From positions 96,001 through 160,000 of IMG/VR virus record IMGVR_UViG_3300021256_000002: 64,000 nt of DNA. One strand, 5' to 3'. A model generated the notes under the pieces. The model was given only the letters and a program-made list of their open reading frames with translations. It was not told the origin of the DNA and did not search any database. Both the position numbers and the translations under genes were made by a program. The DNA comes from a virus. Taxonomy: Duplodnaviria > Caudoviricetes. How positions within the stretch are numbered: position 1 is the stretch's first letter; the number at the start of each line of letters is the position of its first letter. This document shows positions 1 to 64,000 of this stretch, piece by piece.

Positions 1-1856
1 AGAGAACCTTTGAACTTGTAAGCATATTTGTCAAATCCAATAAACTCAAGTTCCAGATACAAATGTGGAGTACCAGCAGAATCGAGTAACTCAATAACCA
101 ATCTGAGAAGACCTTTGTCGATATAATCGTAATTATCGTATTCATTGTGGAATACTCTATCAGTCGGTTTGACTTCGGTATCTTCACGAATCAACTGCAT
201 CGGTTCTTCAGGAAGACTTGCTGTTGGTGATAAATCAACTGTGAAAGTGTACTCATTTTCTCCAATCAACGAATTACGAGATACCTTGATGTTATCAATG
301 ATAAACTGATAAATCGTGATGATTGGAAGATTGATATGAGCAACTGGAAGAATGTCTTCAACCGTATTGAGATAGAACCCAACAGACAACGGATCAGTAC
401 CAACGATTGTCAAGAACGGATTCACATACAAGAATTTAGTTCTCTCGTATTGGTCCAAATCATCCTGCATCGTTGCTTCATTGCATACTTTTACGTATGG
501 CTGAATTGATGGGTCTGATGTTGGAACGTATTCATACAGCAAACCTGCAGGAATAACATTCCGATGAGTTTGTGCAATCGAGGTTGAAATATCCTTTGCG
601 TACAACCGCATATCAAGAGTATTCGTAGGAACGATATTCTTGTCATTGTCTTTGAATAAGATAAATGAACCGTATAACCGTTCGAATGCATCATCACGCT
701 TCTTCATGAAACAAATACGAGAATTGACGTATTTATGCACCACGTCTTCGAAGTATATATTCAAGTCAGATGAAGTCGTAAACGATTTGATAGTTGCATA
801 ACTCTTCATCGTTTCATTCTTCAGTTCATCTATCGTACTTCTATCAGTACCACCATAAGAAGAACCAGTAACTGAACCAATGAAGATAATACCTCTATTC
901 GATTCATACTTATCAGCTTTACCAATAACATTCACATCAGAACCTTCATACGTATCAAAGTTACCTTCGCTTCCTTTGGTTGTATAAAGTTCTACCATGA
1001 TATTTGAGTTGTATGCTGGTTGGAAGTACTTTTCATCATTTGGGAAAGTAATTTCCAACTTATTATCATCTACCAACTTGTAATAGCAGAATGGTTCAGA
1101 TAATTTATCGGTATTATATAACCTCTTCTTCAACTGAACGTATCCAGCTTCACCTGGTGCCTGATAGAATATTTCGAAGTTGGCTAACGAATCATCAAAC
1201 GTATAATTCAAAGTAACCAAATTCAGGATATCATTATTCAGGATTGTATCCTGAATAGTTTTCTTTTGTACTTGATGGAGTACAACACCCAGTTCAATAT
1301 ACCTCTTCTGATTATCATTGTACAAAATACTCGTAGTGATATATGGATTCAATAAGCTACTAATACTGTTAGTTCTATCCATGATATACTGAGCAGCATG
1401 TACATAACCAGTAGAGGTTTTCTTTGTCATGATACGAACATCATAATCGAGCATGTATACCATACCATCAATTGTAAATTCAGCATTCGAGTCGATATCA
1501 AAGTACATATAATCCGATGATACAGTACTTGCATTCACGATAGCTTCTTCCGAAACAATAATGGTGAAAGGTACACGTGCTGGAGTAGCAAAAATATTAC
1601 TCAATTGAAATAGCAAAGCGTGTTCGTATATTGACTCAGGTAATTCTGCTTGAGTAATGAACATTTCTTTGAACAGAGTAGCTACTGAGTTATACGAATC
1701 CTTTGCTGTATTTGCCAGGATTTCTGTCGTATATCCATACAAACCAACATTAAGCTCATTAAGATTCTTAATGTTATCGAAATAATTAGGAGCGATTTGA
1801 TTAATCAAATCCTCCTTTATATTGAATATACTCGTACCGTTTTTTACAACAGCCAT
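1..1856 (-). CDS. Baseplate wedge-like virion protein (T4 gp6-like), runs off window start
   Basis: Open frame translated by hand from ATG 1856 (MAVVKNGTSIFNIKEDL...), with an AAAGGAGG RBS. It is absent from the ORF track because it has no stop in the window. ITQAELPESIYEHA and ITFP...VELYTTKGSEGN...GGTD motifs resemble baseplate wedge proteins. Confidence 0.65.
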   Translation of the reverse strand, partial: MAVVKNGTSIFNIKEDLINQIAPNYFDNIKNLNELNVGLYGYTTEILANTAKDSYNSVATLFKEMFITQAELPESIYEHALLFQLSNIFATPARVPFTIIVSEEAIVNASTVSSDYMYFDIDSNAEFTIDGMVYMLDYDVRIMTKKTSTGYVHAAQYIMDRTNSISSLLNPYITTSILYNDNQKRYIELGVVLHQVQKKTIQDTILNNDILNLVTLNYTFDDSLANFEIFYQAPGEAGYVQLKKRLYNTDKLSEPFCYYKLVDDNKLEITFPNDEKYFQPAYNSNIMVELYTTKGSEGNFDTYEGSDVNVIGKADKYESNRGIIFIGSVTGSSYGGTDRSTIDELKNETMKSYATIKSFTTSSDLNIYFEDVVHKYVNSRICFMKKRDDAFERLYGSFILFKDNDKNIVPTNTLDMRLYAKDISTSIAQTHRNVIPAGLLYEYVPTSDPSIQPYVKVCNEATMQDDLDQYERTKFLYVNPFLTIVGTDPLSVGFYLNTVEDILPVAHINLPIITIYQFIIDNIKVSRNSLIGENEYTFTVDLSPTASLPEEPMQLIREDTEVKPTDRVFHNEYDNYDYIDKGLLRLVIELLDSAGTPHLYLELEFIGFDKYAYKFKGS

Positions 1857-1889
1857 GGAAATCCTCCTTTCTTAGAGTTGATGATATAT

Positions 1890-1901
1890 TAAAAAATTGT
1901 G
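1890..1901 (-). promoter_or_regulatory. Late-type promoter CACA-N6-TA
   Basis: CACAATTTTTTA upstream of the baseplate gene; near-identical context at 4762-4773. Confidence 0.6.
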
Positions 1902-1919
1902 CGGATGGATAGGACATAA

Positions 1920-1947
1920 TCCCAGATGAGTGTTACCTCATCTGGGA
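1920..1947. terminator. Hairpin/terminator
   Basis: TCCCAGATGAG-tgttac-CTCATCTGGGA inverted repeat between genes. Confidence 0.6.
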
Positions 1948-1990
1948 CATGCCGTGTGATTACTGTTATTACAAGGAGCTTAAGTGAATA

Positions 1991-2500
1991 CTATTTATGA
2001 TTAACTTTGAGATACGCATTCTTGAGTATCCAAAGATTATTTTCGACAGCTTCTTTTGTTTTTGGGTGAAACTCAAACGGCTCTTTGGAAGCCATCTTGT
2101 TGTGATACCATTCAACTGGATCTGTTTTGAATTTGATACTCATACCCATCCAGTCGCAAAACATTTCAGCGATAGCACCTGGCTGCATTTCAACAACGTA
2201 GTCTTTGATCTTCCAATGTTCTGGATGATGATCGTTTGTTGTGTAATGAGCTTTCCATGCAGTATTGAATGCATTTTCATCTTTATGCTCATTCGCTTCA
2301 GGATAAAACCATTGGCGATAGCCGCTAAACTCTGTTGTGGTATACTTACTGCTATCATGATTAAGAATGCGTCTATCCAACTCATCCTTACGAACATCAA
2401 AAGTATTGAGCAAATCGTCTTTCATCAAAGAATATGCATGTTCTACGTTATGAATATGCTCTTCGATATAGCCCATATATTCTTGCTCTTTTTGTGTCAT
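1991..2500 (-). CDS. HD-superfamily phosphohydrolase (DUF5662-like)
   Basis: H...HDSSK...HYTTNDHHPEHW...EMFCDW metal-binding motif pattern. Confidence 0.7.
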   Translation of the reverse strand: MTQKEQEYMGYIEEHIHNVEHAYSLMKDDLLNTFDVRKDELDRRILNHDSSKYTTTEFSGYRQWFYPEANEHKDENAFNTAWKAHYTTNDHHPEHWKIKDYVVEMQPGAIAEMFCDWMGMSIKFKTDPVEWYHNKMASKEPFEFHPKTKEAVENNLWILKNAYLKVNHK

Positions 2501-2553
2501 AATATCATATCCTTTCTTTTCTAATATATAATCGTCATAAAAAATATAGAAAA

Positions 2554-2585
2554 ATAATCCAGATACTTAAATGTATCTGGATTAT
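2554..2585. terminator. Intrinsic terminator
   Basis: ATAATCCAGATAC/GTATCTGGATTAT 13-bp stem after the stop of the 722-aa gene. Confidence 0.7.
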
Positions 2586-2588
2586 ATG

Positions 2589-4727
2589 TTATGGCTTATC
2601 TTCAGGATTCATTCTGAATTGGAGCTTGTACAGATGACTACCATCACGAGTATCAACGAATGGTGCACCAACAAACGAACGACCAGCCATTCCAACAGAT
2701 TCGTTGTAAATCTTACAAGCTGTTCTATCATTAGCGTTGGATAACCTGTTGAATTCAACGATATTTACAGGATTATAGTCATCTTTCTTTCCATAATGGA
2801 AAGATATATTGTACGTCGGAGAACGAACTTGGTTATCTGCACCAGTATCAGAATAAGCACTTGATGGACAGTTGGTTGGGAAGCACCCAGTGAATTTTGT
2901 ATAGAAGAGAATATTCTCATCAGTTGCATCGGTAAGGAAATAGTAAATTGATATCGCATAATCTAGTACCGAATTCAAATTTCTTTCCTTAGGAGTAACT
3001 TCACCTCTCCATGCGGCGTTGATATATTCAGTCCAAAGTTTCATCATCTTATATACTGAGAGCATATTATCATCTCTGAATGAAACTTGTACAGTACCAG
3101 CTGTTTTAGATTTGATTGTACTTGTACCATAATCAACTGACCACCCAGTATACGACGTGAATGCGTTTTTGGTTTCAAGAACTTCATCAGATATATCAAT
3201 ACCCGTACAGCAATCAGTAAGCTTCGGAATGAAGTAATGGTCTGACGTAGCATCTCGAGTGAGATAACTTGCCAATACAGAATGCGCTTTGGTAAGATAC
3301 ATTGCAATTGGTGCACCATGACCAAATCGCATCTTCTGATTGCTACTTACACCTGCAATTGTCATCGCAGATGATTCCAATACACCATTCCCAGCTGAAT
3401 CCATAAACCCACCTTCTTCAGTATACATCGAAGAAGTATTACCCAATCTATATCGAGTGAAATCAAGATTCAAATCTGGTCTAGTGAAGAAGATATGTGC
3501 TCTAGACCCTGTGAGAATATTATCTAATGTAGGTATTCTAAAGCGATTGAACTTGGTGAATGTAGTTCCTCTATCAACGAATAACCCTACGTCTTTATGT
3601 ACGATATTCACCATATCCATAACTTCTTTGTAGTCCCTATCTTTCATCTTTCTAAAATAGGTTACCATGGTATCTCCACCATATCCATTGGAAGTAGGAC
3701 GATTATCATACATATTGGTATTCGTACCTTGATATAACTCAACTCTATTAACTCCATTGATAGTCGATGAACCAATCGGTGATAAACCAAGCCCCATCAA
3801 CTGCCTAGAGTCGGTCGTATTTGTTACCACTCTATCATAGAAGCTGGTAGCAGTTCGATTGTATACCGAGCTAGAAAGATTCATCATCCTATAGGTCTCA
3901 TCTCTATTACCAATAAAATCCCAATAGCTGAAATATCCAATCATACTATCAGTCAATCCAAATGCAGCCATCTGGCGATGATTGATTTGCTCGGTATTTG
4001 CAGACCCACCAGAATCATATCGAGCTCTTCTCCACTCGCTATTGTACGCACTTGACCTACTAGCATCAAACGCAGAAAAATTAAACCCGATAATGAAACT
4101 TAACTTATTACCAAGCCATGCAGCAAGTAACCCATCTAAGAAGTTAAGAGCATTTGCTGCGATAATACCAAGAGCATCACCACTCATAATGGTATTGATA
4201 CTAACACCATCTAATATGGTAGCTGCTGTTCTATTACTACCACCATATATGTTAGCATTACCAATATCCATTATACCTATACCTGCATTTGGATTTGGTA
4301 TTATACTACCATTAATCATGTTATTCCATCCACCTGTAGCAGCATCTAATACAGCTCCAGATCGAGTTAATCCCATATTATCTAAGAAATTGAATCGCTG
4401 AAGCCAATCATATAAATCAGTCTCTTCTTTTGCTTCAGCCATATGATAGCTTATTCCTCTTTTAGGAGTAGAGTTTTTCTTAATCTTAATCAATTTCTTA
4501 GTTGCGTACTCTTTATAATAGAATTCCTTATCACGGATAATTTGAACATGGTCTCCGTATACATACTGGTTTTCTCCTATCAAATAGAAGGTGTATATTC
4601 CATACTTACCGGAGCCAGTAATCTTCACTCCAGTACCAGCTTTGATTTCACCAGTTTGCCATGTATTATCTAATGTAGGTTTCGATCTAATGATCGTATC
4701 TTTCTTTATCATTCCTACGATATCCAT
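2589..4727 (-). CDS. Virion protein: N-terminal SH3-like domain, C-terminal tail-tube-like (baseplate tube initiator) domain
   Basis: RBS supports a start at MDIVGM (4727). The C-terminus (FFTRPDLNL, VSFRDD..VYKMMKLWTEY, FTGCFPTN) resembles the tube/gp48-gp54-type fold. Adjacent to the baseplate gene and preceded by a late promoter. Confidence 0.55.
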   Translation of the reverse strand: MDIVGMIKKDTIIRSKPTLDNTWQTGEIKAGTGVKITGSGKYGIYTFYLIGENQYVYGDHVQIIRDKEFYYKEYATKKLIKIKKNSTPKRGISYHMAEAKEETDLYDWLQRFNFLDNMGLTRSGAVLDAATGGWNNMINGSIIPNPNAGIGIMDIGNANIYGGSNRTAATILDGVSINTIMSGDALGIIAANALNFLDGLLAAWLGNKLSFIIGFNFSAFDASRSSAYNSEWRRARYDSGGSANTEQINHRQMAAFGLTDSMIGYFSYWDFIGNRDETYRMMNLSSSVYNRTATSFYDRVVTNTTDSRQLMGLGLSPIGSSTINGVNRVELYQGTNTNMYDNRPTSNGYGGDTMVTYFRKMKDRDYKEVMDMVNIVHKDVGLFVDRGTTFTKFNRFRIPTLDNILTGSRAHIFFTRPDLNLDFTRYRLGNTSSMYTEEGGFMDSAGNGVLESSAMTIAGVSSNQKMRFGHGAPIAMYLTKAHSVLASYLTRDATSDHYFIPKLTDCCTGIDISDEVLETKNAFTSYTGWSVDYGTSTIKSKTAGTVQVSFRDDNMLSVYKMMKLWTEYINAAWRGEVTPKERNLNSVLDYAISIYYFLTDATDENILFYTKFTGCFPTNCPSSAYSDTGADNQVRSPTYNISFHYGKKDDYNPVNIVEFNRLSNANDRTACKIYNESVGMAGRSFVGAPFVDTRDGSHLYKLQFRMNPEDKP

Positions 4728-4850
4728 CAAAGAATCCTCCTTTCTGTTGGAGTTCATATATTAAAAATTTGTGCGATGGAGTAACTACAAAAGAAAAGAA
4801 AGAAGCAGCGAATCCCGCCAGGGTCTTACTTCTTTCTTTCATCTTAGGTA

Positions 4851-5147
4851 TTATAGGGTGTTTTCCCAGGGCTTTGCAGCCTGCTGGAAGCGGAGATACT
4901 CAAGTTCCTGTTTGCGGTGCCAAGCCGCAGCCTCCTCCTTTTTGGCTTCCATCAAGAAAGCCAACTTCAGGAGTTGGGATTTGGCGTCATCGATGTTGAT
5001 GCCATTGAATTCCACTGACAAGAGTACCTTGCCAGCTTCATCCTGCACATCAACGCTACCGAAGAAACTCTCACCGTTGGGCCCGCGGTCAATGCTGAAG
5101 CGGTCTACGATAGCGCCAAGGTGTTTGTGGGAAGTGCAAGTTGCCAT
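4851..5147 (-). CDS. Hypothetical early protein
   Basis: GGAGG RBS before MATCTSHK; has its own promoter, structured leader and terminator. Confidence 0.7.
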   Translation of the reverse strand: MATCTSHKHLGAIVDRFSIDRGPNGESFFGSVDVQDEAGKVLLSVEFNGINIDDAKSQLLKLAFLMEAKKEEAAAWHRKQELEYLRFQQAAKPWENTL

Positions 5148-5240
5148 GATGATTACCTCCAAGTAATATCATCTCCCGTACGCGTTGGGAGGAATCCTAA
5201 AAGCTATCTTAGCGAATGAAGTTGGATTCGACTTTTCATC
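5148..5240 (-). ncRNA. Candidate structured 5' leader RNA (copy A)
   Basis: Highly similar to 14290-14384, with conserved pairings ATGAA/TTCAT, GAATCC/GGATTC, GCTA/TAGC, CTCCC/GGGAG and an RBS hairpin. Confidence 0.6.
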
Positions 5241-5279
5241 TACCAATATAATATATATTTATTTAGAGTGACTTTTAGG
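5240..5279 (-). promoter_or_regulatory. Extended early promoter CCTAAAAGT...AATATATATTATATTGGTAG
   Basis: The same motif occurs at 14251-14290 and 48229-48268. Confidence 0.75.
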
Positions 5280-5367
5280 GTTTTATTTTGGAACATAGAA
5301 AATGTGCTTTAATATCTCGCCAATAAGACAATTTTTTAAAACTTTAATATGAAAGGAGAGGGGTATC

Positions 5368-6651
5368 TTGGGTATCTTGAAAGATATTTTAAGTGTTACT
5401 AGAGACATCTACGTCACTGATACAGATCCTGAAGATCTGTTCACTGATGATGAAGGTCGTCCGGTATCAAAGTATCGCCCCGTGTCATACGATTCTGTTG
5501 CAAAACAGGCAAAGAATGGGACAATGCAGTTCCCTGTACTTGCAACTCGTTCTTTGGCATATAATGATATGCTAATGATCAGCAAAGCATGCGAACGTAA
5601 TTTCGCTAGTATGCTGCAAATTGTATTCTCGATGAATTCTGTGACGAGTACTGACAATCCTCAGGAATTCGTAAATCAGTATCATCAAAATACGAATAAC
5701 AGTATTCGAGGTGCAAGCGATATCATTGGACTCGTTTTCAACAGTACGGACCCGAATCAAATGGCTCCTTGTGTACCTGGTGCAAGAAAGGCGTTGCTTG
5801 AAGAGTCGATTCCGTATTCTTCTCAGTTTGAATTGTCTTCTATAAACGAGAAGTTTGTTCCCGTGAATAGTAAGAAGATGATAACTATGGAGAATAACGC
5901 TATCAACTTCGATACGGTAACTGAAGCTAAGAAAGAAAAGGCGTTCAATCCCTATCAAGCTACAGGTGATAAGGATATGATTCCGAAGAATATGTTTGTT
6001 GATAGCGAAGTGAAGAAATGTAATGAGCTTGCTCCTACATTGATGCATGTTCGTATTTTAAAAGATATGGGTGAAGCTTCCAAATTCATCGACTTCATTG
6101 TTGGTGTGAAAGCGTACATTCATCCAATCAATTCTAACGATATGATCGATCATCTCGTTTCTGCTCTCAAAGACCGTGGTAAGTTGTTCCGTTTCCTCCA
6201 GTGGACTACTGGCGAAATCTCGTTCTTCAAGGATTTGATGTTCAACATTGATTCCATCAAGAACGATGTTCGTGATGTTCGTGGAGCGAATGGTAATTCC
6301 TCGTGGTGGAGAGCGCTCAAGAATATCAAGGCTTCCCGTCGTTTCCATAAATGGACTCGTACTGGTCCGGTTCTTCCGAATGCTACTCTTGTAGTATCTA
6401 TGGAAGAAGTTGACTATATCAAGTCTAACCATGGATTTGATTTGTTGGAAGATTCCGTTGGTGAAAAGATCCTTGAAGAATACAATCTTCTTCAGTTGGT
6501 GATTGTTGATAGTTCTTCTGAAATCGTTCATTTCTTGATCGATGGTGAACATCGCTACAATACACTGACCTACAAGGGTCTTGAACGTCAGCAAGGTGAA
6601 GCTGACAAACAGTTCAAAGAAATTCTGAGAGCTGTTAATAAACTTCAGTAA
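5368..6651 (+). CDS. Putative virion (head) structural protein
   Basis: 427-aa ORF with RBS and late promoter GACAATTTTTTA (5327-5338); first gene of a late cluster. Confidence 0.5.
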   Translation: MGILKDILSVTRDIYVTDTDPEDLFTDDEGRPVSKYRPVSYDSVAKQAKNGTMQFPVLATRSLAYNDMLMISKACERNFASMLQIVFSMNSVTSTDNPQEFVNQYHQNTNNSIRGASDIIGLVFNSTDPNQMAPCVPGARKALLEESIPYSSQFELSSINEKFVPVNSKKMITMENNAINFDTVTEAKKEKAFNPYQATGDKDMIPKNMFVDSEVKKCNELAPTLMHVRILKDMGEASKFIDFIVGVKAYIHPINSNDMIDHLVSALKDRGKLFRFLQWTTGEISFFKDLMFNIDSIKNDVRDVRGANGNSSWWRALKNIKASRRFHKWTRTGPVLPNATLVVSMEEVDYIKSNHGFDLLEDSVGEKILEEYNLLQLVIVDSSSEIVHFLIDGEHRYNTLTYKGLERQQGEADKQFKEILRAVNKLQ

Positions 6652-6660
6652 TAGGAAGGG

Positions 6661-7701
6661 GTGAATAAAGAAATGGAAAATTTGTACGTTCACTCTATTA
6701 CAAAGAAAGAAGTTCCTGTACGGATGACTTGCGAAGGGTTTCATTGTGAACAGCTTCGTAGTCTCGTTGAAGCGAACTTCAGCCGTGATCAGTTGATGAA
6801 ACTGAATGCAACCATGGAAAGCCCTACTGGGGCAATGGATGTACTTCAGCGTTCATTCAGTACTGTCACTGGTGGTATAAAGAAATGTATTCATTCTATC
6901 ATAGGTCGTCAGGATACCTATGAAACTGAAATTCTTAAGTCTAAAGGTGATATCAGTAAGATTCAGCGTATTGATACTACGCTTAAGATTCTTCGCCTTT
7001 TCACTAAGGATAAGAATAGAACTATTTCTCGTAGAGCAGGACAGGTTCTTCGTTTGTATGATCATATTCATTCAATGAAAGCAACCTTCATGCTTGGATA
7101 TCAACACAAAGGTTCTCTGAACGGTTCCTTTGTATGGGGTACATATGTGATATATGCTCAGTATATCGTAGTTTGTACTTCGCATCTCGCTGCAATGCAT
7201 GCTAACGTGATGAAGCATGAAAGTTATGCTCTTCGTAATCTGGATACCCAGATTAAGGGTTGTAGCGATGGTAGCTTGAAGAAGTGGTGTGAATTCTTCA
7301 TGAAGAAGAAGAAAAACGACTTCGTCAAAGAAGATGGTGGTTTGTTGGTAGTAACGGCAGTTTTGCTTGGTGCTGTAATCACGGCTGCTTTCTTCTTGAG
7401 AGTGTTGGTATTCTACTTCTACTATTGCCGTATGCAGCTTAGCGATTATCTCAATCAGCAGTCTGACTATTTCAATCTCCATGCTTCTGAAGTAAAGAAA
7501 TCTGGTATGGATTCTTCTCAGAAGGACGCTGTGTTGAAAGCTCAGAAAACTTGGGCTGATAGATTCGCGATGTTGTCTGATGCGATCGTAGTTGAGGACC
7601 TTAAAGCTAGTCGGAAAACTACCGATACTATTAAGGTAGCCAACAAAGAAGTAAATCCATCAAAGATTGACGTTCCTAATGTAGGAATGGATTTTATTTG
7701 A
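6661..7701 (+). CDS. Putative virion protein with hydrophobic segment
   Basis: 346-aa ORF co-transcribed with 5368; hydrophobic stretch LLVVTAVLLGAVITAAFFL follows VKED. Confidence 0.5.
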   Translation: MNKEMENLYVHSITKKEVPVRMTCEGFHCEQLRSLVEANFSRDQLMKLNATMESPTGAMDVLQRSFSTVTGGIKKCIHSIIGRQDTYETEILKSKGDISKIQRIDTTLKILRLFTKDKNRTISRRAGQVLRLYDHIHSMKATFMLGYQHKGSLNGSFVWGTYVIYAQYIVVCTSHLAAMHANVMKHESYALRNLDTQIKGCSDGSLKKWCEFFMKKKKNDFVKEDGGLLVVTAVLLGAVITAAFFLRVLVFYFYYCRMQLSDYLNQQSDYFNLHASEVKKSGMDSSQKDAVLKAQKTWADRFAMLSDAIVVEDLKASRKTTDTIKVANKEVNPSKIDVPNVGMDFI

Positions 7702-7757
7702 TGATTTATGTGAAGAAACATCTTAGTAAAAATACATTAGTAAAGGAGGACTCATAA

Positions 7758-8933
7758 ATGAATATGAGTTTGTTTGATCAGGTAGTCAACGAATCTTATA
7801 GCGCTGATCTTGGCGGCTATTCTGCTGATTCGTTGGATGCTGCTGAAGAAAGTTACATTAACGATGTAATTACTGACGATCCTGTAACGTTGTTCCAATA
7901 CACTGGCGAATGCTCCAATGCAATCATGGCTCTGGAAGCTGCTGAAGCTCGTATGGAAGGTATGATGTGCGTTAAGTTTATGAACGCTCGTTCTGCCAGC
8001 GACGAAGTTGCTATGGAAGAGACTGTTGCTACCATGGAAGGCTTCGTTGGTAACATGTGGGAAACTTTGAAGGAAATTGTTAAGAAAGCATATGCTGCTG
8101 TCAAAGCGTTCCTTATCAAAGTTTGGAATAAGTTCAAGAGCTATGGTAACGTTGTACGTGCAATGCTGACCAAATATGGTGATGTTCTGCGTCATAAACG
8201 TGTGCCGGGCCTCCGCGTTAAGTGGGAAAAGATCAACATCATGGCTGCTGAGCCGATCATGATGAAAAACCTTGAGAAATGCACGAAGATGATTGAGCAG
8301 CTCAAGCATATGTATGAAGGCATTAAGGGTCTGCGCCAGAACAATCCTAAAAATCCGTATGCAGATAAGAATCCGGAGACTGTTCTGGCTACTCATCAGT
8401 TTGTCAATACCGGCGCTAAAGGTGTTGCTGATGGATTGCCGACTCCTGGCGAAATCGAAGATGAACTCGAAAAGGAGATTTATCCGGAAAAGGCCAGCAC
8501 TGACCAGGAACTCGAAAAACCGTTCGAAGAAATTCGTCCGGAAGCTATCAAAGCTGCCGATGCATCTTCGTACAAAACCTACTTGGATAGGTTTATGGCT
8601 ATTGGTAACAAGCGTTATCAGGCTGATATGAAGTGCATTGAAGACCTTAAGCGCGAATTCCATAAAGAAAAGAGTGCCTACTCTGGAGCTGGTGCAAGCC
8701 ATATCCATACCGAGATTCGTCGCTGCTTGAATGCTGAAATCAGTATCATCAACATCTGCACGCATGCAATGACCACTGCTGCTAAACGTATGCAGTCTCA
8801 GTCCATCTCTGCTTGCCGTAAAGCAATCATGCATCATGGTACTGAAGGTGATGGCGCAACGTATGCTGGTGAATCCTATACTCCGTCTGGCACAGATTAT
8901 TTCGATAGCCTCATGAGCAACCTCGGCTATTGA
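7758..8933 (+). CDS. Internal head protein-like
   Basis: Acidic N-terminus with repeated x-x-E sites, then TMEG-FVGNMWETLKEIVKKAYAAVKAFLIKVW, an amphipathic helix typical of jumbo-phage inner head proteins. Late promoter at 7717-7728; strong codon bias. Confidence 0.6.
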   Translation: MNMSLFDQVVNESYSADLGGYSADSLDAAEESYINDVITDDPVTLFQYTGECSNAIMALEAAEARMEGMMCVKFMNARSASDEVAMEETVATMEGFVGNMWETLKEIVKKAYAAVKAFLIKVWNKFKSYGNVVRAMLTKYGDVLRHKRVPGLRVKWEKINIMAAEPIMMKNLEKCTKMIEQLKHMYEGIKGLRQNNPKNPYADKNPETVLATHQFVNTGAKGVADGLPTPGEIEDELEKEIYPEKASTDQELEKPFEEIRPEAIKAADASSYKTYLDRFMAIGNKRYQADMKCIEDLKREFHKEKSAYSGAGASHIHTEIRRCLNAEISIINICTHAMTTAAKRMQSQSISACRKAIMHHGTEGDGATYAGESYTPSGTDYFDSLMSNLGY

Positions 8934-8944
8934 TACGTGAAATT

Positions 8945-8980
8945 AGTAGATATACCTGTTAATCAGGTATATCTACTTTT
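8945..8980 (+). terminator. Intrinsic terminator
   Basis: AGTAGATATACCTG/CAGGTATATCTACT followed by a T-run. Confidence 0.8.
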
Positions 8981-8999
8981 ATCAATTTTTTAAAATAAA

Positions 9000-9072
9000 T
9001 TTCAAATATATAATATATATGTAGAGAAAATAAAATATTTCTAGTTTAACATTTTAGGAGGAATGCGTTATG
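9000..9072 (+). repeat. Early promoter + leader + RBS cassette, copy 1
   Basis: Near-identical to 63891-63964. Confidence 0.85.
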
Positions 9073-9333
9073 ACAATGACGAAAGAAGAATTTTACCAGA
9101 GAATTATAATGCCTGTGGTGCGTGATGCTGAATCTAGTTCAAAACAGCAGATGAGCGAGGCTATTGATAAGCATTATGAGCTTATTGCTAAAGCGAAATC
9201 TTGTGTTAGGTATGATGTAAAAGAACGCTTACTGAAAGAATCTACTGAAGTTCTAGAACAAGCTTTATTAGCCAAAGAGAAAGCCGATAATGGAATAAAT
9301 GAATTTGTAGCTAGTTCTTTATTGCGCTTTTAA
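9070..9333 (+). CDS. Hypothetical early protein
   Basis: 87 aa, AGGAGG RBS, own promoter and terminator. Confidence 0.75.
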   Translation: MTMTKEEFYQRIIMPVVRDAESSSKQQMSEAIDKHYELIAKAKSCVRYDVKERLLKESTEVLEQALLAKEKADNGINEFVASSLLRF

Positions 9334-9443
9334 AGCATTTTCGTAAGTACAGAAGAAAACAGCCGTATGGCTGTTTTCTTTTACCTCTTTATTCACTCGA
9401 CATCTCAGTAACATTAAAATACAAAATGAAAGGAGATTCTCCG

Positions 9444-12107
9444 ATGATTCTTTTAGATAAAGTGAATAGAGAAGATGGAAATATCGACCTTCCAGTGCAC
9501 GATATTTCTTTTGAATCTAACACACCAAAGATTGAAGATTTCACGGATAATATGGCTACCTTCATCAAAGGAGCATATGAATCTGTGAAAGATACGAGTT
9601 GTAATAATAATATCATAATGGAAGCATCGCTTGATGCAAATAAGTTTTCAACTAAGTTTTTCACTGCTGTCAAGTCGGAGTATAGAGACAATATCACCAA
9701 TCTCAGAAATAAAGCTGCTAGGGATTTGACTGAAGCCGCTAAGAAATACCAGAAGATTATTACTAATCAAACGATTATGAATAATCTTCATGATATCACT
9801 CTTAAAGGCTTCAAATATACTACGAGTGATAGCCATTTCACAACAGACGGACTTTCTGAAATCATGTATAAAGCAGAACAAGGCGTTGCTGCTATTGAAT
9901 CTTCAAATTCTGATTTCAGCGCATTTGCCAACTACTATTGTGGGATGATTGGTACTGAAGAACAGTACGCAAGACTTCGTGGTATTCTTGTAGGTAGAAA
10001 TTTCTGTCCTGCTGATAGATACGGAGATGAGCTCTTTAAGTATTTCCGTAATGGAGAAAGTAGACCATCTGAGATATCTTTCAGAGAAAAAGATATCTAT
10101 GACGTCAAATGGGCACTGAAAGATATGCGTATGAGTCTTGATGAGTGTGAACGTGAATATCAGAAGATTGCTGCGATGATTGATAATATCATCACATATG
10201 TAAACACTCAACCAGTTGTACTTGCAGATAATCTTTCTATCCTGAAAGCTCAAGCTGCTGGTACTCCGTATGTGAAATACAAAGTATTCCATGTAGACGG
10301 AGAAGTATGGGATAGAAACCAGAAGTACAATGCTCTGGCTACGATATATTCCAGAACAAATGCTGCTCTCAGAGGTTGCTTGAGTATTCTCAATAAGTTT
10401 GTTATTGCTAAGCTGAATGCTCTCAATGCAGCTGCTAAGATGTATGACCAGTATTTCAGTAAAGTACTTGGAGCTAAATCTATTTCTGAGTCAACTGATG
10501 TTCGTACTTGGTATGATTATCTGGATGAGCATTTCGAAGCGTTTGATGAACGTTTTGAGAATCAGATTCTTGAAGCGTATATCACAGAACTCCATACTCT
10601 CAGTAATGGTTTGATGAAGGGTAAACTCTTGTACGAAGCTGGTGGTGTTGAAGTAAAGGCTACCAACGTAGCAGCAAATCGTACTGGTTCTGGTGGTGGA
10701 GTATTTGGTGCTCTTGGAAACTTCATCCAGAGTATTTTGAATTTCATCAATGAAATGCTTGGTAAGTTCGTGAATAATATCAAAGGTCTTGAAGGAATGT
10801 CTCAGGATCTGGCGAATGATGCTCAGTATCTAAAGAATATTCCCGAAGAGCTTTTGAATGATATGACTCTCACATATCCAGACCCGATTGATAATGATTC
10901 TTTCAGCCGTCTGGCAAGCCATGATATTCCTATCGATAACAAGAATTTCGATGCTATTGCTGATCAAATTGCAAATCAGAATATCACCAAAGACCAAGTA
11001 TATCCTACGTACTTCAAGGAGTTATATAGGATTAACAATAACGACTATAAAGAAGCAGCGTATAGATATTATCATGGTCATAATGAGAAAATTACAAAGA
11101 AATTGATGGGTAAAGATCATGATGGTGGTAACTATATGAAGGTTGCTAAAGGTAAAGCTTGCTTGGAAGAAATCAATCGAATGTTTAACTACTGTATGAA
11201 CCTTCAGCCGTATGCTGCATCTTGTCAAGCTACAATGGATAAGCTCAGACAGCAGATAACTAAGCACTCCAAGCAACTTGACCGACTTAAACGTGAAGCT
11301 GGTAACATTGAAGCGGATAAGAATAGAGCAGAATACCAGCAGAAAGCTAAAACTGCTACTATATCTGGTCCGGTTCAGCAGACTGCAAACGCGATGGGTG
11401 TAAAGGTAACAACGAACTCATGGGCTCCAAGTTTCTCGATGTTGGAAGACGCTCCAATTGAAGAGAGCACCTTACGTGATTACCTTGTAGACCAATTTGG
11501 TATTCCTATCGTATTTGAAGCTCCGACTGCAATGGGTAACACTGCGATTGCGAATAGTCCTGGTGTGTCTATTGGAACAAGTGCTAATCCAGCACCAGCT
11601 GTTAATAGTGGTGCTCCAGCAGCTGCTGCTACTAAAGCTATTAACCCACAAGGTGGTCAGGCTAGTACAGGACAGAGTGTGAACCAATCGGTTAATCAGG
11701 TTCAAGGTAAACCTGGTGCACAACCTCAGCAGAAACGTGATTTTGACCAAGAGTTGAATACGAATAAACAAGCTCAGGAAAAAGCTCGTACTATCCAGAT
11801 GGTATACCATATTGCAGTAGCTGTTGCTGCTCAGAAGATGTCTGTTACTGAGAAACTCTTCAAGGATTATTATAACATCCTTAAAGGGGTAGCTGCTAAA
11901 GTTAAACAGTATCATGGTATCAAGGAAGACGAAGCTAACGAAGCTGATCGTCGTGCTAAGGTTGAACAGAACCGTCAAGACCAACTTAGCGACCTTGAGC
12001 ATAAACGTCAAGTCAATAAAGCTAATCGTAAAGCTATCGACGCTGGTAAACAAAAAACTGGTGGCTTGCTAGGATTAGCCAAATGGATTACCGTTGGTCA
12101 TCGGTAA
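9444..12107 (+). CDS. Large putative internal head/virion protein
   Basis: RBS before MILLDKV; late promoter at 9399-9410; several x-x-E sites (SFES, IMEA, ISES, LYEA, VFEA); Q/P/A-rich region. Confidence 0.55.
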   Translation: MILLDKVNREDGNIDLPVHDISFESNTPKIEDFTDNMATFIKGAYESVKDTSCNNNIIMEASLDANKFSTKFFTAVKSEYRDNITNLRNKAARDLTEAAKKYQKIITNQTIMNNLHDITLKGFKYTTSDSHFTTDGLSEIMYKAEQGVAAIESSNSDFSAFANYYCGMIGTEEQYARLRGILVGRNFCPADRYGDELFKYFRNGESRPSEISFREKDIYDVKWALKDMRMSLDECEREYQKIAAMIDNIITYVNTQPVVLADNLSILKAQAAGTPYVKYKVFHVDGEVWDRNQKYNALATIYSRTNAALRGCLSILNKFVIAKLNALNAAAKMYDQYFSKVLGAKSISESTDVRTWYDYLDEHFEAFDERFENQILEAYITELHTLSNGLMKGKLLYEAGGVEVKATNVAANRTGSGGGVFGALGNFIQSILNFINEMLGKFVNNIKGLEGMSQDLANDAQYLKNIPEELLNDMTLTYPDPIDNDSFSRLASHDIPIDNKNFDAIADQIANQNITKDQVYPTYFKELYRINNNDYKEAAYRYYHGHNEKITKKLMGKDHDGGNYMKVAKGKACLEEINRMFNYCMNLQPYAASCQATMDKLRQQITKHSKQLDRLKREAGNIEADKNRAEYQQKAKTATISGPVQQTANAMGVKVTTNSWAPSFSMLEDAPIEESTLRDYLVDQFGIPIVFEAPTAMGNTAIANSPGVSIGTSANPAPAVNSGAPAAAATKAINPQGGQASTGQSVNQSVNQVQGKPGAQPQQKRDFDQELNTNKQAQEKARTIQMVYHIAVAVAAQKMSVTEKLFKDYYNILKGVAAKVKQYHGIKEDEANEADRRAKVEQNRQDQLSDLEHKRQVNKANRKAIDAGKQKTGGLLGLAKWITVGHR

Positions 12108-12179
12108 ATATTCATATGAAGATACGATTCAAGTCGTATCTTCATATTTTCGACCAATAAATAAGGTAGGTGAAATCTA

Positions 12180-14000
12180 ATGGCTAAGATATCTAAATTC
12201 GGAGGTGTTGGTGGAACTGGTGGTAGTTTCAACCTTGGTAGCATCTTCGGAGGAAATAGTCTTGGAGGACTAACTAAAACATTAGCAATTGCATCTGGTA
12301 TAACGGCTCTATTAGGAGCATTAACTAAAGCAAAATCAAATTCTTCGATACAGAATTATCGTTATCGTTATAATGTAACGAAATTTCAAATGATATTCCC
12401 TGGAGAGGAAGCAGAACCAAAAGAGATTATCGGAAATGCTATCAAGATGATAACTGCAACTTGGTTGTATGATGAGTGTATCCATCCTACGTTAGAAATG
12501 AATGTAATGCTTCCTCCGAAGTTGTATAATAAGATAATTGATAATAAGGATAAAGTAAAAGCAGTACTAAGAATTCAACGTACTGCATATGATGAAACAA
12601 ATAGTCCGGTTGTAACCAAAGACTGGATAAATGGTGAGTTTGGATTCATTCTCGATAATGAAGTTAAGTATACTGAGGAACAAGCTCATGATGAGAAATC
12701 AAAACAAGCTCCAGGAGAATACAATGAAGCTGACTATAATACTCCATTCAATCTAAGTCTTTGGAAACAAAATGATTTGGATGCTATGCGTAAGGTAGTC
12801 AATACCATCGTAAATAATGCTGATGTTGGTACAGCAATGCGAACGGTATTTGGTGAAGCTAACTTCAATAAGATAGTAATGTCCCCGTTGGATAATAACG
12901 CCAAATACGACCAGATAATCATCATGCCAACAAACTTGATGAATATACCTGATTATTTTGAAAAGGCATATGGGACTTATTATACAGGTACTCAGATGTT
13001 TTGTGACTTTGATAGATTATATATCTTGAGTAAGAATGGTATATGCGATGCGTTTGAGGATGGAGAGTATAAGCGTACCATTTTTGTTATCAAAGGTTCA
13101 CAAGACCCTGATAGTAAGAAAGCTGGTACTGCTGAAGATAAACAATCTAAAGTATACTACATGTACGTGAATACTGGTGATGTTGATACTCAAACACCAT
13201 CAAGTAGTTCAGACTTGATTGAAGGTAATAACGTAACTATCATCAATAGCAATTCCAATCAAACAATGGAGGTTGGAGGTGCTGGTAATCAGAATGGTGC
13301 TGGTAATAATAGAGTAATCACGGATAACTACGGTAATGACTTCAATAAGTCAACTGTACTAAGTGATATCAACGAAAAGAATGGTGAAGTTACCGTATAT
13401 ACATCAGACTACAATCTTGAAGCTCTCACTCCAAACAAAGAAATTTTGGTAGTATTTGAAGAGAAAGATAAGCAGTCTAAGAACGGGTTCTATCGAATCA
13501 AATCCTCTACTGCTATATTGGGTAAGGAAGACCATGATTTGATGTCAACTGGTAAACATGTTCTGGTATTCAAACGAGCACTTACGTCTGATGAAAGTAA
13601 TCAGATTTTGGTTTCTATAACTAAAAAGAATAACCTCAGTAATATCGGAGGTGCGAGTAATATTGGCTCTAAAGCAATGGATACTGCTGGTGGTAGTGGC
13701 TCAAGTGGTGCAGCCGCATCTGCTAATAACGTAATAGAAGATAAGGTAAAAGCACCTATACCAAGATTCCAAGGAATGGATGCTGAGGAGATAATCTCAT
13801 CAACGAATGTGACCCCAAATGATGTACCCAAGAACCCAAACTTTAATTATGATGACTTGGGTAATGTTAAAGGTGTTGATATTCCTGAGTATAACCGTAT
13901 AACTGAAGATGATGATAATTCTGTCCGTAGAGCGAAACAAGAAGCTCAAGCTAAGTTACTTCCTAGTGAAACTCCTCAACCAAGAAAGTTGATAGGATAA
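12180..14000 (+). CDS. Putative tail/baseplate hub-like structural protein
   Basis: 606 aa with Gly-rich N-terminus and beta-rich core; late-gene context. Confidence 0.4.
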   Translation: MAKISKFGGVGGTGGSFNLGSIFGGNSLGGLTKTLAIASGITALLGALTKAKSNSSIQNYRYRYNVTKFQMIFPGEEAEPKEIIGNAIKMITATWLYDECIHPTLEMNVMLPPKLYNKIIDNKDKVKAVLRIQRTAYDETNSPVVTKDWINGEFGFILDNEVKYTEEQAHDEKSKQAPGEYNEADYNTPFNLSLWKQNDLDAMRKVVNTIVNNADVGTAMRTVFGEANFNKIVMSPLDNNAKYDQIIIMPTNLMNIPDYFEKAYGTYYTGTQMFCDFDRLYILSKNGICDAFEDGEYKRTIFVIKGSQDPDSKKAGTAEDKQSKVYYMYVNTGDVDTQTPSSSSDLIEGNNVTIINSNSNQTMEVGGAGNQNGAGNNRVITDNYGNDFNKSTVLSDINEKNGEVTVYTSDYNLEALTPNKEILVVFEEKDKQSKNGFYRIKSSTAILGKEDHDLMSTGKHVLVFKRALTSDESNQILVSITKKNNLSNIGGASNIGSKAMDTAGGSGSSGAAASANNVIEDKVKAPIPRFQGMDAEEIISSTNVTPNDVPKNPNFNYDDLGNVKGVDIPEYNRITEDDDNSVRRAKQEAQAKLLPSETPQPRKLIG

Positions 14001-14029
14001 AAGAAGAGAAGCATTCGCTTCTCTTCTTC

Positions 14030-14215
14030 TTACAGTTTCTGCTCATACATTTTTCTCTGAGCAACCTGCTTTGCACGGACCACGCTCATGTCATCATCTT
14101 CAGGGTTAATCCAATTCCCAACTTCCTTAATCTCAGCTGTTAAAGAAAGCGAGGTATTTTCTTTGGTTGCCTGAATAATGTTTCCATTAGGGTCCATTAT
14201 GTAATTTATATCCAT
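14030..14215 (-). CDS. Small protein similar to the C-terminus of the adjacent 606-aa protein
   Basis: GGGAGG RBS; INPEDDDMSVVRAKQVAQRK versus ITEDDDNSVRRAKQEAQAK. Confidence 0.7.
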   Translation of the reverse strand: MDINYIMDPNGNIIQATKENTSLSLTAEIKEVGNWINPEDDDMSVVRAKQVAQRKMYEQKL

Positions 14216-14250
14216 ACAAATCATCCTCCCTTTACATTGTAGTTGGAATT

Positions 14251-14290
14251 CCTAAAAGTTCATATAAATAAATATATATTATATTGGTAG
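14251..14290 (+). promoter_or_regulatory. Extended early promoter
   Basis: CCTAAAAGTTCATATAAATAAATATATATTATATTGGTAG. Confidence 0.75.
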
Positions 14291-14384
14291 ATGAAGAATA
14301 GAATCCACCTTCATTCGCTAAGATAGCTTATTGGATTCCTCCCTCAACACGTACAGGGAGAGTATTACTATAGGAGGTAATACT
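14290..14384 (+). ncRNA. Candidate structured 5' leader RNA (copy B)
   Basis: See copy A at 5148-5240. Confidence 0.6.
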
Positions 14385-14705
14385 ATGTTACAGTCCACCA
14401 CCAACATCCAGGCCCGTATGGAAGATGAGCTGAATAAGCTCAAAGCGCTTTGCGCGTTCGGGCATGAGCGTAACCTTGCTATGCGTTGGATAGACGCACA
14501 CGGCAAGGTTAACGACATCTGGATCACCCGAATGAACGATTACGGGTGCGGAGATTTCATCCGTCAATCACTCGACGAAGTCTCTGAAGCTGAACGCTTT
14601 GGTGTACTCAGCGCATACCAAGCACAATGTGTTTATGGCGCACTTGTCGCTATGTACAGAAGTTCGAACTATCTGCAGCATTGCAGAAAGTTCGGGATGA
14701 AGTGA
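14385..14705 (+). CDS. Hypothetical early protein
   Basis: AGGAGG RBS before MLQSTTNIQ; terminator at about 14706-14741. Confidence 0.7.
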   Translation: MLQSTTNIQARMEDELNKLKALCAFGHERNLAMRWIDAHGKVNDIWITRMNDYGCGDFIRQSLDEVSEAERFGVLSAYQAQCVYGALVAMYRSSNYLQHCRKFGMK

Positions 14706-14750
14706 CAAAAAGAAAGCGGACTCTACATCCGCTTTCTTTTCTCTGTTCCA

Positions 14751-15179
14751 CTAACCGGAACAATTCTTTTGCAGAATTTGTTTGATGTTTTCACTCGCAT
14801 GATTGTACCAATCATCTCCACCGGAGAATTTGATTATACCATAATCAGCGTCGACCTTATCAAAGTCGAACTCGCCGTTATCGTATTGGTACTTCGCACA
14901 TACACTCGGAAGAAGATATACACCAGCTTCGTTGTATACAGTTGCAATGAATCCAAGAAGTCGTACTAACGATTCTATCTTGAATTCTGTCAATTCCGCA
15001 TGCATCATGGGATCTTCTTCTTTTGTTGCTTTGGTAACAACGAATACAGTGCTTGTATCTTCTATAACAAAGCTACCGTCTTTCTTGCAGCAGCAAATAT
15101 CGTTTTCTTCAAGATCCTCTTGTGATATGCGAATGAACTTTCCTTTTTTTGGACTATAAACGTACCATATTTTATCCAT
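14751..15179 (-). CDS. Hypothetical protein
   Basis: 142-aa ORF with RBS. Confidence 0.65.
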   Translation of the reverse strand: MDKIWYVYSPKKGKFIRISQEDLEENDICCCKKDGSFVIEDTSTVFVVTKATKEEDPMMHAELTEFKIESLVRLLGFIATVYNEAGVYLLPSVCAKYQYDNGEFDFDKVDADYGIIKFSGGDDWYNHASENIKQILQKNCSG

Positions 15180-15232
15180 AGGTTAATCACCCCTTTAGAA
15201 GAGTGTCTTAAGCCCTTATAATTCAATACGTT

Positions 15233-16414
15233 TTAGTCATTGAGAGCATTGAATACTTTGGTATCGTATTTCTTATCATATCTCTCAAGTTCCATTAGCA
15301 TGAGCGGATAATACTCGAAATACTTATCGTTCAATTCAGCTAACGCAGCGTAATCGTATTTGTTCTTCAGACGACCTAAGATATCTTCTTTCTGAGATTT
15401 GCTCAGTACCCTATACTGATATTCGAAATCTTGAACTCTGTATCCTCTAGATAAGTCATCAAGAAACACACTATTCTTGATTATATTTGGACTGGAGCTA
15501 CTTATTACTTCACAAAGATTATTGAAGCTCATTGTTTCTGGATCTTCATTAAAGATATATCCAACTTCATATAACTTCAACAGAGCTTTCTTGATATTTT
15601 TATAGCCTACTCCATATATACCTGGGATAGTACGTTTCTTTTCTCCTATAGTAGCTAGTATGAAAGGAAACAGTTTAGAATTCAATTCGAATTTATCATC
15701 TTTCTTCGACCAGTCATACTTATGGTCTAAAAATCTCATAAGATTATACTTGGTCAAGACGACTGGATAGTTCTTGTATTTTGTGATTACCAAGAAATTG
15801 TTATTCACGTAATTATAGTCGTAAATGTCTTTGGTAATCATGATATTCATGTTAGCTGGGAATACGTTTTCCACGAGAATGATATACGGAACAAGAGAAC
15901 TCTCAACGAATTTTGTTCCTACCATATAAACTCCATCAATGTATTCAGATATCAGCTCCATGAATGGAAGACACTCAGCAACTAAACCATTCACAGCGGT
16001 TCGTTCTGGGTCGAATAAACTTTCAACGAAGTACGACCGATAATCGTCTAATATAGCTGAGTTATTGAACTTGATATAATCATCAGGAATTTCGTTATAA
16101 TAATAAATTATATTGGTAGAAATTCTATGACGATTGAAATACTCTCTATAATGAGCAGCTACGTTGATGAAGTCACTCATAGCATTACGATATAAGCTTT
16201 TGATTTGCTTCTTATCTGCTTCCATAAGGAACTTCTCAACATCACCTCTACGGAGAGTGTAATATAAACTTTCTAAGCTGATAAAGATGTTTACGGTGTC
16301 AACTAGACGTTTATTCCCTTTGGTCATTTCAAGTTTCTTTCCGAACAGAACATCCATATCAACGTATTTAAGCTTGAATTGATTGATAGCTTTATCGAGT
16401 TTATCGTGCATCAT
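15233..16414 (-). CDS. 5'-3' exonuclease / flap endonuclease (T4 RNase H-like) homolog
   Basis: IPGIYGVGYKNIKK helix-3-turn-helix motif; PIN-like N-terminal strands. Acidic catalytic residues look partly degenerate. Confidence 0.5.
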   Translation of the reverse strand: MMHDKLDKAINQFKLKYVDMDVLFGKKLEMTKGNKRLVDTVNIFISLESLYYTLRRGDVEKFLMEADKKQIKSLYRNAMSDFINVAAHYREYFNRHRISTNIIYYYNEIPDDYIKFNNSAILDDYRSYFVESLFDPERTAVNGLVAECLPFMELISEYIDGVYMVGTKFVESSLVPYIILVENVFPANMNIMITKDIYDYNYVNNNFLVITKYKNYPVVLTKYNLMRFLDHKYDWSKKDDKFELNSKLFPFILATIGEKKRTIPGIYGVGYKNIKKALLKLYEVGYIFNEDPETMSFNNLCEVISSSSPNIIKNSVFLDDLSRGYRVQDFEYQYRVLSKSQKEDILGRLKNKYDYAALAELNDKYFEYYPLMLMELERYDKKYDTKVFNALND

Positions 16415-16447
16415 ATGTCTAACCGCGTCCTTTCGGAATATAGTAAG

Positions 16448-16750
16448 TTACTGGTCGATTGGTCGCATCGGAACATGCTTATATGTGTATGTATGCAGCT
16501 TCTCCCCAGTTTTCTTATCCACCTTATAAATTCTGGAGAAACTACCAAGCAACTTCTTACCCCATTCACTCGGAGATTTGGTTACTCGAAGAACTCTCTT
16601 TCGAATAACCGCACCACAATCAGTACACTTGGTGATTTCCATTCTTTCTCTCTTATCGAAAATTCCATCGTACGTAATACGAGTGTCAATGTACTTTTTC
16701 GTATTGAGATGTTTCTTGCAGGTCGGTTTATTTTTGATAGTCTTTTCCAT
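16448..16750 (-). CDS. Small basic protein, possibly Zn-binding
   Basis: CKKH and CTDC motifs. Confidence 0.5.
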   Translation of the reverse strand: MEKTIKNKPTCKKHLNTKKYIDTRITYDGIFDKRERMEITKCTDCGAVIRKRVLRVTKSPSEWGKKLLGSFSRIYKVDKKTGEKLHTYTYKHVPMRPIDQ

Positions 16751-16752
16751 TA

Positions 16753-17103
16753 TTAATCTTCCTTTTCTTCTTCTTTATTTTCTTCTAAGCCATACATTCT
16801 TTTACGATGTTCCAATTCATCTTCAAGAACTTGACTTGTACCATAACCGTTGGATACTAATATATCCGTAAGCTTATCGATTTCAAATCCAGATAAACTC
16901 ATACCCTTACTAACGATGATATCTTCTTCGTTAGCTGGATTGATTTTCAGATGACGAATGTCAACTGTTGTAGGGTTTTCTCCATTACGTGCAATGCACA
17001 CATATTTACCCCAAGTTGTTTTCTCATTAACTGAGATTGTACCGATGATTTTTTCGATTCTATAATCAAAATCATCCTCTTTCTTTTTCTTGGTATACGC
17101 CAT
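16753..17103 (-). CDS. PC4/YdbC-family ssDNA-binding protein
   Basis: IEKIIGTIS...WGK...GENPTTVDIR...SKGMSLS..EIDKL matches the YdbC/PC4 pattern. Confidence 0.7.
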   Translation of the reverse strand: MAYTKKKKEDDFDYRIEKIIGTISVNEKTTWGKYVCIARNGENPTTVDIRHLKINPANEEDIIVSKGMSLSGFEIDKLTDILVSNGYGTSQVLEDELEHRKRMYGLEENKEEEKED

Positions 17104-17186
17104 TGCCTACATCTCCTTTCATTAGAATACAAAAGAAGTGGAACCGATAATTCGATTCCACTTCTCTTTTCAAGCTATCACGGAAC

Positions 17187-17939
17187 TTACAGGAACTTCT
17201 TGATGTCCTTGTTCCGTTTGGACTTCTTCATGGTGCTGTCCTGAATCTTCTTCACAATTTCCATCGTGAATCTGTCAGTGAATCCACCATTACGCCCATT
17301 ACCATAATGCTGGCGACGGTCCTTCATAGTATTCGGACCCTTGGCGTCGTTGAAATCCAAGCTCCAGTCTAATCCAGAGCAAATTTCCTGATCAAGTCCA
17401 AAGAATCTGGACAGAATCAGCGGAGTGCTAAGGTTGCACTTTACGATACGCTCCTTCTTAGACCCAATCTTCCATTTAACCTTACCAGATTTACGGAAGA
17501 TTGCAACGGCGTTGTTCAACGCTTCATCAGCGCTCATCTCAACCTGCACCTTTTCGTTGTCATCGTGCAGAATAGCAGAAATCTGCTGAGATGCATAACG
17601 ATCGCCCACCATAAGACGATCTTTCCCATTTGCCTGAGACTTCTTACGTCTCGTCGGGGAATAGCCGATCGTTACCGTGAACGGATCGACTTTTACGTCG
17701 AGCTCCTTACGACGCATTGCGTTATTGAACTCGCTATTCCAGCGAATCTTCAACGCAATTTGGATATCATCGGAGTCCACATCTACGCCGTTCTGCTTGA
17801 AAACCTTGTAGATGAACTCCTCGATGTCACTCGAAGTGACTCGGAATACGCAGCCGATAGGACCAAGTCCTCCAGCATTGTACATGACCGCCTTTGTACG
17901 GTCTGCGACAGACAACTCTTTTCTGAAACCGCCCATCAC
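17187..17939 (-). CDS. Hypothetical protein with highly expressed codon usage
   Basis: 250 aa, RBS, early promoter at 18014-18030. Confidence 0.7.
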   Translation of the reverse strand: MMGGFRKELSVADRTKAVMYNAGGLGPIGCVFRVTSSDIEEFIYKVFKQNGVDVDSDDIQIALKIRWNSEFNNAMRRKELDVKVDPFTVTIGYSPTRRKKSQANGKDRLMVGDRYASQQISAILHDDNEKVQVEMSADEALNNAVAIFRKSGKVKWKIGSKKERIVKCNLSTPLILSRFFGLDQEICSGLDWSLDFNDAKGPNTMKDRRQHYGNGRNGGFTDRFTMEIVKKIQDSTMKKSKRNKDIKKFL

Positions 17940-18079
17940 ACGTTCATCTCCTTTTTAAATAAATTTATTTGTGAAGTCACAAATCAATACTGATTTGTTT
18001 CTTACACGCTAGAATAATATATGTTTGAAATTCATTTTGAAATATCGGATAATAGTTAAATTATCCGATATTTCTTCAT

Positions 18080-19123
18080 TCAAACTTTCCCTGACATTTC
18101 CAACATCTGAGTGTATACTTCATTTGCCCAACCTGGGTCAGAAGCATATATTGAATTGATGGAATACAGGGTTGTTCTGCCATGAGCAAAATACTCATTG
18201 GCAATCAGTCTACCCCAAGAGCGTATGCATTCTGATTTGGATGAATAACTACTTGCTGCACCTACATTGCTATCATATGCTGCGATTCCAAATAGATTGT
18301 TACGTTCTCTTGCCAGATACGAATTACCCCAACCGGATTCATGAGCTGCTAACGCTAACGTGAAGAGAGAGTTGATACCATACTCTTCTTCAATCTCAGC
18401 TGCTGCATACTCAATACCTTCCAATGAAGTTCCACGAGTAATTACACTGAGTTCTTCTGGTGTTAAGTTTGTTTTCTGTGTTAAGAATAATTGTACGTTG
18501 CGCGGTTTGTCTGTTATAGTACTACCCGTTTTACGTATCTTTTTATCAGCAACTACCTTGTAGTCTACTGCATTACTATCCACGTACCATTCTTTACCTT
18601 GAGCATCTTTAATCTTGAAGAAGCGACCATTGTAAATAGCCATTTCATTAAGCTTAATAACGCTAGGTATCTTGAAGGACTGGATTACTTCCGAATCAAC
18701 ATTCGGAATACGGTAAATCTTAATTAGACCATCCTTACCAAGCCCATTGATTTCAATATGGAAATCTTTTTGGAACTTGTTAGGGATGTCAACTTTATCG
18801 CCTCCTTGAATGTTTTCAGTTCCGTCCAACGCGACGAACTGATCTTTCCCGACTGACTTACGATATCCGTTTATCTTAGATATCGTAGCGTTGTCATTCA
18901 ACATACAGACAGTCAGTTTCTGTTTGGATGGAGTAGTTCCCAATGCAGGAGTTGCTTTTCTCAAGAACTCTTCACCTATCGATGTCTTGTCGTGGAGCTT
19001 TCCATCATTCAGATTCATCTCTGCTTTTGTTGCGTCGTTAAAGCCCGCAAATACCAATGTGGTAGTTAATAATGCGGCCACTACCATAAGCTTTCTGTAA
19101 CGACGATTCTTTACCTGGGTCAT
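18080..19123 (-). CDS. Secreted GH73 N-acetylglucosaminidase with SH3-like domain
   Basis: Signal peptide; AAHESGWGNS..A..RNNLFGIAAYD and YASDPGWA motifs. Confidence 0.85.
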   Translation of the reverse strand: MTQVKNRRYRKLMVVAALLTTTLVFAGFNDATKAEMNLNDGKLHDKTSIGEEFLRKATPALGTTPSKQKLTVCMLNDNATISKINGYRKSVGKDQFVALDGTENIQGGDKVDIPNKFQKDFHIEINGLGKDGLIKIYRIPNVDSEVIQSFKIPSVIKLNEMAIYNGRFFKIKDAQGKEWYVDSNAVDYKVVADKKIRKTGSTITDKPRNVQLFLTQKTNLTPEELSVITRGTSLEGIEYAAAEIEEEYGINSLFTLALAAHESGWGNSYLARERNNLFGIAAYDSNVGAASSYSSKSECIRSWGRLIANEYFAHGRTTLYSINSIYASDPGWANEVYTQMLEMSGKV

Positions 19124-19223
19124 TCTCGTTCTCCTTCCTATTAAATAGAAATTAACATCGAGTTACATGGTTGTTCCCATGTAACTCGAATATAATATAT
19201 AGCTGAAATTCGTTTTGAAAAAT

Positions 19224-20834
19224 TCAGACACCCATAATCAGGTTATATGTTAACTTCGGGTCGAGTGCTTTCTGACCTTCGGTATAGAAGTCGTATCCGT
19301 TTCCATTGTAGAAATCTAAGAAGTCAAACCCTGAATCTAGCGAGTAGATTCCTTTGAGGAGTTTCTTACATTTCATAGTACAATTGATGTCAGTGCTAGG
19401 TCTAATCGTATTATCGCACTTGATAAGCCTTGCTGTAGTGAATAATGTAGCAGCAGCATCCTTCATATCGTCGATATGTCGGTTATCAAATGCGGCAAGT
19501 CCAAACTGGTAGATATCGTTAATTGACGATATTAGATATGTACCGAACGATAAATCGTTACCGAAATCTTCAGCCTCATAATCTTTGGCTAAATTGAAAT
19601 ATTCGTGCCAACTACGTTCAATCACATCAAATGATGAAGACTCCTTTAAATTTACAGCGATAAAGAAATCTTCTTTACGATAATAATAAATATGGATATA
19701 CTGAGATTCTAACATGGCGATACCATAACAGTCTTTCTTTTGAACTACCATTACACCACCAGTACCATAGTCATAAACCTTATATCCATCAATGAGATTC
19801 GAATTCACCATATCAGCGCAAATCATTCTCATCATGTAGATACTTACTTCATCAGGTATAAAGTCAGTCTTTTCTACGATAAGGTTATAGAGTTTCCATA
19901 ATGCGAACGCATTCATAAATTCTGGATATTCGTCGAAGTTATGATGGTCTGGATAGTCATACCGGGTATCCTCTAAATCAAAAGGTCCAAACGTGATATC
20001 AAAATTCGGACTGAAGAAGGATTCAAACGGTCTGTCTTTCATCTCACTCAGTGCATCGATTACCTTACTCAAAAGATTGTAACCATAAGAAGAATCCAAG
20101 CGATATAATACAGCTAAGAGATATTTGCGTTCATCGCCTGTTGTGGTTGAAATCAACCAAGCTAGATCCTGAACTTTGTATTCTTCTGGACTATCCATAT
20201 TGTACGTATCAACAATCTGGTCTTTGTAGAACCAAGATGATACTCCGTAAGTGTTACGCTCATCCATCGTATATTTCAACGCATCATTATACTCTCCAAG
20301 AGCAATCAAATCATCTACATTCTTTTCGAAGTTAGCAAACACCTGATGCATATCAATATTAGGTTTATGCTGAGCTTCGAATTTGGAAATCTTGAGAACT
20401 CTGGGATTTACAAACGCTTCTTCAGTTGGTTCTGTTTTACGTTTAAGGTATTTGATAAATTTCTTTCTACCTTCAGGAATATCAATCGTGTCGATATCAA
20501 TTCCTTCCATTGGACGTACAACTTCACTACCTGCTACGATGGGTTCAAGTACACCGATATTAGAAGCTTCTTTTGAAAGACTGAAAGCTTCTGATGTAGC
20601 ATACTTTGTGAATGCTCCAGTACTAGCAGGGTTGAGTTTGATACCAAAGTCCTTAATTTTTGCGTTGATTTTTGAAGCAAGTTCTTTTTCTTTACCAGCA
20701 GGACAGTGCTTGAACATTTTGATTGCCAAGAGAACATGCCTTTTGTCATGCATAGGGAATTTTCTTTTGCCGTCAATTATCAGACCAAAGTCTGAATCTG
20801 GCAACGAATTTCTTTGTTTGGTAGACAGTTTCAT
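19224..20834 (-). CDS. Putative head protein with N-terminal DUF6582-like motif
   Basis: MKLSTKQRNSLPDSDFGL..KRKFPMHDKRHVLLAI motif; x-x-E sites (TSEA, SKEA, TEEA). Confidence 0.55.
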   Translation of the reverse strand: MKLSTKQRNSLPDSDFGLIIDGKRKFPMHDKRHVLLAIKMFKHCPAGKEKELASKINAKIKDFGIKLNPASTGAFTKYATSEAFSLSKEASNIGVLEPIVAGSEVVRPMEGIDIDTIDIPEGRKKFIKYLKRKTEPTEEAFVNPRVLKISKFEAQHKPNIDMHQVFANFEKNVDDLIALGEYNDALKYTMDERNTYGVSSWFYKDQIVDTYNMDSPEEYKVQDLAWLISTTTGDERKYLLAVLYRLDSSYGYNLLSKVIDALSEMKDRPFESFFSPNFDITFGPFDLEDTRYDYPDHHNFDEYPEFMNAFALWKLYNLIVEKTDFIPDEVSIYMMRMICADMVNSNLIDGYKVYDYGTGGVMVVQKKDCYGIAMLESQYIHIYYYRKEDFFIAVNLKESSSFDVIERSWHEYFNLAKDYEAEDFGNDLSFGTYLISSINDIYQFGLAAFDNRHIDDMKDAAATLFTTARLIKCDNTIRPSTDINCTMKCKKLLKGIYSLDSGFDFLDFYNGNGYDFYTEGQKALDPKLTYNLIMGV

Positions 20835-20956
20835 TTTGTCCGATCCCCCTAACTTTACTTTTTTAGTTTTGTATCGATAGTGGCACAATCCACTAATCCT
20901 AGAATTTTATCTAGGAAATACCTTTATTATATTTTTGACGAAAGGAATGACTTTTT

Positions 20957-21385
20957 ATGTCGATTTTCGAAAACAGCAGAGACGAAATTTATGAACTTGC
21001 TTATTACACCATTCCTGGTAGTAATGGACTCCCAGTTCATAAGAAGGTTAATATGCGTGTTAAGAGAGACATCATGGGAAATCCTACGGGGACTGAAATC
21101 TATGGCTCATGGCGTAAAGGCGGATTCTGGACTGAAAAAGATTTTGAAGCCGAGGAACCTATTCAGGAATTGATGAATCGTATCGACAATCTGTTCGACA
21201 CTTCTATCGTGGTAGACGATAAGAAGTTCTTTGAATCTAAGCAGAAGATGATTAAGATGATTGAAAGCGTGTTTAAAGACACTCTGATTCCTGATCATAA
21301 GGCTAAGTTGATTCAGCATATTCCGTATGGTGCAGACCACAATGCTGTATTTGCACCAATTGATCCTCCTCGGCAGGTGATGTGA
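20957..21385 (+). CDS. Hypothetical protein
   Basis: 142 aa, RBS, late-type motif at 20884-20895. Confidence 0.65.
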   Translation: MSIFENSRDEIYELAYYTIPGSNGLPVHKKVNMRVKRDIMGNPTGTEIYGSWRKGGFWTEKDFEAEEPIQELMNRIDNLFDTSIVVDDKKFFESKQKMIKMIESVFKDTLIPDHKAKLIQHIPYGADHNAVFAPIDPPRQVM

Positions 21386-22638
21386 TTATGTTTTCCCCAA
21401 ATCTTTCGAACTTTGTGTCACCTGGAGATGTGTTTGTTCTACGTGATACTATCAATAAGGAGAAGGATACTCCTCCAGATAATACCCGTATAATACGTTT
21501 CCAAAGACCTGCTATTGTGGTGAGTACTGGATTCAAGATATGTACGGTTATCCCATTGACAACCAAAGAGAATTCTCCTGAGATATCTTACCCAATCAAA
21601 GTATCTTCCGATGTAAACTCTAGAGCTCTATTTAGCCAGATAACAACGGTTGATAACTTTAGACTCGGGAAGAAACTTGGTGTAATCGATCCTATTGTAT
21701 TTAAGGACCTCGTTAACGTATACACCAATTATATCTTAGGAAAACCAAAGATATACTTGTCAAGAAGTATAGCTATTCCAACGTATGGAATGGATATGAT
21801 AGCCTTCGATAATTTCGCATATTATCGAGATAACTCTAACCATGAGCGAATTATCTTATCTATAGGAAATGGAACTTCTACGTATTATTTGAATACAGTA
21901 GAACCTAAACCAATGGAGTTTCCTGTTCCAGAAAATGAACCTAAAACAACCGTTCATGGTGTTATCGGTAAAGATATTGAGCTTAGCTCAATACACTTCT
22001 TGAGTAAAGAGTATAGAGAAACAACTTGGACTTGCATTGGATATGAAACGTATGAATGTAATAGAGAACTTATCAGTGATACTATCAATGAGATATTTGG
22101 TATTACTCCAGTTAAGTTAGCACCTGATAAAATGGATACCATTATGGAATACCATTTAGCATCTACCATAGCTAGAGCATTTAAGACTTCACTCTATCTA
22201 CAAGCATTTGATTTTATCATGAATTCAGATCTTGAGGAATTATTCAGTGATAAGATAAAAGCTAATCCATTCTTAACAGAAAACTGTAATTCACGGGATA
22301 TTGATATGGTGATTAACACCATGCGTGAATTGCATGCGTATAGAGTAAATGTGCTTGACTGTTCTATTGAGCAATTGGAATGGATGAATACTAAGTACGC
22401 TTCAAAATTCTATCCGATGGCTATGAGATACGCTGATACATTAGTATCAACTGAACTTGGATATACTTTAGATATTAATCCAAGTATGTATCCGAATCTC
22501 TCTTATAAAGAAGAAAACCTGATTTGGTTAGCTGCGTATATAAATAACGAACTTGGCGAGTTGAATAAGAAAGCTCGTATAAGTGCTACTAGGAAGGCTA
22601 ATCGTAAAATAAGCAAGACCAAAAGTAAAAGAAAATGA
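21382..22638 (+). CDS. PemK/MazF-like domain fused to a long unknown C-terminal region
   Basis: PGDVF...RPAIVVS...TVIPLTTK...SRALFSQITTVDNFRLGKKLG. Confidence 0.7.
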   Translation: MIMFSPNLSNFVSPGDVFVLRDTINKEKDTPPDNTRIIRFQRPAIVVSTGFKICTVIPLTTKENSPEISYPIKVSSDVNSRALFSQITTVDNFRLGKKLGVIDPIVFKDLVNVYTNYILGKPKIYLSRSIAIPTYGMDMIAFDNFAYYRDNSNHERIILSIGNGTSTYYLNTVEPKPMEFPVPENEPKTTVHGVIGKDIELSSIHFLSKEYRETTWTCIGYETYECNRELISDTINEIFGITPVKLAPDKMDTIMEYHLASTIARAFKTSLYLQAFDFIMNSDLEELFSDKIKANPFLTENCNSRDIDMVINTMRELHAYRVNVLDCSIEQLEWMNTKYASKFYPMAMRYADTLVSTELGYTLDINPSMYPNLSYKEENLIWLAAYINNELGELNKKARISATRKANRKISKTKSKRK

Positions 22639-22678
22639 TTAATAGAGATGAATGCTTGATTGCATTCATCTCTATCTT

Positions 22679-23335
22679 TTATCTGTAATGAGCGAACTTA
22701 TCTACCTCAATATGAGTGTTACCAACACCATAATGATTTCTTAGCCAGAGGGCGCGACTCCGAAGGATACTCCCACCTCTAGTAGGCTCATTCCACGGGT
22801 TATACTTAGGAGATTCGTCATTGAAGAGAACCTCTAAGTCCCATCTTTCAACAGTGTTCTTAGGTCCATAATCGTAATGAGGATGGATACCATCCTCATT
22901 GTCGGCAGCTTCACCATGAGTCAATACACGCTTCTTATCAATACTCAAATCAAGAGCATCACAAAGAACAGTAATTACACGAACCATGGATTCCAACTGA
23001 GCTGCCGTTGGAGGATTCGTACCACCAGATTCGGTAGACCCATCAAACATACAAAGCAGTGAAATTGAGATAGAACCAGAATTACGAAGCCATGTGCCGC
23101 CTCCGATATCGTCCAAGTCAAGTCCATTGTACCGGTAGATAGAACCATCTTTATCAATCTGGATTTCATACGAATCCCAGAACTGATGATATCTACCAGC
23201 CGTCCAATGAAGATAGATTTTCACATCTCGACCATTCACTCTTGCCTGGCGCCAAAGGTTGTCATAGCACCCACGTGCTTCATTGTATAAGTCCGTAAGA
23301 TTGACCTTACGAACATCAGTAGTTACTTCACTCAT
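22679..23335 (-). CDS. N-acetylmuramoyl-L-alanine amidase (probable endolysin)
   Basis: IYLHWTAG, IDKDGSI, RNSGSISISL, PTAAQLES and VLTHGE Amidase_2 motifs. Confidence 0.8.
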   Translation of the reverse strand: MSEVTTDVRKVNLTDLYNEARGCYDNLWRQARVNGRDVKIYLHWTAGRYHQFWDSYEIQIDKDGSIYRYNGLDLDDIGGGTWLRNSGSISISLLCMFDGSTESGGTNPPTAAQLESMVRVITVLCDALDLSIDKKRVLTHGEAADNEDGIHPHYDYGPKNTVERWDLEVLFNDESPKYNPWNEPTRGGSILRSRALWLRNHYGVGNTHIEVDKFAHYR

Positions 23336-24120
23336 AAGATTTTCACCCCGTCTCTCTTCTGAATATGTGTCAAATCATCGTTTCGAAGACTTGTAAACGC
23401 TTGGATAAATGCACCATACTGTTTATTTACAATCTTGATATAGTTTAAGCCAAGTTGCTTACGCATTACGTTATCCTTGGCTTTCTCTTTGACTTTATCA
23501 ACTTCCTGAATCTTATGGTGCATATTTGGATTATCTCCTCCATCTTTTATTTCTATTTCCAGATTCAAATCCGGTACATAGAAATCTGGTATATAAAAAT
23601 GGGTTTTTCCATCATATGTATACTTATATGTGTTAGGAGAAGGTCCAATGATATCGGTAGATTTTAGATTCAAAACATCTTCGCATATGCGAAGGAAGTC
23701 TTTCTCATACGTGCCGGTATATTGAGTTTTTCCACCATCATCCCACTCATATATTCCAGAGATTTTTCTTCCAGCCAACATTTTTCGTTGATGGTCAGCA
23801 AACTGAGCTTGATTGGGGTCTTTCCCAACACTTTTCATCCGATTCTTGAAAGTCTCACGAACTTTCTTCAAGCATTCTGGATTTCCACATAATCTACGAT
23901 ATTTGTGAGTACGTGGATTCCAATCAGTTGGTTTATGACATTCCGTACAATACGTTTTCTTACCGTTATGGGTCAGGTCGTAAAAGTATTGGTCAGCTGG
24001 CATATCTTTTGGTAAAGGATGTGATGTTTCCATATGATGCCATACAGCGGCATGAGAAATATACTCTTTATCACATATAGGACATTTAATCCTTTTGATT
24101 GTAGGTCCCAACATTAGCAC
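23332..24120 (-). CDS. Zn-finger + PD-(D/E)XK (TnsA/T4 gp4 head-completion-like) nuclease
   Basis: CPIC..H...H, CTEC, and YEKDF...FYIPDFY...EIEIK motifs. Confidence 0.65.
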   Translation of the reverse strand: MLMLGPTIKRIKCPICDKEYISHAAVWHHMETSHPLPKDMPADQYFYDLTHNGKKTYCTECHKPTDWNPRTHKYRRLCGNPECLKKVRETFKNRMKSVGKDPNQAQFADHQRKMLAGRKISGIYEWDDGGKTQYTGTYEKDFLRICEDVLNLKSTDIIGPSPNTYKYTYDGKTHFYIPDFYVPDLNLEIEIKDGGDNPNMHHKIQEVDKVKEKAKDNVMRKQLGLNYIKIVNKQYGAFIQAFTSLRNDDLTHIQKRDGVKIL

Positions 24121-24205
24121 CTCCTTTTAAAAACCTGTCAAATATAATAAGTGATTATTGGGGGACATTTCGGTAATCAATGAAGATATGAAGGATGTGA
24201 AATAA

Positions 24206-25093
24206 ATGTACTTTGACGAATATGATTCCGTTATGGAAATGCTTAAAGATGATTTAGAAATGGCTAAAACTCCAGTCAATGAGTTTGTAAGTACATGGCA
24301 AGCTAAAGCACTACAAAGGCGAGCTGATCAAGTGAATGCTCAGAGAAATGCTGCTGGGTTACAAGGTAGAAGTGGTTCAGCTAAATTAAGCGGTGGCCAA
24401 GTGAGGCAGGCTTATCAGAATATGGCTAATAGAGCACCTGGCGCTGCTTCTGTTGGTCCTAAACCAGGTAATCCGTCTCCTCAACAGACGATTACACCTA
24501 AGCCGAATACGACTCCTGTACAGCCAGCAAAAACAGCAGCTCCGACTCAGCCTGCAGCGAAGCCCGCTCAACCTGCTACTACGCAACCAGTCGCGAAGCC
24601 TGCTGCTCCAGCACAACCTGCGAAAACTGCACCAGGTGCAGCATCAACTCCAGCAGCACCGGCACGTAAGCCAATGGTATATGGTAGTGATGAATACAAT
24701 AAGACGGCTAAGCAATTTGGTATCAAGGATGATTCTCAGAAGAGCACTGCTGAATTGCAATCTGAGTCCAAAGCTCGTATGGGTCGAATAAATGATTTGG
24801 TTGCTCAGCTGCATAATAAGACTCCTATGCAGAAGAAAGTTGAAGCTAGTCAAGCCCATTATAACACTTTAACCAATAACGGTACTCAGAGTGTTCCTGC
24901 TGGAGTTAAACCTACTACGATATGGAGTAATAATGGCGATGTGAATGCTGCAAAGAAAGCAGCGACTGCTCAGCGTACGGAAGTGTTTGATACGAAGAAA
25001 TCAACTACTCCGCCACCAGCAAATGCGCAACCTGCAACGAATACTACACAATCTGCTCCTACACCTGGACAGAATATCGCTAAAGAACGGTAA
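24206..25093 (+). CDS. Low-complexity Pro/Ala/Thr/Gln-rich putative internal head protein
   Basis: Acidic leader MYFDEYDSVMEM..VNE, then basic QPAAKPA repeats; late promoter at 24164-24175. Confidence 0.6.
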   Translation: MYFDEYDSVMEMLKDDLEMAKTPVNEFVSTWQAKALQRRADQVNAQRNAAGLQGRSGSAKLSGGQVRQAYQNMANRAPGAASVGPKPGNPSPQQTITPKPNTTPVQPAKTAAPTQPAAKPAQPATTQPVAKPAAPAQPAKTAPGAASTPAAPARKPMVYGSDEYNKTAKQFGIKDDSQKSTAELQSESKARMGRINDLVAQLHNKTPMQKKVEASQAHYNTLTNNGTQSVPAGVKPTTIWSNNGDVNAAKKAATAQRTEVFDTKKSTTPPPANAQPATNTTQSAPTPGQNIAKER

Positions 25094-25307
25094 AAGAAAA
25101 CAGCTAGGAATAACCCTAGCTGTTTTCTAGTGTAGACTAAATAGAATGTTGTTAATTGTTTTTGAGTGATAATAAATTGCTTTTTGTTATAGAAGAAATC
25201 CTAGATAGATTTTATTGATAGTACTATGAAATAGTAATCGACCGCCTATCGTATTTGTATCTATCACACCTCTTCTAATTAGGTGTGATTCAATTTATTA
25301 AATTTAA

Positions 25308-25325
25308 TTTCAATTATATATTATA
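25308..25325 (+). promoter_or_regulatory. Early-type promoter
   Basis: TTTCAATTATATATTATA upstream of the hairpin-array ORF. Confidence 0.65.
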
Positions 25326-25366
25326 ATGGTAGCTGAAAAGCTAAATTGGATTAAGGAGGAATCATT

Positions 25367-25750
25367 ATGATAGAAAAGAAAGATAATTTCGTCGTATCCA
25401 AAACGGATACGACGAAATTTAAAAGCAATCTCGTCGTACCTATTTTAGGTACGACGAGATATGAAAGTTATTTCGTTGTCCCTAAAACAGGGACGACGAA
25501 CTATAAAAACAATTCTATTGTTGCCGTTTTGGCAACGATAGAATCTAAAGACAAATTTATCGTATCCAAAATGGATACGATAAATTATGAAAGTAATTTC
25601 GGCGTTGCCAAAATGACAAAGCTGAGATCTAAAAGTTATCTCAGCGTATCCAAAACGGATACGCCGAATTGTAAAAATGATTTCGGCGTCGGTAAAACAC
25701 GACGACGAAATGGCTCAGTCAAAAGAAAAGCTAATCTCAAAGAAGAATAA
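25367..25750 (+). CDS. 14-aa repeat peptide encoded by the hairpin array
   Basis: GGGAGG RBS; eight in-frame repeats of the type NFVVSKTDTTKFKS with no stops. Confidence 0.55.
   Translation: MIEKKDNFVVSKTDTTKFKSNLVVPILGTTRYESYFVVPKTGTTNYKNNSIVAVLATIESKDKFIVSKMDTINYESNFGVAKMTKLRSKSYLSVSKTDTPNCKNDFGVGKTRRRNGSVKRKANLKEE
25385..25713 (+). repeat. Tandem array of 8 hairpin/palindrome units, 42-bp period
   Basis: Units start at 25385, 25427, 25469, 25511, 25553, 25595, 25637 and 25679. Each is a 15-nt arm, 5-nt loop, 15-nt arm and 7-nt A-rich linker. Confidence 0.95.
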
Positions 25751-25809
25751 TAGTCAATTATTGAGCGTCTGACTTTTTACTAATAAATTACAGAAAGAAG
25801 GTAAACCTG

Positions 25810-26172
25810 ATGGAAATAACTGAAAAATCACTCAATTTTTTCAAATCAACGCCATGGGCGATTGATGCTGAAAGAGCGAAGTCAAATGCAAGTAAAGTTG
25901 AAAAGCCTGTACAACCAGACGCTCGTACTCTAGTTGACTATTTAGACTCAATCAACTCAATATACCAAGCAATTGTGATGGTATCGAGTTATGGTATTGA
26001 TCACATAAATCTTCGTATCAATTCGAATGGGAAGTCAAATAGTCAGGGCTCTCAAAAAGTTGAACTGATAAAGAAGTTGTTTACTGATCTTGGGTATTAT
26101 GTATTTGCTCGTAGGTATCGACCAAATACTCCTGAGGAGTTTTATAAAGTTAGAATCAATTGGGGGAAGTAA
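25810..26172 (+). CDS. Hypothetical protein
   Basis: 120-aa ORF with RBS. Confidence 0.65.
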   Translation: MEITEKSLNFFKSTPWAIDAERAKSNASKVEKPVQPDARTLVDYLDSINSIYQAIVMVSSYGIDHINLRINSNGKSNSQGSQKVELIKKLFTDLGYYVFARRYRPNTPEEFYKVRINWGK

Positions 26173-26173
26173 A

Positions 26174-26986
26174 TTGATTATCTGCATAACTGATAAATGT
26201 GGAATGGGTTGCAACCATTGTTTATCGTCATGCGACAGTAACGGTCAGCACATGACCATGGAAGTGTTTGAACATGCTCTCTCGTATGCTGAGAGAGCAT
26301 GTATTACAGCCGGTGCTGTCTTGATTAGTGGTGGTGAACCCTTCGAGCATCCACAGATTAAGGAAATCCTTGAAAGAGCAGTTAAAACTAAAAGGACGTT
26401 GATAATCACCGTAGCTACTAACGGTACTAAGTTAATCGACGATAAGTCTTTGTATAATTGGTATAAAGGCTTCTTATCCCGTAATCCAAGAGTATACACT
26501 CAGGTTACAAATGTTCCTAAATATTATCCTAGAGAGCTCACTTTGAATGAGCGCTACTGGCTTAGTAAGCTTAAGAACTGTATAATTGTAACAGAAGAAT
26601 CTGAAGTTCCCTTGTATCCTCAAGGTAGAGCGTTAGAGAATTATCCAGCTGATGAATATCGTACACGTGGTCCTAAATGTATGGATACAATACTTATGGC
26701 GTTACAAACTAACGTTAGAACTGACTACGAACTGATACATCAGATGGTAATTAAATTACACAAGTTTTGTGTACCAAGAATAAATATTGATGGTTCTATC
26801 GCTATTGGTGAATCTAGATTATGTCCTACCATAGGAACTTTAGATGATACACCAGAAAAGCGGTTAGATGCTATTAGACGGTGGTCGTGTCGTGGTTGCA
26901 AGGAAGCATTCTGTGTCATGGCAAATCGAACACCAGAAGTCCTAGCAGTTTTAAGAACCAGAGATATATTAGTTGGAAAGGGTTGA
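26174..26986 (+). CDS. Radical SAM protein with C-terminal Cys cluster
   Basis: CGMGCNHC (CxxxCxxC), SGGEPFEHP and TNGT motifs; C-terminal CVPRINIDG...C...CRGC; TTG start after GGGGG. Confidence 0.85.
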   Translation: MIICITDKCGMGCNHCLSSCDSNGQHMTMEVFEHALSYAERACITAGAVLISGGEPFEHPQIKEILERAVKTKRTLIITVATNGTKLIDDKSLYNWYKGFLSRNPRVYTQVTNVPKYYPRELTLNERYWLSKLKNCIIVTEESEVPLYPQGRALENYPADEYRTRGPKCMDTILMALQTNVRTDYELIHQMVIKLHKFCVPRINIDGSIAIGESRLCPTIGTLDDTPEKRLDAIRRWSCRGCKEAFCVMANRTPEVLAVLRTRDILVGKG

Positions 26987-28157
26987 TTTTTACATGAAAG
27001 CAATTAGTTACAACATGGGAGAATGGACGGTAGTTTCTGATCATCTTACAGTTGAAAAGGGATTACCTCCGCTAACTTATACCGTACGGTATAAAGAAGA
27101 AAAAGGATTCTTCTTGAAAGAAGAACCCAATCTTACAGTGAATGAAAAGATGTATGGTAAGATGGTTAAAAACATCAATATCATGATTGAATCATTCAAA
27201 GCCAATAATCGTTCTATGGGCTGTATCTTTAGTGGCGATAAGGGTCTTGGCAAATCAATGGCAATGAGATACCTTGCTTCTAAAATGAATGAGCTAAAGT
27301 ATCCTATTATCATCGTTGATAAGTATTATCCAGGCATTGCAAGATTTCTTATGACTATTTCTTGTGATGCTGTAGTTATCTTCGATGAGTTTGATAAGAC
27401 CTTTGGTCCGACGATAAATAACAACGATTTGAATTCTAGAAATAACGATCCAAACTTCGATAAGCAGAATGAACTTCTGTCGTTGTTTGATGGGCTGAGT
27501 TCTAATCGATTCTTCTTCGTCATTACATGTAACTATCTCTACAATGTATCCGATTTCCTGCTTGATAGACCAGGACGATTCCACTATCATGTGAAGTTTG
27601 GATATCCAACTCGTAGTGAAGTTACTGAGTATTTGATGGATAATCTGAAACCTGAATACCAGAATAATATCACAGCAATTGCTAATTTCTGTGATGCTAA
27701 TCAGGTAAATTATGATGGTATCCGTTCGATTGTATTTGAGCTGAATATGGGTAGAGATTTTGAATCCGTAATCAAGATTCTCAATATCGACCAGAACAAG
27801 TTGCTCAAGTTCAATATCAAGGTCAGGACTTCCAACAAGATGGAATTCAGTGGAACGCTGACCATTGGCGGTGCTTCAAGACGGCCTACGTACTATTACA
27901 ACAGATACTCGCATAATGGGAAACTCAATAGAGTATTCCTTGATACTAAGAATGGTAAGAAGACTATTGAGGTACTTATTCCTGATGGAGCTATTGAATA
28001 CAACGAGAAGAAAGAAGCTTATGTCATCAAGAAAGGTGATAATATAACTCTGTGTGATTGGTATGATGCTAATGGTGAAGTTATCTCAGATGATGAGAAT
28101 CTCAAAGATGCTAAAATTACACATGTTGAGTTAGAGCTCGATAGGTCTGCTAATTGA
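26973..28157 (+). CDS. AAA+ ATPase
   Basis: Walker A GDKGLGKS, Walker B VIFDEFDK, and LLDRPGRFHY arginine finger. Confidence 0.9.
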   Translation: MERVDFYMKAISYNMGEWTVVSDHLTVEKGLPPLTYTVRYKEEKGFFLKEEPNLTVNEKMYGKMVKNINIMIESFKANNRSMGCIFSGDKGLGKSMAMRYLASKMNELKYPIIIVDKYYPGIARFLMTISCDAVVIFDEFDKTFGPTINNNDLNSRNNDPNFDKQNELLSLFDGLSSNRFFFVITCNYLYNVSDFLLDRPGRFHYHVKFGYPTRSEVTEYLMDNLKPEYQNNITAIANFCDANQVNYDGIRSIVFELNMGRDFESVIKILNIDQNKLLKFNIKVRTSNKMEFSGTLTIGGASRRPTYYYNRYSHNGKLNRVFLDTKNGKKTIEVLIPDGAIEYNEKKEAYVIKKGDNITLCDWYDANGEVISDDENLKDAKITHVELELDRSAN

Positions 28158-28237
28158 TGTATAGAGAAAGAGCGACTTCGCTCTTTCTTTTGTTCCCTTG
28201 ACAAACTTTTAATTCATATTAAAGAAGGTGAATAACA

Positions 28238-28708
28238 TTGTTAAGTATCGAATACAAGAATTTCGTATTACAACCAAAAATAGTATTAGAGAATGATGAG
28301 GATAGGGATAACTTATTTCTTTTGCTTGCTATGGGTGTATGTGTACATTCAACTTGTGTACGCCGGATGTATGGAGTATTGGTTGTCAAGGATGATAAAA
28401 TTATTGGTACTGGATATAATGGAAACTACGACGGTTGTCATCGGGAATGTACAATCGAAGGTTCATGTCTAAGAGACTTGAATTGTGTTGATGATAATGC
28501 TAAGTTTGACCCTTGCTTGAGAGAAGAGCTTGGATTGAATTTAACATCTGAAGATTTGAAGGATACTACGTTCTATGTAGTATGCCACGATAGACTCCAA
28601 GGAAAACTGCTCGATGTGGGTATGAGTAGGTCTGTTATTGCTGAATTGAATGATATTGGAGTAAAGAGATTCGTTGTTGGTAAAAAATGTATCGATATGA
28701 CAAAATAA
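28238..28708 (+). CDS. dCMP deaminase-like protein lacking catalytic motifs
   Basis: STCVRRMYGVLVVKDDKIIGTGYNG...C...C.R N-terminal signature is present, but there is no HAE and no PCxxC. Confidence 0.7.
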   Translation: MLSIEYKNFVLQPKIVLENDEDRDNLFLLLAMGVCVHSTCVRRMYGVLVVKDDKIIGTGYNGNYDGCHRECTIEGSCLRDLNCVDDNAKFDPCLREELGLNLTSEDLKDTTFYVVCHDRLQGKLLDVGMSRSVIAELNDIGVKRFVVGKKCIDMTK

Positions 28709-28889
28709 ATTCGTCTAACATAAAAGTAATTCCCGATTATAAGGTATCTAATGGCCAGATACCGAAAAGAGAAAGAAGAGAGTGATATTTGGATCACTCT
28801 CTTCTTTTCCATATTTCAAATAACAAATCAAATATATAATATACTCGTGGTAAATGTATACTATTTCATTTAAGAAAGGAAGATTTTCT

Positions 28890-29309
28890 ATGAAGATTTC
28901 TGAGATGACCAAAGAAATCAGAGACTTCAAGGGCGATAAGGAAATACCAATCATCGCTCTTGGCTTCTATACCCAGATTATGGGTGAAGCCTACAACTCA
29001 TTTTCTCAGGGAAGAACGAGTTATCAACGTAAAATCAACTTATCAGTTGAACGTCTTGAACTCAATCTTTCGAAGCAGCAGAAAAGATACTCGTGTGATA
29101 TGAAGCATTTATGCAGTATCGGTACCAAATTGGTAGAGTATCTTCGTAATGACGGATGCGTTGTAGATGATGAATGTCTTGTACGCGAGTTGCAGTATAT
29201 AACAATGCTTAATGCTGCTAAAAAAGCTAATGCTATTAATACGATTACCAAGTCGCAGTCTAGCGCTAGACATCGTAATCTTGTATTATCTATTAAGTAT
29301 GAATTATAA
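28890..29309 (+). CDS. Hypothetical early protein
   Basis: RBS before MKISEM; early promoter at 28826-28843. Confidence 0.65.
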   Translation: MKISEMTKEIRDFKGDKEIPIIALGFYTQIMGEAYNSFSQGRTSYQRKINLSVERLELNLSKQQKRYSCDMKHLCSIGTKLVEYLRNDGCVVDDECLVRELQYITMLNAAKKANAINTITKSQSSARHRNLVLSIKYEL

Positions 29310-29322
29310 GGAGGAAAAGCTA

Positions 29323-30009
29323 ATGGCTAAAGAGATCGAAGTAAAATATTTGGTGAGTATGCAGGGTTTTCCGTTTGATATTATTCCGACATCAGACACA
29401 AATCAGTACCTGCTTTCTGGAAAGTTAAGTGTTCAGGGGTATCTCTCATCAGATGAGGGGCATGCAACGCGGTTACAGATTCGCACTCGTTCTATTGATG
29501 GATTGACTCCAGAGACTCCAATCATGTTCAAGGACGTTTTTTGCCACATGAACATCAAAGGTTCTAGGGATATGGAGACTCGTGATGAGTTCGAGTTCCC
29601 TGTCCCAAGAAAATACGCTTGCGATATTCTGAATCTCGTAAATGAGCGGATTATGAAAGTTCGTTTATCTACCAGTTTTGGGTGGGATATTGATGTGTAC
29701 TTGGGTAGCAACGCTGGACTTGTTGTTGCCGAAAAGGAGTACGCAAGTACTGAAGAACTTCGTGCTGATAGCACCCCGTACTGGTGTGTACGTAATCTCA
29801 CGTACGAAGATAAGTTCTACAATCGTAATCTTGCGGTTACTCCGTTCACTGAACTGGATAACTTCGAAGAGATTGTAACGGCTATTCATGGCGACCGTGA
29901 ATGTATGGCAGATTTTGTCCAATCAACGGTTGCTCCATATGAAAAGAAGATTGCTAAGCTGCTTGATGGCTATGCCAAGTATGTCAGCGAAAGCATCGCT
30001 ATTGCTTAA
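29323..30009 (+). CDS. CYTH-domain protein (triphosphate tunnel metalloenzyme)
   Basis: MAKEIEVKYLV (ExExK), QGYLS, RDEFEFPV, WDIDVYLGSNAGLVVAEKE; AGGAGG RBS. Confidence 0.85.
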   Translation: MAKEIEVKYLVSMQGFPFDIIPTSDTNQYLLSGKLSVQGYLSSDEGHATRLQIRTRSIDGLTPETPIMFKDVFCHMNIKGSRDMETRDEFEFPVPRKYACDILNLVNERIMKVRLSTSFGWDIDVYLGSNAGLVVAEKEYASTEELRADSTPYWCVRNLTYEDKFYNRNLAVTPFTELDNFEEIVTAIHGDRECMADFVQSTVAPYEKKIAKLLDGYAKYVSESIAIA

Positions 30010-30069
30010 GTAACAAAAGAAAGACCAGCATATATAATTACTGGTCTTTCTTTTTCTATGTTCCGTTGA

Positions 30070-30627
30070 TTATTTACGAGAATGCTTGAGGTGATATCCG
30101 TTCTTTTCTAACGTTTCAACGAATATTTTCAATTTACCACTTCCGACATTACTAAATTTAGTTAAATCTTCATACGTATACAAATCCAAGAAATCTTCTA
30201 ATGATATCGTCTCGCAATCACGAGTTCCTCTTAATACCGGATTGTATACTGCTGTTGGTAAGTACTTGTAGCAGAAGTACAATAAGCTGATAGGAGGCCG
30301 ATCACCTTCACGATTCAATACATTAATGATATTATTCAAGTTTCTGAGTACTGCTTTAATATTCTTATTGACAGAAGCAGCTGAAGTACTGAGTATCTTA
30401 GCAATTTCAGTATCGGTTATGGATTCGTTTTCTTTAAGCATATAAAACGCTACACTTGCCATATCAAATCCACACTGCGGATTGTTATACATGATCTCCA
30501 ATGCTTTACGCATAATATCGACATTCGTGGTGTTAAATTCAAAGCTGTTATACCTCTTAATTTTCGTACTATTAAGCAGGACTTCTGCACAACCAACGAA
30601 TTCCTCTAATGCGATTTCTTTTTCCAT
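30070..30627 (-). CDS. HTH + RNA polymerase alpha-CTD-like protein
   Basis: TDTEIAKILSTSAASVNK (sigma region 4-like HTH); LPTAVYNPVLRG...EDLTKFSNVGSGKL resembles alpha-CTD LSVRSYNCL...DLLK.RNLG.KSL. Confidence 0.65.
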   Translation of the reverse strand: MEKEIALEEFVGCAEVLLNSTKIKRYNSFEFNTTNVDIMRKALEIMYNNPQCGFDMASVAFYMLKENESITDTEIAKILSTSAASVNKNIKAVLRNLNNIINVLNREGDRPPISLLYFCYKYLPTAVYNPVLRGTRDCETISLEDFLDLYTYEDLTKFSNVGSGKLKIFVETLEKNGYHLKHSRK

Positions 30628-30742
30628 TCAAACCATTCCTTTCTTTTTTACATGAGTTTGTATCTTATACCTAACTATATTATATATTTGAAAATCAAAT
30701 TGTTGAATTTGACTCTATAATAAAAGTGCAGGTGATATAGAA

Positions 30743-33700
30743 ATGGATAGAGTTTTTCGTACCCAAGCATTGAAAGAAGGATATGAACCTACTATGGAAG
30801 AATTTTCTAAAGCAGTGTATACTAAAAAGTACAAATCTTTTGATGAGTTCTGCAGTGTTTTTCATACTTTCGATGACTTGGTGATTTGGTTTCATGCTAA
30901 TAGAATAAAATGGCCAAAGTATGATACGTATAGTCGTGAAGATCCTTTAAATTATACGGGATCAGTAACTTGGCCTGACGAACTCCTTAAAACTAAAACA
31001 GGCGTATGCTTCGATCATGCATTATTCGCCTATATGTTTTGCAAGAGGAATGGTATCCCGGCTAAAATATATAGATTTAGTAGATTTTATAATTTAGCCA
31101 AAACGAAGATGGAAACTACGTTATATTGTAGCTCACACTTCGTTACATTAGTTAAACGTAAATTTGGTTATTGGATGTTTTCTTATTCTGGCACTGGTTC
31201 AGATACGGCTGGACCGTTTGATACTGAAAAAAGTTTCGTTAAATGGTTCAGTAAAAGATTTGCTGAAACATTTGAGATGATGACCGGTGTAAATGATAAG
31301 ATAAAATATCATATGAATGTATTACCAGAATCCATAACGGATAATAAATTCCCTACGAAATTTCCTGATTACAATGATCGATATACAATTCGTCATGGTG
31401 CATTTACCGATAAAGATATGGATTTCATATTGTCAAATATCGGAAATAAACGTATAACTATAAACGAATTTGTCGAAAAGAGTGATGGATGTCATTTCGA
31501 TGAAGATAAAAAAGTTATCAAGCATTCGTTGCTTGATGTTATCAGAAATAATTTTAGAGCTTTAGTAGGCAAATCTGCTAATAAAATATATAGATTCTTT
31601 ACCGATAATCGTAAATCAGTAAAAGAAGATTTAAACTATAAAGTGGGTGATGACTTGGATAACGAAAAAATGGTTAATGAAGGATTCTTTGATAGATTTA
31701 AGAAGAAATATTCTGACGAAGAACTTCTTAAGATGAACAACGAAATGGTTCGTATGAATAAGAAGGATGGTAATGCATACTGGAACACTCACGGTGTTCC
31801 TATTCAGGATAAACTCTACAACATGTCACCTGAGGAAACTTCACCTGAAATAAGAAAAGCTATTGCCATTAAAGCATGTTCTGTATTCAAATCATGCTTA
31901 AGTAAAATCAAAGATCCTAATTTCAGAAAAGCAGTTACCTTTAGGAAGCCATCGAACGCTGAAATGAATGAATGGGTTGAGACTGGCGAAGGTCTTTGGT
32001 TTGGCAATTGGAACTTATGGACATTTACACCCAAAGCACGCACAGATACAGATTCTAATATTTATTTCTGGAATATTATGCAAGGATTCCTTAACGAATG
32101 TAATATTAGATTAGGTAACAGATCGTTCAAAATTGAATCGGATGGTGATTGGGACGATGGAGCTATTGGCTTAGTTGATAGAACAGTTACCACTGAATCA
32201 TATGAACAGACTATGGAAAAAACTGTTACTTATGGAGAAGAACTTGCTCCTAAGAACATGAACCATTTCAAGATAAGAGAAGATCGAAAAGATATGACTC
32301 GTGGATATATGGACCCTGAAGTAATTTATAATCCTCCAAAGAATTTCAAGAATCTTGATCAGATATCTGGACTTGAATTGCAGACCTTCAAAGGGTTCAG
32401 AAAGCTTGATGATGATATCAAGATGATTTTCCATTCAGGAAGTGATTATAACTGTATTGGATACATTCGCTGTCCTGAAACAGGTATTCAGCTGACAAAG
32501 AGATGGATGCCTGAAGCATCCGGTCGTATTGAAAGATATGATTACTACATCAAAGACTCGAAAGGTCATGGTGGTAAATTCGAACTTTGGTTTAATCCTG
32601 ATAGACATTATGCATCTGAAGCTGCTCTTGTATTGGAAGCAAGTGCGCATGGTGAAGAAATTTCTATGCAGGATGTAAAACGAAAGATTAGGTTTGTTGA
32701 AGGTGATAAGGGTACAATGAATTCGGTATATGTAATGAATGGAAAGCAATATCGAGTTCGTGTAGAAACTCTTGTTGTGAGAAATCTTCATGGTGAACCT
32801 CATATCTTCTTCCAGAAGAAAGACAAACCTTCTTCATATGGTCAGATGTATAAACTCCCAGGTGGGTCAGTTGAACCTAATAAGGATTGGGCTACTCAAG
32901 CATCTGCTGAATGTAATGAAGAGATACTTACTAAGATAAAGAATATTCGATATACTGGAGTAAGTTATATCAAAGAGTATCCTCCAGGTAAAACTCCATC
33001 TTGGCAGAGAGCAAGTGTTCTCTATCAGAAAGGGGTAGATTATACTGGAGCTATTACCTTTGTATTCGTTGCTGAGTATGATGGTCCATATAAAAAATAC
33101 GTACATGCTATTGACAGAGACAGTCTTGCAAAGGAAGGTAAATGGTATCCAGTAAAAGATTTCAATCATCTCTGTAATGATGAGCACAAAGGAATCATCT
33201 ACGGAGTAAAGCTGGTATCTGATGAACCTTCTGCAGATGCAATGACTGAAGGTTTTCAACCAATAGAGGAGGTATCTGTTGTGAAGAAGATAGTTGGTAA
33301 AGTTTTCGGGAAAGATAAGCAAGCTACCAAAGAACGTCAGATGAGTGCTGAACGATTGAAGCGTCGTAAAGATGTAGTCAATCATACCTTCGATTTCGTT
33401 GGTAAGTTCCTAGCTAAAACGCTCAAGAATCCTGAATTTGCTAGATGCTTTACGAAAGATGAGAGTATGCTTCGTAAATGGGAACAAGGCGGAGGCAAAT
33501 ACACCACCGTCCTGTATTGGGATAAGAAGAGATTCAAAGGTAGTGACGAGGAATGGAATAAATACTATAAAGCATTTAGACGAGAAGTATCCATGCATCG
33601 TACAGATGTAAAAGGGTTTTCAATTGGTTGTGCAAGAGGTTCAAACTCTTCTAACGGTTTGATTCAATTGACTGACCATAGTAAGTTATGGAGACCTTTG

Positions 33701-33850
33701 AATGAGGTATTTGCAACCAAGGAGGATTATTCTTTGATGGGTTCGTTACCAAAAAAGAAAGTCCATCGCAAGGTTGTATCTCGTCATGCGATGAATGGTA
33801 AGAATAAGGTTAAAATCGTTAGTCAGGAGCAGTATCCTGATTGGTTCTAA
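30743..33850 (+). CDS. Multidomain protein: transglutaminase-like N-terminus and Nudix hydrolase
   Basis: GVCFDHALF...SHFVTL (Cys-His); Nudix box PGGSVEPNKDWATQASAECNEEIL. Confidence 0.7.
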   Translation: MDRVFRTQALKEGYEPTMEEFSKAVYTKKYKSFDEFCSVFHTFDDLVIWFHANRIKWPKYDTYSREDPLNYTGSVTWPDELLKTKTGVCFDHALFAYMFCKRNGIPAKIYRFSRFYNLAKTKMETTLYCSSHFVTLVKRKFGYWMFSYSGTGSDTAGPFDTEKSFVKWFSKRFAETFEMMTGVNDKIKYHMNVLPESITDNKFPTKFPDYNDRYTIRHGAFTDKDMDFILSNIGNKRITINEFVEKSDGCHFDEDKKVIKHSLLDVIRNNFRALVGKSANKIYRFFTDNRKSVKEDLNYKVGDDLDNEKMVNEGFFDRFKKKYSDEELLKMNNEMVRMNKKDGNAYWNTHGVPIQDKLYNMSPEETSPEIRKAIAIKACSVFKSCLSKIKDPNFRKAVTFRKPSNAEMNEWVETGEGLWFGNWNLWTFTPKARTDTDSNIYFWNIMQGFLNECNIRLGNRSFKIESDGDWDDGAIGLVDRTVTTESYEQTMEKTVTYGEELAPKNMNHFKIREDRKDMTRGYMDPEVIYNPPKNFKNLDQISGLELQTFKGFRKLDDDIKMIFHSGSDYNCIGYIRCPETGIQLTKRWMPEASGRIERYDYYIKDSKGHGGKFELWFNPDRHYASEAALVLEASAHGEEISMQDVKRKIRFVEGDKGTMNSVYVMNGKQYRVRVETLVVRNLHGEPHIFFQKKDKPSSYGQMYKLPGGSVEPNKDWATQASAECNEEILTKIKNIRYTGVSYIKEYPPGKTPSWQRASVLYQKGVDYTGAITFVFVAEYDGPYKKYVHAIDRDSLAKEGKWYPVKDFNHLCNDEHKGIIYGVKLVSDEPSADAMTEGFQPIEEVSVVKKIVGKVFGKDKQATKERQMSAERLKRRKDVVNHTFDFVGKFLAKTLKNPEFARCFTKDESMLRKWEQGGGKYTTVLYWDKKRFKGSDEEWNKYYKAFRREVSMHRTDVKGFSIGCARGSNSSNGLIQLTDHSKLWRPLNEVFATKEDYSLMGSLPKKKVHRKVVSRHAMNGKNKVKIVSQEQYPDWF

Positions 33851-33944
33851 GAAAAAGAAGAAAGAGTACCTAACAGTACTCTTTCTTCTGTTCATTTTAT
33901 TTTCTAAATACCAATACACATCTAACTAAATTTTAGGAGGTGAT

Positions 33945-34931
33945 TTGATGCACCCTTTAGATGCAAAATCATATTCAGATTTATTCACTAAGGATAATCT
34001 GAAAGCCGATTATATTGAATTGATGAAAACATATCATCCTGATAGATATAAAGGTAGTGATGCAAGCAAAATTTGTGCTAAGATCAATGCGCTATACGAA
34101 GAGGCTAAAGCACATGTTAATGATGATACGTGGGGCGATGAATCCAATGTCATTTATATAACACGTAAAAATGATATAAAAATGCGTGTTAAATATCTAT
34201 ATCAGGGGATCAATGAAACCGGAGAATACTACATAGGTAATACCATAGTAATATTCTCCTTCACTAAAAAGAAATTTTTTGATAATTATTTGTCATCTGT
34301 AAAGAAAATAAAGTACGCCGATGATAAGATTAAAAATTATTTTAAGCGTTTTATGCCGGAAATAATTGATAGCTTTACATCGGTAGATGATAAATACTAT
34401 ATCGTTGTTAAGAAAACAGCCGACGTATATCCACTCTGGTTGGTTAAGGATATCTTTAAACAGAAAGAGCATGCTGCTTGGTTATCAACACGATTGTTTA
34501 ATCTTTCAGCATTTTTATCAACGAGTGGTATCGTGCATAATGGTATATCCATTAGCAATATATTTGTATCATTGGAATTTCATGGAGCTTCTCTCTTAGG
34601 TGGATGGCAGTACGCTACATCAGAGGGTAGCAAAATGATTGGAACCAATAAAGAAGTATATTCGGTAATGTCGCCAAGTACTAAAGCAAATAAGCTTGCT
34701 AATTATAATACAGATACGATGGCTATAAAACACATTATATGCAGATTACTTGGTGGTAAAACATATCGAGACTTTGTAAACATCGTTGGTGAGGTATGGG
34801 CTGACTTTCTTATGCAGAGTGAAGACCAACCAATCGACGTTGTTCATAAATGGGAAGATGTACGCGATAAATCATTTAAAGAGCACAGATTTGTCAAAGT
34901 AGATATTCCCGAAAATGTTTATACAAAATAG
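33945..34931 (+). CDS. J-domain (HPD) + degenerate protein-kinase-like fold
   Basis: YIELMKTYHPD; IVHNGISISNIFV and LLGGW at the kinase catalytic-loop and DFG positions. Confidence 0.7.
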   Translation: MMHPLDAKSYSDLFTKDNLKADYIELMKTYHPDRYKGSDASKICAKINALYEEAKAHVNDDTWGDESNVIYITRKNDIKMRVKYLYQGINETGEYYIGNTIVIFSFTKKKFFDNYLSSVKKIKYADDKIKNYFKRFMPEIIDSFTSVDDKYYIVVKKTADVYPLWLVKDIFKQKEHAAWLSTRLFNLSAFLSTSGIVHNGISISNIFVSLEFHGASLLGGWQYATSEGSKMIGTNKEVYSVMSPSTKANKLANYNTDTMAIKHIICRLLGGKTYRDFVNIVGEVWADFLMQSEDQPIDVVHKWEDVRDKSFKEHRFVKVDIPENVYTK

Positions 34932-34943
34932 GAGGTAATTATT

Positions 34944-35891
34944 ATGGGCTGTGGTTCTTGGACATCATCATCGTGGGATTCTTACAAAAAATCGAAGAGC
35001 ATTGACGATAGGTCAACTGTAAGTTCGATCTATCACTCTTCTGAGTGTAAAGACACGATGAATCCGAAGGGAGTAAACGTAAGAGAATCACGGGACTCGG
35101 ATGAACATCCGAATTCCAATGCAATTATCCTCGGGCTTGATGTTACTGGCTCGATGGGATCGACCGCAGAAACTATCGCAAAAGGTGGTCTGAATGATAT
35201 CATTACCGGAATATACGATAAGGATATCTTGGAAGACCCGCAGATAATGGTCGCTGCTATTGGCGATACGTATTATGATGAAGCACCTTTGCAGGTTGGT
35301 CAGTTTGAATCTGACATCCGTGCAGCTGAAAATCTGACGGATATTTGGTTTGAAGCCGGCGGCGGCGGAAATGGTGGAGAGTCATATTTGGCTCTTTGGT
35401 ATTTCGCGGCACGCCATACAAGCATTGACTGCTTCGAAAAGCGTGGCAAGAAAGGTGTTATCTTCACAATTGGAGATGAACCTTGCTGCGCAAGATTGCC
35501 GAAAGACCATATCGAAAAGTTTTTTGGTGATAAAGTACAGGCGGATATCAAAGCAGAAGATATTCTTGCTGAGGTATCAAAAATGTATGACGTGTATCAT
35601 ATTGGATTACGTGAATACGGATTCAATAAAGACGGGTATGGATTCTATCATGATGCAGAAAGTTTTTGGCCTGATCTTTTAGGCGAACGGGCTATGCTGA
35701 TTAAGGGCGAAAAAGATGAAAATCTTGATCGTATCCCTGCTATCATCAACGCAACGCTGGAATTGCGTATGGGACGTAAGTTAGAAGACGTTACCAAAGA
35801 CATGGATTCCTCCACTGCATTGGTTGTAAGAAATGCAGTTGGTGGGCTTAGCGCCGAAAAAGTTGGAAGTGGAGAGTTAGTGGAGTTTTAA
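34944..35891 (+). CDS. von Willebrand A domain protein
   Basis: MIDAS-like LGLDVTGSMG, GGGNGGESY and FTIGDE motifs. Confidence 0.8.
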   Translation: MGCGSWTSSSWDSYKKSKSIDDRSTVSSIYHSSECKDTMNPKGVNVRESRDSDEHPNSNAIILGLDVTGSMGSTAETIAKGGLNDIITGIYDKDILEDPQIMVAAIGDTYYDEAPLQVGQFESDIRAAENLTDIWFEAGGGGNGGESYLALWYFAARHTSIDCFEKRGKKGVIFTIGDEPCCARLPKDHIEKFFGDKVQADIKAEDILAEVSKMYDVYHIGLREYGFNKDGYGFYHDAESFWPDLLGERAMLIKGEKDENLDRIPAIINATLELRMGRKLEDVTKDMDSSTALVVRNAVGGLSAEKVGSGELVEF

Positions 35892-35893
35892 TC

Positions 35894-37075
35894 ATGAATG
35901 ATACACTTAGACCGATCCAAGTCGTCATCGGAGCAAATTACGGTGACGAAGGAAAAGGCCAGACGGTGTATGATATTGCTAAGAAGTTTAGAGCCGAGGG
36001 TTTTAAGAACGATGAAATCCTCGGTATAAAGTATAATGGCGGAGCCCAAGCAGGTCATACTGCAAAAGGCTTCGTTCATCATACTCTTTCTTCTGGTGGT
36101 ACACCGACTTATCTGGCAAGAGATTTTATATTCAATCCGGTGGCGTTAAATCGAGAATGTGTTGATTATATGGTCAAACGGATGATGCCGCCTGAAAAAG
36201 TATACGTTGATCCGAAGTGCCGTGTTACAACACCAGTCGATATATTGATGAATCAAATCATCGAGACCGTACGCAATAAAGATCGGCATGGGTCATGTGG
36301 AATGGGTATACATGCAACAATTGTGCGTAGTAAAACCCTTCCTCTTTTTGCAATAGATCTCATTAGCGATTCATTTAATCGAAGCATGTTCGCAAAAGCA
36401 ATATCAATTCATTTTGATGGGTTCTGCCAAGCAATTAGAGATATTCCTGAGCAATTTCAGGATATTGATATAGAATCTGTAATGAACGATTTCTATAAAG
36501 AGGCAGATCGTTGCTTAAAAGAATATGCATCCATTAGATCCCAAAAAGAAGTAGTTCCATTCGCAAGTAGATTTATCTTTGAAGGAAGCCAAGGATTACT
36601 TCTTGATATGGATAATAAAGATAATTATCCGCACGTAACTCCATCTCATCCCGGATCCCAATATGTGATTAAGTTAATACGCACTTACTTTACTCCCTTT
36701 AAAGAATGGGGTAATATCGGTGAATCTATAACGGTGAATTATGTACTGCGTACATTTGTCACACGACATGGAGCAGGCCCTCTCCCTCATGAAGAGGATA
36801 TCAAATATATTCTTGGTAAAAATGGGGAAGGTGACAGTACAAACATCCCTAATGAATGGCAAGGAACTATGCGATATGCAAAATACCCAGAAGATTATGG
36901 CTTGTCTCAGATAAACCATGATAGACAACTCTGGTATGACGCATGGATACATCCGGAATTTAAGCCAATTATTACATGGCAAGATGTTCGTCCTACGATT
37001 GCATCAGTATCTGGGGATCTGTCAATCGATGACTATATTAATACATTCATTTCATCGTTCACTCCATTCTCTTGA
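35894..37075 (+). CDS. Adenylosuccinate synthetase-like (divergent PurA family)
   Basis: GANYGDEGKG, NGGAQAGHT, HGSCGMGI, FEGSQGLLLD and TRHGAGP motifs. Confidence 0.85.
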   Translation: MNDTLRPIQVVIGANYGDEGKGQTVYDIAKKFRAEGFKNDEILGIKYNGGAQAGHTAKGFVHHTLSSGGTPTYLARDFIFNPVALNRECVDYMVKRMMPPEKVYVDPKCRVTTPVDILMNQIIETVRNKDRHGSCGMGIHATIVRSKTLPLFAIDLISDSFNRSMFAKAISIHFDGFCQAIRDIPEQFQDIDIESVMNDFYKEADRCLKEYASIRSQKEVVPFASRFIFEGSQGLLLDMDNKDNYPHVTPSHPGSQYVIKLIRTYFTPFKEWGNIGESITVNYVLRTFVTRHGAGPLPHEEDIKYILGKNGEGDSTNIPNEWQGTMRYAKYPEDYGLSQINHDRQLWYDAWIHPEFKPIITWQDVRPTIASVSGDLSIDDYINTFISSFTPFS

Positions 37076-37163
37076 TACTGAAAATAACAGAGCGTGAATA
37101 AAATCATGCTCTGTTATTTTCTATTTATGCGTTTATATATTAATAAATAAAGGAGGAATAAAA

Positions 37164-37547
37164 ATGGGTATTAAATTTAATTTGGATGATTTTGTTAATA
37201 AAATGGGTAATGATCCGATGAGTGTTAACATGAAAGAAGTTAATGAATCACGAATTTTAGAACTCGCGGATGCTCTTCAAGGTATGATACGTGATGGTAA
37301 AAAAATAAAGTATGATCACATATCCATTATCTCTGATGCAATGGATAAAGCTGGTGACCTTTGTAATATGTATTTATTAGTGATGCAATGCACTGGTAAA
37401 CAAAACGAAATTCCTGAAGATGTTATCAATGCGATTAAGTTCATACATACATTCGATAATGATAAAATCATGTCAATACTTGATGATGAATCGAAACATA
37501 TGATAGAAACAATGAAAAAATTTGATAATTTATTTGGAAAGAATTAA
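37164..37547 (+). CDS. Hypothetical protein
   Basis: 127 aa, AGGAGG RBS, flanked by terminators. Confidence 0.7.
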   Translation: MGIKFNLDDFVNKMGNDPMSVNMKEVNESRILELADALQGMIRDGKKIKYDHISIISDAMDKAGDLCNMYLLVMQCTGKQNEIPEDVINAIKFIHTFDNDKIMSILDDESKHMIETMKKFDNLFGKN

Positions 37548-37609
37548 TAATAGGAGCAGGAATATTCCTGCTCCTATTTATGATAATGATATGAATTGAT
37601 TATCTGAAA

Positions 37610-37627
37610 TTTCAAATATATAATATA
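37610..37627 (+). promoter_or_regulatory. Early-type promoter TTTCAAATATATAATATA
   Basis: The identical 18-mer also occurs at 9000 (+), 30676 (-) and 54870 (-). Confidence 0.75.
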
Positions 37628-37665
37628 CATACGTATGTTTATACTATATTTTAGGGGGTATTGTT

Positions 37666-38430
37666 ATGAAAAAGAAAGTTGATGTACATTTTTATGGTAC
37701 TGGCAATGCGTTTAGTACCAGACCGAACACAAGTTTTGGATTCGAATTGTGTACTAATTTAAAGACTATCTTTATCTTTGAAGTTCCTATGAGTACGACT
37801 AAACAGATTATTGATCAAGGGCGCTCAATACATGGCAACTTTGATAATGATAGTATTGCTTCTATCGTTATTTGCATATCGCATCTGCATGAAGATCATG
37901 CTGGTGGGTTATCGACTCTACTAGCATGGCTTAAATATGCTAAGAAGATACCTTTGGAAGATAAGGTTACCATCATTTGCCCAAATATAGATGATATGGA
38001 AACCTATTTGGACTTAACTTTACATTTACCAAATGAACAAAATCCGGTGATTACAGAGCAGTATTATCGTACGCGCCATATGGATACTATGGTAGAAATT
38101 CAGCCAGAAGATGTTGTTCATTGTAAGGATATGAACTCGGTTGGGTTTGATGTGACGGTAACACATCCTGCTGAAAGCAATTCGACTACCCAGTTCAGAT
38201 TCTATTATACTGGCGATTGTATTGAGATGCCCGCTCATATAGTTTCCCAATTCAATAAGCATGATATCGATATTCTTATTAGTGAAATTTCTGAGTTCCC
38301 AATAGAGCCATGGAATGTTCATTGCTCATATGAGTTCTTTAAAAAGAATTTCAACCCAGATGATATTCGTAACCGAATAATATTTGTACATTACAATTTC
38401 GATTATAAGAAAGTATTAAACTTGAATTAA
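37666..38430 (+). CDS. MBL-fold metallohydrolase (RNase Z/phosphodiesterase-like)
   Basis: GTGNAF, SHLHEDHAGG (HxHxDH), YYTGD and terminal VH motifs. Confidence 0.85.
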   Translation: MKKKVDVHFYGTGNAFSTRPNTSFGFELCTNLKTIFIFEVPMSTTKQIIDQGRSIHGNFDNDSIASIVICISHLHEDHAGGLSTLLAWLKYAKKIPLEDKVTIICPNIDDMETYLDLTLHLPNEQNPVITEQYYRTRHMDTMVEIQPEDVVHCKDMNSVGFDVTVTHPAESNSTTQFRFYYTGDCIEMPAHIVSQFNKHDIDILISEISEFPIEPWNVHCSYEFFKKNFNPDDIRNRIIFVHYNFDYKKVLNLN

Positions 38431-38503
38431 TCGATTTCAAAAAGAAAAACCTCCTTTCAAATATATATCATATAGATAGTACATTTGAAAGGAGGTGCTA
38501 AAG

Positions 38504-38677
38504 ATGAACGCTGATGTGCTAAATACAACACAGATCCAGTCTTTGGTTTCGCAGTTGACTATCGCGCATGGTCCAATTGCAGCCAAAGACTGGATCTTAA
38601 CACACATACATCCTGGGGTAAAACAGGCTGACGCAATGTCGGCTATGTTCAGGACGTATAAGAAAATGGTAGCTTAA
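38504..38677 (+). CDS. Small early protein
   Basis: GGAGG RBS, early promoter at 38455-38472, terminator downstream. Confidence 0.6.
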   Translation: MNADVLNTTQIQSLVSQLTIAHGPIAAKDWILTHIHPGVKQADAMSAMFRTYKKMVA

Positions 38678-38736
38678 CAGCTACTGTTTTAGTTAAAAAG
38701 GAGTAGCCGAAGCAACGCTCCTTTTTTACTTTTTTG

Positions 38737-39192
38737 TTAATATAATTTAGTATTTAGTACAATCAAATCTTCAACCGTTATATTATTTTTTCTCACGAAT
38801 TCTCTAATCTTTGGATTACTTTGATCTAATTTTTCACCTGTGATTTCGTTAAAGTTTATAGGTGGGCGCCTACCATGTATTATATCAGAGTATATTTGCT
38901 CAGCATGAGCAGTTACCCTTTTACGATATTTATCTAATTCAATTTCTTTTTGTCTTTCGCGTTCAGCTAATTGACGTTTACTCTCTTCAGCAGCCCTTTC
39001 TCGCTCTTTCAACCTTCTATAATCATAGTAGCTTCTAATTAATGGTTCGACGAAGAGCTGTTCAAATATTACCATTACCAAATAAGCAAAACTCAGACAG
39101 AGCATAGTTGGACCATCGATATTGCCAAATAAAAGTAACGCTAATAATATTAATGCTATCCACATAACAGATACCTCCTTGAATAAAAACAA
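38737..39192 (-). CDS. Membrane protein with coiled coil
   Basis: Two N-terminal hydrophobic segments; likely start MWIALIL. Confidence 0.6.
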   Translation of the reverse strand: MFLFKEVSVMWIALILLALLLFGNIDGPTMLCLSFAYLVMVIFEQLFVEPLIRSYYDYRRLKERERAAEESKRQLAERERQKEIELDKYRKRVTAHAEQIYSDIIHGRRPPINFNEITGEKLDQSNPKIREFVRKNNITVEDLIVLNTKLY

Positions 39193-39298
39193 AACATACC
39201 GAATCGGTATGTTTTTTATTAATCAGTTGACTAAGCCCTTAGGATATATTAAAAGGGTAACGATTCGTTACCCTTTTAAAGATGATACATGTTCAAGG

Positions 39299-40111
39299 TC
39301 ATTTAACGACTTTGAATTTGCTTAGTTTCGCTTTATGAATTATCTCTTCAGGCGTATCAACCTTATTCATGCTATCTGAGAACTGTAATAACCATTCCCA
39401 AATGCAGCCTTTAACTTCACCAGGATCCATCTTCATACCGATACCACGTTCAACTATATCACGAATGTTTAATTCGGCAAACATGATTATTGCTAATTGA
39501 TGTACTTCAGCATTATCCCGTTCTCCATTCGGTACTTTAGCTAACGAGTTGACCATAGTCGAAAGTTCCGTATATAAACGACCTTTCTTAACTGGGTAGC
39601 TCATTGCTTTAGAATACATCACCAGTTTATTAATCGAGCTTGCCTCTAGTTTTCTAGCGAAAACACTCATTGCTCGAATAGGATCATATTTCTTAGAAGC
39701 AAAGATCCCAGTCTTTCTAATAGATGGAATCACTTCAGTCGCAAGCCATTTCTGGAAAGTTTTCGCTGTTTCATTCTTGGCCTTCATCGCCAATCCATAG
39801 AAAATACTTTCAGGAATGTACGCATCTTCTTTCTTAATTTCAATAGGATCGTAGATATAATCGAAACTATTGAGGTATTTAAGAACACGATTCCAACGAA
39901 TAAACTGATTTGTTTTTCGATCATATTTAGTTTTGTCGCCACTTGTGGCGACAAAAACAGTTTTCTTTTCATCAGTGAATCCAAGTCCGATACAAACATC
40001 AGATAAATTCACATACACTGTACCGTCTTCAACGGTATACCCGCGTACATTAATACTGAGCTCGATATTATCAAAGCTCTCGATTGTCGTTTTTTCATCT
40101 TGAATTTTCAT
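39299..40111 (-). CDS. Bro-N family antirepressor-like DNA-binding protein
   Basis: VYVNLSDVCIGLGF...IPESIFYGLAMKAKNETAKTFQKWLATEVIPSIRKTG. Confidence 0.85.
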   Translation of the reverse strand: MKIQDEKTTIESFDNIELSINVRGYTVEDGTVYVNLSDVCIGLGFTDEKKTVFVATSGDKTKYDRKTNQFIRWNRVLKYLNSFDYIYDPIEIKKEDAYIPESIFYGLAMKAKNETAKTFQKWLATEVIPSIRKTGIFASKKYDPIRAMSVFARKLEASSINKLVMYSKAMSYPVKKGRLYTELSTMVNSLAKVPNGERDNAEVHQLAIIMFAELNIRDIVERGIGMKMDPGEVKGCIWEWLLQFSDSMNKVDTPEEIIHKAKLSKFKVVK

Positions 40112-40261
40112 GTCAATTCCTCCTCTATGAATAGAAATATTCTAGCTAAGCTTTTTAACTTAGCTAGAATATAATATATACTTAACTTTTATTTTGAAAA
40201 ATTCGTATTATTAATTTAATTTTATCGTACTATTTACAACTACCCAAAAGGAGGGATTCCT

Positions 40262-40684
40262 ATGGCTAATTTATGTATTGAAGCAATTGATTTGAAACTC
40301 TGGGATGGTAAACGTCGTCCTGAGGAAGTTCAGAACAAGGATGTACGCTCTTGCACGATTTGTGAATGGGGTGATGATGTTCATAACCACATTTTCAAGT
40401 ACTTTGATAATGTATATAAGGAGCGCTATCATGTAAATGCTCCGGATGAATACGAAATGCGTGTGAGACCTAGTGATTTGGTTGACCTTGTCTTTACCAT
40501 GATGGATGCGTGGAAAGAGGATTTTACCGCAACCATCAATACCACCCGTAAATTACCAAATGATGACCACCATCGGTTGTTTGATTATCACTATAATATG
40601 ATGAGTAAGGATATTTATAATATCAAAGCTATCAAAGAAGCTGTTGATAATAAGCAGCCACTTGCAGTATTAAAAGTTGATTAA
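40262..40684 (+). CDS. Hypothetical protein
   Basis: 140 aa, GGAGG RBS. Confidence 0.7.
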   Translation: MANLCIEAIDLKLWDGKRRPEEVQNKDVRSCTICEWGDDVHNHIFKYFDNVYKERYHVNAPDEYEMRVRPSDLVDLVFTMMDAWKEDFTATINTTRKLPNDDHHRLFDYHYNMMSKDIYNIKAIKEAVDNKQPLAVLKVD

Positions 40685-40775
40685 TCTGCATTTGACCACG
40701 AGCATTATATGCTCGTGGTTTTTACCCATCTGCACAAAATAGTAAGCGATAAAAGGTTGAAAGTTGGTGAAATCA

Positions 40776-41636
40776 ATGAGTGAATCTAAATATAATGAAC
40801 CATTCGACCCATCGTGGTATAATATCAGAGAACTTCCGTTGGATGAAGCTGTTAGAGTACCAATGGTCGAAATGTTCATTGATAAAGGACTTTATCCTGA
40901 GAATGCTCGGGAACTTACTGCATTGGTGATTGAAAGTAATCCATATATGATGATTCATAATGTTGAATCTTCATTGGAAAACGATGATGATATCATGCTT
41001 GAAACTTTTTTACATGCATATCAAGTTACTCATGGGAATACCGATCTCATGTTTGAAGCGTTGAGCTATGGTACACTTGATTATGCTTGCGAAGGTATAA
41101 TTGATAGACTTGCTGATACTGATACAGGTAAAGCTGTTCGTAGAGCAGCTAATACTGTAAAACATACAGTATCACCAGTTATTAGTGGATTAATTGATAC
41201 TGTGAATAATTTTGTTAAATGGGATGCTGAGAAAGATAGAGAGATGGTTATAACTGGTTCTTTCTTTTTGAAAGCTCGTTATCTCTTTAAGAAAATTCTC
41301 ATGTATTCTGTTGCAAGTTCTTTAGTATTATCTATACCTGCGCCAATTCTCCCTTTGATATTACTTAAGATTACTGGGTATATCGTTTTACCATTTTTAA
41401 AATGGAAAGAAATATTTGGTGCTGGATATAAGATGACTGCTGGTGATGGGTATATTGGCCCAGATAAAGTAAAGAATCGTGTAATTCAAGAATTGGAACT
41501 TGAACTCAAAATGACTCGGGAGAAAATCGATGATGCAAAAGCTGCTGGTGATAAGCAAGCAAAATATGCATTGATGAGAACCGAGAATAAAATTGAGTTG
41601 GAAATCACTCGAATCAAAACCCATGGTTTAGTATAA
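40776..41636 (+). CDS. Putative virion/head assembly protein
   Basis: Late promoter at 40733-40744; x-x-E sites; hydrophobic segment and C-terminal coiled coil; lies upstream of the capsid gene. Confidence 0.5.
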   Translation: MSESKYNEPFDPSWYNIRELPLDEAVRVPMVEMFIDKGLYPENARELTALVIESNPYMMIHNVESSLENDDDIMLETFLHAYQVTHGNTDLMFEALSYGTLDYACEGIIDRLADTDTGKAVRRAANTVKHTVSPVISGLIDTVNNFVKWDAEKDREMVITGSFFLKARYLFKKILMYSVASSLVLSIPAPILPLILLKITGYIVLPFLKWKEIFGAGYKMTAGDGYIGPDKVKNRVIQELELELKMTREKIDDAKAAGDKQAKYALMRTENKIELEITRIKTHGLV

Positions 41637-41655
41637 ATAGAAAGGAGGAACCATT

Positions 41656-42660
41656 ATGGACGATATGCTGATGCGAATGGTAATGGAAGCTGAAAATAGC
41701 CGTAAAAGAAATGCTCAACGTCAGCAAGATGATGGTCCAACTGATTATTCTGCAGATGTACCAGAACCAGACGATGATGGTACTGCCCAAAATGATGCTG
41801 GTGGAGATGAACCTATTGACTACAGTGCCGATGTGCCTGAACCTGATGATGATACATCTGGTGGTGAAGAAGGTGCTCCTCCAGAAGATCAAGGCGCTCC
41901 AGATGAAGGTCCAACTGATTACGGTGCAGATGTACCTTCTCCAGATGATGACCAAGGTGCAGGGGATGAACCACCTCCTGAACAAGCAGGTGATGATGCT
42001 CAAGCTCCAGCGCCAGATGATACTGGTGGAGGAGATGCTCCTGCAGATGATGGACCTACGGATTATGGAGCAGATGTTCCTAGTCCAGATGGAGATGATG
42101 CTCAAGGTGGTGAAGAAAGTGCTCCTCCAGCAGAAGGAGACCAAGAACAACCGCCTGCTCCAGACCAAGGTGATGGTGGACAACCTCCAGCTGATGGTCA
42201 AGATCAAGGAGGTGGAGATGCTCCTGCTGAAGGAGATGACCAAGCTCAACCGGATGATGGTTCAGATGAGTTTGGCGCTCCAGCAGAAGACCCTGCTCCT
42301 GGTGAACTAAGCGATGATGATAAAGTTGTAATCGGGTTTACTCTCGAACGTGACTTTATTCGTTTATATAAAGATATACGTACGTATATCAGAAAAATCC
42401 AAGATGCTCAAAGAGAGACTATTTTGGCTGCCGTGGTCTCTGATATTGTTATTACTAATCTTGAGAAGATTAGGGAAATGACATATCATTACATTATCTT
42501 TGAATTTGATCATGCTAGTTATGAAGAAGCGTTATTTAATTTCAATTATATCATTGAAATGGTTAGGCGAAATCTTGCAATGATTAAGACAGTTAAAGAC
42601 GCTGAAGAAAAAGCAAACAAATTGAAAGATAAGAGTTCAAAGACCTCAACATCTAAGTAA
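41656..42660 (+). CDS. Highly acidic repeat protein, candidate prohead scaffold/core
   Basis: Four copies of (GP)TDY(S/G)ADVP(E/S)PD; immediately upstream of the putative major capsid gene. Confidence 0.5.
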   Translation: MDDMLMRMVMEAENSRKRNAQRQQDDGPTDYSADVPEPDDDGTAQNDAGGDEPIDYSADVPEPDDDTSGGEEGAPPEDQGAPDEGPTDYGADVPSPDDDQGAGDEPPPEQAGDDAQAPAPDDTGGGDAPADDGPTDYGADVPSPDGDDAQGGEESAPPAEGDQEQPPAPDQGDGGQPPADGQDQGGGDAPAEGDDQAQPDDGSDEFGAPAEDPAPGELSDDDKVVIGFTLERDFIRLYKDIRTYIRKIQDAQRETILAAVVSDIVITNLEKIREMTYHYIIFEFDHASYEEALFNFNYIIEMVRRNLAMIKTVKDAEEKANKLKDKSSKTSTSK

Positions 42661-42687
42661 AAACTAATTAGAAAGGATGTGTCCTGA

Positions 42688-44535
42688 ATGTCTAAATTAT
42701 ATCAGGATATTTACGATCCTCAGCTCCAGGTTACTGAGTGCGTTGGATCGTTTACTTCTGTTGATAAAGACCATGACTTTAAGGCATGTGTGAAAGACAC
42801 TTATGAGCATTTTATGCACGGCCTCAATGTTGACCCCTACAGCAATATGAAAACAATCCTCATGAATGAAGGATATTATGCCCAGTTCAAAAATATGCTG
42901 TATGGCGATGTAACTGAAGCCTCTCAGCCGACCAGTTATGGTGCCTTCGGACAGAATGCTGCAAATGGCCAGAATGACGAATATGTTGCTCTGCACGCTG
43001 ATAAATTGGAACGCCTGCTTGAGAATACCCGTCAGGTAATTCTTCAGGAATCTTCCACGGCTGGTGTGTTGGAACCGATCGTTGGCTTGACGATGCCGCT
43101 TCTGAAGAAGGAATACATTACCAACCAGTTCAAGGATATGCTCCAGGTAATGGTTGCACCGAAACCGATCATTCGTTATGCATATGAACGGCGCTTCATG
43201 AAGAATGAAAACGGGGACAAGATGTTCTTCCCGGAATGCTTCTATGACGGCTCCTATGCAGAATTCACGGATGCAACTATCGGTAAGCCCATTTCCAGCG
43301 AATGGTATCCGAAAGCAGGCGGTTCTCTGCCTCTGGTTGATCTGAATATGCTCGAAGAGAGCGGCGGTTCTCTGAAGACCCGTGACGCTCTGGGCTATGA
43401 CTTCTGCATTGACGCTGTGAAACTCGATGTTGCAAATGATACTGCAACTGAAGAAGTTATCATTGAAGGCGTTAATCTGAAACCTGACTATGCATCCCGT
43501 ACGTTCCGTCAGGAAATTCCGGTTAAATCCAAGAAGACCGGCGATGATACGGTTTACAACGTACAGATTTTCGGTATGGTTGATTTCTATACTGGTATCG
43601 TTACGGTTACGGCTGTATCTTCTGATGCTACGGTAATCACTCCGACTGGTATTCGCTTTGGCGGTCATCTGTCCAACGCAAACAACGATATCGTTGTTGA
43701 GTTCGATAAAGAACGTCACAATGAGCAGATCACCATCGCTGAGAAAGAACGCTTCAACATCGGCTTGACTCTGGAAAAGATTCAGGATGAAAAAGCGCTC
43801 ACGAACAGTGATGTGACGTCTGAACTCGTTGCTGATATGGCTGATATCTGCTCTCAGACGGCTGACTCCAATACGCAGCGCATGCTGGAAAATTCCTTCA
43901 ACAAGACGAAGGTAATTCAGACGACTCGTATCTTCCAGCCGATGGGCTATACGTTCAAGTTTGCTGATGAATACGAATTCGACCTGTCTGCTCCCAGCAC
44001 GTACATGATTCCGGAATCCCAGTGGAGATCCGACCAGCTCCGTTACTACTTCGGCCGCGTGATCAGCTATCTGAAAACCAAGCTGCATGACGAACGCGTT
44101 ATGTTCGCAATCTCTGCAAATAGCTTCGTTATCGAAATGCTGTCCGCTACGACGACTAACGGCGTTCGCTGGGTACTCGATTCTGGCTCTAACATCGGTG
44201 GTGTAAAGCTGGATTACAAGTTCGGTGTTATGACCGTTGATGGTACTCGCCTGCACATCGTTGCAACGCAGAAAGAAACCATCGAAAAGGGCTTCCGTAT
44301 TGTTGCTATTCCGCTGACGGATACTGTTATCACGTACCGTAAGTACGAATATAGCTTCAATATCGAAACGAACTATCGTAACAAGCTCACTCCGAATACG
44401 CCGAACATCATGGGCGTTCAGCGCTATGAATTCCTTGAAGTTCTGCCGTTCCAGAGCTGCTTGTTCATCAAACAGTATCGTGAAGGTAACTTCGGCTTCA
44501 TGCCGTCCGACATCTATCCGGTTAGCGGCCTGTAA
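42688..44535 (+). CDS. Probable major capsid protein precursor
   Basis: 615 aa with very strong codon bias, own late promoter (42648-42659) and UUCG terminator. Putative propeptide ends near ILQES; position is next to the scaffold-like gene. Confidence 0.65.
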   Translation: MSKLYQDIYDPQLQVTECVGSFTSVDKDHDFKACVKDTYEHFMHGLNVDPYSNMKTILMNEGYYAQFKNMLYGDVTEASQPTSYGAFGQNAANGQNDEYVALHADKLERLLENTRQVILQESSTAGVLEPIVGLTMPLLKKEYITNQFKDMLQVMVAPKPIIRYAYERRFMKNENGDKMFFPECFYDGSYAEFTDATIGKPISSEWYPKAGGSLPLVDLNMLEESGGSLKTRDALGYDFCIDAVKLDVANDTATEEVIIEGVNLKPDYASRTFRQEIPVKSKKTGDDTVYNVQIFGMVDFYTGIVTVTAVSSDATVITPTGIRFGGHLSNANNDIVVEFDKERHNEQITIAEKERFNIGLTLEKIQDEKALTNSDVTSELVADMADICSQTADSNTQRMLENSFNKTKVIQTTRIFQPMGYTFKFADEYEFDLSAPSTYMIPESQWRSDQLRYYFGRVISYLKTKLHDERVMFAISANSFVIEMLSATTTNGVRWVLDSGSNIGGVKLDYKFGVMTVDGTRLHIVATQKETIEKGFRIVAIPLTDTVITYRKYEYSFNIETNYRNKLTPNTPNIMGVQRYEFLEVLPFQSCLFIKQYREGNFGFMPSDIYPVSGL

Positions 44536-44546
44536 GATGAGATTTC

Positions 44547-44578
44547 AATCCAGTAAGCTTCGGCTTACTGGATTTTTT
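44547..44578 (+). terminator. Intrinsic terminator (UUCG loop)
   Basis: AATCCAGTAAGC-TTCG-GCTTACTGGATT followed by a T-run. Confidence 0.85.
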
Positions 44579-44605
44579 ATTGCTAAAATGAAAGGAATGA
44601 GATAA

Positions 44606-45520
44606 ATGTTTGACGATTATGATTTCATAACGGAAATGCTATATCAGGATATATGTGAATCTGGTAACACTCCAAAAGGTCGTAGACTGATAAATGCTAG
44701 TGCTAAACGAAACGGTGATTATTTATCACACACCGTCGGTAAAATGGTTGGAATGCAAGTAGCTAGTTATTTGACACCAAGTAAACGTGAAGAAGTTGAC
44801 AACCAAACCAAGAATTTTATAGAGCCACAAAAAAGAAAACTTAAGGTCGCTGAAAAAAATGTAAAGAATGCAGCTAAACGATTAGGGAAGGAACCCAGTT
44901 CATATTTAAGTAAACCTAAAATAGTTAAATCTGCGATTCGCCAAGCTGGACTCAGCGCATTTAGTGCAGCTGTAAAAAAATCAAGAGCAGATCGTCTTGA
45001 TGATGTGAATGAAGCAGCGGATTATTATTTCGCTACTTTGATGGAAGATCTTGGTCATCCTGTATTGGAGAAATCAACCTTCTTGAATAGACACAATGCG
45101 ACTGCATTGGTAGATAATATGACCCGTAAAGAATTCTATATCACCTTTGATGGTAAAGAGAAAAAGACTGTCCATTTCTCTAAGACCTTTATGGGTGCAA
45201 TGGATGAATTCGTGAAGCGTGAATGTTCTCAGGGTAAACCTGAAGCAGTAAATCGTTGGAGACCATTACCTGGTCATCACGAATTCAGAAACCAAGCTTG
45301 GTATGATAAGAATAAGGATAGAACTGTATATGTATGGACGTATTGGACTGCTGGTGGATTCATTGGTAGTTTGATAATTAATCCAATTATTATGCAGGTT
45401 CTCGACCCTGCAGATTATCGTGCTAAAGAAGTGGAACGTAAAGTTGATAGTAGAAGCTCATGCCAGAAGACTACTCTCAAAGCAGTTATCCACAAAGCAA
45501 ATGCTTTGTTAACTCAGTAA
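44606..45520 (+). CDS. Putative internal head protein
   Basis: Acidic leader MFDDYDFITEM..ICES followed by a basic region; second acidic linker VNEA..LMED..VLEK. Confidence 0.55.
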   Translation: MFDDYDFITEMLYQDICESGNTPKGRRLINASAKRNGDYLSHTVGKMVGMQVASYLTPSKREEVDNQTKNFIEPQKRKLKVAEKNVKNAAKRLGKEPSSYLSKPKIVKSAIRQAGLSAFSAAVKKSRADRLDDVNEAADYYFATLMEDLGHPVLEKSTFLNRHNATALVDNMTRKEFYITFDGKEKKTVHFSKTFMGAMDEFVKRECSQGKPEAVNRWRPLPGHHEFRNQAWYDKNKDRTVYVWTYWTAGGFIGSLIINPIIMQVLDPADYRAKEVERKVDSRSSCQKTTLKAVIHKANALLTQ

Positions 45521-45530
45521 GATTGTAAGT

Positions 45531-45562
45531 AATCCAGTAAGCATTTAAGCTTACTGGATTTT
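45531..45562. terminator. Intrinsic terminator with a stem identical to 44547
   Basis: AATCCAGTAAGC-atttaa-GCTTACTGGATT. Confidence 0.8.
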
Positions 45563-45567
45563 TAACG

Positions 45568-45645
45568 TTATCGGTTATCGAAAATATCGAAAATTATGTC
45601 TCCGATAAAGAGACCGGCCAAAATGCATATCCAAAAACTCATCAT
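45568..45645 (-). CDS. 25-aa hydrophobic micropeptide
   Basis: MMSFWICILAGLFIGDIIFDIFDNR with AAGGGGTGG RBS; last gene of the minus-strand cluster. Confidence 0.4.
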   Translation of the reverse strand: MMSFWICILAGLFIGDIIFDIFDNR

Positions 45646-45661
45646 AAACCACCCCTTGGTA

Positions 45662-45853
45662 TTAACTCTTTGATAAGTCAACGATCAACTCATTTGGGAT
45701 AATCGCAAATGGTTCAGTTATCTTGAATTTGCCAAGAATATCTCGTACCTGTACGGCTAAACGGATTTTCTCTTCATACCTTAAGTTACGTATATCTATG
45801 GCTTTAAGGCATAAATGTATAGCTTTTATGATATTCTTTTTTCTGATATACAT
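45662..45853 (-). CDS. Small hypothetical protein
   Basis: 63 aa in a tightly packed cluster. Confidence 0.55.
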   Translation of the reverse strand: MYIRKKNIIKAIHLCLKAIDIRNLRYEEKIRLAVQVRDILGKFKITEPFAIIPNELIVDLSKS

Positions 45854-45856
45854 TTC

Positions 45857-46333
45857 TTACTCCTCGTCTAAATGATTCATATAATATTCACGCGCTTTAT
45901 CCATTGCATTCTGGGCGGATTCTTCTGCTTTGCGCTTTCTTTCCTCTTCTTCTTTTATCTTAGCAGCTTCCTCTGCCCGTGCAGCTTTCCTTTTAGCTTC
46001 AAACATTTTGTCAAACTCGTCTTTCCGCTCGTTTACAGTACTGAGATATGATAAATGTTCATCAAGTTCATTACTTTCAACTACACGGATTTCACTAATG
46101 AATATCACATCAGGATTATCATACATATACCTGCAAGCACCTTCGTTATAACCGAATACGTAATCATTGAAGGTCATATTCCCTAGCAGATCTAATTCAG
46201 ATGTAGATAAAGTATTAAGCTTTGCTTTAACTTTCTTAGCATCTTCTAAATGATCGCATGTAGTTATGATGAAGTATCCAGGGGCTCCTCCATCAATAAG
46301 AGTTTCGCAGCATACCGCGTATACCTTTTTCAC
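45857..46333 (-). CDS. Hypothetical protein, paralog of 46330-46806
   Basis: MKKVYAVCCETLIDGGAPGYFIITTC. Confidence 0.75.
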   Translation of the reverse strand: MKKVYAVCCETLIDGGAPGYFIITTCDHLEDAKKVKAKLNTLSTSELDLLGNMTFNDYVFGYNEGACRYMYDNPDVIFISEIRVVESNELDEHLSYLSTVNERKDEFDKMFEAKRKAARAEEAAKIKEEEERKRKAEESAQNAMDKAREYYMNHLDEE

Positions 46334-46806
46334 ACATCGTCCCTCCAGAACTCAAGTTCATGCATATAATACTCTCTACTTTTGTCGAGAATATGTTGAG
46401 CTTTCTTATTTCGCTCTTCTTTTATACGTTTTTCCTTTTCATCGGCTCGTCTGATTTCTTCAAGCTTTTGCTCTTTGATAGCAGCAATTTTCTCATCACG
46501 AGCTTCCTTTCTTTTGGATACATCTTTTAAATATGATATATGACTATCAATTTCACAATCTTCGACTATGCTAATTGGTGTAATAAAGAATATAGGGGAG
46601 GTCCTACCCACTATCTTATTACAGCCAAACGTATATCGATTAAGCGTAATATCTCCTAACAACATAGTTTCGGATAACGATAGTGCTTTGAGTTTATTTT
46701 CAACTTTTTTAGCACTATCTAGGCTCGTGCATGTTGTTATTATAATATATCCTGGAGTACCTCCATCTATTGTAGTTCTACAACAAACAGCATATGCCTT
46801 TTTCAT
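46330..46806 (-). CDS. Hypothetical protein, paralog of 45857-46333
   Basis: MKKAYAVCCRTTIDGGTPGYIIITTC. Confidence 0.75.
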   Translation of the reverse strand: MKKAYAVCCRTTIDGGTPGYIIITTCTSLDSAKKVENKLKALSLSETMLLGDITLNRYTFGCNKIVGRTSPIFFITPISIVEDCEIDSHISYLKDVSKRKEARDEKIAAIKEQKLEEIRRADEKEKRIKEERNKKAQHILDKSREYYMHELEFWRDDV

Positions 46807-46828
46807 ACTAATCCTCCATAAAATATAA

Positions 46829-47053
46829 TTACCACGTGCTCTTATTATTAAGACTTGAATATCTACGAAGATTGCTAGTCAAAGCATTCTTATTAAGCAT
46901 AGGCATTTCTAAGCTAACGATAGGAGAATAATTTTCACTTAAAAATTTCATCCCTTCTTTGAGACCCTCTGGTACACAATCAGCTAATTTTCTAGCTTTC
47001 TTAAGGGCAATCTTTCTTTTGAACATTTCATTTCTTCCTTTCCATGTATTCAT
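46829..47053 (-). CDS. Small hypothetical protein
   Basis: Likely start MFKRKIALKKARKL. Confidence 0.55.
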   Translation of the reverse strand: MNTWKGRNEMFKRKIALKKARKLADCVPEGLKEGMKFLSENYSPIVSLEMPMLNKNALTSNLRRYSSLNNKSTW

Positions 47054-47059
47054 GCTGAA

Positions 47060-47302
47060 TTATTCCTTGAATCTCGGTTTACCGTATTCGTTGATTAAAT
47101 CATCCCAAGTCTTAAATACATAATTATCCTTGTTAGGTCCATGATTAGAAAAAAGATTCTTGATTCTATTTGCTTGGGGTATAGGTGTAATATCAACAAC
47201 TTCAACATGTAATGCTCTACCTACAAGCCTTTTCGCTTTAATAAGATTTATCTGCCTTTTAAACATCCAACTTCTTCCTTTCTGACCATTCATGTGATTC
47301 AT
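47060..47302 (-). CDS. Small hypothetical protein
   Basis: Likely start MFKRQINLIKAKRL. Confidence 0.55.
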   Translation of the reverse strand: MNHMNGQKGRSWMFKRQINLIKAKRLVGRALHVEVVDITPIPQANRIKNLFSNHGPNKDNYVFKTWDDLINEYGKPRFKE

Positions 47303-47441
47303 TCAGCCAATAACCAAATGCTTTGTCTGGATTTTCTATAGATTTCACTGGACCTTCATAATGCTCTATATAGCTTTGAATGATGCTTTCTTCAGGTATC
47401 ATTTCGGAAGCTTTTTTAAGCATTTTATCACGTGTGTTCAT
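47259..47441 (-). CDS. Small hypothetical protein
   Basis: 60 aa, packed in the cluster. Confidence 0.5.
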   Translation of the reverse strand: MNTRDKMLKKASEMIPEESIIQSYIEHYEGPVKSIENPDKAFGYWLNESHEWSERKKLDV

Positions 47442-47450
47442 ATTGACAGT

Positions 47451-47735
47451 TCAACCTTTCCCACTGATCATAGAAACGATTATCTGAATATTATCAATAT
47501 ACATCACTCCGTGATGATACTGGAGCACGATATTCAATGCTGGTATAGAATTATCTTTATCAAATAACCATTTTGTTTTCTGGAATACTTCATCTGGAGT
47601 CATTTTCTTAACCTTTTCGATTGTTTCATCAGCGGTTTGCTGATCATAATCGTCGAATACAGACAATACGAAATCTCTATTCGTGTCATTGATTGTTATA
47701 GTTCGTCTAATTTTATTCATTTCTATCCCCTTCAT
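47451..47735 (-). CDS. Hypothetical protein, paralog of 47713-48054
   Basis: Shared SV.D..D..TA.E...KT.W...QYHHG...ID motif. Confidence 0.7.
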   Translation of the reverse strand: MKGIEMNKIRRTITINDTNRDFVLSVFDDYDQQTADETIEKVKKMTPDEVFQKTKWLFDKDNSIPALNIVLQYHHGVMYIDNIQIIVSMISGKG

Positions 47736-48054
47736 TTACACATTTAACAATCTTGCCTAAGGTAACTATAACTAGAACTTTATCAATAACTATTATACCA
47801 TGATGGTATTGAAATGCAAGATCTGGATATCCAGTCCGTTTATCAAGTTCGCTTACTTCAATCCAGTTAGTTTTCTTAACGATCTCATCTGATGAAAGAG
47901 CTTTGATCCTACACATTACTTCTTTAGCGGTTTCATCATCTACCGTATCTAGTACCGATATAGTGATAACCCTGCTTCCTTCATTGATGATATGAGATTC
48001 CTTGATATTAATTGCTGTTTTACACATTTTTATCATCCCACCTTTATGTAGCAA
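47713..48054 (-). CDS. Hypothetical protein, paralog of 47451-47735
   Basis: Shared motif as above. Confidence 0.7.
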   Translation of the reverse strand: MLHKGGMIKMCKTAINIKESHIINEGSRVITISVLDTVDDETAKEVMCRIKALSSDEIVKKTNWIEVSELDKRTGYPDLAFQYHHGIIVIDKVLVIVTLGKIVKCVNEGDRNE

Positions 48055-48194
48055 GGAGCCCCTTCGCGGGTCTCTATAATACTAGCTCTTTTATATCGTT
48101 TTGGGTCATATGATTCAACGGTATCTTCTGCGTATGTTCTATTGGTCGTTATAAGCCTAATTACGCCATCTACAACTACCATATATAATATCAT
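48033..48194 (-). CDS. 53-aa hypothetical protein
   Basis: MILYMVVVDGVIRLITTNRTYAE..., translated by hand; GAAAGGA RBS. Confidence 0.4.
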   Translation of the reverse strand: MILYMVVVDGVIRLITTNRTYAEDTVESYDPKRYKRASIIETREGAPCYIKVG

Positions 48195-48228
48195 ATTCCC
48201 ACATCCTTTCTTTTAAATAAGAAGTTTT

Positions 48229-48268
48229 CCTAAAAGTTAAGAAATATGAATATATATTATATTGGTAG
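48229..48268 (+). promoter_or_regulatory. Extended early promoter (third copy)
   Basis: CCTAAAAGTTAAGAAATATGAATATATATTATATTGGTAG. Confidence 0.75.
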
Positions 48269-48342
48269 CCAACGAGAAAGTCATAACCAAGAGTAAGAGT
48301 TGTGAATCGCTCGATTTCTATGTTCCGAAGGAGGAATCTGCC

Positions 48343-48738
48343 ATGGCTAACAACAACGAAACCCTCGAGATCACCACCAACCAGGACATTGCTGATGTCT
48401 TGGTCAACCTTGCGTCCGACCTAGAGGAACAAGGCAACTTTGTTGCCCCTCTGCTCAAAAATGATACGGCCGGAGCTAAGTTGGTCTTAGAAAAGCCGAC
48501 ATTCACCCTGATGGAGGTTAGCGGCCTTCTGCAGGACATCGCGGATCGGCTCCGTGAACTGGGTCCAACCGAAGCATGGAAACCTCGGCTAGTAGTCGAA
48601 GGTCCTCGAGAAGGGGACAACATCATCCCGCGGTTTGCGACACTCGCATCCAAAGAGTGCGCCCATGACATTTCGGTAGATGAATATGCGAAGGAAGGGG
48701 GTGAACATTTCGAGCAGTTCACGCTCGAGCTCAAGTAA
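48343..48738 (+). CDS. Acidic hypothetical early protein
   Basis: AAGGAGG RBS before MANNNETLE; GC-richer than its flanks; terminator at about 48742-48784. Confidence 0.7.
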   Translation: MANNNETLEITTNQDIADVLVNLASDLEEQGNFVAPLLKNDTAGAKLVLEKPTFTLMEVSGLLQDIADRLRELGPTEAWKPRLVVEGPREGDNIIPRFATLASKECAHDISVDEYAKEGGEHFEQFTLELK

Positions 48739-48807
48739 GAAAAGAAAGCAACCGGAACGGAATCCGGTTGCTTTCTTTTCTTTTATTTCTTGAAAGTATC
48801 GATACTT

Positions 48808-49011
48808 TTATCGCGTACTATCATCATCATATTCGCGGGCTTTTTGATTTGCAGTCTGACGGAATTCGCGCCGTTTTGCTTTGTTGGCTCGAATATTTGC
48901 CCTAAAACTACTTCTCATATGGGCCTGGTTTCTATCTTCTAACCATTTTTTCTTATCTGGGTCATCATACTCAGATTTTTGGGCTTGGTATCCTAATCCA
49001 CGATCGGACAT
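48808..49011 (-). CDS. Small charged hypothetical protein
   Basis: 67-aa ORF ending at a bidirectional terminator. Confidence 0.4.
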   Translation of the reverse strand: MSDRGLGYQAQKSEYDDPDKKKWLEDRNQAHMRSSFRANIRANKAKRREFRQTANQKAREYDDDSTR

Positions 49012-49239
49012 ACGCGTTGCGAGATTCCCCCATTTGTCAGAGGAAAAGTTTTTACCAAACTCTAATACTTCTGCTAGGGAGTTATAAATAAATAATAAAT
49101 CGATAGAGAAATTCTATACGATGTTGATAGCTCCTTATTCAAAAATTGCAGTACAAAATAATTATCGGCTTACACTACATCGCGTTTTAAACTACCAAGA
49201 CAAAATAGAAAGACTTTTACTGAAAGGAAGTTGAATAAA

Positions 49240-49608
49240 ATGTACAATATCTACGATGATTTTGAGAGAGTAAATGAATCTCTAGCAGAAGTAATGGAGA
49301 TGTCTCCAGATAAATTGCAAAGAGCCGCTGATGCAGCTAGTGATAAAGCTGATGCATATGGTGAAATTGCGCATGATGCAGGTAATCGTTTTTCTAGATT
49401 AACTGATTATGGTGCACATCCGGATAGAATTCATTATCCATCTGGATTAACTGGCCATGATCTTAGAAAGATTAAGAAGAACGCCCAAGAAATTGAAACT
49501 CGCAAGAATCAGCAGCATGAGCGTTTCCTTGATGCACGCGATAAAGCATCGCGCCGCGATACTATTAAGGGATTGCGCTCTGGCAGCAAACGTTACAACT
49601 TGATTTAA
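49240..49608 (+). CDS. Putative small internal head protein
   Basis: Acidic leader MYNIYDDFERVNES..VMEM followed by a basic tail. Confidence 0.55.
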   Translation: MYNIYDDFERVNESLAEVMEMSPDKLQRAADAASDKADAYGEIAHDAGNRFSRLTDYGAHPDRIHYPSGLTGHDLRKIKKNAQEIETRKNQQHERFLDARDKASRRDTIKGLRSGSKRYNLI

Positions 49609-49729
49609 GTTAAATAACCATAATGGATGTAGGAATCGATTAATTTCGATTCCTACATTTTGTAACGATATAAATCAATCCAGTTGACAAAATCGTAATG
49701 AAAATGATACCTGAAAGGGGTTAACGAAT

Positions 49730-51073
49730 ATGAATATTCAATTAAATAAAGCTCCACGAGAAATTGTCGCTGGACCGACTTTTGAAACCTTAGTAAATGC
49801 TTTTGATAGCATCATGACTAAAGGGAAAGAGTCTCTTGCTGGCGTTCAGCAGCTTAAATATGTTACTAGAGATATTTTCAATATTGATGCAGATATCTCT
49901 ATTCCTTTGTATGGTGAAGTTTCAGCATACAAATTTTATGGTTTTAGAGTTTTTCCAAAACCTTTCAAAGACCTTGCCGCAGATAAACCTGAATCAGGTC
50001 CTGTAGGGGTTATCAATGGTGTTCAGGTAGTACCTCAGCAAGCAGTCATTGAGCTTGACCCAAGACTTCTCAATGATTATAGTAATAAACTTACTCCTGC
50101 TGAAGTAGCAATTCTTTATCTTTATCATATGACGGAAATTGTTCCTGATAAAGAACTTGATAACCGTTTGGTCTTCTTGCATAAAGCGTACATGACTCCG
50201 GATAATATTGATTGGAGAATAGTTCATCTGTACACAGAAGACAATCCGTCTGTATATCGGTTGAATGTTCTACTCAATCTCTATCGTTCATACTGGGTAA
50301 ACTTCAAGAGAACTCCGTCAATGACTTCTATTGTTGCAAACTACTCAGATTCGATGAGTATCTATCGTAGTGCTATCAATAAGATTATCAAAGCTTATGG
50401 TACGATGGAACTCATTGACCGTAAGATGAGTGAATTTGATGCAGGTGCTCTTGGTATTGTGAAGTTGATATATGAATCTATCAACGACTTGAAGTATTCT
50501 GCATTCAGATTCCGTAAGAATTTGATGAATATGGTAAAAACAACTTCTTCTCCATATGCAAAGAAAATTCTCCTTGCTCTTTACCATAAATTCACTAATA
50601 AGGTTGATATGGTATTCGCAGAAGAATCTGCTCAGTTTGTTGGTCATCAGGTAAGTGAAGAAAAGACACCTGAAATGATTGCAATCGAAAATGCAAATAT
50701 CGACGCATATTGGAAGAAGCATATGAAAACTCTACTTGAGAACGTAGAAGTTCAATTCTTGGATAGAAACGGTATGGCTCTCAAGTGCAGTAAATTGGAA
50801 GTTGATGAACTTCGTGTTCAGGTAAACGATATCGATTCAACCGATGATAAGATTTTCCTTCTTGAGAAGGTTCATAAAAATCTTGCTATTATCGACAATG
50901 CACTCATGATGTTAAAGATGCCTGATAAGAAACATAAAGTCCGTCAGTCCGAAAGTGAATTGAAGAATCTCCGTACCGAATTGGGACTCATCAGAGAAAA
51001 GATTTTCAAAGCCCCTGTTGGTCCAACTCGATATGGTTTGTTTGTAAAGTATCCTGAAGGGTATGAAGGATAA
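49730..51073 (+). CDS. Late protein upstream of terminase (putative virion/packaging protein)
   Basis: 447 aa, late promoter at 49686-49697. Confidence 0.5.
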   Translation: MNIQLNKAPREIVAGPTFETLVNAFDSIMTKGKESLAGVQQLKYVTRDIFNIDADISIPLYGEVSAYKFYGFRVFPKPFKDLAADKPESGPVGVINGVQVVPQQAVIELDPRLLNDYSNKLTPAEVAILYLYHMTEIVPDKELDNRLVFLHKAYMTPDNIDWRIVHLYTEDNPSVYRLNVLLNLYRSYWVNFKRTPSMTSIVANYSDSMSIYRSAINKIIKAYGTMELIDRKMSEFDAGALGIVKLIYESINDLKYSAFRFRKNLMNMVKTTSSPYAKKILLALYHKFTNKVDMVFAEESAQFVGHQVSEEKTPEMIAIENANIDAYWKKHMKTLLENVEVQFLDRNGMALKCSKLEVDELRVQVNDIDSTDDKIFLLEKVHKNLAIIDNALMMLKMPDKKHKVRQSESELKNLRTELGLIREKIFKAPVGPTRYGLFVKYPEGYEG

Positions 51074-51100
51074 TAGTATATTGAGATAGGGTGGTATATA

Positions 51101-53380
51101 ATGGCTAATATCATAAGTAAGCCACGTCCTAAGCTCAAATCTGGAGTAGACGAGGATGGTACTCGATTCTTTTACGATATTACAACGAAGAATATTTCGT
51201 TCTTACAAACTTCTGCTGATTTGAAGAAGCTTGGTATACAGAATAATCAATTCTTCTTGAAGTTGTATGATCGTGAGCTTATAGGAGTCGACCCATTCTC
51301 GCCTTCTCTTTCCAATGAGCTTATTGAACGTATTAATTTTGAATGTGCAATGAACCCTTGGTTCTTCCGTAGAGAGTGTGTGCGTATCCCAACTGAAGCA
51401 GGTGGAACTGGACCTGGATCGGGTGTTTTGTTCATGCTTCATAGAGCAAATCTTGCACTCTCATGGTGTTTTGATAATTGCGTGAGTTTTTATGAAGTAA
51501 TCCCACGTCAGACTGGTAAAACCCAGTCCACACTGGCTAATTACAATTACGCTTTCTTATATGGAACAACGAACTCTCAGTTCAACTTCTGTTGTAAAAC
51601 TCAAGGTGACTCAGATGCTAACTTAGAGAAATTGAGAGTTCAAAAAGAGCGCTTGCCTATATATATGCAGCAAAGATTTCAGTTTGTATTCGATGAACGC
51701 TCTCAAGAAATGAAAGTCGTAGCTGGTAAGGATAACGTACGTACGTTATCTAATCCAATCACTCACAATGTGATTGTATCAAAACCATCTGCAACTACGA
51801 TAGCTAAAGCTGATGGTATTGGTCGTGGTAACTCTGCTCCTCTTCAGTATTACGATGAAGCAGAATTCACTCCATTCATTGGTACTATTCTCAAAGCATC
51901 TGGTCCGGCATTTGGTGAAGCTGCTGCTCATGCAGAAAAGAATGGTGGTATGTATGGACGTGTTATTACGTCTACACCAGGATTCATCGGTACAGAACCA
52001 GTTATTGCCATGAATGAATGGCGTGAACGTATGGGTATCTTTACTGAGAAGATGTATGATATGCCAAGTCATGGACCTGGTTCTTGGAGAGAATACATCA
52101 AAAAGAATTCTCAGAACGGATTCATGTATATCGAATTCTCCTATAAGCAGATTGGTAGAGATGAGAATTGGTATCAGAAGATGTGTGCTTATCTGAATCA
52201 CGATGTTGTTCAGATAAAACGTGAGCTTCTTCTTCAGAGAATTGCTAATAATACAAATTCTCCATTTGCTCCAGAAGACCTTGAAACAATCAATTCTTTC
52301 CGAGGTCATCCGATTGAAGAACATATCGTTCATCAAGATTTCTTACTTAGAGTCTATCGTCCAATTGATAAAACGATACCGTATGTAATTGGTGTTGATG
52401 TATCTACTGGTTTGAATGAAGACTACACGGTAGCAACCTTCATTGACCCATATACAGAAGTGCCTGTTGCAGTATTCAGAACTCCTCTTCTTGATGAAGT
52501 TGAAGCGGCTGAATGTCTGGCTGAATTGATTGCTAAATTTGCTCCTAAAGGATTACTTGCAATTGAAAGAAATAACATTGGTAGTTCAGTAATATCTATC
52601 TTACGTAAATCTAAGTGGAGAAAGTTTATATATAACGATCCAACTAAAATGGATAATACTCCTGATGATAAGCTTGATAGAAAAGGTCAATTGATAAAAC
52701 AGGCAGAAAATAGAAGATACTGGGGTATCTGTACGACTGGTAAATCAAGAGACCGTATGATGGCTATTCTTTTGAATAGAGCAATTCACGAAAAAGATAA
52801 ATTCGTATGCAACGAAATCATCGATGAGATGAATACACTCGTTAAGAACAGTCGTGGTACGATTGCAGCTGCTGCTGGATATCATGATGACTGCGTAATG
52901 TCATATCTGATTGGTATGTACGTTATCAAACACGGTATCAATCTTCGTAGATATGGAATCATTCAAGGTCTGAAGTATGATGAAGAAGATCAGAAACCAT
53001 TCCAAGAAGAGCCTGAAGACGATCCAGTGAAGATGTGGGAACGCTTGCCTGAAGCATATAAGAAGATATTCCCTAAGCCAAATCAAACATTGGTTCACGG
53101 CGTATCTGCTACAGCAGGTGCATTTGTTGAAAAAGAAGAAGATATCAGACCTAAAGAACCTGACCCATTATATAATCAGATTCAAGGAATACAGAAAAGA
53201 AGAGCTTTACGTAAAGCGATTATTGATAACGAAGACTTAGATAATATTGATATCAATAAAATTGAATCCGATAACGATTATATTCGAGAGATGGTTAGTA
53301 TGGCAGAAAACCGTACTCGAAGAACTGGAGTAGGAGATTATGGATTAGGATTTGATATTGCAGATTTGCTGAATAAATAA
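51101..53380 (+). CDS. terL: Terminase large subunit
   Basis: Walker A PRQTGKT, Walker B YYDEAEF, motif III ITSTPG, and nuclease motifs IGVDVSTG, AIERN and HDDCVMS. Confidence 0.93.
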   Translation: MANIISKPRPKLKSGVDEDGTRFFYDITTKNISFLQTSADLKKLGIQNNQFFLKLYDRELIGVDPFSPSLSNELIERINFECAMNPWFFRRECVRIPTEAGGTGPGSGVLFMLHRANLALSWCFDNCVSFYEVIPRQTGKTQSTLANYNYAFLYGTTNSQFNFCCKTQGDSDANLEKLRVQKERLPIYMQQRFQFVFDERSQEMKVVAGKDNVRTLSNPITHNVIVSKPSATTIAKADGIGRGNSAPLQYYDEAEFTPFIGTILKASGPAFGEAAAHAEKNGGMYGRVITSTPGFIGTEPVIAMNEWRERMGIFTEKMYDMPSHGPGSWREYIKKNSQNGFMYIEFSYKQIGRDENWYQKMCAYLNHDVVQIKRELLLQRIANNTNSPFAPEDLETINSFRGHPIEEHIVHQDFLLRVYRPIDKTIPYVIGVDVSTGLNEDYTVATFIDPYTEVPVAVFRTPLLDEVEAAECLAELIAKFAPKGLLAIERNNIGSSVISILRKSKWRKFIYNDPTKMDNTPDDKLDRKGQLIKQAENRRYWGICTTGKSRDRMMAILLNRAIHEKDKFVCNEIIDEMNTLVKNSRGTIAAAAGYHDDCVMSYLIGMYVIKHGINLRRYGIIQGLKYDEEDQKPFQEEPEDDPVKMWERLPEAYKKIFPKPNQTLVHGVSATAGAFVEKEEDIRPKEPDPLYNQIQGIQKRRALRKAIIDNEDLDNIDINKIESDNDYIREMVSMAENRTRRTGVGDYGLGFDIADLLNK

Positions 53381-53430
53381 AAAGAAACAACCGAGTTGAA
53401 TCTCGGTTGTTTCTTTTCTGTAGTTGGATA

Positions 53431-54822
53431 TTAGATTTCTTCCAGCTTCTTCATGATGTCTTCCTTCATCTTATCGATTTCAGCAAGTTTGTCAAGCAGT
53501 TCCTGCTTTTCTTTGACCTTTTCAAGCTTCATAGCAACCCGATCGCGGACATCCGAAATACGAGCGATGTAGCCATCCAATTCATACTGGAGTTTTTCAA
53601 GGATATTGGCATCCATACCCTTGGTAGCTTCGATGTCCCATTCTTCCATGATTTTGATACCTTCATCGATTCTGATTGGAGCGAACGGAATAGCCGGAAC
53701 GTTTGGATTCGTAAAGAGATTAACTTCCTCATCTTTATTGACTGCTTCTTCAACTTGCTCAACGGGTTTAACCTCTTCGGCATCAACATCGATTGTTTCG
53801 CCCATGATTTCTTTAGCCATCTTGTTCTTCGCCTCCATCGCTTTATCTCTGTACTCTTTGATTGTCTTGATTTCTATAAGACGGGTATTGATGTCATCGG
53901 ATGTCACATCCCTATAGTCAGGATCGCTCATTCTTGCATTCATAGCGTTTTGGTAAATGCTATCAGTTGAATATTTGGATTCGCTGTTAGTTAATTTTGC
54001 AAACTGCTCATCCAAATAAATTTTAACCATTGTTTTATAGTACATATTACTACGAGCTCTACTAAATGCAGTAGGACGGTACCCCAATATAACGGAAAGA
54101 TCATCGTCGCTCATATTTTCAAGATCAGCCTCGATGATATCTTTCCACTCACTATCAGTGATTTTATTGATGTACATCCGTTTGGATTCGACCTTCGAAG
54201 TGAAATCAAGGTCGTTTGGATCAATAAAACCGTACTGCTTAATAGTACGTAATATATACCGAAGAGCTGTCTTTTTATAGTTCGGATCACCCATCACGGA
54301 TATAATATCATCATACGTTTTTAACTCTGGATGACGTATGATGATGGATGTGATTTTTAGCCGTGCTCTATCACTATATTGGGCAAACCCAGCTGGAACT
54401 TTATTCCAATATACTTTACGACATTTGGTATTTAGTAATTTACACGCATCTTCTATACTAAGACACGCATATTTTGCAGCTACATTAATATCTCCGTTAT
54501 TCTGGAGCAAAGAATCGACCAGATACGGTAAACGTTCCTCAGGAGTTACGGATTTCATTTCTACCGTTTCGATCGGTTCTTCTTCTGGGGATTCACCCAC
54601 CTCAACGATTTTGCGATCGCTAACATAATGCAGCGGATCATAACTTGGATTAGCAACAGCACTTAACATAATTCTATTCCTCTTAACCACGGCCATTACC
54701 TGACCAACATCGCAGTGGAGTTTATTCGCAATAGACTTTTTATCATCATTGCGATTCACTCCAATCTCATATAAGATTTTCTTCTCCAGATCCCGTTTGT
54801 TCTTATTTAGCATAAGAATCAA
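53431..54822 (-). CDS. Hypothetical early protein with HTH-like segments and C-terminal coiled coil
   Basis: KSIANKLHCDVGQV and INVAAKYACLS HTH-like segments; early promoter at 54870-54887. Confidence 0.55.
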   Translation of the reverse strand: MILMLNKNKRDLEKKILYEIGVNRNDDKKSIANKLHCDVGQVMAVVKRNRIMLSAVANPSYDPLHYVSDRKIVEVGESPEEEPIETVEMKSVTPEERLPYLVDSLLQNNGDINVAAKYACLSIEDACKLLNTKCRKVYWNKVPAGFAQYSDRARLKITSIIIRHPELKTYDDIISVMGDPNYKKTALRYILRTIKQYGFIDPNDLDFTSKVESKRMYINKITDSEWKDIIEADLENMSDDDLSVILGYRPTAFSRARSNMYYKTMVKIYLDEQFAKLTNSESKYSTDSIYQNAMNARMSDPDYRDVTSDDINTRLIEIKTIKEYRDKAMEAKNKMAKEIMGETIDVDAEEVKPVEQVEEAVNKDEEVNLFTNPNVPAIPFAPIRIDEGIKIMEEWDIEATKGMDANILEKLQYELDGYIARISDVRDRVAMKLEKVKEKQELLDKLAEIDKMKEDIMKKLEEI

Positions 54823-54952
54823 CCCTCTCTTTCTTTTTTACAAGAGTTATTTTAATTGACTTACCTGTATATATTATATATTTGAAATTTGATTTAATAA
54901 TTTCAAGTACAGAATCGTAAGATATTTGAATAACTTAAGGAAGGTGAGTAAT

Positions 54953-55813
54953 TTGATTGCGAATCTTGATGATAACGTAGAAGTTTTCGGTGATGAAGTA
55001 GTCAAAATGCCGATGTTGAAAGAAGTCAGTGGAGAACTCATCGTTGAATGCATAGATGAACAGTTGGCTGACCCAACTTCAACTAATATAAACTTCTTAG
55101 AAACGTTTAAAGAAAATTATGATGATGATGTAGAAGACGCTAACGGTGATGATGACGCTACTAAAGAATTGAATGACATCGCTAGAGACTTCTACACGAA
55201 TGTGCTTGATAAAATCAATAAAAAGTATCAACTTGGTTTAGATGAAGATGAGGTATATTCTACTGGAGGAGATACTCTTAGGAATATAACCGATGGTCTA
55301 TACCAGTTCTTCTTGGTTGATTATCAAGATAACATAACTAATTATATTTCCAAAATGATAATCATAATGAAAGACGCACTCGCCGAGTCTATTCAGAAAG
55401 AAAAGAAAAATAAGAATGATGTTGTAACAGATGTGATGACGAGGAAGATTAAAAATGCCTCGTATGGTATAATTCTTGCTAATATTAACGCTGCCATCAA
55501 TCTTGTAAAAGATATGGAGATGGATACTGCTGATTTCGTCAATATGTATGACGAAGAGTATTTCCCTGTAGCAATTCTTAAGTATTGCATTAAGAATAAT
55601 CTGGTTAATGGGGACTTTGTTCCAGCATTCCTTCAGCCATTCTATATGAGAATCCAAGATGATGCGTATGATGAAATCATGCTGACGATTCAGCAGAAAA
55701 TTTTTGAAGAATATAAACGGGAATTTGGTATAAAGGATTCCATTGATATTACGGCTGAAGATATTTATACTGAAACCGACCTTGAAAACGATGAGGTCGA
55801 TGAACCCGTTTAA
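54953..55813 (+). CDS. Acidic late hypothetical protein
   Basis: TTG start after AAGGAAGGTG; late motif at 54908-54919. Confidence 0.65.
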   Translation: MIANLDDNVEVFGDEVVKMPMLKEVSGELIVECIDEQLADPTSTNINFLETFKENYDDDVEDANGDDDATKELNDIARDFYTNVLDKINKKYQLGLDEDEVYSTGGDTLRNITDGLYQFFLVDYQDNITNYISKMIIIMKDALAESIQKEKKNKNDVVTDVMTRKIKNASYGIILANINAAINLVKDMEMDTADFVNMYDEEYFPVAILKYCIKNNLVNGDFVPAFLQPFYMRIQDDAYDEIMLTIQQKIFEEYKREFGIKDSIDITAEDIYTETDLENDEVDEPV

Positions 55814-55835
55814 TTATATTGGAGGTATATCTATT

Positions 55836-56909
55836 ATGAATGAAAAAGTAACTCCGGTACATGATGAAGATTGTTTGGACATTGAAACACTCAACTTTTC
55901 AACTGAATCAATGAACACGCTGAATGAAGATGACCAAGACTTCATCAAATTGAATAAAGCCGTTGCATTGGCTAGAAGTATCAATGCATTGGATATGAAA
56001 ATTGTATATAGCTGCAGGTTGATTAGAGAGTTTTTCCCTGAAGCTGATATTGAAACCATCAAATTGATTTGCTCTCGAATTGATGATATCGAAGCAAAAG
56101 CAGTGGATGAACTCAATATGGGTTTCATTGATTCTATTCTCACTGTAGGAGACAAGAAGTATGATATGGCTCTTCCTTCTGCAATGAATAGAAAGTTCGG
56201 CGCCAAACTCAAGGAACTTAGTAAGATAGATTATTATCGTACAATCATTGGATGCCTTAAAGGGGTATCTGATGACTTGGATTCTGCTGCTAAGAAGAAA
56301 GATGAGTTTGTAGCTGCTTTTGAGAAGGAAGTTGATGAAAAGCATAAAGAAATCATCGCTTCTCCTGATAAAATAGAAGAATACACAACTTCTTATTTCA
56401 AGAAGAAATTGGAAAATCCTGAAACTGATGAAGCTACTAAGAGGAATATCGAGGAAACGCTCAAATGGATGAATTACGCATATAACCTCGAGCCGATTAT
56501 CAATACGGTACGTGGTATTCTTCAGGAGAAAGGAACAACTTCTTCTATTATATATGGATACAAACATCGTGCTAGTGGTATCTTTAAAGCTGCTATGCAG
56601 GCGTGTGAAAAACATCAGATAACTTTCCCTGTGAATACCTTGATTGGTATTGAGAGTTATCTGCTTGGAGAAGAGTACAAGAGCACTGACCATCTATTCG
56701 CTTACTTGATTGCTTGGTATATTAAATATCGTAGCTCAGGTATGAATAAGTATGAGAAGGTATTCATTACTCAACTGCTTTCTATCGTCAGTGAGATTTC
56801 TCAGCATAAGAAAGATCCTGATGATAAGAATCCTACTAAGGAAATCAAGGAGAAGTTCTCTCCGTTCTTGAAGCAGCTTATCGACCTTGTGTTAGATAAT
56901 TGCAATTAA
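55836..56909 (+). CDS. Late hypothetical protein
   Basis: GGAGG RBS before MNEKVTP. Confidence 0.65.
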   Translation: MNEKVTPVHDEDCLDIETLNFSTESMNTLNEDDQDFIKLNKAVALARSINALDMKIVYSCRLIREFFPEADIETIKLICSRIDDIEAKAVDELNMGFIDSILTVGDKKYDMALPSAMNRKFGAKLKELSKIDYYRTIIGCLKGVSDDLDSAAKKKDEFVAAFEKEVDEKHKEIIASPDKIEEYTTSYFKKKLENPETDEATKRNIEETLKWMNYAYNLEPIINTVRGILQEKGTTSSIIYGYKHRASGIFKAAMQACEKHQITFPVNTLIGIESYLLGEEYKSTDHLFAYLIAWYIKYRSSGMNKYEKVFITQLLSIVSEISQHKKDPDDKNPTKEIKEKFSPFLKQLIDLVLDNCN

Positions 56910-56969
56910 CAACACGGTAACCAGATGTATTTCTGGTTACCGTTTATTACTATACAAAGGATGATAAAT

Positions 56970-57704
56970 ATGGGTGATTTTAAGAAAAACGAAAAGAATG
57001 AAATAATCTTCCAAGGGAAGTACATGGAAATGTATATACCGCAGTTTTACTTTGATAAAAACGTCGCCCAATCAATCGGTGACCATTTTAAAACTCTCGG
57101 TATTTTGAACTTCAGAACCTTTACAGATATTGATGGTAAAGGACCTTCTAAGTTAAGAACTTTTACAATCTCTACTATTATATATACATATCCATCTGGT
57201 GGGTATACTGAAGAAACTCTTGACCTTGTTGGTAAAGGTAAAGAGAAATACTATGTACTGAAATTCTATAACGGTGATAAGTTATGCGATTCAGAACAGA
57301 TTGCTTCATTGGATAACTTCAGAGCATTTTTGGACATCTTACTTGGTGGTAAGTTACCGGGTACAATCCCATATGATGTAGTGATTGATTTGTTCAATAA
57401 TAACTTCGCGTTGAATGGTATAGACTTCCCTGTACCTGATAACGTAAAAGAAATAATCATTTCTAAGATATACCGGTATAAGAAAGACCCGTCTGTAGCA
57501 TTTGGTGTAGTATATGGAAAGAATCCGAATATCTCACCATATGACTATATCACGATGAACCCACGTGCAATAACTCGTATGGATTCAACTTATGCTGGTT
57601 TAACATTTGAAGATTTCGATGGTTCTGTTATAAGTGGTTTGCTTACAACTAAGCAGAAGCGTAAAGAAGTAGCAAGTCCTATGGAGCCAGTAATGAAAGC
57701 ATGA
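56970..57704 (+). CDS. Probable phage RNA polymerase beta' C-terminal fragment
   Basis: NGIDFPVPDNVKEIIISKIYR resembles beta' QGVKINDKHIEVIVRQMLR; ITRMDSTYAGLTFED...SPMEPVM resembles ASLATESFISAASFQE...GLKENVI. Confidence 0.55.
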   Translation: MGDFKKNEKNEIIFQGKYMEMYIPQFYFDKNVAQSIGDHFKTLGILNFRTFTDIDGKGPSKLRTFTISTIIYTYPSGGYTEETLDLVGKGKEKYYVLKFYNGDKLCDSEQIASLDNFRAFLDILLGGKLPGTIPYDVVIDLFNNNFALNGIDFPVPDNVKEIIISKIYRYKKDPSVAFGVVYGKNPNISPYDYITMNPRAITRMDSTYAGLTFEDFDGSVISGLLTTKQKRKEVASPMEPVMKA

Positions 57705-57773
57705 AAAAAAAAAGAGACGATGGAATATCAATCCATCGTCTTTTCACTTCGTCGAATTTCTTTTACCAAGTGT

Positions 57774-57966
57774 TTACGCTTTCTTCTGAAGTAACGTGTA
57801 AGACGGTAAGTCAAACAGCACTAAGATAGACTTGCCAATTTTGCGAATTTCCACGCCACTGTAACCCTTTGCAATTAGAGCATTCGACTTCTTTTCAGCT
57901 CTGGCTAAGGTCTTAACAGAGGTAGCATATCGTCTAATCGTTACGAGCCATTTTTCGTTTCCCATG
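57774..57966 (-). CDS. Small basic early protein
   Basis: GGGAGTG RBS before MGNEKW; early promoter at 58038-58055. Confidence 0.5.
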
Positions 57967-58133
57967 TCATTCACTCCCATTCTGATCAAACTTACAATCT
58001 TTTTAAAGGTCCCCCACATTTATGATTGCTACCTTACTATATTATATATTCAAAAATTATTTTTAAAAATCCTAAATCGTGAGCAGATAACATAAAACAC
58101 GATAGTAAAATACAAAATGAAAGGAGAATCATT

Positions 58134-60470
58134 ATGCCTAGAAGTGGACAAATCATTCCTCCTTGGATCCACCCCAGTATCTATGTCGTGATAAATGATA
58201 ACACGCAGTATACTGATTATGCAGCTGGCCCTGATGAAGGTCCGGTATATATGTGCGTATTTGTGGGTCCTAAGGGACGTAATGACCTTTTGAAATTCAA
58301 TAATTGGAGCAAGTTCTGCGATGAATATGGTAAACCGAACTTCAAGAAGTTTGGCCAGTCCATGTATACGCCGTATGTTGGTCTTGCTAAGAACTATTGC
58401 TCAGCATGGTGCTTGCGTCTTGTGGCTGAAAATGCTACGTACGCAAATGTTGTCATGGCTGTTGGATACAAAGTCGAAGCTGGTAGGTTGATCCTCAAGG
58501 TCGCTAACTATTCCCGTACCAATATCACGAATCTGGATGATCTGGATGTCTTTGCACGGTCCATCGAAACGGCTACGCCGGATGCTGATGGATTCAAATG
58601 GCTCCCGATTCTGTCCGTATGGGTTCTTGGTAAAGGCTCTTACGGTAACGACTTCCGTGTTCGTCTGCGTCATGATAAACAGGCAGACAAAGAAAATTCC
58701 TATAAGAATTACAACTTTGATGTCATCTCCACTGAAAATGGCACTGCAACGGTTGAAATCTTCAACGTGACCTTCGACTATGAAGGTGTTGATCCTTTGA
58801 CTAAGGTAACCAATTTCATTGAGGATGCTGTCAATGATACTGACCAGAAAGGTTCTAGCATCGTAGGGTGTAAGTTCTATTCTGATCAGTATGAAACGCT
58901 GTATGAAGCCTTCTGCAAGGCATATAAAGACAGCGTAAATCCGCCAGTAGTAACGGTTCCGGTTGATCGTCTCCCGGCTATCACGCTGCCGTCTACTGAG
59001 AAACTTTACCATCTGACCAAGGATGATGGGTCTCACCAGGCTGGTTTCATGTATGTATACAATGCAACCGATGGTGTATTTGACACGTCTTCCTTCAGTG
59101 TTCAGGAAATTGGTAATGGCACTAACCTGCCGGCTGTTGCTTCGGCATCCAAGTCCTTGATCTACAAGTTCGTTGTAGACTATACGGATACTGATGGCAC
59201 TAACTATCCGGCTGGCTCTGCAGTTATCACTACGGACAATGCAACTTGGACTACTGCTCCGGAAATCATTGACGTAGAAAAGCTGCCTTCCACTACGATG
59301 TATACGGCTGGTACCGTATATGAGCTGACGGCTTCTGATGGCGGTTTCGTTGCAGGTGACCTTGTTATCTACGACGCTACTACCAATGGCTTCGTTCTCT
59401 ACGTAGTAGAAGAAACTGAAGATCCGGAAGTACCTTGGACTATCTCTACTTGGGATATGTTTGGTTATGACCGGATTAATAAGACGACTAACGAATTCAT
59501 CGAATTCGCAGATGGTCTTGAAACTGTTGCAATCCTCGATATCGAAGGTACTCCTTTGATGAGCGGTGACGATGGTGACTTCGCTGATTCTGTTGATACT
59601 GCTACTCGTGATGCTGCTATCGAAGAAGCATTCATGAAGGCATTCGATGGCTCGGTCGATAAGAAAATCAAATCCACCAGACGTGCTCCGGCAGATTTGA
59701 TGTTTGACTTTGGCTCTAGCCTCCAGGTCAAGAATGCAATGGTTGGCCTTGCTCTTGAACGTATGGACGCTCAGCTGTATCTTGATACTGGTCTGGTTAA
59801 CACGGTATACGACCTCTATGACATGGGTCTTGCTATGTACGATATCAATCACTACTTGGTATCGAAGCAGGCTCAGATGTTCAAGGTCGCTGACCCTGTA
59901 ACCGGTAAGAATATTCCTGTAACGTTCTGCTTGTGGCTTGCATCCGCATTCCCCAACCACTATCGTGTGTATGGTAACCATACTCCGTTGGCTGGTGAAT
60001 CCTATGCAACGATTTCTGGCTACGTTAAGAATTCCATTCGTCCGATTATCGATGCAGATGACCATGATATCAAAGAGAAGCTTCTCACTGAATATCAGCT
60101 CAACTACATTGAGTGCTTGGATGAAGATACGTACATTCGTGGTACTCAGACGACTTCTCAGCACGAAAGCACTGATCTCTCTGAGGAAAACAACGTACGT
60201 GTTCTCATGGAAATCAAACGTAAGATTGAACGTCTTACCTACACTCGTCAGTTCCACTGGAGTGAGCAGGAAGACCTGCGTCTCTTCGAAGAGAGCTGCA
60301 ACGAGATTTTCTCCAGTTATCGTGGAACTAAGTGCCGTGAGTTGACGGTACGTGTTGATTCCAACGATTGGGAAAAGACTCGCTACATCGTTCACGTATA
60401 TCTCGAAGTTGTCTTCCGGACCTTCCAGAAGAGAGCTATTGTCGAGATTGATGTGAATCCGCGCGTCTAA
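58134..60470 (+). CDS. Contractile tail sheath protein
   Basis: HPSIYVVIND, GPKG, FCDEYGKP, WCLRLV, GKGSYGND and LSEENNVRVLMEIKR motifs; followed by the tube gene; late promoter at 58096-58107. Confidence 0.85.
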   Translation: MPRSGQIIPPWIHPSIYVVINDNTQYTDYAAGPDEGPVYMCVFVGPKGRNDLLKFNNWSKFCDEYGKPNFKKFGQSMYTPYVGLAKNYCSAWCLRLVAENATYANVVMAVGYKVEAGRLILKVANYSRTNITNLDDLDVFARSIETATPDADGFKWLPILSVWVLGKGSYGNDFRVRLRHDKQADKENSYKNYNFDVISTENGTATVEIFNVTFDYEGVDPLTKVTNFIEDAVNDTDQKGSSIVGCKFYSDQYETLYEAFCKAYKDSVNPPVVTVPVDRLPAITLPSTEKLYHLTKDDGSHQAGFMYVYNATDGVFDTSSFSVQEIGNGTNLPAVASASKSLIYKFVVDYTDTDGTNYPAGSAVITTDNATWTTAPEIIDVEKLPSTTMYTAGTVYELTASDGGFVAGDLVIYDATTNGFVLYVVEETEDPEVPWTISTWDMFGYDRINKTTNEFIEFADGLETVAILDIEGTPLMSGDDGDFADSVDTATRDAAIEEAFMKAFDGSVDKKIKSTRRAPADLMFDFGSSLQVKNAMVGLALERMDAQLYLDTGLVNTVYDLYDMGLAMYDINHYLVSKQAQMFKVADPVTGKNIPVTFCLWLASAFPNHYRVYGNHTPLAGESYATISGYVKNSIRPIIDADDHDIKEKLLTEYQLNYIECLDEDTYIRGTQTTSQHESTDLSEENNVRVLMEIKRKIERLTYTRQFHWSEQEDLRLFEESCNEIFSSYRGTKCRELTVRVDSNDWEKTRYIVHVYLEVVFRTFQKRAIVEIDVNPRV

Positions 60471-60498
60471 TGCTTACTAAGAGAAGAGGTGAGAAAAC

Positions 60499-61332
60499 AT
60501 GCGTTCTGTACAGAGTAATATCAAACGTAATACCAAAGACTTTGGTGAGCTTGGTCTGTTCCTTACAGGTATTGACGTCTCGCTGAAGAATATTGACCAG
60601 TTTGACCCTTTTCGAAAGGGGTTCGCCCGTCTGTTCATCCTTCGCCTTCCTCGGTTCATGGAGTTAATGGACGCGGCAGCCGCAAAAAGATTTAAGCACC
60701 TGCTTGAATTCGGCTTCACGAGCATCAGCGGCATTTCTAACCCCACTCTGGAAACTGAGTCTCTGACTGGTGGTTATACGGGTGGTTCTTTCGAAATTCC
60801 CTCTATTGCGAAGGATAATACGAACGAAATCACCATTCAGCTCTACGAATTCTCTGGTCTTCCGATTCGTGAATTCTTGGATACTTGGATTACTGGTATC
60901 AGCGATAAGCTGGTAGGTATCGGTCACTATCATGGTATGATTAGTGAAGATTGCCAGTACAAGGCATCCAATCACGTTATGGAAGCAGTGTATGTCGTAA
61001 CTGACCCGACTGGTCGTCCGGATTGCATCGAGTATTCCTGCTTGCTGTCTAACATGATGCCGAAGACTATTCCCATTGACCATGTGAATTATTCTTCTGG
61101 TGACCATGGTGCAGCGCAGATCGATATTCCGTTCACTTGCAATAAGTATGAATCTCCCCAGATCAACGAAATTGCAAAGACGCTGTTAACCAAGTATGTA
61201 ATCCTCACGGATAGCCTTGGCTTCCACAGCGGTTGGACGACGAATCAGATCAATAACATGCCTAATTATCAGTTCAGCAGCCAGTACAACATGACTGACT
61301 ACGGAGCTCTTGATGGCATGACTCGGAGCTGA
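60499..61332 (+). CDS. Tail tube protein
   Basis: Directly after the sheath gene; EITIQLYE.SGLPIREFLDTWITGISD and VTDPTG motifs fit a gp19-like tube fold. Confidence 0.75.
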   Translation: MRSVQSNIKRNTKDFGELGLFLTGIDVSLKNIDQFDPFRKGFARLFILRLPRFMELMDAAAAKRFKHLLEFGFTSISGISNPTLETESLTGGYTGGSFEIPSIAKDNTNEITIQLYEFSGLPIREFLDTWITGISDKLVGIGHYHGMISEDCQYKASNHVMEAVYVVTDPTGRPDCIEYSCLLSNMMPKTIPIDHVNYSSGDHGAAQIDIPFTCNKYESPQINEIAKTLLTKYVILTDSLGFHSGWTTNQINNMPNYQFSSQYNMTDYGALDGMTRS

Positions 61333-61430
61333 TGAAATCCATTTGATTTAGATGTATAGGAAGAGAAATCTTCCTATACATTTTATCTCTGTCATGTGAC
61401 AAATTCATAATCATTTCTAATAGAAAGGAA

Positions 61431-62696
61431 GTGAAGATAGTGGCTGAATTGTTTGATCGTGGAGCGTATATTACCGATAATGCAGTACTGATGAAAGATC
61501 GCTTGAATAAGCAGTATTCATCATTCTTGCAGTCACGCCCCACCATGTGCACGTATTATCACGTCAATCCAGTATTTTCTACTACAGATACAGGTACTCG
61601 TGATGTTGAAGGCTTGATAGATGATAACTCGCCTATTCGGTATAACAAGATAGAGAATTTCCCTATATATGGAATAGATAATATTCAAGCCGACTTAAGT
61701 GATAGCGATGCTGGTCTGGATACGTCGTATGATGGAAATGCGATTATCTTACCTAATACCATTCATCCAGTCCCAGATGATTATTTCACAATACACTATC
61801 TTGGTAAAGAGTATCTCTTCAGAGTCAATCATTGTACCTATGATAGATTGAAGAGTAATAACTATTACAGTATTTCGTTCCATCTTGAATATGCTGATAA
61901 AGCAGGATTTGAGAGAATGGAAAAACTGTGTATTGAGCATTATCAATGTATTTTTGATAATATTGGTACGAAAGATAAATGTATAGTTCGCACGTCGGAT
62001 TATAACGTACTTGAACGGGTAAATGCTATTCTTACTTCATTAAAGGAAAAATATGCTGAAAGGTATATTGATAAGAAGTATAACGCTGCAATGTATTTTG
62101 CAAATAGCTACTGCTATATGTATGATTCGATGTTGAATAAATTCATCAATAGTAGTAAAATATATGAACCAATAATTGGCTCGTTGAAGTTCTATCTGTT
62201 ATATGAAGAATTCCGTCCATATACTGGAATGGATTATGAGGATTCTATCTATGATAGAGTGATGAAGAAAGATTTCAGTGACCCAAGTGATATCAATAGA
62301 TTCTACTGGCCAGAACCTGCAATAAATACTGAATCGATATTCGACTACCATCGAGATACCCGAGTGAAGTATTTGAGCTATTACAACGTAGAGATTGGAC
62401 CATTTGGGAATAAGCTTCTTCCGTATTTTTCTAATGATTTCTTGAATGCAATTAAGCTCAAAAATATCAATCTTTTAGATAATTTATTTGAGAAACTTGT
62501 GTATACGTATGTAACACAACCAAGCGCTAATTGCCTGAAATTCCTAGACGATTTGGAAAAAGTTAAGATAAGATACAACTTCCATACGTATATATGGACC
62601 CCATTAGCCATGTATTCTTTGAGACAAGTACTCAAAGATATCAAGGTTGATCTGACTGCACTGGATGAAACTCTGGTGCACCAAAATAATTATTAA
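61431..62696 (+). CDS. Virion structural protein (possible neck/head-tail)
   Basis: Late promoter at 61398-61409; PIRYNKIENFPIYG...ILPNTIHPVPDDYF; tail context. Confidence 0.5.
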   Translation: MKIVAELFDRGAYITDNAVLMKDRLNKQYSSFLQSRPTMCTYYHVNPVFSTTDTGTRDVEGLIDDNSPIRYNKIENFPIYGIDNIQADLSDSDAGLDTSYDGNAIILPNTIHPVPDDYFTIHYLGKEYLFRVNHCTYDRLKSNNYYSISFHLEYADKAGFERMEKLCIEHYQCIFDNIGTKDKCIVRTSDYNVLERVNAILTSLKEKYAERYIDKKYNAAMYFANSYCYMYDSMLNKFINSSKIYEPIIGSLKFYLLYEEFRPYTGMDYEDSIYDRVMKKDFSDPSDINRFYWPEPAINTESIFDYHRDTRVKYLSYYNVEIGPFGNKLLPYFSNDFLNAIKLKNINLLDNLFEKLVYTYVTQPSANCLKFLDDLEKVKIRYNFHTYIWTPLAMYSLRQVLKDIKVDLTALDETLVHQNNY

Positions 62697-62706
62697 TGAA
62701 AGATAG

Positions 62707-63327
62707 GTGAATTTCATCATGTTTAATGATTATGGTGTAAACGATATCTTCCAGAACATTCATGCTTCGGATGCAATGGAAGGATATGCAAATATGGCTG
62801 TTGATCAGATTGATAACAGTTTCTTCCGTGATATGTATATGGAAACAATGGAAGCCGTCCTTACGGGTAACGATTACATCGAAGACAATGGGCCGGAACC
62901 GCATCCTGCAACTGAAGCAATGGAAGACCTTGCTGACATGGATGACATGTTTGAAGGCTGTGCTAAGGAATGCGGTAGTAATTGCAGTACCGAGTGCGGT
63001 GGTGGCTCTTGTGAATCTAATGTTGGTGATGAATATATGTATGGTAAAGGTTCCAATGCTGGAGACCATGCATATCTGCGTTCTTTGAACACCATCACTG
63101 GTACTGACCCAACTGATGCCGGCACCTTCTTCAATCTCAAAGATCAGAAGCCGTCTGTTGAATCCGCTGAAGCTAGTCGTGAGATGCAGGATTTGATTTC
63201 TACGTTACCAGACACTGAAGTAACTGTAGATGAAGGGTATTATCCCGACACGTATTCTGAGGATAATGGGGTGAATGAAAGTGCCGAACTTGGATTGGAC
63301 GATCTCGGTCTCGACCCTCTCCTCTGA
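62707..63327 (+). CDS. Highly acidic protein with many x-x-E sites (prohead core-like)
   Basis: AMEG, YMET, TMEA, ATEA, AMED, SCES, SVES and VNES sites. Confidence 0.5.
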   Translation: MNFIMFNDYGVNDIFQNIHASDAMEGYANMAVDQIDNSFFRDMYMETMEAVLTGNDYIEDNGPEPHPATEAMEDLADMDDMFEGCAKECGSNCSTECGGGSCESNVGDEYMYGKGSNAGDHAYLRSLNTITGTDPTDAGTFFNLKDQKPSVESAEASREMQDLISTLPDTEVTVDEGYYPDTYSEDNGVNESAELGLDDLGLDPLL

Positions 63328-63355
63328 TATGAGAAAACCTTTGGGGGTAGACGGA

Positions 63356-63835
63356 ATGAATAAAGTAGTACAGCGTAAAAAAATTATCATCCCGTACAGT
63401 GGGTATATCCATGCTCTCGGCGTTCATGGGCCGGTGGAAATTCCGTACATGGAAACATTGGAAAACATCGCCAAGATGCTCATGAGACGTATTCCGGTAT
63501 ATGAGATTACCTCTGGCGGAAATAAAGTTAAACTCACAACTACGAATTATAAGAAGAATAATGGAGGAGATGGCGACGACGTCAAGAAGACGTATGAACC
63601 TGTCAACGCAAAGAAGAAATCTTCTACTATTTGCGTATCTGATAAGGATCTTGAAGAAAAGTCGCTTTCTGCTATTCTTCGTAATTCAACTAAGAAGCTT
63701 TCGAAGTCTAAGGATTACTATGACAATGGTAAGCATGACAAGAAGAAGAGCAAGCACAAAGGCGGCTCTGAAAGCCCCGTGTATATCGGTGCTGTTGGCT
63801 CTTCGGTCGATAGCGACTTGGTAGAGACGAAATGA
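63356..63835 (+). CDS. Basic hypothetical late protein
   Basis: GGGGG RBS before MNKVVQRK; terminator at about 63838-63870. Confidence 0.6.
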   Translation: MNKVVQRKKIIIPYSGYIHALGVHGPVEIPYMETLENIAKMLMRRIPVYEITSGGNKVKLTTTNYKKNNGGDGDDVKKTYEPVNAKKKSSTICVSDKDLEEKSLSAILRNSTKKLSKSKDYYDNGKHDKKKSKHKGGSESPVYIGAVGSSVDSDLVETK

Positions 63836-63890
63836 TAGAATGAGTCTAGGATTTAACCTAGACTCATTCTTATCTATTTTTCAATTCACA

Positions 63891-63964
63891 TTTTAAATAT
63901 ATAATATATACGTAGAGAAAATAAAATATTTCTAGTTTAACACTTTTAGGAGGTATGTGTTATG
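63891..63964 (+). repeat. Early promoter + leader + RBS cassette, copy 2
   Basis: Near-identical to 9000-9072. Confidence 0.85.
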
Positions 63965-64000
63965 GATGTCGAAGAAGCAAAAGCTAATGTGTTTTCAATT
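63962..64000 (+). CDS. Start of an early gene (partial)
   Basis: AGGAGG RBS, MDVEEAKANVFSI..., runs off the window end. Confidence 0.6.
   Translation, partial: MDVEEAKANVFSI

Follow-up and report, generated by a model that had tools for sequence, protein, structure and literature searches.

Early Gene Cassettes with a Common Leader

The stretch of 64,000 nucleotides analyzed here (the window) belongs to the 253-kb genome of an uncultured giant phage of the ruminant gut, and it contains, on opposite strands, two small cassettes, A and B, in which unrelated open reading frames are preceded by nearly the same leader (table 1). To judge from its sequence, this is a distant AR9/PBS1-like jumbo phage: in tblastn comparisons a virion protein has 29% identity to AR9 g214, and the gene order g212–g217 is kept with respect to AR9 and PBS1. 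It also appears to have multisubunit RNA polymerases of its own, since an RNA polymerase beta-like gene (RNA_pol_Rpb2_6) adjoins cassette D in a strain contig of 97% identity.

The first-pass annotation had placed both copies correctly and quoted their sequences without error, and the shared leader that it described is real; nonetheless, its estimate of ~105 nt was too high (A has 93 nt and B 95 nt) and its count of two was too low, as the genome holds four copies (BLAST, nhmmer, and a covariance model), two of them in the window. A repeat finder pairs A and B as 93-nt arms of 89% complementarity, and their similarity runs ~45 nt further upstream, through a common promoter. In the genome, nhmmer detects the four copies at E values of 1e-25 to 1e-28 with the next match at E > 1, and the pattern CTCCC-N6-12-GGGAG occurs only at the four leader sites in 253 kb (expectation 0.09 per 64 kb).

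Table 1. Features of the early cassettes within the window
Feature	Position	Strand	Remarks
Upstream promoter box CCTAAAAGT, cassette A	5271..5279	-	19 nt before promoter core
Early promoter core AAATATATATTAT-ATTGGTA, cassette A	5241..5260	-	predicted +1 = A 5241 or G 5240
Leader copy A	5148..5240	-	93 nt; ORF ATG at 5147
Copy A P1	5240-5234/5221-5215	-	helix
Copy A candidate pseudoknot strands	5229-5224/5197-5192	-	
Copy A P2	5213-5203	-	
Copy A P3	5191-5173	-	
Copy A P4	5172-5148	-	SD hairpin
ORF A	4851..5147	-	98 aa, GC 0.52, no known family
Intrinsic terminator, cassette A	4795..4839	-	-18.6 kcal/mol, z -3.4, then T-run
Upstream promoter box CCTAAAAGT, cassette B	14251..14259	+	
Early promoter core, cassette B	14270..14289	+	
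Leader copy B	14290..14384	+	95 nt; ORF ATG at 14385
Copy B P1	14290-14296/14309-14315	+	helix
Copy B candidate pseudoknot strands	14301-14306/14333-14338	+	
Copy B P2	14317-14327	+	
Copy B P3	14339-14360	+	
Copy B P4	14361-14384	+	SD hairpin
ORF B	14385..14705	+	106 aa, GC 0.50, no known family
Intrinsic terminator, cassette B	14704..14747	+	-18.1 kcal/mol, z -5.6
Sister cassette	48229..48785	+	same promoter class (CCTAAAAGT box, early core); +1 at 48268
Sister-cassette leader		+	75 nt, structured, different (second family)
Sister-cassette ORFan	48343-48738	+	131 aa, GC-rich, then terminator

The layout is the same in all four copies: promoter, leader, ATG, an unrelated ORFan, and a terminator, the loop of which in cassette B (GGACTCTACATCC) is common to five cassettes of the genome. 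The paralogous leaders are 83–87% identical, and by BLAST the sequences 3′ of the ATG are unrelated. Four unrelated ORFs follow the leader in this genome, and five when the sister strains are included. Ten proteins of the cassette class have no mutual similarity, in agreement with what had been claimed for the products of A and B; Pfam and PHROG gave no family for these ten ORFs, and the ESM Atlas yielded nothing usable on ORF function. The phage's own copies and those of sister strains together provide 14 distinct leader variants, in 13 of which a strong SD sequence (AGGAGG or GGAGG) lies 6–10 nt before the ATG.

The Early Promoter and the Predicted Transcript Start

The experimentally mapped early consensus of AR9 is AAATATATATTAT-(6N)-G+1 (Lavysh et al. 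2017; PMC5312081), and its 13-mer is matched at 13 of 13 positions in all four copies. Here a conserved G lies 7 nt after the 13-mer, as against 6 nt in AR9, and an A occupies the sixth position, a 1-nt offset. By the AR9 rule, the +1 of each copy is predicted to lie at, or 1 nt before, the leader start GAUGAAG, rather than downstream of the element. This position, with the AR9-type promoter directly 5′ of the leader, bears out the first-pass view of early genes with a transcribed leader. The predicted start site is based on the AR9 rule because the contigs from four ruminant-gut RNA libraries cover late genes (5357–8919, with a few pieces to ~12100), and the cassettes lie outside that coverage. 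The upstream box CCTAAAAGT, which in the cassette class reads CCTARAA, stands at identical spacing in 10 of 23 early promoters genome-wide. Leaders of only 17–50 nt precede many of this phage's early genes, and 5′-terminal pairing is present in 9 of 17 nonredundant early leaders, against 4.0 ± 1.6 in shuffles.

Distribution of the Leader

Rfam gave no match at gathering thresholds in the window, which agrees with the novelty proposed earlier, and at the four leader loci none overlapped the element even at E ≤ 10. Neither the leader nor 4.6 kb of its flank had a blastn match among GenBank phages. Two strict leader patterns retrieved nothing from IMG/VR, and a loose P1/pseudoknot pattern gave at least 115 chance matches there, none of which nhmmer confirmed. 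The five chance matches to the leader pattern in bacterial and archaeal genomes were likewise unconfirmed by the model; a host origin is thus not indicated. The covariance model found no copy in AR9, vB_BpuM-BpSp, or Listeria phage LPJP1, in four IMG/VR relatives retrieved with a protein-alignment query (two of them complete genomes), or in 39 kb of closer relatives. In the searches made, no copy of the motif turned up outside this phage species and its strains. On this evidence, the leader appears to be a new RNA motif without an Rfam family, and one of a known kind, the phage early-gene expression cassette.

Modular Exchange between Strains

The presence or absence of cassettes differs between strains, and the leader, the ORF, and the whole cassette have all been exchanged modularly. 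Two strains (L160 and L186) carry it in place of a 36-nt leader, with the limits of the exchange exactly at +1 and the ATG, in front of the same 97-aa gene that in the genome under study follows the plain 36-nt leader. Elsewhere, the flank of locus A and the leader precede a D-like ORF (L155), or a B-like leader stands at locus C (L152); and in a relative whose neighboring virion protein is 87% identical (L131), cassette B is absent and another early cassette occupies locus A. Since one and the same gene can have this leader or lack it, and the leader stands before five unrelated genes, a generic expression module is favored over a gene-specific riboswitch. The transcribed, structured 5′ leader outside Rfam survives from the original reading.

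It might be argued that such a sequence has no function as RNA, and that it is repeated DNA kept alike by recent duplication and gene conversion, providing at most homology for recombination, with its hairpins incidental. The copies are indeed mosaics of a few blocks, the endpoints of exchange fall at the leader, at least one gene can dispense with it, and at locus A the leader is about as diverged between strains (3 differences in 96 nt) as its flanks (95% identity). Yet the likeness of the paralogous leaders stops at the ATG, beyond which everything is unrelated, and within the leader the substitutions avoid the stems or are compensated, as set out below. We consider an explanation by repeated DNA quite unlikely.

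Structure of the Leader RNA

The earlier comparison of A with B had suggested that differences fall mostly in loops and that the hairpin around the ribosome-binding site had undergone compensatory changes. These claims hold up better with 14 variants than with two: loops and junctions vary freely, and the additional copies covary, with compensated changes in P2, P3, and P4. These three hairpins are supported by the variants as follows. The pair 31–37 of P2 is U–A in nine sequences and C–G in five with no mismatch, a perfectly linked swap whose covariation score was reached by none of 500 shuffles; P3 has 5 bp, or 6 bp where a double insertion has added a paired U/A; and P4 has been rewritten into eight different sequences, every one of them an SD hairpin (−5.0 to −8.5 kcal/mol). 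All of this argues against incidental hairpins in repeated DNA. The independent compensatory events are few because the variants, all from one phage species complex, are visibly recombinant mosaics. The folding energy of the whole leader is mildly better than that of shuffles (z −0.9 to −2.5). P1, which begins at the predicted +1/+2, is the preferred local fold; five of its seven pairs are invariant in the 14 variants, and its covariation is limited to the basal pair, which alternates between G·U and G–C.

The 5′ end has features that could be taken for a leaderless upstream peptide, with an AUG at +2/+3, the extreme 5′ end, which in copies A, B, and D opens a frame of 11 codons with its UAG stop within P2; three of the four copies would thus encode MK(N/S)RI(H/Q)LHSLR-stop. 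In copy C and in strains L160 and L185, however, an inserted nucleotide shifts the frame to an unrelated product of 26–29 codons, and the stop is lost in L145. As the frame is not conserved whereas the RNA helices are, we have rejected this extremely improbable candidate.

The GAAUCC element, GGAUUCCUCCC, the P3-loop CGUAC, and several junction bases are invariant in all 14 variants. GAAUCC and GGAUUC are complementary and could form a sterically plausible pseudoknot with loops of 4, 2, and 17 nt; all six pairs are invariant, so that covariation is uninformative, and most of the ATGAA/TTCAT stem is invariant as well. One 6-bp complement within 95 nt is about the chance expectation. In nested folding, P1 and the GAAUCC/GGAUUC helix are nearly isoenergetic, and three copies adopt one and the fourth the other. 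Simultaneous formation of the pseudoknot and P1 is possible on the sequence. A further tertiary contact between L1 and J2 (AGUC with UUUUA, AAUA with UUAUU) was rejected, since it is broken in L152 and L145 and linkage within recombination blocks explains the pattern better.

A 7-bp P1 that starts at the first nucleotide with a G·U at its base, and a P1-loop strand able to pair downstream of the hairpin, recall the P1/P2/P4 order of HDV-like ribozymes, and they might also suit a knot at the mRNA 5′ end that resists exoribonucleases. The HDV-like architecture further comprises P3/L3, P1.1, and a catalytic C in J4/2. The leader, with 1–2 nt between the pseudoknot strand and the 3′ strand of P1, leaves no space for P3/L3/P1.1; its junction UU(A/U)U(U/A/C) contains no conserved C that would match J4/2; and no Rfam ribozyme family is found at E ≤ 10. 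With these core elements missing, the HDV-like ribozyme was rejected, and we regard self-cleavage or a resistant knot as very unlikely.

The leader might instead respond in trans, as a riboswitch or, more likely, as an operator for an RNA-binding protein or nuclease of phage or host, with the pseudoknot/P3 core proposed as the binding site and P4 as the expression platform; a small early regulon would then be switched together, for example in an early shut-off. The leader does mark a defined subset of the early genes (4 of 23), the conservation of its 5′ 70 nt goes far beyond what plain hairpins need, the two nearly isoenergetic helices would fit a pseudoknot or a bistable element, and an anti-SD-like CCUCC lies 35 nt upstream of the SD. 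This CCUCC is nonetheless an unlikely switch on energy grounds, since P3 and P4 together amount to about −13 kcal/mol, against which the SD-sequestering alternative, a 5-bp long-range helix pairing CCUCC with GGAGG, is uncompetitive. Moreover, Rfam has no match even at the permissive threshold, the plain 36-nt leader serves one and the same gene in this genome, and known riboswitch classes are not restricted, as this element is, to a single phage species complex; the invariance of the element may reflect recent common ancestry and gene conversion. A trans-responsive RNA is in our judgment unlikely.

A Probable Generic 5′ Untranslated Module

The reading that we favor, with a probability somewhat better than even, is that the leader is a generic 5′ UTR module that shields the transcript's 5′ end and displays the ribosome-binding site, inside shuffling cassettes of the PeSL (promoter-early stem-loop) type. 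Each cassette would consist of the CCTARAA box, an early promoter for the virion RNA polymerase, the ~95-nt leader, a strong SD, a small GC-rich ORFan, and an intrinsic terminator. P1, starting at +1/+2, would hide the 5′ end from the 5′-end-dependent decay (RNase J/RppH-type) of Firmicutes; P2 and P3 would be local hairpins, the latter locking up the anti-SD-like CCUCC tract; and P4 would display AGGAGG in a hairpin loop right before the AUG, an arrangement that we propose makes initiation independent of the ORF behind it. The conserved promoter–leader and terminator flanks may also provide the DNA homology for swapping leaders, ORFs, and cassettes between strains.

Nothing in the sequence points to ligand sensing or self-cleavage by the leader. 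A pure stabilizer model, however, leaves the invariant unpaired bases of the P3 loop and the junctions unexplained, and since many early genes manage with leaders of 17–50 nt, the extra ~60 nt may act more specifically than by protection. The invariant core (P1, GAAUCC/GGAUUC, P2, and P3) could in that case be a true pseudoknot, either an xrRNA-like block to RNase J or a sensor or operator that times an immediate-early, possibly antidefense, regulon; this we hold to be rather improbable.

In jumbo phages with their own RNA polymerase, the first genes are expressed without host transcription factors, and the survival and translation of the early mRNAs are poorly understood. The leader cassette is a natural, portable promoter–leader–RBS unit, independent of the ORF and combined with a standard terminator, that wild strains have reshuffled among their genes. 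Were the leader to stabilize the mRNA or insulate the ribosome-binding site, it would explain how new ORFans, probably with functions in host takeover or antidefense, are plugged into ready-made frames, and it would be a useful expression part for Firmicutes. Should a factor bind to the invariant core, the leader would represent a new phage regulatory RNA.

Comparison with Known Systems

Known pseudoknotted RNAs for comparison are a phage leader, the T4 gene 32 operator, and an H-type riboswitch with an inserted hairpin, preQ1-II. The leader may have the same H-type topology, with a hairpin (P2) in loop 3 and a position upstream of the SD, but it has no sequence or model match in Rfam and its pseudoknot is only a candidate. 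Autoregulation by the encoded protein is excluded because the leader serves unrelated genes.

The early promoter resembles that of AR9 in its identical 13-nt AT-rich core followed by a conserved purine start; the CCTARAA upstream box, by contrast, is not described for AR9 in the accessible part of that report, which gives early UTRs of 26–491 nt and predicts an unexplained motif in them (Lavysh et al. 2017; PMC5312081).

In Bacillus-type bacteria, a 5′-terminal structure together with a strong SD stabilizes mRNAs, as in the ermC leader, the STAB-SD leaders of aprE and cryIIIA, and the polypurine stabilizer of phage SP82 (reviewed in PMC3997798). The leader has in common with these a strong SD, transferability, and independence of the ORF, as its five unrelated ORFs attest; its extreme 5′ end may likewise be structured or occluded, and it may have a comparable stabilizing effect. 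It differs in being longer and more elaborate, with its SD-like GGGAG paired inside P3.

A further close parallel is with the PeSL cassettes of T4-type phages, in which a repeated early promoter and stem-loop frame small, nonessential ORFans (Arbiol et al. 2010, PMC2839356; Comeau et al. 2014, PMC4122927). There, a sigma-70-like promoter stands beside a terminator stem-loop. That junction is absent here; the promoter is of the virion-RNA-polymerase type, the structured element is a transcribed 5′ UTR of ~95 nt that comprises four or five helices, and a conserved terminator forms a module of its own at the 3′ end. In both systems, however, terminators fence the units, ORFans occupy variable places, and indels and replacements that distinguish close relatives have their limits at the repeated motifs, as seen here in L160, L186, L155, and L131.

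Leader Copies and Cassette Layout

Both leader sequences quoted in the first-pass annotation are present where it had placed them, but the genome total is larger: exactly four (A to D), a number on which BLAST, nhmmer and a covariance model trained on the copies agree, with next-best matches at E>0.3. The source record is 253,296 bp long with direct terminal repeats, and the window represents its bases 96001-160000. Each leader copy directly abuts a small ORF at its ATG (98 aa in A, 106 in B, 66 in C and 135 in D), and a strong intrinsic terminator follows all four ORFs. According to a repeat finder and sequence inspection, the likeness of A and B extends ~45 nt 5' of the leader, taking in CCTAAAAGT and an AT-rich block that finishes with TATATTGGTAG. 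As had been said of the downstream proteins, no mutual similarity was detectable among those of the four leader cassettes and six sister cassettes, nor did these ten resemble any Pfam or PHROG family. A tRNA gene (58 bits; L002:1682-1765, minus) lies ~90 nt upstream of the copy C promoter.

Coordinates of the leaders and associated features
Feature	Reference	Position	Strand
Leader copy A	window	5240-5148	-
Leader copy B	window	14290-14384	+
Leader copy C	genome	16425-16331	-
Leader copy D	genome	236576-236483	-
CCTARAA box	window	5271-5279	-
CCTARAA box	window	14251-14259	+
CCTARAA box	window	48229-48237	+
Shared-loop terminator	window	14718-14730	+
Shared-loop terminators	genome	201942, 236050, 16115, 15430	
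Second-family leader, 75 nt	window	48268-48342	+
Second-family leader, 68 nt (L179)	genome	16009-15942	-
Third-family leaders with promoters	window	8979-9055, 63870-63946	
Hairpin array	window	25369-25689	+
tRNA gene	genome	16517-16600	-

Early Promoters and Transcription Start

A virion protein encoded nearby is ~29% identical to AR9/PBS1 g214, the g212-g217 gene order is preserved, and in strain contigs an RNA-polymerase beta-like gene adjoins cassette D; the window itself was found in sequencing runs of sheep, bovine and other animal-gut metagenomes. In AR9, 41 early starts have been mapped behind the consensus AAATATATATTAT-(6N)-G+1, which the virion RNA polymerase recognizes (PMC5312081). 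The AR9 13-mer is perfect in all four leader copies; behind it the sixth-plus-one base is an A, followed by the conserved G of TAG. Since this match and the AR9 spacing place the start there, the leader's first helix is predicted to begin at +1 or +2. The RNA libraries examined were contigs covering late genes only, and the start is therefore inferred. Within a 10-kb stretch, contigs of four animal-gut RNA libraries give the best coverage at window 7728-8919, on the ORF at window 7758-8933 (391 aa), whose transcript is probably abundant, late and capsid-type.

A motif scan finds 23 early promoters genome-wide. Their leaders measure 17-58 nt (SD/ATG reading raises the upper limit to 68 nt); the exceptions are the four copies, at 93-95 nt, and a second, two-member family, at 68-75 nt. 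Ten of the 23, including those of the four copies, carry a CCTARAA box, which in nine cases precedes the core by exactly 19 nt, and all ten drive small ORFans of GC 0.43-0.55 and GC3 up to 0.63, against 0.31-0.44 in other early genes and 0.38 in the genome. These promoters may form a distinct, perhaps immediate-early, subclass with foreign-looking cargo. A terminator with the loop GGACTCTACATCC is common to five of the ten cassettes, where it reads GGACTC(T/A)ACATCC with the tail GCTTTCTTTTCT.

The second leader family belongs to the same promoter class and precedes unrelated ORFans (131 and 164 aa); its copies share a stem-internal loop-stem fold with a compensatory CGAG/CUCG versus UGAG/CUCA difference and a U.G/C-G change. 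Several terminators are closely followed by the motif TTCTATGTTCC, which also occurs ahead of promoter A and within a second-family leader (window 48316). A third small family (46-47 nt, 88% identical) stands behind two early promoters, opens with a 5' hairpin (GAGAAAAUAAAAUAUUUCU) and precedes different small ORFs. Finally, an array of perfect hairpins with a 42-bp period lies within an ORF of 127 aa whose start is 35 nt past an early promoter with its +1 at window 25332.

Structure and Proposed Function of the Leader

Ten further copies were added. A pattern scan of JGI metagenome contigs yielded six, and homologues of ORF D and of a 97-aa ORF led to seven in ENA, Logan and JGI contigs, with some sequences identical to each other or partial. 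With A-D included, the set comprises 14 distinct sequences, all from strains 84-98% identical to the source genome. Three hairpins are supported by the way in which these variants differ. In P2, nine variants have U-A at pair 31-37 and the other five C-G, with no mixed combinations, and the loop takes four forms; P3 is CUCCC/GGGAG or, by paired insertion, CUCCCU/AGGGAG; P4 occurs as eight different sequences, every one folding as a hairpin (-5.0 to -8.5 kcal/mol; z -0.5 to -3.4) whose loop and 3' arm contain the SD and whose stem terminates at or within the AUG. The compensatory changes noticed in the first two copies thus recur in the larger set, and the remaining variable positions lie, as then described, mostly in loops (L1, L2, the P2 and P3 loops) and in junction J2. 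Such compensation disfavors the notion that the leader is merely a DNA-level repetition with no RNA function, which we judge quite improbable. The variants are, nonetheless, mosaics of a few blocks, and hence record few independent events.

The 5'-most helix, P1, is plausible: five pairs are invariant, the pair at its base alternates between G.U and G-C, and one A.C occurs in copy A. The GAAUCC/GGAUUC pseudoknot is only a possibility, because one perfect 6-bp complement in a 95-nt RNA is about what chance would supply; its strands are identical in all 14 variants. In nested folding the two helices are near-equal alternatives, and with loops of 4, 2 and 17 nt the two could coexist in an H-type pseudoknot whose loop 3 holds P2. 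The first four nucleotides are paired in 9 of 17 non-redundant early leaders versus 4.0 +/- 1.6 in shuffles, so that a 5'-terminal stem looks like a rule for this phage's early mRNAs, of which P1 is one instance.

The most economical reading, to which we lean, is that of a portable leader performing three functions: it would shield the mRNA 5' end, P3 would hold the leader's own anti-SD-like CCUCC tract in pairing, and the P4 loop would display AGGAGG, such that any ORF placed behind it might be expressed well. A factor-binding or sensing role, for which the invariant unpaired bases and the 60 nt of extra length over ordinary early leaders leave room, appears unlikely, though less so than simple repetition. 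The ribozyme once suggested is unlikely, its core elements being missing, and an upstream peptide is also unlikely, given a frame that is not conserved.

Distribution and Exchange between Strains

The leader has no match in Rfam, in keeping with the novelty first proposed, and was not found in GenBank phages, in AR9, BpSp or LPJP1, in four IMG/VR relatives (complete genomes in two cases) or in prokaryote genomes sampled at one per species. The motif is new but narrow, being restricted to one ruminant-gut phage species complex, and its general kind is already known. At 2832-3306 of a 3306-bp ENA scaffold (L177), the C-terminal half of ORF D with its terminator (90% identity to genome 236297-235945) is fused to a His_Phos_1-type N-terminus that lies in a bacterial-looking context, behind a sigma-A-like promoter and an HTH gene. 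Either the assembly is chimeric here, or a fragment of the cassette has been captured elsewhere.

Exchange among strains falls at module borders. In two contigs (L160, L186) the 97-aa gene (genome 207542) bears the leader described here, where the source genome has a 36-nt leader instead; homology runs to +1 and resumes within the ORF. Elsewhere, a D-like ORF follows the locus-A flank and leader (L155), and a B-like leader occupies locus C (L152). In a relative (L131) whose neighboring virion protein is 87% identical, cassette B is absent between its two conserved neighbors, and locus A has another early promoter, a short leader and a different ORF. These exchanges show that the leader does not belong to a particular gene product. 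The module exchange seen here matches the behavior described for the PeSL cassettes of T4-type phages (PMC2839356).

What the first reader, a model, noticed from the sequence alone, without database searches (positions are those of the whole stretch)
25385..25713. Array of eight covarying palindromic hairpins with an exact 42-bp period, in-frame inside an expressed-looking ORF
Seen: each unit is a 15-nt arm, 5-nt loop, 15-nt arm and 7-nt A-rich linker. U1 AATTTCGTCGTATCC-aaaac-GGATACGACGAAATT (15/15). U2 ATCTCGTCGTACCT-atttt-AGGTACGACGAGAT (14/14). U3 TTCGTTGTCCCT-aaaac-AGGGACGACGAA. U4 ATTCTATTGTTGCC-gtttt-GGCAACGATAGAAT. U5 AATTTATCGTATCC-aaaat-GGATACGATAAATT (14/14). U6-U8 are more degenerate. 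Arm sequences differ between units, but each left arm matches its own right arm, so symmetry is maintained rather than sequence. Mismatches in U3 and U4 are G-U compatible on the plus-strand RNA. 42 bp is both 14 codons and about 4 helical turns. The array has its own early promoter and RBS and heads a unit containing a radical SAM and an AAA+ gene. It is not CRISPR, because the variable part is the palindrome itself. Inference, with alternatives: a processed multi-hairpin RNA (guide or decoy); a phased array of different operator decoys or an origin/partition site; or a library of interchangeable palindromic coding cassettes. This is my best candidate for an undescribed system.
Basis: partly seen in the sequence, partly recalled or inferred. 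Interest (0 to 1): 0.92.

Follow-up and report, generated by a model that had tools for sequence, protein, structure and literature searches.

The report
Hypervariable hairpin minisatellite in phage leader ORF
The eight hairpin-forming 42-base units are real, but close relatives of this gut jumbo phage carry 0, 1, 2, 5 or 8 of them, shuffled and with flipped loops, which fits a fast-evolving, dispensable DNA repeat shaped by replication errors better than a new RNA-guided or decoy system.

Summary
Window 25385-25713 holds eight 42-nt units. Five have near-perfect 14-15 bp hairpins, and three have arms that partly pair with neighbouring units. They lie in a 127-codon ORF with a strong RBS, behind a phage promoter motif found about 31 times in this 253-kb phage.

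In 27 distinct units from six alleles, arm complementarity covaries strongly (86% paired; 0 of 500 shuffles reach the score). Non-Watson-Crick pairs show no plus-strand G-U bias (13 plus, 19 minus).

Loops occur in both orientations. Orthologous units in two 8-unit alleles differ by exact loop inversions; in one, a T·G mismatch became C·A. Arm homogenisation plus spacer inversion is the published signature of DNA-polymerase template switching.

Relatives from ruminant-gut metagenomes are about 97% identical downstream of the array. They carry 8, 5, 5, 2, 1, 1 or 0 units.

The radical SAM gene is a separate indel. One allele has 2 units and no rSAM; one has 0 units and a broken rSAM.

I found no Rfam family, no Nop/Tas protein, no unit copies or arm targets elsewhere in the genome, and no confident peptide fold.

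Best reading: a lineage-restricted, dispensable palindromic minisatellite in a translated leader. A decoy or structured-RNA role is not excluded.

The parts
25289..25328 (+). Phage promoter-like motif (core AATTTCAATTATATATTATA at 25306-25325)
   Evidence: The core pattern AATTTCAAWTATATAWTATA occurs 31 times in the 253-kb genome at up to 2 mismatches, against 0 for the reversed control. Extended copies lie upstream of other genes. Many unrelated contigs pile up on 25289-25327 in four metagenomes. The timing class (early, middle or late) was not tested.
25353..25359 (+). Shine-Dalgarno AAGGAGG, 7 nt before the ATG
   Evidence: Read directly from the sequence. An AAGGAGG or AGGAGG plus ATG is kept in all six array-bearing alleles.
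25367..25750 (+). Leader ORF of 127 codons that contains the array
   Evidence: Frame 0 is the only stop-free frame of six in every allele, for ORFs of 24, 38, 85, 89, 122 and 127 codons. Two different C-terminal tails are used. No family match and no confident fold: AF2 pLDDT 34, ESM Atlas pLDDT 0.48.
25385..25426 (.). U1, perfect 15-bp arms, loop AAAAC
   Evidence: -21.2 kcal/mol
25427..25468 (.). U2, perfect arms, loop ATTTT (inverted orientation)
   Evidence: -24.4 kcal/mol. Its ortholog in L099 has AAAAT.
25469..25510 (.). U3, 12-bp stem with one T·G, loop AAAAC
25511..25552 (.). U4, 14-bp stem with one T·G, loop GTTTT
   Evidence: The L099 ortholog has loop AAAAC, and the mismatch is turned into C·A.
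25553..25594 (.). U5, perfect arms, loop AAAAT
   Evidence: The L099 ortholog has loop ATTTT.
25595..25678 (.). U6 and U7, chimeric pair: U6-left pairs with U7-right and U6-right with U7-left; U7 keeps an 8-bp inner hairpin
   Evidence: L084 unit V3 equals U6-left joined to U7-right.
25679..25720 (.). U8, degenerate last unit with a 13-nt right arm, running into the non-repeat tail
   Evidence: Relatives have perfect versions (L084 V5, L094 Z1).
25752..25778 (+). Weak hairpin AGTCA...TGACT followed by a T-run, between the leader ORF and the next gene
   Evidence: In alleles with no units the same place holds a 12-bp perfect hairpin without a T-run.
25810..26172 (+). 120-aa gene of unknown function, present in all relatives
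26174..26986 (+). Radical SAM gene (270 aa; CX3CX2C plus a C-terminal CX12GX4C and CX2CX4C), itself a presence/absence polymorphism
   Evidence: Absent in L087, L089, L103, L106 and L107, broken in L097, and removed by a clean 819-nt deletion joint in run X6.
26994..28157 (+). AAA+ ATPase (phrog_2376; classic Cdc48/VCP-type clade)

Best explanation
The array is a lineage-restricted minisatellite of 42-bp hairpin-forming units. It sits in a short, probably translated leader ORF directly behind a phage promoter.

Shown:
- Unit number changes quickly: 0, 1, 2, 5 and 8 in phages whose flanks are about 90-97% identical.
- Units are recombined into chimeras.
- Loops flip exactly between orthologous units.
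- Arms stay complementary while their sequence drifts.
- Mismatches show no strand bias.

Inferred mechanism:
- Replication slippage or unequal recombination between the similar units changes the copy number and makes chimeric, imperfect units.
- DNA-polymerase template switching within each inverted repeat then copies one arm onto the other (arm homogenisation) and now and then inverts the 5-nt spacer.
- This yields perfect palindromes of different sequence without any selection on an RNA or an operator.

Inferred role: the element is dispensable. Because it is transcribed at the 5' end of the unit for the 120-aa gene, the rSAM gene (where present) and the AAA+ gene, and is kept open for translation, it probably acts only in cis. 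It would be a structured, ribosome-unwound leader that may alter mRNA stability or downstream expression. I read the open frame as avoidance of polarity, not as selection for the peptide.
For: - Copy-number and sequence flux among close relatives:
  - Window: 8 units.
  - L099-L102: 8 different units, identical in four samples.
  - L084 and L088: 5 units each.
  - L106: 2 units.
  - L094: 1 unit, a perfect palindrome.
  - A contig in run X5: 1 unit.
  - L087/L104, L103, L105, L107, L097 and L098: 0 units.
  - Sources.
- Array identity between the two 8-unit alleles is 72%, against 96.8% for the 2 kb downstream.
- Exact spacer inversions between orthologous units: U2/Y2 ATTTT to AAAAT, U5/Y4 AAAAT to ATTTT, and U4/Y3 GTTTT to AAAAC. 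In U4/Y3 the T·G mismatch became C·A, as expected if the inner arms were inverted too.
- Across the 27 units, 20 loops read AAAAY and 7 read RTTTT.
- Covariation is strong, but G·U-type mismatches number 13 on the plus strand and 19 on the minus strand.
- Chimeric units: V1 is U2-left plus U3-right; V3 is U6-left plus U7-right.
- Published mechanism: template switching between short inverted repeats causes arm homogenisation and spacer inversion, also inside coding DNA, with spacers of 2-5 bp and arms longer than 9 bp (PMC8604942). It can create and maintain perfect hairpin stems (PMC8794818).
- Peptide not conserved: loop flips change K-T to I/V-L, two tail frames are in use, and AF2 pLDDT is 34. 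Thr codons are 11 ACG of 14 against a genome share of 21%, and CpG observed/expected is 2.3 against 0.94.
- No partner or target found: no Rfam family, no Nop/Tas, RNase III, RAYT or ToxN above cut-off, and no other unit copies or arm matches in the genome.
Against: - Purely neutral DNA should decay, yet two diverged 8-unit alleles persist, and one of them is identical in four independent samples.
- The SD, the ATG and an open frame are kept in all six array alleles. In L084 a 13-nt arm in one unit is offset by a 14-nt arm in the next, so the tail frame is restored.
- Pairs C9-G27, G10-C26 and T11-A25 are nearly invariant, while neighbouring pairs vary freely.
- Loop orientation is skewed 20 to 7.
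- These points suggest some selection on the hairpins, the ORF or both.
- No expression data could be obtained. The cis-regulatory role is inference only, and the mutation rates have not been measured.
Confidence: 0.55

Rival explanations
1. Functional structured-nucleic-acid array. The transcript (or ssDNA exposed during replication) presents up to eight stable hairpins that titrate or decoy a host factor recognising hairpins by shape. Candidates are an RNase III-type nuclease, a hairpin- or cruciform-sensing defence such as Lamassu/DdmABC or SbcCD, or a structured-RNA sensor. Alternatively the transcript is processed into unit-length RNAs. Sequence-diverse arms would also make the array less prone to deletion.
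For: - The hairpins are very stable and complementarity is maintained.
- The array sits right behind a phage promoter.
- Presence/absence and copy-number variation are typical of arms-race accessory genes.
- An 8-unit allele is stable across four samples.
- Phage palindromes that form ssDNA hairpins are a known signal for the Lamassu system DdmABC (PMC11707656).
Against: - There is no strand bias in wobble pairs, and loops flip freely, so neither a loop-specific nor a strand-specific RNA recognition is conserved.
- A strong RBS and an open frame run through every hairpin, so ribosomes would melt them.
- No Rfam family and no dedicated partner protein was found in the genome.
- Palindromes trigger Lamassu in the cited work. 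They are not shown there to block it.
- Many close relatives do without the array.
Confidence: 0.17
2. Repeat peptide. The ORF encodes a functional 14-residue-repeat peptide, for example a multi-core RiPP-like precursor modified by the neighbouring radical SAM enzyme, whose C-terminus carries a SPASM/twitch-like CX12GX4C motif. On this reading the palindromes are a by-product.
For: - The frame is open and the SD and ATG are conserved in all alleles.
- The array and an intact rSAM occur together in the window, L099-L101 and L094.
- Both are missing in L087, L103 and L107. In L097 the array is missing and the rSAM is broken.
- The rSAM's best family hits include SPASM-type peptide maturases, all far below their cut-offs.
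Against: - L106 has a 2-unit array without the rSAM.
- rSAM homologs at 37-46% identity in other phages have no such repeat ORF upstream.
- No modifiable residue is conserved. The aromatic position reads F, Y, S or C, and Cys is sporadic.
- Loop flips swap K-T for I/V-L, and two different tails are used.
- No fold is predicted.
- Apart from the ortholog in one close relative (P0001, L084), database hits are chance periodic matches.
- A peptide gives no reason for palindromic DNA.
Confidence: 0.08
3. Double-stranded DNA or cruciform site array. On this reading the units are phased binding sites (42 bp is four helical turns) for a dimeric protein, serving as an auxiliary origin, a partition-like site or an operator sponge. 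Lambda ori iterons, which lie in frame inside gene O, are the analogy.
For: - The 42-bp phasing is exact.
- The symmetric core CGT...ACG is nearly invariant, and the central A-tract is conserved in either orientation, which a symmetric dimer would tolerate.
- The array lies about 1.2 kb from a switch in gene orientation and a local GC-skew minimum.
Against: - A protein site would conserve sequence, not complementarity. The inner four pairs take five different forms.
- No similar single palindrome occurs elsewhere in the genome.
- The neighbouring AAA+ is Cdc48-like, not an initiator.
- The array is absent in many relatives.
- The array lies mid-genome, far from the terminal repeats.
Confidence: 0.08
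4. Stack of minus-strand intrinsic terminators. On the minus strand each hairpin is followed by a T-rich linker, so the array would insulate the upstream divergent region from antisense transcription.
For: The consensus scan calls five terminator-like sites in the array on the minus strand: four single units (U1, U2, U5, U7) and one alternative U1-right/U2-left pairing. It calls none on the plus strand there. In all it finds 6 sites in 4.5 kb, against 2.3 +/- 1.4 in shuffles.
Against: - All credible genes for several kb downstream are on the plus strand, so no obvious minus-strand transcript needs stopping.
- The T-tracts are short and interrupted.
- The A-rich plus-strand linker is equally explained by Lys, Asn and Glu codons.
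- Relatives with 0 units manage without the array.
Confidence: 0.04

Closest known systems
Quasipalindrome or inverted-repeat evolution by DNA-polymerase template switching (Ripley model; Abraham & Hazkani-Covo 2021, PMC8604942; Monttinen & Loytynoja 2022, PMC8794818)
   Same: Arms are homogenised to perfect complementarity while their sequence drifts. Short (5-nt) spacers between arms longer than 9 bp are inverted exactly. Both occur inside coding DNA and cause multi-residue amino-acid changes.
   Different: Here the process acts on a tandem array of up to eight related units at one locus, combined with unit gain, loss and recombination. The published cases are mostly isolated inverted repeats.
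Stem-loop TIGR arrays with TasA (Faure et al. 2025, PMC12045711)
   Same: Both are tandem arrays in phages of units with variable but consistently palindromic stems. An earlier finding of this scan on other DNA (e1-3284415) reported a 42-nt period for such an array.
   Different: [quoted passage not shown] Here the loop is 5 nt and has no room for spacers. No Nop-domain protein is found in the whole genome, and a translated ORF runs through the array.
REP/BIME and REPIN elements with RAYT transposases
   Same: Both are imperfect palindromes of about 35 nt that can cluster in arrays, form hairpins in mRNA, and come and go between close strains.
   Different: REPs are dispersed in many copies, mostly between genes, share a conserved head tetranucleotide and go with a RAYT. 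Here there is a single locus and no other copy in the phage, in 596 Gb of bacterial genomes or in IMG/VR. No Y1 transposase is found above cut-off.
Lambda-type ori iterons inside gene O
   Same: Both are a phased series of dyad-symmetric repeats lying in frame inside an ORF.
   Different: Iterons keep a common sequence for one initiator and are essential. Here sequence varies, copy number runs from 0 to 8, and the ORF is not an initiator.
Type III toxin-antitoxin RNA arrays (ToxI) and phage pseudo-ToxI expansions
   Same: Both have a promoter followed by a tandem array of RNA units of about 36-45 nt. Copy number differs between closely related phages.
   Different: ToxI repeats are near-identical direct repeats cut by an adjacent ToxN. 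Here units are only 60-77% alike and palindromic, and no ToxN is found above cut-off.

Membership tests
Template-switch-shaped inverted repeats (quasipalindromes) | Arms converted to perfect complementarity independently of their sequence (arm homogenisation) | tested here: met
   Seven of 27 units are perfect over 14 bp, each with a different sequence. 75 cells changed on both sides, against 30 +/- 5 in shuffles.
Template-switch-shaped inverted repeats (quasipalindromes) | Exact inversion of the short spacer between otherwise unchanged arms | tested here: met
   U2/Y2, U4/Y3 and U5/Y4 differ by exact reverse-complement loops. In U4/Y3 the T·G mismatch became C·A.
Template-switch-shaped inverted repeats (quasipalindromes) | Elevated, replication-dependent mutation rate at the locus | not testable with these tools
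   There is only indirect evidence: 72% array identity against 96.8% in the flank.
TIGR-Tas (stem-loop type) | Adjacent Tas protein with a Nop domain | tested here: not met
   PF01798 gives no match at E <= 1 in the complete 253-kb genome. The neighbouring proteins have no such domain.
TIGR-Tas (stem-loop type) | [quoted passage not shown] | tested here: not met
   The loop is 5 nt (AAAAY or RTTTT) and the stems abut it.
TIGR-Tas (stem-loop type) | Tandem units with variable but palindromic stems | tested here: met
CRISPR array | Near-identical repeats alternating with unique spacers | tested here: not met
   The variable part is the palindrome itself and the only spacer is a 7-8 nt A-rich linker. 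The genome was not searched for cas genes.
REP/BIME with RAYT | Many dispersed copies in the genome and a Y1 (RAYT) transposase | tested here: not met
   No other copy at up to 5 mismatches in 25 nt. PF01797 gives only a 13-bit sub-threshold match.
Type III TA antitoxin (ToxI-like) array | Near-identical direct repeats next to a ToxN-family endoribonuclease | tested here: not met
   Units are 60-77% identical. PF13958 gives only 14 bits, 36 kb away.
RiPP precursor with radical SAM maturase | Precursor and maturase inherited together | tested here: inconclusive
   Together in three alleles. Both absent in one allele family. L106 has the array without the rSAM. L097 has no array and a broken rSAM.
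RiPP precursor with radical SAM maturase | Conserved core motif with a modifiable residue, and a precursor-like peptide beside homologous maturases | tested here: not met
   No conserved Cys, Trp or aromatic-X-X motif. rSAM homologs in L090, L092 and L095 lack repeat peptides.
Known structured RNA family (Rfam 15) | Match to a curated covariance model | tested here: not met
   Only a chance mir-982 match at 26.5 bits, against a gathering score of 70.
Replication-origin iterons (lambda type) | Repeats of common sequence bound by a neighbouring initiator, and essential | tested here: not met
   Sequence varies. The AAA+ neighbour is Cdc48/VCP-like. The array is absent in close relatives. Binding itself is not testable with these tools.

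The most novel reading that the evidence does not exclude
The hairpin array is a selected, shape-only anti-defence or regulatory module. It would be a transcribed (or replication-exposed) set of sequence-diverse hairpins that soaks up or misdirects a host factor recognising hairpins by structure. Copy number would be tuned by the arms race, and template switching would be co-opted to keep each stem perfect while keeping units dissimilar enough to resist deletion.
Probability: 0.15. Interest if true: 0.8.

Novelty: new variant of a known kind. Interest (0 to 1): 0.4.

Why it matters
This is an unusually clear natural example of how apparent RNA-style covariation can arise from a DNA replication error process. 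Six alleles of one locus show arm conversion, exact loop inversion, unit chimeras and copy numbers from 0 to 8 within phages that are otherwise about 97% identical. That is a caution for covariation-based discovery of structured RNAs in phage genomes. It also offers a tractable locus for measuring template-switch rates in a virus. If the hairpins prove to be selected, for example as a structure-only decoy, it would be a new type of phage accessory element. Present evidence makes that the minority reading.

Tried and rejected
- Related DNA. blastn of the array and of the rSAM/AAA+ region against 50,697 phage records gave no match.
- Rfam gave nothing real.
- The 80 IMG/VR loci that hold AAA+ relatives of about 40% identity contain no hairpin arrays. 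The rSAM has no relative in IMG/VR by pattern.
- Exact-pattern scans for unit cores found only chance single hairpins in IMG/VR and nothing with a degenerate unit pattern. GTDB genomes gave none.
- RNA evidence: no RNA holder is listed among the sequencing runs, so expression could not be examined.
- The guide or operator-decoy idea fails for the phage's own genome. Arm matches do not exceed those of shuffled arms, and there are no other unit copies. The host genome is unknown, so host targets were not tested.
- TIGR-Tas came as a lead from an earlier finding of this scan. It is rejected because there is no Nop protein and no room for spacers.
- No RNase III, dsRBD, RAYT or ToxN partner is found above cut-off. 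PADLOC gives only generic rSAM-to-viperin similarity.
- Peptide. No Pfam, NCBIfam or PHROG family matches. AF2 pLDDT is 34 and the ESM Atlas model scores 0.48. Hits in 1.8 billion representatives are chance 14-residue periodic matches, apart from the ortholog P0001.
- The rSAM has no PDB relative by sequence.
- The origin idea gets no support from GC skew, which mostly follows gene orientation and shows only a shallow local minimum near 120 kb.

Full report
**What is there.** The window is positions 96001-160000 of a complete 253,296-bp virus record with direct terminal repeats and 37.9% G+C. Read in order, the locus contains:
- a promoter-like motif at 25289-25328, whose core AATTTCAAWTATATAWTATA occurs 31 times in the genome against 0 for the reversed control;
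- an AAGGAGG at 25353-25359 and an ATG at 25367;
- eight 42-nt units at 25385-25720;
- a short non-repeat tail and a stop at 25748-25750;
- a weak hairpin with a T-run at 25752-25778.

Downstream follow a 120-aa gene, a 270-aa radical SAM gene and a 387-aa AAA+ gene of the Cdc48/VCP type.

**Check of the observation.**
- U1, U2 and U5 are perfect palindromes. U3 and U4 each have one T·G mismatch.
- U6 and U7 have exchanged outer arms, and U8 is degenerate.
- The region folds far better than shuffles as plus-strand RNA, as minus-strand RNA and as DNA, with z of -14.8, -13.8 and -18.
- It is the only hairpin cluster in the genome.
- With 27 distinct units from six alleles, 86% of cells pair and 13 of 15 pairs show changes on both sides. 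No shuffle out of 500 reaches the observed covariation, and sliding the partner columns lowers the score to about 0.1 or below and pairing to 31-43%.

**Relatives.** Public phage records and IMG/VR held no close relative. Metagenome contigs did, found through the array ORF and through the neighbouring 120-aa gene. Logan contigs from ruminant-gut runs added more.

| Allele | Units | Radical SAM gene |
|---|---|---|
| Window | 8 | present |
| L099-L102 (same allele in four samples) | 8, different from the window's | present |
| L084 | 5 | contig too short to tell |
| L088 | 5 | contig too short to tell |
| L106 | 2 | absent |
| L094 | 1, perfect palindrome | present |
| Contig in run X5 | 1 | on separate contigs |
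| L087/L104, L103, L105, L107 | 0 | absent |
| L097 (85% identical 120-aa protein) | 0 | broken: internal deletion and frameshift |
| L098 (85% identical 120-aa protein) | 0 | contig too short to tell |

- L089 and the major variant in run X6 also lack the rSAM. Their unit number is not established (L089 begins inside the 120-aa gene).
- Between the two 8-unit alleles the array is 72% identical, while the 2 kb downstream is 96.8% identical.
- Units are mosaic. L084 V1 joins the left arm of U2 to the right arm of U3. V3 joins U6-left to U7-right.

**What the variation says about mechanism.** Three observations decide between selection on an RNA and a DNA-level process.
1. Loops occur in both orientations (20 AAAAY, 7 RTTTT), and orthologous units differ by exact reverse-complement loops: U2/Y2, U5/Y4 and U4/Y3.
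2. In U4/Y3 the inversion carried the inner arm with it. The T·G mismatch that looked G-U compatible on the plus strand is C·A in the relative.
3. Over all units, non-Watson-Crick cells are 13 G·U on the plus strand, 19 on the minus strand and 14 neither.

[quoted passage not shown] It has been described inside coding sequence, for arms longer than 9 bp with spacers of 2-5 bp (PMC8604942). The same process has been shown to create and maintain perfect hairpin stems, giving apparent compensatory substitutions (PMC8794818). Slippage or unequal exchange between the similar units accounts for the copy numbers and the chimeras.

**Is it a gene?**
- All six array alleles keep the SD and the ATG. Frame 0 is the only one of six frames without stops, giving ORFs of 24 to 127 codons.
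- In L084 a 13-nt arm in one unit is offset by a 14-nt arm in the next, which restores the tail frame.
- Against a functional peptide:
  - two different tails are in use (NGSVKRK... and KWLxxKKS);
  - loop flips replace K-T with I/V-L;
  - Thr is encoded 11 times out of 14 by ACG, against a genome share of 21%;
  - CpG is enriched 2.3-fold;
  - no family matches;
  - AlphaFold2 gives pLDDT 34 and the ESM Atlas model 0.48;
  - hits in large databases are chance periodic matches, apart from the ortholog in L084.

I read the open frame as tolerance. An insert whose length is a multiple of three, sitting in a translated leader, is purged only when it creates polarity.

**Link to the radical SAM gene.**
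- The rSAM is itself a clean presence/absence polymorphism (an 819-nt deletion joint).
- It has the CX3CX2C motif and a C-terminal CX12GX4C followed by CX2CX4C, reminiscent of twitch/SPASM domains. It matches no specific family.
- The array and the rSAM often occur together. But L106 has two units and no rSAM, and rSAM homologs in other phages have no repeat ORF beside them.
- A RiPP-like pairing is therefore unlikely, though not excluded.

**Other families considered.**
- Stem-loop TIGR-Tas arrays share the variable palindromic stems, and this lead came from an earlier finding of the scan. They need a Nop-domain Tas protein and two spacers with box C/D motifs inside each hairpin. Neither is present.
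- CRISPR, REP/RAYT, ToxI-type arrays and lambda-type iterons each fail a defining feature.
- No arm matches the phage genome beyond chance.
- The unit pattern occurs nowhere in GTDB genomes or IMG/VR.
- On the minus strand four of the units (and one alternative pairing between neighbouring units) look like intrinsic terminators, but nothing obvious is transcribed into them.

**Verdict.** The feature is real and striking. Its defining properties are best explained by a known mutational mechanism acting on a dispensable, lineage-restricted tandem repeat in a translated leader. Residual signs of selection keep a functional shape-only hairpin array alive as a minority reading of about 15%. These signs are:
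- the persistence of two diverged 8-unit alleles;
- the near-invariant CGT/ACG core;
- the conserved SD, ATG and open frame;
- the skewed loop orientation.

Expression data could not be obtained, so the cis-regulatory role is inference.

Noticed in passing
window 26174-26986; L087, L103, L106, L107, L097: The radical SAM gene is a clean gene-sized presence/absence polymorphism between the 120-aa gene and the AAA+ gene. In L097 it carries an internal deletion of about 39 codons plus a frameshift, while staying 97-100% identical elsewhere. It has a C-terminal CX12GX4C followed by CX2CX4C (twitch/SPASM-like) and belongs to a phage-borne family of about 250-280 aa with no assigned function.
   Followed up: partly
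window 25306-25325 and 30 other sites in G000: The 20-nt motif AATTTCAAWTATATAWTATA occurs 31 times in the genome on both strands, against 0 for the reversed control. It is probably one class of phage promoter, often followed by a small 5'-terminal hairpin and a strong SD. The timing class was not determined.
   Followed up: partly
window 23332-24120 (minus strand): This 262-aa protein has an N-terminal C2H2-like zinc finger and a C-terminal PD...EIEIK motif typical of PD-(D/E)XK nucleases. It is conserved beside the locus in all relatives and may be a homing-type or structure-specific nuclease.
   Followed up: no
L087 209-241 and the same place in L103-L105, L107, L097, L098: Alleles without the array carry a perfect 12-bp hairpin (ATATTCAGTTAT-TGAGCG-ATAACTGAATAT) in the 5' UTR of the 120-aa gene. 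Array-bearing alleles have a weakened version followed by a T-run.
   Followed up: no
window 25335-25344 and 25725-25734: A 10-nt direct repeat GAAAAGCTAA brackets the SD, the ORF and the array, 390 nt apart. It could be a scar of insertion or a substrate for deletion, but the 0-unit alleles are not the simple deletion product.
   Followed up: partly
window 24206-25093: This 295-aa protein has a long Pro/Ala/Thr/Gln-rich low-complexity centre and no family match. Its length varies among relatives (282-310 aa).
   Followed up: no
L094 505-1755 and L097 1-272: Relatives carry a 416-aa protein with a PemK-toxin domain about 3 kb upstream of the locus.
   Followed up: no
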